Shown here piece by piece: positions 1-5,685 of a stretch of DNA of 5,685 nt. Origin of the DNA: a virus. The notes beneath the pieces were generated by a model. That model saw only the letters and a program-made list of their open reading frames with translations. It made no database searches and had not been told where the DNA came from. How positions within the stretch are numbered: the stretch's first letter is position 1; every line of letters starts with the position of its first letter. Location: IMG/VR virus record IMGVR_UViG_3300045988_000092, positions 1 through 5,685 of that record; one strand, given 5' to 3'. The position numbers were made by a program, and so were the translations under genes.

Positions 1-55
1 CTTTTAATTTTCGTTTCATCGTTAAAATTTATTACTTTTCAACTTTTCCACAGTC
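1..55. repeat. Terminal redundancy: bases 1..55 are identical to 5631..5685, marking the circularisation junction of a 5630-nt circular genome
   Basis: Direct read: cttttaattttcgtttcatcgttaaaatttattacttttcaacttttccacagtc occurs verbatim at both window ends. Confidence 0.95.
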
Positions 56-86
56 TCTACTACTACGTCTACAACAAGTTAATATT

Positions 87-138
87 ATATCGCGCGTGCG
101 CGCGTGCGCGCTATCGCGCGTGTGCGTACGTGCGATAT
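87..138. repeat. GC-rich alternating purine/pyrimidine (CG/TG)n island with long-range dyad symmetry, flanked by ATAT ... ATAT. It can fold into a stem of about 24 bp with a TATC loop in ssDNA and is Z-DNA-prone in dsDNA
   Basis: 91-111 and 115-138 are strictly alternating Py/Pu. Pairing 87-111 with 116-138 gives a near-continuous stem with a few G-T wobbles. The island sits within an otherwise AT-rich intergenic region. Confidence 0.6.
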
Positions 139-151
139 AAGCATCTACTTG

Positions 152-169
152 ATAGACTGAATAGACTGA
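152..169 (+). repeat. Perfect tandem 9-mer ATAGACTGA x2. In addition, the 10-mer TACTTGATAG occurs twice (146-155 and 206-215), the second copy forming the loop of the post-VP4 hairpin
   Basis: Direct reading of the intergenic sequence. Confidence 0.7.
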
Positions 170-189
170 TACATGGAGCCTTTAGGCGA

Positions 190-225
190 CAAAAGCCCAG
201 TACCTTACTTGATAGGTACTGGGCT
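190..225 (-). terminator. Hairpin 12 nt downstream of the VP4 stop (AGCCCAGTACC / GGTACTGGGCT, 11-bp perfect stem, 10-nt loop) followed by TTTTG in gene sense. It is a candidate end-of-operon terminator or a ssDNA structural element
   Basis: Inverted repeat 194-204 and 215-225 read directly. The T-tract is short (3-4 T), so terminator function is uncertain. Confidence 0.35.
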
Positions 226-236
226 AGGTGACACTG

Positions 237-1256
237 CTAGAGCGTTCCTTTCTTCTTCATCTGTTTTTTTATCACTCTTTCTTTGGTCTTTAAGTCTTCT
301 GCGTAGTCTGCTTTTTCATATTTCAGTTTGTTCTGTTCAATTATTGCCTTTTGCCGGTTGCACTTTATTCTCCATAGTCTTTCCGGATTTTCCTCTTCCA
401 TTTTTTTTTCGTAATAGCGTGGTATCTGTGCTTGTTTTCCGTTGGTACACTGAATATAACCTCGCTCCCAAATTTCTTTTTTGTGTTTTTGATAGTATTC
501 GTCTCCCAATCCTGGCTTTAGACTCATGCATGCAAAAGGTTTTTGCTGTCCTAGGTCGTAGTATGTGTTGGCTTTCTTTCCGTCTATCTCGTACATTTTT
601 TTGGTGACGTATCCTGCAACATATCTATATGTTTCTGGAACTGCTTGTGCTATCTGTATTTGTCCCATGCCCCATAGGTCTGCTAGCCATTTGCTGGTAT
701 AGTATCCGTTGTGATGGATTTTATACAGGTTTTTAATGTCTGTTGGTTTCCATCCATATAGTATCATGTGGTAATGTGGTCTTGCTGTTTGTTCTCCATA
801 CTCTCCTGCCACGAAATAGCGTAATTTGCCCTTGTAAGCCTTTCTGACACGTTTTAAAAATTTTTGAATGTCTGGATACAGCAACGTTTGGACGCTTTCT
901 GGGCGCTTCTCTCCTGGCTTCCAGACGTATTGTACTTTTCGCATGATTTCGCCTGTTTTGAGTATCATTCCTGGTACGTGTTCGTCATCATAAGTTAGCG
1001 TAATAAACCACACTTCTTCTTTTGCATAGTTTCGTGCTTCTAATTCTATACGTGTTGTCCAGTCCTCCCTTTGTCTTATTCTGCATCCGATGCATTTCCC
1101 GCATGGTATTAGCATTACCTTTGGATTATACATCAAATCTTCATATTTTAATTTTTTGGCCGTTAACTCAGATAAGCGGGCGAGTGAATATACCCGCCCG
1201 CTTATTTCTTTATTTTCTGGGTTGTACAGCCTTATTAATGGCTTGTAACAACTCAT
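237..1256 (-). CDS. VP4: Microviridae replication initiation protein (VP4/Rep, HUH rolling-circle endonuclease), 339 aa
   Basis: N-terminal Cys cluster CGKCIGCR. Motif I FITLTYD, motif II HYHMILYG (HUH), motif III YVAGYVTKK (compare phiX174 protein A YVAKYVNKK). SD AGGTGA about 9 nt upstream. ATG overlaps the VP2 TGA (ATGA). Confidence 0.9.
   Translation of the reverse strand: MSCYKPLIRLYNPENKEISGRVYSLARLSELTAKKLKYEDLMYNPKVMLIPCGKCIGCRIRQREDWTTRIELEARNYAKEEVWFITLTYDDEHVPGMILKTGEIMRKVQYVWKPGEKRPESVQTLLYPDIQKFLKRVRKAYKGKLRYFVAGEYGEQTARPHYHMILYGWKPTDIKNLYKIHHNGYYTSKWLADLWGMGQIQIAQAVPETYRYVAGYVTKKMYEIDGKKANTYYDLGQQKPFACMSLKPGLGDEYYQKHKKEIWERGYIQCTNGKQAQIPRYYEKKMEEENPERLWRIKCNRQKAIIEQNKLKYEKADYAEDLKTKERVIKKQMKKKGTL
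1172..1205. other. Perfect 11-bp GC-rich inverted repeat (ATAAGCGGGCG / CGCCCGCTTAT) with a 12-nt AT-rich loop, inside the 5' end of the Rep (VP4) coding region
   Basis: The arms 1172-1182 and 1195-1205 are exact reverse complements. They encode I-S-G-R and L-A-R-L using GC-rich codons (GGG, CGG, GCC, CGC) that are atypical for this AT-rich genome. The loop in gene sense is GGTATATTCACT. Confidence 0.6.
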
Positions 1257-2125
1257 CTTAAGTAATCACCTGGCCTTCTTTTTTCTCCGTAGGATCCTGT
1301 TTTGTTCTGAGGTGCTTGATAGTTGTTCTTTTGGTCGCCCTTTTTTTGGTCGCCCTTTTTTGGTACGTTTTTGTCAATGGCTTCGCTGGTGTCGCTTCCA
1401 ATTTCGGTTAGTGTTTTCTGCAGTCCGTATGGGGTCATTTGTGTACTGCTGAGCATTTGCTGCCAACTTTGTGCTGCATTGAACCAGTCACTTTTGCTCC
1501 AACTGTTGCTTTGGTATGCGTTTGGTACAAATCCTCCACTTCTACTTACTCCTAGTGCGCTGCTGCTTGCAAGTCCCATACTTGCCCCGCTGATTGTTCC
1601 TGCGCTTCCACCTGGTGTGCTCGCTCCACCATTTGAGAATGCCAGTATTGGATTAAGTCCGGCTTTTTTCATATCTTCTACGGCTCTTTGATATGCCGTG
1701 CTAGACATGTGTTCTTGCCATTCACGGTTTGCTAGGGCTTCTGCGCTGTTGTAGTTCATGGCAGTGCTGTTTTCGATGTGGTTGTATACGCCTTGCATAA
1801 TTGACTGTAATGTATTGTAACCCATCTGCTTTAGCATACTTTGGCTGTTGTACTTGGCTTGCATGGCACTTTCTTGCCCTTGATATGCATATGCCTGTTT
1901 TAGCCATTCATCAACCTGTTGTACGTTGGTGCTTGATTGACTTCCGCTTTCGGAATGTCCACCGCCTTGCTGTGTGCTTCCGCCGCTGCTTTGGCTGCTG
2001 CCTGTTTGACCCCATCCTCCAAGAGCGCCTCCGATGTTTTTTGCTGCTCCTGCTATTGTTCCTACTGTGTTTGCCACGTTTCCGGCGATGTTGAGTGCTG
2101 TTAATAGTCCTGTTAAGCCTCCCAT
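1253..2125 (-). CDS. VP2: Microviridae minor capsid / DNA pilot protein (VP2-like), 290 aa
   Basis: Hydrophobic N-terminus followed by a Gly/Ser/Gln-rich region. Conserved gokushovirus VP2 core ...AYQRAVEDMKKAGLNPILAF... It sits directly downstream of the major capsid gene. Confidence 0.8.
   Translation of the reverse strand: MGGLTGLLTALNIAGNVANTVGTIAGAAKNIGGALGGWGQTGSSQSSGGSTQQGGGHSESGSQSSTNVQQVDEWLKQAYAYQGQESAMQAKYNSQSMLKQMGYNTLQSIMQGVYNHIENSTAMNYNSAEALANREWQEHMSSTAYQRAVEDMKKAGLNPILAFSNGGASTPGGSAGTISGASMGLASSSALGVSRSGGFVPNAYQSNSWSKSDWFNAAQSWQQMLSSTQMTPYGLQKTLTEIGSDTSEAIDKNVPKKGDQKKGDQKNNYQAPQNKTGSYGEKRRPGDYLR
1333..1362 (-). repeat. In-frame 15-nt tandem duplication in the VP2 C-terminus, giving KKGDQ-KKGDQ, with 14 of 15 nt identical
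   Basis: ggtcgccc followed by a T run, twice, with a period of 15 nt. Confidence 0.75.
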
Positions 2126-2126
2126 T

Positions 2127-2155
2127 TAAAAAATAGCCCGGGTTTTTCCCGGGCT
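2127..2155 (-). terminator. Intrinsic terminator or attenuator hairpin between VP1 and VP2: AGCCCGGG-AAAAA-CCCGGGCT followed by ATTTTTTAA in gene sense
   Basis: Perfect 8-bp GC-rich inverted repeat (plus 2135-2142 and 2148-2155) with a 5-nt loop, followed in gene sense by a run of six T. It sits directly after the TAA of the highly expressed capsid gene. Confidence 0.5.
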
Positions 2156-2165
2156 TCCTCCTTTC

Positions 2166-3866
2166 TTACAGTTTATACAGCCCCGGTACGCTGTACAGCG
2201 GCATACAACGTGTGGTCTTGTTGGCTACGCGGATTGCTCCGAAGAACTGCGGTTCGTTTTGTACGATGAGTGTTCTCGCGATTTCGGTTTTACCTTCTGT
2301 CATCCATTCCTGCGAGAGTGTCGGCACAGTTTCGTAGTTGTCTGCATAGTGCCAGAAATCTAACGTCCCTGTTGCATTGCTTCGCATTAAGCCACTTACC
2401 CGGTTTGGCTTCATTCGGTAGTCAGCCCAGGCTTCTTGATAGCCGAATGTTTCTTCATCGGATGATAAACCTGTTAGCATGATTTCCTTTTTCTTTACTG
2501 GCTGTTCGCCTATATTCGCGAACTGAGGCACATAGTAGTCAAGTCTATCTCTTCTACTCCAGAATCGTTCAAGTCCCTGCTGGTAAGTGCGATTGTGTCT
2601 TACGCACATTACACCAATGACGAATCCATGTTCTTCAAACGATTTTGTAAAGGAACTTTCGTTGATTGGCGTTACTGACATTGCGCCTGTTTCACCGATG
2701 GGTGTACTGTTTTGGTCTTGCTGCCCAGAAGTCTGTACGATTTGGTTCATATTGACATGATAGCGTCCGCCTCCCAGGTATTCCGGCACCTGTACTGTTT
2801 TGTCACTAATTGTGACATTCCACAGAGCTTGTACCTGTTCACGGTAACGGCTGCCACCTCGTGCCATCGTTTCATAGTACTGCTGTACCGCGATTGCGTT
2901 TCGTAGTTCGTTAATGGTGGTCGCGGTTACGCTTCCAAGGTCTGCGTACATCCACCCTCCATCGCCTGTGCTTCCCGTTGCGCCAAATGTTCCGCTGAAT
3001 TCCATTTGTGCTTTTTCGCCTGGTTTGTTGGTTTCTTTCAGATAGGTGAGACTTCCGGCCTTGTTGCTTGTCTGTGTTGACCCGACTACCATGGTTATTG
3101 ACGTTTTTGGGTCATTGTATTCTCCGTTTGACTCTCCCAGTCTGATTGGTGCGTTTCCTGTTAACGGTACGGTCACGTTCGGTCCACGCTGAGCATAGGG
3201 AAGGCAGCTTGAGAAGTAGTCGTGGAAGCGGTTTACAGGTAAGCATTGTCCGCCCGAGATTGCGTTCTGTATAACTTGTTCAAGACTTCCTTTTTCAAGA
3301 CTTCCTTTTTCTTCTACATCGTTGTAGTTGATATTTTCATCGTCTGTTCTGAATGTTGCTGCGTTCTCTACGTTTTCATCTCTGAAGAATTCATTCCAGA
3401 TTTTTACGTATGCTCGTATCGGCAGTGCGTTTATTTCGAAAGTTTTTTTGATTTTTGTTGGCACTCCCATGTAGTCTAAAATTGTTTTTTCTGACGGCTT
3501 CGGCTTGCTTTCATTTCCTTCAACTCTGATTTGTGGTACACTGTATGCTTTGGTAGGCATCCACGGTTTATCTTCTACTTCACCCATGAAATATTTGAAA
3601 TTGTCCCATAGGATACGGTTCGGACAGTAGAAATAATAGAAATCAATGAACGCGTCATCCATGACCGGGTATTTTGGCGTTGTCATTCGGATGATTGCGC
3701 TGGTATCTACTTGGAAGGTATCGCCTGGCAGTACTTCATCTACGAAGAATGGGATAAGTTTACCGCTATCGAATGTGGTTAAAATCGTTTGGTCTCTGTT
3801 GAATCGTGTTCGGCTTGCTTTCATTTCTGGAATTTGCAGAAAGTGCCGTTCGTTGTTTCTATTCAT
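2166..3866 (-). CDS. VP1: Microviridae major capsid protein (VP1 / F-like), 566 aa
   Basis: N-terminal region ...FDSGKLIPFFVDEVLPGDTF... is the characteristic gokushovirus VP1 signature. The length is typical of Gokushovirinae. SD AAGGGAG 13 nt upstream. ATG overlaps the VP3 TGA. Confidence 0.93.
   Translation of the reverse strand: MNRNNERHFLQIPEMKASRTRFNRDQTILTTFDSGKLIPFFVDEVLPGDTFQVDTSAIIRMTTPKYPVMDDAFIDFYYFYCPNRILWDNFKYFMGEVEDKPWMPTKAYSVPQIRVEGNESKPKPSEKTILDYMGVPTKIKKTFEINALPIRAYVKIWNEFFRDENVENAATFRTDDENINYNDVEEKGSLEKGSLEQVIQNAISGGQCLPVNRFHDYFSSCLPYAQRGPNVTVPLTGNAPIRLGESNGEYNDPKTSITMVVGSTQTSNKAGSLTYLKETNKPGEKAQMEFSGTFGATGSTGDGGWMYADLGSVTATTINELRNAIAVQQYYETMARGGSRYREQVQALWNVTISDKTVQVPEYLGGGRYHVNMNQIVQTSGQQDQNSTPIGETGAMSVTPINESSFTKSFEEHGFVIGVMCVRHNRTYQQGLERFWSRRDRLDYYVPQFANIGEQPVKKKEIMLTGLSSDEETFGYQEAWADYRMKPNRVSGLMRSNATGTLDFWHYADNYETVPTLSQEWMTEGKTEIARTLIVQNEPQFFGAIRVANKTTRCMPLYSVPGLYKL
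3281..3310 (-). repeat. In-frame 15-nt perfect tandem duplication in VP1, giving EKGSL-EKGSL
   Basis: caagacttccttttt occurs twice back to back. Confidence 0.8.
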
Positions 3867-4261
3867 TCTTCTGTTTTACTCCCTTCTACTGGTTCTTTTT
3901 TCTGCTCTTTGTTCAGTTCTTCCAGTTCTTTGAGCTTCATCGCGTTAGCTTGTGCTGTTGCTACCATCTGATGATATTCGTGGATGTTCTGCGGAAAATT
4001 GGTGATGTCTACCTCTGTGCCTTCCATAGCGCCTTGTGACAGGCTTTTCATAAATTCCGGGTCGAAACTTGCTTTTCTCACAATGTTTTTGATATCGCAT
4101 TCATCTGCGTAGCTTTCAATCTCTGCTTGAATGTCGATACTTTCGGTTTCTTGCAGGTATTCTTTGCCTTCTTTGTCTTTTGCCCAGACGTATTGTTTTC
4201 GCTCTGTTTCTCCTGGATTTGAAAAGAAGGGCTCGCGCCCTTCTTCGTATCTCTTATTCAT
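3863..4261 (-). CDS. VP3: Putative internal scaffolding protein (VP3-like), acidic, 132 aa
   Basis: Strongly acidic and Glu-rich. Its size and position are consistent with gokushovirus VP3; it lies immediately upstream of VP1 and is translationally coupled to it (ATGA). SD GGGAGGG 8 nt upstream. The functional call rests on composition and synteny, not on a recognised motif. Confidence 0.6.
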   Translation of the reverse strand: MNKRYEEGREPFFSNPGETERKQYVWAKDKEGKEYLQETESIDIQAEIESYADECDIKNIVRKASFDPEFMKSLSQGAMEGTEVDITNFPQNIHEYHQMVATAQANAMKLKELEELNKEQKKEPVEGSKTEE

Positions 4262-4493
4262 TCGGCTTTCCCTCCCATACTTTTTCAGTATCGTTTGTGA
4301 ACGTGCCTACTTCGTCTTCAAAAACTGCCAGTTTAAAGCCGGTATAGTCCTGGGGGCTCTGGCCGATGAAGGTCGTTTTGTCCTTTTCCATCACGTTGCA
4401 CATGCGTGCGAACGTTGCATTGTTTTTGCTTTCTCCTACCCATGTATAGCATTTTGCTACGTTGTCCCAAATTCCATAATAGTTGTGTTTCAT
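4254..4493 (-). CDS. Hypothetical protein, 79 aa
   Basis: SD GAGGAG about 11 nt upstream of the ATG. Its stop overlaps the VP3 start by 8 nt. It matches no family I recognise. It could be a VP5-like accessory protein, but that is speculation. Confidence 0.55.
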   Translation of the reverse strand: MKHNYYGIWDNVAKCYTWVGESKNNATFARMCNVMEKDKTTFIGQSPQDYTGFKLAVFEDEVGTFTNDTEKVWEGKPNE

Positions 4494-4511
4494 TGTTTTC
4501 TTTCTCCTCTC

Positions 4512-4634
4512 TTACAGTCGGATGCCGCCCCGCATTGGCTTTTGGCTCAAGTTGATTGCTTTGGTTTTTCGTGCTGTTACGTTAAACATACGGCGGTCCT
4601 TTGCGCCGCTCATCTTCTTACGATGTTGTGCCAT
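4512..4634 (-). CDS. Small basic DNA-binding protein (J / VP8-like), 40 aa: MAQHRKKMSGAKDRRMFNVTARKTKAINLSQKPMRGGIRL. It is absent from the supplied ORF track
   Basis: Hand translation of the minus strand. SD GAAGGGAG 8 nt upstream of the ATG at 4634, and a TAA stop at 4512-4514. It is very Arg/Lys-rich and ends in a GG-basic tail, as in the SpV4 and Chlamydia-phage ORF8 proteins and phiX174 J. It fills an otherwise non-coding gap in a tightly packed genome. Confidence 0.6.
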   Translation of the reverse strand: MAQHRKKMSGAKDRRMFNVTARKTKAINLSQKPMRGGIRL

Positions 4635-4845
4635 CGTTGTACTCCCTTCTGATTAGTTCTAGCTCAATATCATTTGCAAATTTTTTTGTTCGCCAGATTT
4701 CCTCCAGCATAATTTTTGCATCTTCTATGTTGTTTAGCTTTCGTAGCATTTTATATCCAGCGTTGATTTCTTTGTATTTTTTTTCAAGGAGGCGTTTTAG
4801 TGATTCTTTGGGCTGGTCTCTTATGCTCCATGTTTTGTGCATCAT
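4618..4845 (-). CDS. Hypothetical protein, 75 aa, Lys/Glu-rich and predicted helical
   Basis: SD AAGGAG 7 nt upstream of the ATGATG start. No recognisable domain. Confidence 0.55.
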   Translation of the reverse strand: MMHKTWSIRDQPKESLKRLLEKKYKEINAGYKMLRKLNNIEDAKIMLEEIWRTKKFANDIELELIRREYNDGTTS

Positions 4846-4848
4846 GGT

Positions 4849-4971
4849 TTACTCCTTTTCTTTTTCGTTGACACTATCGTGCAGCGCATGATAGATTTTG
4901 TCAAGCTTTTCAAGAATTTCCATCATGAGACGGATTGCCTGTTTGACGTCCTTAATGGAAATAAGCGCCAT
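4849..4971 (-). CDS. Possible small ORF, 40 aa: MALISIKDVKQAIRLMMEILEKLDKIYHALHDSVNEKEKE. It is absent from the supplied ORF track
   Basis: Hand translation. SD AAAGGGGG 7 nt upstream of the ATG at 4971. Its TAA stop overlaps the SD of the next gene. It occupies the only gap between the peptidase gene and the 75-aa gene. Confidence 0.4.
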   Translation of the reverse strand: MALISIKDVKQAIRLMMEILEKLDKIYHALHDSVNEKEKE

Positions 4972-4972
4972 G

Positions 4973-5362
4973 TTATACCCCCTTTCTGTATGTTTTGGTA
5001 CGCGTGTCAATGTGTACCCATGTGTCGTACACGATGATGCCGCAGCCAGACGGAATGATTTTATTCAGTTTGTTGGCAATTTCTTTTGCGGTCATGCCTT
5101 CAATTCGGATGTCTGCTGCCATTCCTCGCATGTGATATGAGTACTTTGCACCGCCTACCGCTTTATTCCTTGTCGGTGTCCGGTATCCGCTGTTTATGTA
5201 CACTGGTTTTCCGACTTGGTTTCTGAGGATATCCAGAATAGACACCAAATAGCTGTCGATGAATACGACTTGTGAACCATCTTTGCACGCAAATTCTCGC
5301 ACTTTAAAGTGCTGACCTACTTTTTCGTTTGCGTCTGTGTCCATGATATAGCATTTAATCAT
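4973..5362 (-). CDS. Peptidase M15-family peptidoglycan hydrolase (VanY / L-alanoyl-D-glutamate-peptidase-like), 129 aa; candidate lysis enzyme
   Basis: Zn-binding and catalytic signature SGYRTPTRN...GGAKYSYHMRGMAADI...WVHIDTR (SxHxxGxAxD plus a distal His-x-Asp), preceded by F-K-V-R-E-F-A-C-K-D-G as in M15_3 / T5-endolysin-type domains. SD AAGAGG 9 nt upstream. No signal peptide is visible. Confidence 0.85.
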   Translation of the reverse strand: MIKCYIMDTDANEKVGQHFKVREFACKDGSQVVFIDSYLVSILDILRNQVGKPVYINSGYRTPTRNKAVGGAKYSYHMRGMAADIRIEGMTAKEIANKLNKIIPSGCGIIVYDTWVHIDTRTKTYRKGV

Positions 5363-5387
5363 TGTGGTTTACCTCTTTTCATTTTGG

Positions 5388-5416
5388 ATTTTACCATTTT
5401 TTTTATCGCTTGTCAA
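5388..5416 (-). promoter_or_regulatory. Sigma70-type promoter for the whole minus-strand gene cluster: -35 TTGACA, 17-nt spacer, -10 TAAAAT
   Basis: Minus-strand reading is TTGACA-agcgataaaaaaaatgg-TAAAAT. The -35 is plus 5411-5416 tgtcaa and the -10 is plus 5388-5393 atttta. It lies about 25 nt upstream of the peptidase SD and ATG. Confidence 0.5.
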
Positions 5417-5508
5417 TTGTTTTTTGTTTCGAATGGCGCTTTAGCGCCTTGCCGTATGGAGCGCAGCGGAATGCGGCTTAATCCATTCATTATTAGCGCT
5501 GTGCGCGT

Positions 5509-5621
5509 TTTCAACACTTTCAACACTTTCAACAGGTTTTCCACAAAATGTTGCACAATTGATTTCGTCATTTTGACGAACTTTCAACATTTCAACATTT
5601 TTTCCACAAAGTTTTCAACAG
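5509..5621 (+). repeat. Iteron array of about seven TTTCAAC(A) repeats, including three perfect tandem 9-mers at 5509-5535. Interleaved with these are TTTTCCACA motifs at 5537-5545 and 5600-5608, with a third at 44-52 across the junction; they match the relaxed DnaA-box consensus TTWTNCACA
   Basis: Direct reading gives tttcaacac, tttcaacac, tttcaacag, then ttttccaca, then tttcaacat, ttcaacat, ttttccaca, tttcaacag; ttttcaac and ttttccaca follow in 37-52. Confidence 0.7.
5564..5580. promoter_or_regulatory. Perfect 17-bp palindrome TTCGTCA-TTT-TGACGAA embedded in the iteron array; candidate dimeric protein-binding site
   Basis: The arms 5564-5570 and 5574-5580 are exact reverse complements. Confidence 0.4.
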
Positions 5622-5630
5622 TGTATTTCT

Positions 5631-5685
5631 CTTTTAATTTTCGTTTCATCGTTAAAATTTATTACTTTTCAACTTTTCCACAGTC
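5631..5685. repeat. Second copy of the 55-nt terminal redundancy (equals 1..55)
   Basis: Exact identity with 1..55; an assembly or linearisation artefact of a circular molecule. Confidence 0.95.

Follow-up and report, generated by a model that had tools for sequence, protein, structure and literature searches.

A strand-asymmetric GC-rich dyad beside the origin-like stem-loop of a gokushovirus genome: a possible hairpin signal for complementary-strand synthesis

The question raised by this locus was what a GC-rich island of almost pure CG and TG steps does in the one sizeable non-coding region of a small ssDNA phage genome. Gokushoviruses are among the commonest phages of gut and environmental viromes, and we know of no experimental work in which the start of either of their DNA strands has been worked out. 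The stretch of DNA analysed (5,685 nt, here called the window) was found to be a complete circular genome of 5630 nt, that of a gut gokushovirus, positions 1-55 being identical to positions 5631-5685. The closest public records were human and pig faecal Gokushovirinae (77-85% nucleotide identity). Every gene is on the minus strand of the window and the plus strand is the non-coding strand; the coding strand is the canonical virion strand of the Microviridae. The genes and their promoter were placed as follows.

237-1256, minus strand: VP4/Rep, the HUH Rep replication initiator (PF23343, E = 3e-16)
1253-2125, minus strand: VP2
2166-3866, minus strand: VP1
3863-4261, minus strand: VP3
4254-4493, minus strand: VP5
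4973-5362, minus strand: M15 peptidase
5388-5416, minus strand: strong sigma-70-type promoter, TTGACA-17-TAAAAT with TG

VP4 is the protein expected to act on the origin. The sole large non-coding region (about 500 nt) begins at the VP4 stop codon, crosses the circle junction and reaches as far as the promoter at 5416-5388 (minus strand), which forms the far boundary of a non-transcribed control region of about 430 nt. The GC-rich island, which has the form of a dyad, sits within this non-coding region. Prophage copies were sought with VP4 in 185,579 species genomes and none was found, and an Rfam scan of the whole window at E <= 1 returned two weak unrelated matches, both of them outside the dyad.

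85-140, plus strand: GC-rich dyad (56 nt), arms 85-110 and 115-140, loop 111-114 (CTAT)

From 91 to 134 the plus strand reads cgcgcgtgcgcgcgtgcgcgc-tat-cgcgcgtgtgcgtacgtgcg, in which all steps are CG or TG save one TA and a 3-nt central interruption, with atat flanks at 87-90 and 135-138. No alternating pyrimidine/purine run in the genome is longer than the two found here, at 91-111 (21 nt) and 115-134 (20 nt), and the next measures 14 nt. CpG reaches 14 per 50 nt in the dyad region against about 2.4 per 50 nt genome-wide (269 in 5630 nt), approximately a six-fold difference, and the GC content of the flanks is 29-35%. The initial annotation of this DNA had described an island of about 50 nt, alternating in CG and TG, bracketed by atat and unlike the rest of the genome in composition; the transcription and coordinates of the island were correct, and the run lengths and CpG density confirm its unusual composition. 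Its two halves, which had been called near reverse complements, were returned by a repeat finder as arms of 26 nt each, 81% Watson-Crick, around a 4-nt loop.

A very stable hairpin had also been proposed for the single-stranded form, and fold energies were calculated on both strands. The dyad was the most stable 64-nt fold genome-wide on either strand, lying about 7 sd (plus strand) and about 4.8 sd (coding strand) below the mean. As plus-strand ssDNA it folds into an unbroken 26-pair stem including five G·T pairs, at -26.6 kcal/mol (z = -3.35), and none of 200 dinucleotide shuffles did as well. The coding-strand fold is weaker (-19.0 kcal/mol, z = -0.67; equalled by 47 of 200 shuffles) because the five G·T positions are C·A mismatches there. 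The dyad is thus the strongest hairpin of the genome on both strands, but the long uninterrupted stem exists on the plus strand only, and the coding-strand fold does not surpass composition-matched shuffles.

Conservation was examined downstream of VP4 in four GenBank and 80 IMG/VR relatives (VP4 at least 83% identical), with the VP4-proximal stem-loop and the AACTTGTTGTAG motif as anchors. An alternating GC-rich dyad with a central break of 3-8 nt was present in 69 of the 71 close-relative loci that held both anchors. A further 80 whole genomes, retrieved via a conserved neighbouring motif, were grouped by VP4 identity; the dyad occurred in 38 of 43 genomes at 80-89% identity, in both genomes at 70-79% (2/2), in all eight at 50-59% (8/8), in 5 of 15 at 40-49% and in 2 of 12 at 30-39%. 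A comparable dyad is therefore found at the syntenic site in most close relatives (about 90%), and its range extends to clades with VP4 identity as low as about 45%. Low stability together with the lack of any counterpart downstream of VP4 in relatives, which would have spoken against the initial annotation, was thus not what was observed. No such tract was seen in the reference gokushoviruses Chp2, SpV4 and phiMH2K, and there are sister clades without the dyad, so the element is not universal; it is clade-specific but old within its clade. Some of the apparent absences may be assembly artefacts, since the public contigs L010, L020 and L031 terminate within the dyad and L028 and L043 carry shortened versions, the latter, a close relative, having only a 5-bp hairpin at the site. 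The dyad is a practical trap for assembly and amplification alike. Its loop varies among relatives (CTAT, TTTC, CTTC, TTTG, TCTA and others).

For the analysis of the stem, 61 distinct dyad variants were aligned on an 18-pair consensus helix, giving 1098 pair cells. Standard pairs filled 99.3% of the cells, and double-sided changes were found at 8 of the 18 pairs (41 cells), a number reached by none of 500 shuffles. Slid-register controls were needed because a (CG)n-like sequence still pairs with itself after a shift of two positions; when the register was slid by +/-2, pairing fell to 86-89% and only 10-12 double-change cells were counted. Exchange between C-G and T-A pairs, via a T·G intermediate, was seen at several independent columns. 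An A on the plus strand stood opposite T in about 94% of cases, T making up about 27% of partner positions (from the pair counts), and pairs at the base of the stem, beyond the CG core, covary as well (e.g. TATAT/ATATA versus TATAG/CTATA). Judged from the aligned variants, the dyad stem is under selection for pairing and not for alternation alone; the selection on structure that had been suspected from composition is borne out by these compensatory changes.

The same data bear on the suggestion that the dyad is a functionless by-product, that is, a slippage-prone quasi-palindromic microsatellite at a recombination-prone non-coding spot. Arm length and sequence do vary, with L028 and L043 as shortened extremes, and at least three subtypes have an inversion breakpoint at the dyad edge. 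Similar (CGCA)n tracts are also widespread in other viral contigs; a scan of the viral collection with a specific 20-mer returned mostly unrelated undivided (CGCA)n in large phage contigs, not dyads. A by-product would not, however, be expected to keep the same site across clades of 45%-95% VP4 identity in a size-economical 5.6-kb genome, nor to hold its near-complete pairing (99.3%) by compensatory changes, and a neutral long GC palindrome, being normally unstable, would be lost. We regard this explanation as very improbable.

In duplex form the island had been called a textbook former of Z-DNA or of a cruciform, and the two structures fared differently. For the duplex ALTERNATIVES, conversion of 56 bp into two hairpins was calculated to cost 44.1 kcal/mol before any junction term, against 10.6 kcal/mol for a perfect-palindrome control, the high cost being due to the five mismatches. 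Supercoil relief from a cruciform in a 5.6-kb circle amounts to 37.9 kcal/mol at sigma -0.06. The cruciform was accordingly ruled out on energy (a cost of at least 44 kcal/mol versus about 38 kcal/mol of relief), and the pairing for which the stem is selected must matter in the single-stranded state.

For Z-DNA, a simple energy balance was drawn up with published parameters (PMC3024258). The 21- and 20-bp runs exceed the length of alternating CG and CA/TG steps usually taken for a Z-forming tract (at least about 8-12 bp). The flip of one arm was put at 8.2-10.6 kcal/mol plus 10 kcal/mol for the junctions, or about 18-21 kcal/mol, and the relief at 14.7, 23.2 and 31.7 kcal/mol at sigma -0.03, -0.045 and -0.06, respectively. 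On this model Z-DNA would be feasible only at sigma of about -0.045 or beyond and would not be favoured at -0.03, so that this part of the initial annotation would stand for the more strongly supercoiled state only. The dyad resembles the (CG)n and (CA/TG)n Z-DNA tracts of plasmids in its 20-21-bp CpG-rich pyrimidine/purine runs and in the transition energies (PMC3024258); unlike them, it is centrally interrupted, equal-armed and apparently selected for complementarity.

A Z-DNA or supercoil element of the replicative form, in which the 20-bp tracts would flip and serve as a torsional buffer or sensor by the origin, where nicking requires supercoiled DNA, or as a preferred gyrase site, was considered on this basis. 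Such a role would suit the strictly kept alternation and the finding that nearly all substitutions are transitions; the cost of flipping one arm is also within the relief available at sigma -0.045 and -0.06, and tracts of undivided (CGCGCA)n turn up repeatedly in viral contigs that are not related, often with inverted iterons on either side. Z-DNA, however, needs no loop, equal arms or complementarity, and all variants keep a break of 3-8 nt and near-equal arms. The compensatory pair changes exceed those of the +/-2 slid controls, the transitions preserve pairing via G·T and so make the alternation no independent evidence, and the flip is unfavoured at sigma -0.03. The central break, the equal arms and the covariation are left unexplained by Z-DNA, and we consider such an element unlikely to be the reason for the dyad.

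The two strands of the dyad are not equivalent across the clade. Over the 61 variants the plus-strand helix comprised 865 Watson-Crick, 225 G·T and 8 other cells, and the coding-strand helix 865 Watson-Crick, 4 G·T and 229 C·A cells, so that 79% of coding-strand cells were paired versus 99.3%. The non-coding strand was the more stable in 60 of the 61 variants and in all 55 dyad-bearing whole genomes. Two positions were G·T in 75-82% of variants, and these wobbles must therefore be long-lived. Part of the asymmetry is expected from composition. At four-fold sites the coding strand has 53% A and 11% T, and from such an A-rich, T-poor strand a mutational bias of about five-fold toward these mismatches is expected; counted by alignment columns (17 versus 4) the asymmetry is not above this bias, and counted by cells (225 versus 4) it is far above it. 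A rare-allele mutation spectrum at VP4 four-fold sites of 72 relatives offered too few unsaturated sites (26) to tell mutation bias from selection.

The wobble pattern would also be compatible with an element acting in RNA, either as a terminator or insulator closing the single long operon or as a structure in an antisense transcript. The dyad lies downstream of the last gene, VP4, and plus-sense RNA would turn every mismatch into G·U. The sense transcript, on the other hand, would bear the C·A-mismatched version, and another stem-loop (194-225), followed by TTTTGT on the coding strand, already stands between VP4 and the dyad. The plus strand showed no promoter-like site upstream, and the dyad itself had no match in Rfam. 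An RNA-level role was hence given very little credence. An intrinsic terminator in particular was rejected, as the terminator scan made no call and no T/U run follows the stem on either strand.

The stem-loop between VP4 and the dyad is part of a compact module.

194-234, plus strand: origin-like module, 12-bp stem 194-205/214-225, loop TACTTGAT at 206-213, AG, and GTGACAC at 228-234

On the plus strand it reads AGCCCAGTACCT-TACTTGAT-AGGTACTGGGCT-AG-GTGACAC, with a perfect 12-bp stem, and it ends 2 nt from the VP4 stop codon of the opposite strand. Across all related clades the stem covaries and the loop is invariant, so that this stem-loop is conserved more widely than the dyad. For comparison, about 100 diverse environmental gokushoviruses (101) were gathered using VP1 profiles seeded on Chp2 and phiMH2K; a VP1-profile locus search seeded with the window returned the same clade only. 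Among the 101 other gokushoviruses, 63 had a stem of at least 8 bp with an ACTTG(A/T) loop solely on the coding strand and 3 had one solely on the non-coding strand; with the looser loop CTTG(A/T) the counts were 85 coding versus 2 non-coding. GACAC lay within 14 nt of the stem in 44 of 66 genomes, compared with a background of 0.8%. The coding-strand stem-loop was present in Chp2, SpV4 and phiMH2K also. The element at 194-234 has the parts of this canonical gokushovirus module (a stem of 8-14 bp, a (Y)ACTTG(A/T) loop and TGACAC a few nt further on) but departs from it in placement: approximately 95% of other gokushoviruses carry the module on the coding strand, whereas in the window and in 75 of the 80 extended-clade genomes it is on the strand antisense to the genes.

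Base composition was compared between the two arrangements. Coding-strand AT skew was 0.34 in L424, 0.30 in L469, 0.14 in L471 and 0.36 in the window, canonical genomes ranging from -0.29 to 0.29, and the reversed-module lineages together with the window had a higher skew than the canonical genomes (Mann-Whitney p = 1.2e-4). Cytosine deamination on a packaged antisense strand would add such skew to ordinary coding bias.

The phiX174 origin (CAACTTG^ATATTAATAACACTATAGACCAC) and the module have ACTTGAT in common at the presumed nick, and in both a GAC(C)AC box is located 17-18 nt past the nick. Unlike that of phiX174, the gokushovirus motif sits in the loop of an 8-14-bp stem and, in this clade, on the antisense strand. 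From the phiX174 resemblance alone, the 194-234 module is taken here as the candidate VP4 nick site. No published gokushovirus origin, hairpin, Z-DNA tract or negative-sense microvirus was found in the literature searched.

The centre of the dyad lies 98 nt 5' of the centre of the module stem-loop, on the module strand. In 45 of 65 canonical genomes the best flanking hairpin is likewise 5' of the module, in 30 of these 45 at -50 to -200 nt. The mean 50-nt fold of canonical genomes was -6 to -7.6 kcal/mol at -50 to -200 nt and -2.7 to -4.5 kcal/mol on the 3' side. In the clade of the window, the strongest fold within 300 nt 5' of the module averaged -25.1 kcal/mol in the 80-89% class and -20.4 kcal/mol in the 50-59% class, the strongest 3' fold averaging about -6 kcal/mol. 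Gokushoviruses in general thus carry at least one stable GC-rich hairpin shortly 5' of the origin-like module, on the module strand, and the dyad is the form that this feature takes in the clade of the window.

Other elements adjoin the dyad on either side.

146-172, plus strand: TACTTGATAG (146-155), which repeats the loop 10-mer without structure, then two copies of ATAGACTGA in direct repeat
57-90, minus strand: ATATAATATT-AACTTGTTGTAG-AC-GTAGTAGTAG, directly 3' of the dyad on the coding strand
1-90 joined to 5508-5630 across the circle: invertible iteron block (213 nt) with AACTTGTTGTAG and TTTCAAC/TTCCAC iterons
5497-5508: GCGCTGTGCGCG, a GC-rich mini-palindrome at the base of another hairpin, the second inversion breakpoint

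The 146-172 stretch lies between the dyad and the origin-like stem-loop; each copy of ATAGACTGA holds a CTG, and CAGTCTATTCAGTCTATCAA is kept in most close relatives. In the single-strand fold, 146-160 pairs with 64-80 and lengthens the dyad hairpin to about 97 nt, the second TACTTGATAG copy (146-155) pairing with the AACTTGTTGTAG-bearing motif. That motif, ATATAATATT-AACTTGTTGTAG-nn-GTAGTAGTAG and then TGTTGAAA-type iterons, does not vary down to 37% VP4 identity and is similar to the phiMH2K loop CTACTTGTTGTAAGTAG. Six of 76 close relatives, drawn from three dyad subtypes, and the entire 37% clade carry the 213-nt block in the opposite orientation with respect to the genes. One breakpoint coincides exactly with the 3' edge of the dyad and the other with GCGCTGTGCGCG (5497-5508). 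The dyad thus forms a boundary for recombination and need not adjoin the motif. AACTTGTTGTAG, which is on the coding strand, was considered as a nick site and was downgraded, the block being invertible and the hairpin-loop module being the canonical element.

These neighbours are relevant to the proposal that the dyad is an accessory part of the double-strand origin, acting as a GC clamp or as a VP4-bound hairpin that would confine melting to the adjacent AT-rich stretch and the ACTTG motifs; in a variant of the proposal it would be a pause or termination aid for each rolling-circle round, like the inverted repeat 5' of nic in relaxase oriT. ACTTG motifs flank the dyad symmetrically on opposite strands at a distance of about 12 nt from the stem base (146-155, plus; 69-80, minus) and pair together in the extended fold. 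The dyad is 5-12 nt from AACTTGTTGTAG in most relatives, and GC-rich sequence brackets the phiX174 origin as well. The spacing is not constant, however: a large subclade has a 46-52-nt spacer with another hairpin, and in the 6 of 76 relatives with an inverted motif block the motif is then about 210 nt away. Sister clades carry the same motifs without the dyad, and a cruciform in the duplex would be too costly. An accessory origin function was for these reasons considered improbable.

The explanation that we tentatively prefer, to which we give slightly less than an even chance, is that the dyad acts as a hairpin in single-stranded DNA, on the strand bearing the origin-like stem-loop, and serves the synthesis of the complementary strand. 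VP4 would nick the TACTTG^AT loop at 206-213. The plus strand would then be displaced by rolling-circle synthesis, and the dyad, being situated about 100 nt to the 5' side of the nick, would be among the last sequences to come free. Once free as a single strand, the dyad would snap into its 26-bp stem, resist melting by single-strand-binding protein and provide a fixed double-stranded landmark for host RNA polymerase, primase or a PriA-type primosome. Synthesis of the complementary strand would start there, in the manner of the minus origins of G4, phiX174 and M13 and of the single-strand origins found in rolling-circle plasmids. The nick site, the displaced and packaged strand and the priming role are all putative, and the strand presumed to be displaced is the one with the greater single-strand structure (-26.6 versus -19.0 kcal/mol; 99.3% versus 79% paired), an asymmetry that composition bias could also produce. 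A role in minus-strand synthesis appears reasonable because the dyad adjoins the likely origin, at the position where other gokushoviruses carry hairpins. Should the coding strand prove to be the virion strand, this reading would still hold, with the weaker hairpin of -19 kcal/mol, itself the strongest of the genome.

Among known systems, rolling-circle plasmids have single-strand origins in the form of large hairpins, which work on the displaced strand only, are primed by host RNA polymerase or a primosome and are exchangeable as cassettes (PMC5703833). Such exchange would fit the patchy distribution of the dyad. Like ssoA, ssoU, ssoT and ssoW, the dyad is a large stable non-coding hairpin, and it is situated 5' of the candidate nick, where it would be exposed late. 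Rolling-circle plasmids commonly place their single-strand origins 5' of the nick. The plasmid elements are branched and about 160 nt long, whereas the dyad is an almost pure (CG/TG)n quasi-palindrome of 56 nt, without sequence similarity to them, and does not keep the conserved CS-6 motif that ssoA-type origins carry along with the RSB sequence. CS-6 (TAGCGT/A) was looked for in the loop, and a CS-6-like TAGCG was seen in some variants only; the loop regions read GATAGC, GGTAGC, GAAGC, GAAAC, CAAAC, GTAGAC or TAAT.

The complementary-strand origins of phiX174 (the n' site, PriA), G4 (oriC) and M13/f1 are, like the dyad, stable intergenic hairpins that could avoid being coated by single-strand-binding protein and so mark where priming takes place. 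They differ from it in genome position and in sequence; the phiX174 n' site is defined by PriA binding, and none of the three is an alternating CG tract. The start triplet of E. coli DnaG primase is CTG, and the G4 origin consists of three hairpins with a CTG about 6 nt away. In the window CTG occurs on the plus strand at 157-159 and 167-169, 17 and 27 nt 3' of the dyad stem, an arrangement reminiscent of the G4 start site; these triplets are kept in most of the 80-86% clade, though not in all subtypes.

Intergenic hairpins with compensatory changes have been described in reekeekee- and roodoodooviruses and tentatively taken for negative-strand synthesis signals (PMC9865509). Like the dyad they were found computationally, in other clades and with other sequences; their loop is conserved in one clade, and strand asymmetry, a link to an origin module and alternation were not reported for them (PMC9865509). 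Intergenic hairpins of ssDNA phages as proposed complementary-strand signals are thus of an already known kind (PMC9865509). The (CG/TG)n quasi-palindrome with its strand-specific wobble and the tie to the origin module appear to be new in the literature searched, as does the placement of the module antisense to the genes in a large gut clade.

Several observations count against priming at the dyad. The loops are unconserved, whereas characterised single-strand origins keep loop or stem motifs, and the dyad is absent from sister clades. Priming might also be directed by the neighbouring stem-loop at 194-225, in which the loop is conserved and the stem covaries.

The orientation of these elements raises a further point, namely that the virion strand of this clade may be antisense. 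The TACTTGAT stem-loop, GTGACAC and the 5' GC-rich hairpin are all antisense to the genes. If the stem-loop is the VP4 nick site, it is conceivable, although we would put it somewhat below an even chance, that these phages displace and package the non-coding strand and that the dyad is their complementary-strand origin. The control region can in any event be set out as a testable map, with a nick-site candidate, a candidate complementary-strand signal (the dyad) and an invertible iteron block. If the antisense reading is true, the clade would consist of negative-sense members of a family described as positive-sense, and a polarity that varies within the family would change how these genomes are handled in annotation, in strand-specific viromics and in analyses of mutation bias.

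Besides the dyad, the GC-rich hairpin-forming stretch downstream of the gene for the replication initiator VP4, the following features were mapped in the window.

5508–5630 joined to 1–90, in both orientations among close relatives: 213-nt block with AACTTGTTGTAGnnGTAGTAGTAG and TGTTGAAA iterons
151–172, + strand: direct repeat, two copies of ATAGACTGA, in the stretch that separates the dyad from the origin-like stem-loop
194–234, + strand: stem-loop with an ACTTG(A/T) loop, followed by TGACAC
1172–1205: GC-rich hairpin of 14 bp with 93% complementarity and an energy of about −15 kcal/mol
2135–2155, − strand: intrinsic terminator of textbook form, between VP1 and VP2
5388–5416, − strand: near-consensus sigma-70 promoter with an extended −10, upstream of the peptidase gene

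For the orientation of the 213-nt block, the relevant loci are L003 (positions 1190–1420), L071, L022, L075, L081 and L082, together with the 37% VP4 clade (L088, L091, L104 and others). Inversion was found in at least three independent subtypes, with breakpoints at the edge of the dyad and at GCGCTGTGCGCG (5497–5508).

The dyad acts as a trap in assembly and in amplification. Public contigs ended inside it (L010, L020, L031) or had lost one of its arms (L028, L043), so apparent absences of the dyad are to be read with caution. Relatives had additional GC-rich hairpins, some in the gap that separates the dyad from the stem-loop (e.g. L006, L012, L019, L037), others in the one that separates it from the neighbouring conserved motif (e.g. 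L002, L013, L015). These are unrelated and differ by subclade (e.g. GGGGCTGAC..GTCAGCCCC, GCCCCAATCTTGGGGC, GGGGGTAGGCC..GGCCTACCCCC and CAGCGCT..AGCGCTG). Hairpins appear to accumulate in this region. The direct repeat was kept in most close relatives, and CTG, the start triplet of E. coli primase, is present in both of its copies in the window (+ strand).

Undivided alternating (CGCGCA)n/(CGCA)n tracts of 20–85 nt were also recurrent in unrelated, mostly large viral contigs (L207–L271, e.g. L228, L257, L245, L226, L249, L212 and L237), at a frequency far above chance. Some of these contigs have 30% GC, and the tracts are often flanked by inverted iteron-like repeats, e.g. GTGTCACC...GGTGACAC.

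The longest ORF for VP4 includes, in its 5′ end, the hairpin at 1172–1205. Since VP4 is annotated as shorter in KT264791 (298 aa), with its start past this hairpin, the latter may be a VP2/VP4 intergenic terminator or attenuator. An overlapping Rfam match to Termite-leu was weak (E = 0.008, below threshold). The intrinsic terminator and the sigma-70 promoter both suggest that the host is not a member of the Bacteroidetes.

The coding strand of the window contains 38% A and 18% T, and at four-fold degenerate sites 53% A and 11% T; this bias exceeds that of every one of the 63 canonical gokushoviruses examined. A 144-aa ORF antisense to VP4 (173–607, + strand), starting just past the dyad, gave no match in Pfam and is probably an artefact of the stop-poor, T-rich antisense strand.

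The ACTTG(A/T)-loop/TGACAC module, which is similar to the phiX174 origin, was compared across L085–L164, L366–L475 and L204–L206. It is near-universal in gokushoviruses as a coding-strand element. A location on the non-coding strand is shared by the window clade and three further lineages (L424, L469, L471), which hints that these phages package the antisense strand.

Follow-up and report, generated by a model that had tools for sequence, protein, structure and literature searches.

A short minus-strand gene of a gut gokushovirus genome, assigned by sequence comparison to the VP8 family

The stretch of viral DNA analysed here (the window, 5,685 nt; positions 1 to 5,685 of IMG/VR record IMGVR_UViG_3300045988_000092) carries on its minus strand, at positions 4512..4634, a 40-codon open reading frame that genuinely codes for protein and evolves under purifying selection. 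By sequence comparison its product is a member of the gokushovirus VP8 family (phrog_10695), and we regard it as highly probable that this is the functional VP8 gene of a gut gokushovirus. VP8 is the small basic DNA-binding protein packed in the gokushovirus capsid with the single-stranded genome. An initial annotation, made from the DNA letters only, had proposed at this site the gene of an arginine- and lysine-rich DNA-packaging protein resembling VP8 and phiX174 J. The finding was correct but already known, since the gene is a real, ordinary representative of a well-known family.

Genome context and position of the gene

Bases 1-55 of the window repeat exactly at 5631-5685, hence the window represents a complete, circularly closed gokushovirus genome of ~5630 nt; the 55-nt terminal direct repeat itself most probably reflects a k-mer overlap left by the assembler. 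The closest GenBank records come from gokushoviruses of pig, human and monkey gut, with 73-79% nucleotide identity. Every gene that is recognisable with Pfam or PHROG lies on the minus strand, and the array reads, in the order of that strand, peptidase-orf53-orf75-VP8-VP5-VP3-VP1-VP2-VP4.

Immediately downstream of VP8 lies VP5 (4254..4493, minus; 79 aa), which matches Phage_ORF5 (PF20577) with a Pfam E-value of 5.3e-8 and phrog_1670 with an E-value of 1.7e-16. The major capsid protein VP1 (2166..3866, minus), putative binding partner of VP8, matches PF02305 (Phage_F, E 1.3e-136) as well as the solved gokushovirus capsids in the PDB (8des_A, E 4.5e-101; 9cgm_A, E 6.9e-90). VP3, VP2 and VP4, all of them on the minus strand, correspond to Chlamy_scaf, to the pilot protein PHROGs and to the replication initiator, respectively. 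On the other side, the 75-aa ORF (orf75; 4618..4845, minus) belongs to no Pfam or PHROG family, yields a tblastn match in 49 of 56 related loci (defined below) with a median identity of 63%, and contains the VP8 Shine-Dalgarno (SD) sequence.

The array starts with a Peptidase_M15_3 endolysin-like gene (4973..5362, minus; Pfam E 6e-23; phrog_894), a type of accessory lysis gene found in some gut microviruses and movable between families by recombination (PMC9239249). Its 3' end is overlapped by 38 nt by a 53-aa ORF (4849-5010, minus) that has a TTG start and no SD; this ORF has a tblastn match in 48 of the 56 loci, being covered by more than 80% in just 31, and its status as a coding gene is uncertain. 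At 5388-5416 (minus), ~25 nt 5' of the peptidase gene, we observed a strong sigma-70-like site (TTGACA-17 nt-TAAAAT, extended TG, 11/12 matches), a candidate promoter of the whole minus-strand array in a region where the count of such sites is not above that of shuffled sequences. Scanning 4200..5685 for promoters and terminators gave counts not above shuffles and no VP8-specific element.

Concerning VP8 itself, the position and translation given in the initial annotation, a 40-aa minus-strand ORF between the 75-aa and 79-aa genes, were reproduced exactly. The reading frame, ATG GCA CAA CAT ... CGA CTG TAA, runs from 4634 to 4512 (40 codons plus the TAA stop) and translates into MAQHRKKMSGAKDRRMFNVTARKTKAINLSQKPMRGGIRL, a protein of 40 aa with 12 K+R, one His and one Asp and thus a net charge of about +11. 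The codons for PMRGGIRL and the stop (4512..4538, minus) encode the C-terminal segment that would bind the VP1 pocket. The start of VP8 overlaps the 75-aa ORF by 17 nt, an arrangement that recurs in ~51 loci, and 18 nt separate its end from the start of VP5. The feature is called from the ORF translation, the phrog_10695 and PDB 8des_E matches, conservation and dN/dS, which are described in the following sections.

Conservation and selection across relatives

Relatives were fetched from IMG/VR with the neighbouring VP5 protein alone, which avoids selection on the VP8 ORF. This yielded 56 loci, four of which were excluded for having too little sequence upstream of VP5. An intact ORF of 39-40 codons, with an ATG start and an RGGIR(L/M)-stop end located 13-28 nt before VP5, is present in 52/52 usable loci; the frameshifts and stops that the initial annotation had named as evidence against the gene were looked for, and all 52 loci proved intact.

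Codon statistics were obtained from 51 distinct nucleotide sequences, that of the window among them. Columns have a mean entropy of 0.20 at the first, 0.24 at the second and 0.86 at the third codon position, and the pooled Nei-Gojobori dN/dS of VP8 is 0.11, with marked regional differences: the C-terminal codons 18-40 (23 codons) show a value of 0.037, and codons 2-7 a value of 0.27. The proportion of synonymous differences (pS) is ~0.49, which means that the relatives are well diverged and that synonymous sites are free to vary. The other two sense frames contain stops in 51/51 and 34/51 sequences and show pN/pS above 2. VP8 is the best conserved small gene of the clade (median identity 92%), ahead of VP5 (85%), the peptidase (69%) and orf75 (63%). 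The Rfam scan of the whole window returned no RNA family, hence an RNA element does not explain the conservation of VP8.

Family membership

The window protein matches phrog_10695 with an E-value of 9.2e-12, over positions 2-39 of the 39 in the profile. The same PHROG is matched by Chlamydia phage Chp2 ORF8 (5.8e-19), phiEC6098 VP8 (1.6e-10), the phiMH2K protein (8e-8) and a protein of bajarodmic virus 406 that GenBank names 'DNA binding protein' (E 1.6e-11). In the PDB the only match is 8DES chain E, the 39-aa 'Putative DNA binding protein' of phiEC6098, which aligns end to end with an E-value of 0.008 for the single sequence and 3.5e-4 with the profile of alignment A2. It should be noted that A2 was built only from the window VP8 and 20 metagenomic relatives, so that the profile search of the PDB is not circular. 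The peptide is short and compositionally biased and its pairwise identity to characterised VP8s is modest, a setting in which these PDB E-values, of the order of 1e-2 to 1e-4, have to be read.

A second alignment, A1, combines the window VP8 with five characterised or annotated VP8s (Chp2, phiMH2K, EC6098, SpV4 and bajarodmic). Residues R5, R35, G36, G37 and R39 are invariant in it, and the final residue is always Leu or Phe; comparison with the small basic proteins of gokushoviruses, proposed earlier as a check, thus came out in favour of the assignment. In the clade alignment A2 (21 sequences) RGGIRL is invariant and the N-terminal half retains 7-9 basic residues throughout. The window protein also has the general attributes of the family, namely a length in the range of ~38-44 aa, a highly basic composition, a C-terminal R-G-G-x-R-(L/F)-stop, and a gokushovirus genome in which its gene lies on the same strand as VP1, VP2, VP3, VP4 and VP5. 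The Pfam scan of the 40-aa protein, with E up to 1, found no family; given that a Pfam model exists only for Bullavirinae J, this empty scan is uninformative regarding the gokushovirus family.

A peculiarity of the clade is Asp13 (4596-4598, minus), which is invariant in 21/21 A2 sequences amid an otherwise basic N-terminal half, and is absent from the VP8 of EC6098, Chp2, phiMH2K and SpV4.

Comparison with known VP8 and J proteins

The likeness to VP8 that the initial annotation had suggested is borne out by the phrog_10695 match and by the full-length match to 8DES chain E, and its mention of Chlamydia phage ORF8 by the presence of Chp2 ORF8 in the same PHROG. The VP8 of phiEC6098 (Enterogokushovirus; 39 aa) aligns end to end, MARSRRRMSKRSSRRSF...SMRGGIRL against MAQHRKKMSGAKDRRMF...PMRGGIRL in the window, with 49% identity in A1, and shares M1, A2, R5, M8, F17 and the MRGGIRL C-terminus. 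The two proteins differ in charge, as the phiEC6098 protein has 17 K+R and no acidic residue, whereas that of the window has 12 K+R and the invariant Asp13. They also differ in gene position, which is between VP2 and VP4 in phiEC6098 (PMC7062461) and directly upstream of VP5 in the window, and the genomes measure ~4.5 kb and ~5.6 kb, respectively.

Chp2 ORF8 (44 aa; MRLKMARRRYRLPRRRSRRLFSRTALRMHPRNRLRRIMRGGIRF) ends in MRGGIRF, is 38% identical to the window VP8, is much richer in arginine (19 K+R) and is encoded between VP3 and ORF4. The Bdellovibrio phage phiMH2K protein (38 aa; MKRKPMSRKASQKTFKKNTGVQRMNHLNPRAMRGGIRL), recorded as 'putative DNA binding protein; similar to phiX174 J', is likewise small and highly basic and ends in MRGGIRL; it shows 34% identity, and its gene is located between VP5 and the VP4 homologue. 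XHH66864.1 of bajarodmic virus 406 (PQ006521.1; 38 aa) is 61% identical, has the block TAxKTKAINxSxKPMRGGIRL in common with the window protein and adjoins a VP5-like 'nonstructural protein' on its upstream side, as the window VP8 does. Its N-terminus differs (MKRKHLKPKKDKSTF), and this record carries a functional name, unlike the close relatives of the window. Gene-order shuffling is already documented in these families (PMC9239249), and with the differences in gene order and charge, Asp13 and the unusually constrained residues 17-40, the window VP8 still falls inside the family.

The Spiroplasma phage SpV4 VP8 (38 aa, translated with code 4; ...RRKVKNTKRHQWRLTHSARSIKRANIMPSNPRGGRRF) is more distant, with 26% identity in A1. 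Its C-terminal half is colinear with that of the window protein, ...ARSIKRANIMPSNPRGGRRF versus ...ARKTKAINLSQKPMRGGIRL, both having an RGG-x-R-hydrophobic end, and hhalign of SpV4 VP8 against the clade aligns 27 colinear C-terminal columns with an E-value of 5.6e-4 for this single comparison and a probability of 29.8%. SpV4 VP8 does not match phrog_10695, and the PDB search with the A2 profile returned no SpV4 VP8 chain. The SpV4 likeness that had been claimed is hence retained as a weak link, suggested by the hhalign match and the shared motif.

As regards phiX174 J, the claimed likeness is one of size, composition and, according to the literature on VP8 (PMC11281519, PMC11980548), function; it does not extend to detectable homology. 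J (38 aa; MSKGKKRSGARPGRPQPLRGTKGKRKGARLWYVGGQQF; PF04726 Microvir_J, phrog_2354 'DNA condensation') is of the same size, also has 12 K+R, ends in a hydrophobic residue with a GG close by (...WYVGGQQF) and is credited with the same role. The window protein gave no PF04726 match with E up to 1; phiX174 J, as positive control, scored 60.9 bits. Alignment of A2 against J by hhalign gave a probability of 0.4%, and J is placed in a different PHROG. On these grounds homology to J was dropped as a testable claim in favour of analogy, membership in the J family being unsupported. To judge from sequence, the window VP8 is a functional analogue of phiX174 J and not a detectable homologue.

Proposed role in the virion

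The packaging role of these proteins has been genetically demonstrated mainly for phiX174 J. VP8 has been described as an Arg/Lys-rich analogue of J, important for DNA packaging, and in the 2.5-Å map of SpV4 its residues 9-38 are seen along the inner surface of the capsid; residues 14-20 and 33-38 touch VP1, and close to the two-fold axis a hydrophobic pocket of VP1 encloses the buried C-terminal Phe (PMC11281519). The N-terminal 14 residues of SpV4 VP8 are ordered only in DNA-filled particles, which argues that they contact DNA, while the protein is also found in empty capsids, where it lines the VP1 interior and extends a beta-sheet (PMC11281519). According to the same paper, only the last 10 residues of phiEC6098 VP8 (PDB 8DES) are ordered, its last seven residues superpose with those of SpV4, and VP8 and J place their last four residues in the same pocket in all solved microviruses (PMC11281519). 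VP8/J is also reported to bind ssDNA, to mitigate its negative charge and to replace the internal scaffold at ssDNA loading (PMC11980548), and VP8 to be a conserved protein linking the gokushoviral subfamilies (PMC9239249).

In our preferred reading, the VP8 of the window virus is translated from its own SD and ATG within the single-strand gene array. Going by the literature on homologues, the 4.6-kDa protein most likely enters the procapsid with the new circular ssDNA, displacing the internal scaffold VP3. It would then stay in the virion, probably with one copy per VP1, that is, 60 per T=1 capsid. Its ...PMRGGIRL C-terminus would occupy a mostly hydrophobic pocket of the inner VP1 surface, and the N-terminal half, rich in lysine and arginine, would be in contact with the genome and offset some of the genome's charge. 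We infer this combination of C-terminal anchoring and N-terminal DNA contact from the VP1 homology and from an MRGGIRL end identical to that of EC6098. Quantitatively, 60 copies at about +11 would supply ~660 positive charges against ~5630 phosphates, that is, neutralise ~12%, which is in the same range as for phiX174 J (12 K+R, 5386-nt genome). Virion location, C-terminal anchor, packaging and scaffold replacement are thus roles reported for homologues that the window protein may be expected to share; copy number, charge neutralisation and contact with the VP1 pocket are our estimates for the window virus.

The strong conservation of residues 17-40 (dN/dS 0.037) agrees with the structure of SpV4, whose VP8 lines VP1 with residues 14-38, and far exceeds what a simple polycation needs. 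This fact, the invariance of D13 and the presence of SpV4 VP8 in empty capsids, lining the VP1 interior and extending a beta-sheet (PMC11281519), would be compatible with a true VP8 family member whose main job is not genome condensation, serving instead as an internal capsid 'staple' or in the control of VP5/VP3 expression. We consider such a main job unlikely, because it would add to the DNA-binding role and not replace it: the 7-9 basic N-terminal residues are kept clade-wide, and the ordering of the N-terminal 14 residues in full SpV4 capsids only points to DNA contact (PMC11281519).

With DNA binding retained as the preferred role, a tentative extension, in our estimation rather unlikely, is that the near-invariant 24-residue C-terminal block of VP8 (FNVTARKTKxINLSQKPMRGGIRL) together with Asp13 could form an ordered, sequence-specific capsid lining, SpV4-like and phiEC6098-unlike, and that the VP5-adjacent position and a shared SD octamer could balance VP8 and VP1 production. 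If the lining were true, this clade would be suited to asking how the functions of VP8 are shared between capsid and DNA. The octamer in question, GAAGGGAG, precedes both VP1 (3867-3888, minus; 12-nt spacing) and VP8 (4635-4656, minus; 7-nt spacing), maybe by coincidence. Homologous structures indicate that VP1 and VP8 are required in equal numbers.

Translation start and gene length

The strong and well-spaced SD described in the initial annotation was recovered as GAAGGGAG at 4649..4642 (minus), 7 nt 5' of the VP8 ATG, where it falls within the 3' end of orf75. An identical octamer lies upstream of VP8 in 33/51 distinct relatives, and the remainder show purine-rich variants; as the site is inside the orf75 coding sequence, this conservation is neither independent evidence nor attributable to VP8 translation alone. 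Directly upstream of the SD codons, 7 codons 5' of the ATG, there is an in-frame TAA, which makes a longer 5' product impossible in the window.

A real gene of different length, beginning either at Met8 (ATG 4613, 33 aa) or at an upstream in-frame start (63-98 aa), is very unlikely in our view. Observations that would suit another start are the retention of Met8 in almost every relative as well as in EC6098 VP8, the weaker constraint on codons 2-7 (dN/dS 0.27) and, among relatives, database entries of 63-67 aa and a 98-aa GenBank 'DNA binding protein' CDS. However, the in-frame TAA bars extension in the window, and the codon-1 ATG is present in 52/52 loci with an SD 6-8 nt upstream, while no SD-like sequence precedes Met8 (context cgtaagaagATG); the VP8s of EC6098, Chp2 and phiMH2K (38-44 aa) align from the same N-terminus, the dN/dS of codons 2-7 is confounded by the orf75 overlap, and the longer calls are confined to relatives with an open upstream frame (L040, L052). 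We therefore keep the 40-codon gene. In the 63-98-aa calls (L040, L052; P0001, P0016; PQ007339.1, L003 1027-1323) the conserved ATG and SD are internal, and these VP8 calls in relatives are probably over-extended.

Chance and antisense reading frames

Short ORFs are abundant, with 67 of at least 30 aa in the six frames of the 5.7-kb window, so the length of a 40-aa ORF carries no weight by itself; what sets VP8 apart from chance is its conservation (52/52 intact, dN/dS 0.11) together with its homology. That the ORF arose by chance in a short non-coding stretch between two genes and yields no protein, as the abundance of such ORFs and the absent Pfam match might suggest, can be practically dismissed in view of the same ATG and stop position in all 52 independently chosen relatives, the low dN/dS with a fourfold excess of third-position variability, the matches to phrog_10695 (E 9e-12), to a virion protein in the PDB and, by tblastn, in 303 phage records, and a pS of ~0.49, which excludes near-identical copies as the cause of conservation.

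We give equally little credence to a true gene on the plus strand that would leave the minus frame open as a by-product. Two plus-strand ORFs do exist, one of 57 aa (4483..4656), which shares its wobble positions with VP8, and one of 173 aa (4131..4652), antisense to VP5 and VP8, and two antisense frames are stop-free across the VP8 span in 46/51 and 39/51 sequences. Yet those frames are broken in 5/51 and 12/51 (the frame of the 173-aa ORF being interrupted inside the VP8 span in 5/51 relatives) and the third antisense frame in 51/51, whereas that of VP8 never is. The plus-strand products would be hydrophobic and of low complexity, as expected antisense to an A-rich basic gene; all recognisable genes of the window are on the minus strand, in line with the single gene orientation reported for microviruses (PMC9239249), and the homology fits the minus-strand product only. 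Both ORFs were accordingly set aside as antisense by-products on account of the broken frames, the hydrophobic product and the one-strand gene array.

Annotation in public records

VP8/J is a recognised microvirus core gene for which two gokushovirus structures exist, and the biological importance of one further member is small. Kirchberger et al. treat VP8 as a conserved gokushovirus gene, annotated by jackhmmer (PMC9239249). The relevance of the locus lies in how it is recorded. A tblastn search with the VP8 ORF matched 303 phage records; among the best 40 of these, 21 leave the site unannotated and 3 name a 'DNA binding protein' there, in agreement with the earlier statement that such genes are missed by annotation. 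KX513868 has neither VP8 nor VP5 annotated, and the 'hypothetical protein' that MG945383 records at this place is in fact the homologue of the upstream orf75. Dulem virus 184 lists a CDS of 38 aa as 'hypothetical protein', and PQ007339 has the 98-aa, N-terminally extended 'DNA binding protein' call. The description of the gene as hidden is overstated, as the exact 40-aa sequence has already been predicted in public collections (three contigs, Logan and ENA), the close cluster members being labelled 'hypothetical protein'.

Pipelines that apply a minimum ORF length or transfer PHROG labels drop VP8 or misplace its name, and the resulting gap distorts core-gene counts and gene-order comparisons in gut Microviridae. 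A cheap fix would be a 40-position HMM built from A2, combined with the RGGIR[LF]-stop signature.

Two observations on public labels and clusters may be added. The PHROG labels are misleading, since the VP5 family phrog_1670 is named 'DNA binding protein' and the true VP8 family phrog_10695 'unknown function'. The 90%-identity cluster that contains the exact VP8 (P0102-P0116) has as its representative the 79-aa VP5 homologue P0103 and mixes VP5 with VP8; it looks like a clustering artefact, and its '97 members' are not a count of VP8.

Follow-up and report, generated by a model that had tools for sequence, protein, structure and literature searches.

Theta origins of plasmids and phages, such as those of P1 (oriR), pSC101, F, R6K and RK2, have one to a few DnaA boxes together with 17–22 bp iterons for the element's own initiator, and it is this initiator that opens the DNA. 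A different use of the DnaA box is found in the A site, a hairpin that carries a double-stranded box in its stem; R6K and pBR322, replicons with a single-stranded stage, have one such box. Origins of the phiX174 type comprise a 30-nt gpA origin and a hairpin at which a PriA-dependent primosome is assembled. To our knowledge, phiX174 has no DnaA boxes and does not require DnaA, and in the microviruses examined to date replication proceeds as a rolling circle that Rep initiates, likewise with no need for DnaA. Dense box clusters are also present outside the chromosomal origin, at E. coli datA and in B. subtilis. We know of no case where these titrating clusters adjoin a module of DnaA-trios and AT-rich unwinding DNA.

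On bacterial chromosomes, the basal unwinding system (BUS) is formed by a tandem pair of DnaA boxes, a short spacer, three or more DnaA-trios (3′-GAT-5′) and an AT-rich region; it was defined in B. subtilis and is found across bacteria (PMC8287927). The search criterion in that work is a box with no more than two mismatches to the species motif, situated 0–16 bp from the trios (PMC8287927). In B. subtilis, the proximal pair works in one orientation only, and the distal box, which acts at a distance and is helically phased, works either way round (PMC6669920).

The DNA analysed here, called the window, is the 5,685-nt stretch of IMG/VR record IMGVR_UViG_3300045988_000092. It comprises one whole gokushovirus genome, a circle of 5630 nt, and an assembly overlap of 55 nt, as positions 1–55 are an exact repeat of 5631–5685. 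Every gene is on the minus strand, and the gene set is limited to those for an HUH Rep, a capsid, a scaffold and a pilot protein, ORF5, a peptidase and a 75-aa ORF. The features are:

5388–5416, minus strand: promoter-like site TTGACA-17-(TG)TAAAAT for the gene block (11/12 matches, TG present)
5362–4973, minus strand: peptidase M15
4845–4618, minus strand: 75-aa ORF without a Pfam match
4493–4254, minus strand: ORF5
4261–3863, minus strand: scaffold VP3
3866–2166, minus strand: capsid VP1
2125–1253, minus strand: VP2
1256–237, minus strand: HUH initiator VP4 (Pfam REP_ORF2-G2P)

A repeat array lies in the largest non-coding region, 504 nt in length (5363–5685 plus 56–236), which extends from the end of VP4 to the promoter-like site. 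The region had been taken for the only intergenic one, but other gaps of 40, 124 and 127 nt exist in the window. The promoter-like site is 92 nt from the nearest box of the array, and a Shine-Dalgarno sequence, AAAGAGG, is found upstream of the ATG at 5362. A sigma-70-type promoter and a strong Shine-Dalgarno sequence fit a host of the Oscillospiraceae/Ruminococcus type, although they are not specific to it. No known RNA family was found in the intergenic region, and a search for similarity to plasmids likewise found none. The region is shared by 36–44 gokushovirus entries in GenBank, all of faecal origin (pig, human, monkey and others), where it is without annotation or is labelled ‘hypothetical protein’.

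The elements of the array and its flanks, in the order in which they occur on the circular genome, are as follows:

5496–5507, not stranded: GCGCTGTGCGCG, right boundary of an invertible cassette whose left boundary is the CG-rich palindrome given below
5508–5545, plus strand: distal cluster of four putative DnaA boxes, TTTTCAACA at 5508, CTTTCAACA at 5517, CTTTCAACA at 5526 and TTTTCCACA at 5537
5546–5580, not stranded: conserved spacer that contains AAAATGTTGCACAA and the perfect palindrome TTCGTCA-TTT-TGACGAA (5564–5580)
5581–5620, plus strand: middle cluster of four putative DnaA boxes, CTTTCAACA at 5581, ATTTCAACA at 5589, TTTTCCACA at 5600 and TTTTCAACA at 5612
5666–5682 (= 36–52), plus strand: tandem pair of putative boxes beside the trios, TTTTCAACT at 5666–5674 and TTTTCCACA at 5674–5682
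53–56, plus strand: spacer of 4 nt, GTCT, that separates the trios from the proximal box (53–55 are the same bases as 5683–5685)
57–71, plus strand: putative DnaA-trios CTA CTA CTA cgt CTA, on the coding strand 5′-TAG-3′, i.e. 3′-GAT-5′
72–90, plus strand: CAACAAGTT and the AT-rich stretch AATATTATAT, a candidate duplex-opening site
85–140, not stranded: CG-rich alternating purine-pyrimidine palindrome with 26-nt arms, which flanks the cassette

The trios and the AT-rich stretch across the junction (57–90), which give the locus the architecture of a duplex-opening site, were overlooked in the original prediction. That prediction drew attention to three TTTTCCACA motifs in the same orientation, 63 and 74 nt apart, and to seven TTTCAAC repeats that include three perfect tandem 9-mers. 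Both observations hold. The motif TTTTCCACA is present on the plus strand at 5537, 5600 and 5674; a match at 44 is the copy at 5674, because window positions 1–55 repeat 5631–5685. Exact search and TRF confirm seven distinct copies of TTTCAAC, at 5509, 5518, 5527, 5582, 5590, 5613 and 5667 (= 37), with the three tandem 9-mers at 5509–5534. The exact counts of both motifs were equalled in none of 200 dinucleotide shuffles. The relaxed consensus TTWTNCACA, by which enrichment was to be judged, is weakly enriched, with 4 matches (the duplicate counted) against 0.81 expected, and 4 of the 200 shuffles equal it.

Pooling of the motifs as TTTC[AC]AC gives 10 sites, every one of them on the plus strand within 175 nt, and the rest of the genome has none on either strand. 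The biggest same-strand cluster in 5000 Markov-1 simulations had three sites. Since all genes are on the minus strand, the coding strand shows the boxes as TGTGGAAAA or TGTTGAAAA. Relatives swap these two words at homologous positions, as is seen for TTTTCCACA and TTTTCAACA in the middle cluster, and they therefore constitute one site family, TTTTC[A/C]ACA. Thus, the array of TTTCAAC(A) ‘iterons’ that was described is real, but its separateness from the TTTTCCACA boxes is not upheld.

The spacing of the boxes is regular. Measured from the proximal box, the upstream boxes are at distances of 62, 74, 85, 93, 137, 148, 157 and 166 nt; the distal cluster, at 137–166 nt, is kept in relatives. With 10.5 bp per helical turn, 97% of 788 sites in 125 distinct cassettes are within 0.2 turn of being in phase, whereas 10 and 11 bp per turn give 18% and 14%; as the cassettes share ancestry, these spacing and phasing counts represent one conserved architecture and not independent events.

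The plus strand at 36–90 reads TTTTCAAC-TTTTCCACA-GTCT-CTA CTA CTA cgt CTA-CAACAAGTT-AATATTATAT, and can be compared with the BUS part by part. The proximal box, TTTTCCACA at 5674–5682 (= 44–52), has one mismatch to TTATCCACA and none to TTWTNCACA, and is 4 nt from the first trio. The second box of a BUS should have the same orientation and at most four mismatches; here TTTTCAACT (5666–5674) has three mismatches to TTATCCACA, and differs from the word TTTTCAACA of the presumed host, discussed below, at the last base only. Three CTA units at 57–65 and a further CTA at 69–71 are, given the direction of the boxes, on the strand expected of a BUS, and the same strand relation is seen in six host origins with a BUS (five found by pattern, and L319). 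Beyond the trios is the AT-rich AAGTTAATATTATAT at 76–90. In sequence terms, the element thus agrees with every published BUS criterion and may be termed BUS-like, but it is not a chromosomal oriC; it is located between VP4 and the peptidase gene and not beside dnaA.

As in the B. subtilis BUS (incC DnaA-boxes 6/7), the phage has a tandem pair in fixed orientation, three or more trios about 4 nt away and AT-rich DNA, and its further upstream boxes are in helical phase. Unlike a BUS, the element is in a 5.6-kb single-stranded DNA phage, outside any dnaA-dnaN region, and is found in either orientation. It also differs in having a phage-specific CTACAACAA(GTT) extension and a CG-rich palindrome as flank. 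The CTACAACAA part is kept in nearly all phage groups listed and is absent from host origins; the GTT that follows is variable. The CG-rich palindrome forms a strong predicted single-stranded hairpin (z = −4.65), and most groups have an equivalent palindrome. The boundary sequence GCGCTGTGCGCG is, as judged by eye, an imperfect inverted copy of part of it.

The array resembles theta origins in that a mobile element has origin boxes, which here are predicted to recruit the host DnaA. The phage differs from these replicons by the lack of such an initiator and of iterons, and by apparently copying the chromosomal box-trio opening device. Iterons of the theta-plasmid type were considered for the repeats and rejected: the units are 8–9 nt and not 17–22 bp, and no RepA/pi/TrfA-type Rep is encoded.

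Conservation of the array was followed in 80 relatives obtained via VP4 (83–95% identity). In nearly all of them GTTGAAA, which is TTTCAAC on the complementary strand, recurs 5–10 times over some 160 nt with the same spacing pattern. The exact word TGTGGAAAA is missing in 35 of the 80, where TGTTGAAAA occupies the homologous positions. A strict pattern detects the trio-box module at 71 of the 81 loci (the 80 relatives and the window), and in most of these the trio-proximal box is nGTGGAAAA. The consensus of the module is TTG TAG nnG TAG TAG TAG, followed by 4–5 nt and then (T/A)GTGGAAAA GTTGAAA. One relative without the array, L019, is a chimeric contig joined to tailed-phage-like genes (portal-like and terminase-like, as judged by eye).

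When viral contigs were searched for a box with CTACTACTA after it, the cassette of about 220 nt was recovered from gokushoviruses far more distant than the first 80; these loci were picked by a pattern that requires the motif, and so they are not a measure of prevalence among all microviruses. In the distant carriers VP1 is only 36–55% and Rep 37–56% identical to the proteins of the window. Their cassette DNA is 71–81% identical to that of the window, and their VP1 and Rep genes 57–67%. Trios are found in the distant groups as well, and an AT-rich stretch similar to ATATATAATAA is present in all groups. The conservation looked for in related microviruses therefore extends from nearly all 80 close relatives to distant groups. 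The window phage belongs to the same virus family as phiX174 and has an HUH initiator related to gpA, but its ten-box cluster sets it apart from phiMH2K and SpV4, which have no box clusters, and from phiX174, which is not known to have any DnaA boxes. Trios were also looked for in the classical gokushoviruses phiMH2K and SpV4 and are absent, and the module is thus not a general gokushovirus requirement.

With respect to the genes, the cassette can point either way; in most genomes the trios are on the coding strand. The opposite orientation is found in five close relatives (L018, L067, L071, L077 and L078), in all eight genomes of the group with about 38% identity and in three of the group with about 41%. 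The boxes, trios, CAACAAGTT and AT-rich stretch flip together, as the segment between the CG palindrome and GCGCTGTGCGCG. At four-fold degenerate sites, the coding strand is A-rich in every group regardless of the orientation of the cassette, as it also is in phiMH2K.

A literature search of limited scope for DnaA boxes, trios, oriC-like elements or replication origins in Microviridae/Gokushovirinae returned nothing relevant, and within these limits is consistent with the statement in the original prediction that such repeats are undescribed in gokushoviruses. The device itself, the box-trio unwinding system, is known; its carrier and context are new.

The same box word is found in bacterial origins. 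One genome per bacterial species was scanned for three closely spaced GTTGAAA, which gave at least 120 loci. Most of the loci listed are unrelated simple repeats, and none of the 120 listed encodes microvirus proteins. They therefore lend no support to a prophage or an integration at the host origin of the kind expected for a dif-like integration mimic, which was also considered. Five of the matches listed have arrays like those of the phage, made up of GTTGAAA and of related GTGGAAA-type boxes that point either way. Each of these arrays is situated between dnaA and dnaN, and Pfam confirmed both genes at three of the loci. They belong to metagenome-assembled genomes of the Oscillospirales type, labelled Oscillospiraceae, Ruminococcus or Negativibacillus. 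The commonest 8-mers in the five origin regions are TGTTGAAA (62 copies) and GTTGAAAA (49 copies).

Because the motif scan carried a selection bias, four more origins were retrieved from Ruminococcus/Oscillospiraceae assemblies by homology of the DnaA protein, with no use of the motif. Three of the four dnaA-dnaN regions have 6–8 copies of TTTCAAC, and the fourth has six of TTTCCAC and one of TTTCAAC; the canonical TTATCCACA is not found in any of the four. The phage word is thus the dominant word of nine Oscillospiraceae/Ruminococcus origins, five found by pattern and four by DnaA homology. The box profiles of host and phage are the same, the A:C ratio at the variable base being 0.83:0.17 in hosts against 0.87:0.13 in phages. 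A 19-mer of the window, TTTCAACAGGTTTTCCACA (5527–5545), occurs twice in the oriC locus L149 of a Ruminococcus. The resemblance extends to the unwinding region. Read from dnaA to dnaN, host origins have TTTCAACAGTTTCAACA-CCCC-CTACTACTACTA followed by AT-rich DNA, and the window has TTTTCAACTTTTCCACA-GTCT-CTACTACTA-CGT-CTA, also followed by AT-rich DNA, so that the phage element has almost the same sequence as the BUS of Oscillospiraceae origins. The spacer between box and trios is 4–5 nt in phage relatives, and in host origins is CCCC, TACC or GCCA. The prediction that TTTTCCACA is a DnaA box thus gains strong support at the sequence level, as its family fills the dnaA-dnaN regions of these bacteria.

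The host DnaA proteins also differ from the B. subtilis protein. The motif RDHTTVIH of B. subtilis is replaced by RDHST(I/V)VY (of the RDHSTIVY type) in all nine. Numbered as in E. coli, the changes are T435S and H439Y, along with P423V/A, which was read in five of the nine. Positions 435, 439 and 423 are listed among the base-specific contacts of DnaA (PMC7561715). Changes at residues that contact bases make a lineage-specific box dialect plausible, and suggest a bacterial family in which DnaA-box specificity may have shifted from C to A at position 6. The motif dialect alone would place the host of the phage among the Oscillospiraceae/Ruminococcus.

The observations cover the architecture of the element, the extent to which it is conserved, its occurrence in either orientation and its agreement with host origins. 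On these grounds, the array is probably a set of ten DnaA boxes in the host-origin dialect TTTTC[A/C]ACA and a viral copy of a BUS, i.e. a cassette of about 220 nt that would open the double-stranded DNA of the phage. The combination of boxes, trios and AT-rich DNA favours an action on double-stranded DNA. The ten boxes would be displayed on one face of the helix, with the array closed by the tandem pair, the 4-nt spacer, (CTA)3 and the AT-rich stretch. Host ATP-DnaA may bind the boxes on the double-stranded replicative form, and the upstream clusters might feed the proximal pair through cooperative binding or looping. DnaA would next assemble as an oligomer on the trio strand and open up the neighbouring AT-rich DNA. 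This opening could start or boost replication of the replicative form by loading of the host helicase, by provision of a single-stranded substrate for the HUH nickase VP4, or by both; loading of the helicase would lead to theta-type or assisted replication. The CTACAACAA(GTT) sequence beside the trios may belong to the step that uses the opening. Any link of the unwinding to replication of the phage is conjectural.

Other functions can be proposed for the repeats. Binding of DnaA without unwinding is unlikely, though worth consideration: the multicopy replicative form would titrate host DnaA and arrest host initiation, or bound DnaA would tune the phage promoter. Ten boxes per genome copy and a strong promoter 92 nt from the nearest box are in keeping with such a sink or sensor, and triplets of the same box upstream of other Oscillospirales genes, e.g. 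in the apparent gyrB-gyrA spacer of L116, suggest that DnaA acts as a regulator there. The dense boxes outside a chromosomal origin do recall datA and the B. subtilis clusters, but the phage array, unlike datA-type loci, adjoins a module of trios and AT-rich DNA. Titration or promoter control leaves the conserved trios, the fixed 4–5-nt spacer, the AT-rich stretch and the joint inversion unexplained, and inversion alters both the distance and the orientation of the promoter. A still less probable role is that assumed originally, in which boxes on the incoming single-stranded genome form an A site where a DnaA-dependent ABC primosome primes the complementary strand. The sites are predicted DnaA boxes in a replicon with a single-stranded stage, some priming signal is needed by a single-stranded DNA phage in a Gram-positive host, and in most lineages the packaged-sense (coding) strand has the 5′-TAG-3′ trio strand, which DnaA binds as single-stranded DNA. 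However, R6K and pBR322 have one box in a hairpin stem, and the phage has ten in one orientation together with trios and an unwinding layout. The predicted single-stranded fold of the array is weak (z = −2.95), none of the ten boxes is paired in it, and an inverted-repeat scan likewise places no complete box in a stem; the sole local stems are AAATGTTG/CAACATTT and TTCGTCA/TGACGAA. Several lineages have the cassette the other way round with respect to the genes, a change that a sequence-specific signal on single-stranded DNA would be unlikely to survive if the packaged strand is constant, and the adjoining CG-rich hairpin is the better candidate for such a signal.

The repeats might also be iterons for VP4 itself, the ‘bind’ locus of a rolling-circle origin in the style of pMV158, geminiviruses and circoviruses. 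HUH origins typically have short direct repeats next to a hairpin, the cassette does adjoin a large palindrome, and the CTACAACAA(GTT) sequence, which nearly all listed groups keep, is specific to the phages. We nevertheless regard this as very improbable, as the same word, proportions and grammar are found in host chromosomal origins that have no VP4. Iterons would be expected to co-vary with their Rep, but the repeat is constant across phages with Rep proteins 37–56% identical; over the whole range of 37–86% Rep identity the word is unchanged, and it is identical to the host oriC boxes. Finally, the repeats could be the by-product of a small protein gene (MTKSIVQHFVENLLKVLKVLK..., 5571–5413, minus strand) or of a chance low-complexity tract, neither of which is credible to any real extent. 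An ATG-initiated reading frame over the proximal boxes is open in most relatives, and some GenBank records annotate a hypothetical protein there. However, variation by codon position (0.046, 0.038 and 0.029) has no third-position excess, frameshifting indels are found downstream among relatives, inversion of the cassette splits the frame, and six of the ten boxes are outside it. The lack of a codon signal, the frameshifts and the split by inversion point to conservation at the DNA level. Chance is excluded by the 5000 simulations, in which the maximum cluster was three.

A viral copy of the host BUS would be of interest in several respects. In textbook accounts microvirus replication depends on the phage nickase and not on DnaA, and a conserved oriC-type module in a widespread gut lineage would mean a second step, driven by the host initiator. 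It is conceivable, although we hold it only tentatively, that a large group of gut gokushoviruses has captured a complete and working host origin-opening module, and that the replicative form could replicate via host DnaA and helicase loading, independently or upstream of the phage nickase. If so, a persistent episomal, plasmid-like state in Oscillospiraceae/Ruminococcus cells would be possible. Few hosts of the abundant gut gokushoviruses are known, and the dialect TTTTCAACA together with S435/Y439 of DnaA provides a host assignment that can be tested; the box dialect might then serve as a readable host tag for uncultured microviruses. A shifted box specificity may matter for automated origin prediction, and the cassette of about 220 bp might offer a compact natural substrate for studies of box-trio unwinding.

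The spacer between the distal and middle clusters has a motif of its own. Spo0A boxes were considered for the repeats and rejected, as TGTTGAAA and TGTGGAAA have T or G where TGNCGAA needs C. A match of the Spo0A type is limited to the palindrome at 5564–5580, both arms of which fit TGNCGAA, the Spo0A-box consensus. This palindrome, TTCGTCA-TTT-TGACGAA, is found in 49 of 132 cassettes.

The AT-rich end of the DnaA-box cassette is adjoined by a CG-rich palindrome, and two further inverted repeats lie within the cassette and directly after the gene for VP4, the HUH initiator. The three elements in the window are as follows.

85-140: CG-rich palindrome of 56 nt with alternating purines and pyrimidines, composed of CGCGCGTG repeats, with 26-nt arms.
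194-225: perfect 12-bp hairpin directly after the VP4 stop; on the non-coding strand, the sequence of the loop region is ACTTGATAG.
5564-5580: perfect palindrome TTCGTCA-TTT-TGACGAA, between the two upstream box clusters.

Fold prediction shows that the palindrome at 85-140 forms a strong hairpin as single-stranded DNA (z = -4.65). Most related phage groups have an equivalent palindrome at the same place, with a sequence different from that of the window. The element is a candidate for a single-strand priming signal or for a cruciform/Z-DNA element. In nearly all of the listed phage groups the sequence CTACAACAA is found immediately after the DnaA-trios (window 72-80), with GTT as the next bases in most cases; it is absent from the host origins. 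Read on the coding strand it is AACTTGTTG, which has AACTTG in common with the phiX174 origin.

In the close relatives L018, L067, L071, L077 and L078 the entire cassette has the opposite orientation with respect to the genes, as it does in two distant phage groups, the L204 and L255 types. The breakpoints are in CG-rich sequences, i.e. the palindrome and ACGCGCACAGCGC, which on inspection by eye match each other in part, as inverted copies. Because forward and inverted cassettes differ in sequence, the inversions are old and do not represent a switching element. The orientation of the post-VP4 hairpin tracks that of the genes, not that of the cassette, in the groups examined. Its loop 9-mer, ACTTGATAG, is present again at 147-155, and the loop motif CTTGATAG is retained in distant groups with differing stems (for example GTGGGCCTAATC/GATTAGGCCCAC in L203, and yet another stem in L269). 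The nick core of phiX174 and pC194 is CTTGATA, and the window hairpin loop is similar to it, but on the antisense strand.

The Spo0A-box consensus is TGNCGAA, and both arms of the palindrome at 5564-5580 fit it. This palindrome is found in 49 of the 132 cassettes, and the host origins L188 and L149 have single TGACGAA sites.

With respect to the host, DnaA proteins of nine Oscillospiraceae/Ruminococcus-type genomes (L084, L121, L149, L161, L188 and L317-L320) have S and Y at the equivalents of Escherichia coli T435 and H439, which are base-contact positions, and V or A replaces P423 in all five of the proteins read at that position. The origins of these bacteria carry TTTTCAACA in place of TTATCCACA. 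From these protein and origin sequences, it looks as if DnaA-box specificity has shifted across the whole family. In Oscillospirales genomes a box triplet of fixed spacing, GTTGAAAA-N4-GTTGAAA-N2-GTTGAAAA, is also repeated beyond the origin; among the matches listed it is at L092, L099, L108, L116, L127, L134, L147, L169, L180, L196 and L200. Several copies precede a small conserved gene (MIKGVNK...); that of L116 is by eye between apparent gyrB and gyrA genes. Possibly these triplets represent a DnaA regulon.

The coding strand of the window has a strong excess of A (38%, against 18% T, over the whole genome), and four-fold sites of the capsid gene VP1 have a T-A skew of -0.57. This property is common to all related groups and to phiMH2K, not to SpV4. 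An Rfam search gave a weak, sub-threshold match to Termite-leu within the VP4 coding region (1139-1206; 27 bits, gathering score 51). It sits at the palindrome ATAAGCGGGCGAGT/ACCCGCCCGCTTAT (1172-1205) and is probably due to chance.

Three longer IMG/VR contigs, L019, L010 and L040, are apparent chimeras. L019, which is without the cassette, is by eye a microvirus joined to portal-like and terminase-like genes of a tailed phage. L010 and L040 each contain portions of two different microviruses, and L010 has arrays in both orientations, one beside each Rep match.
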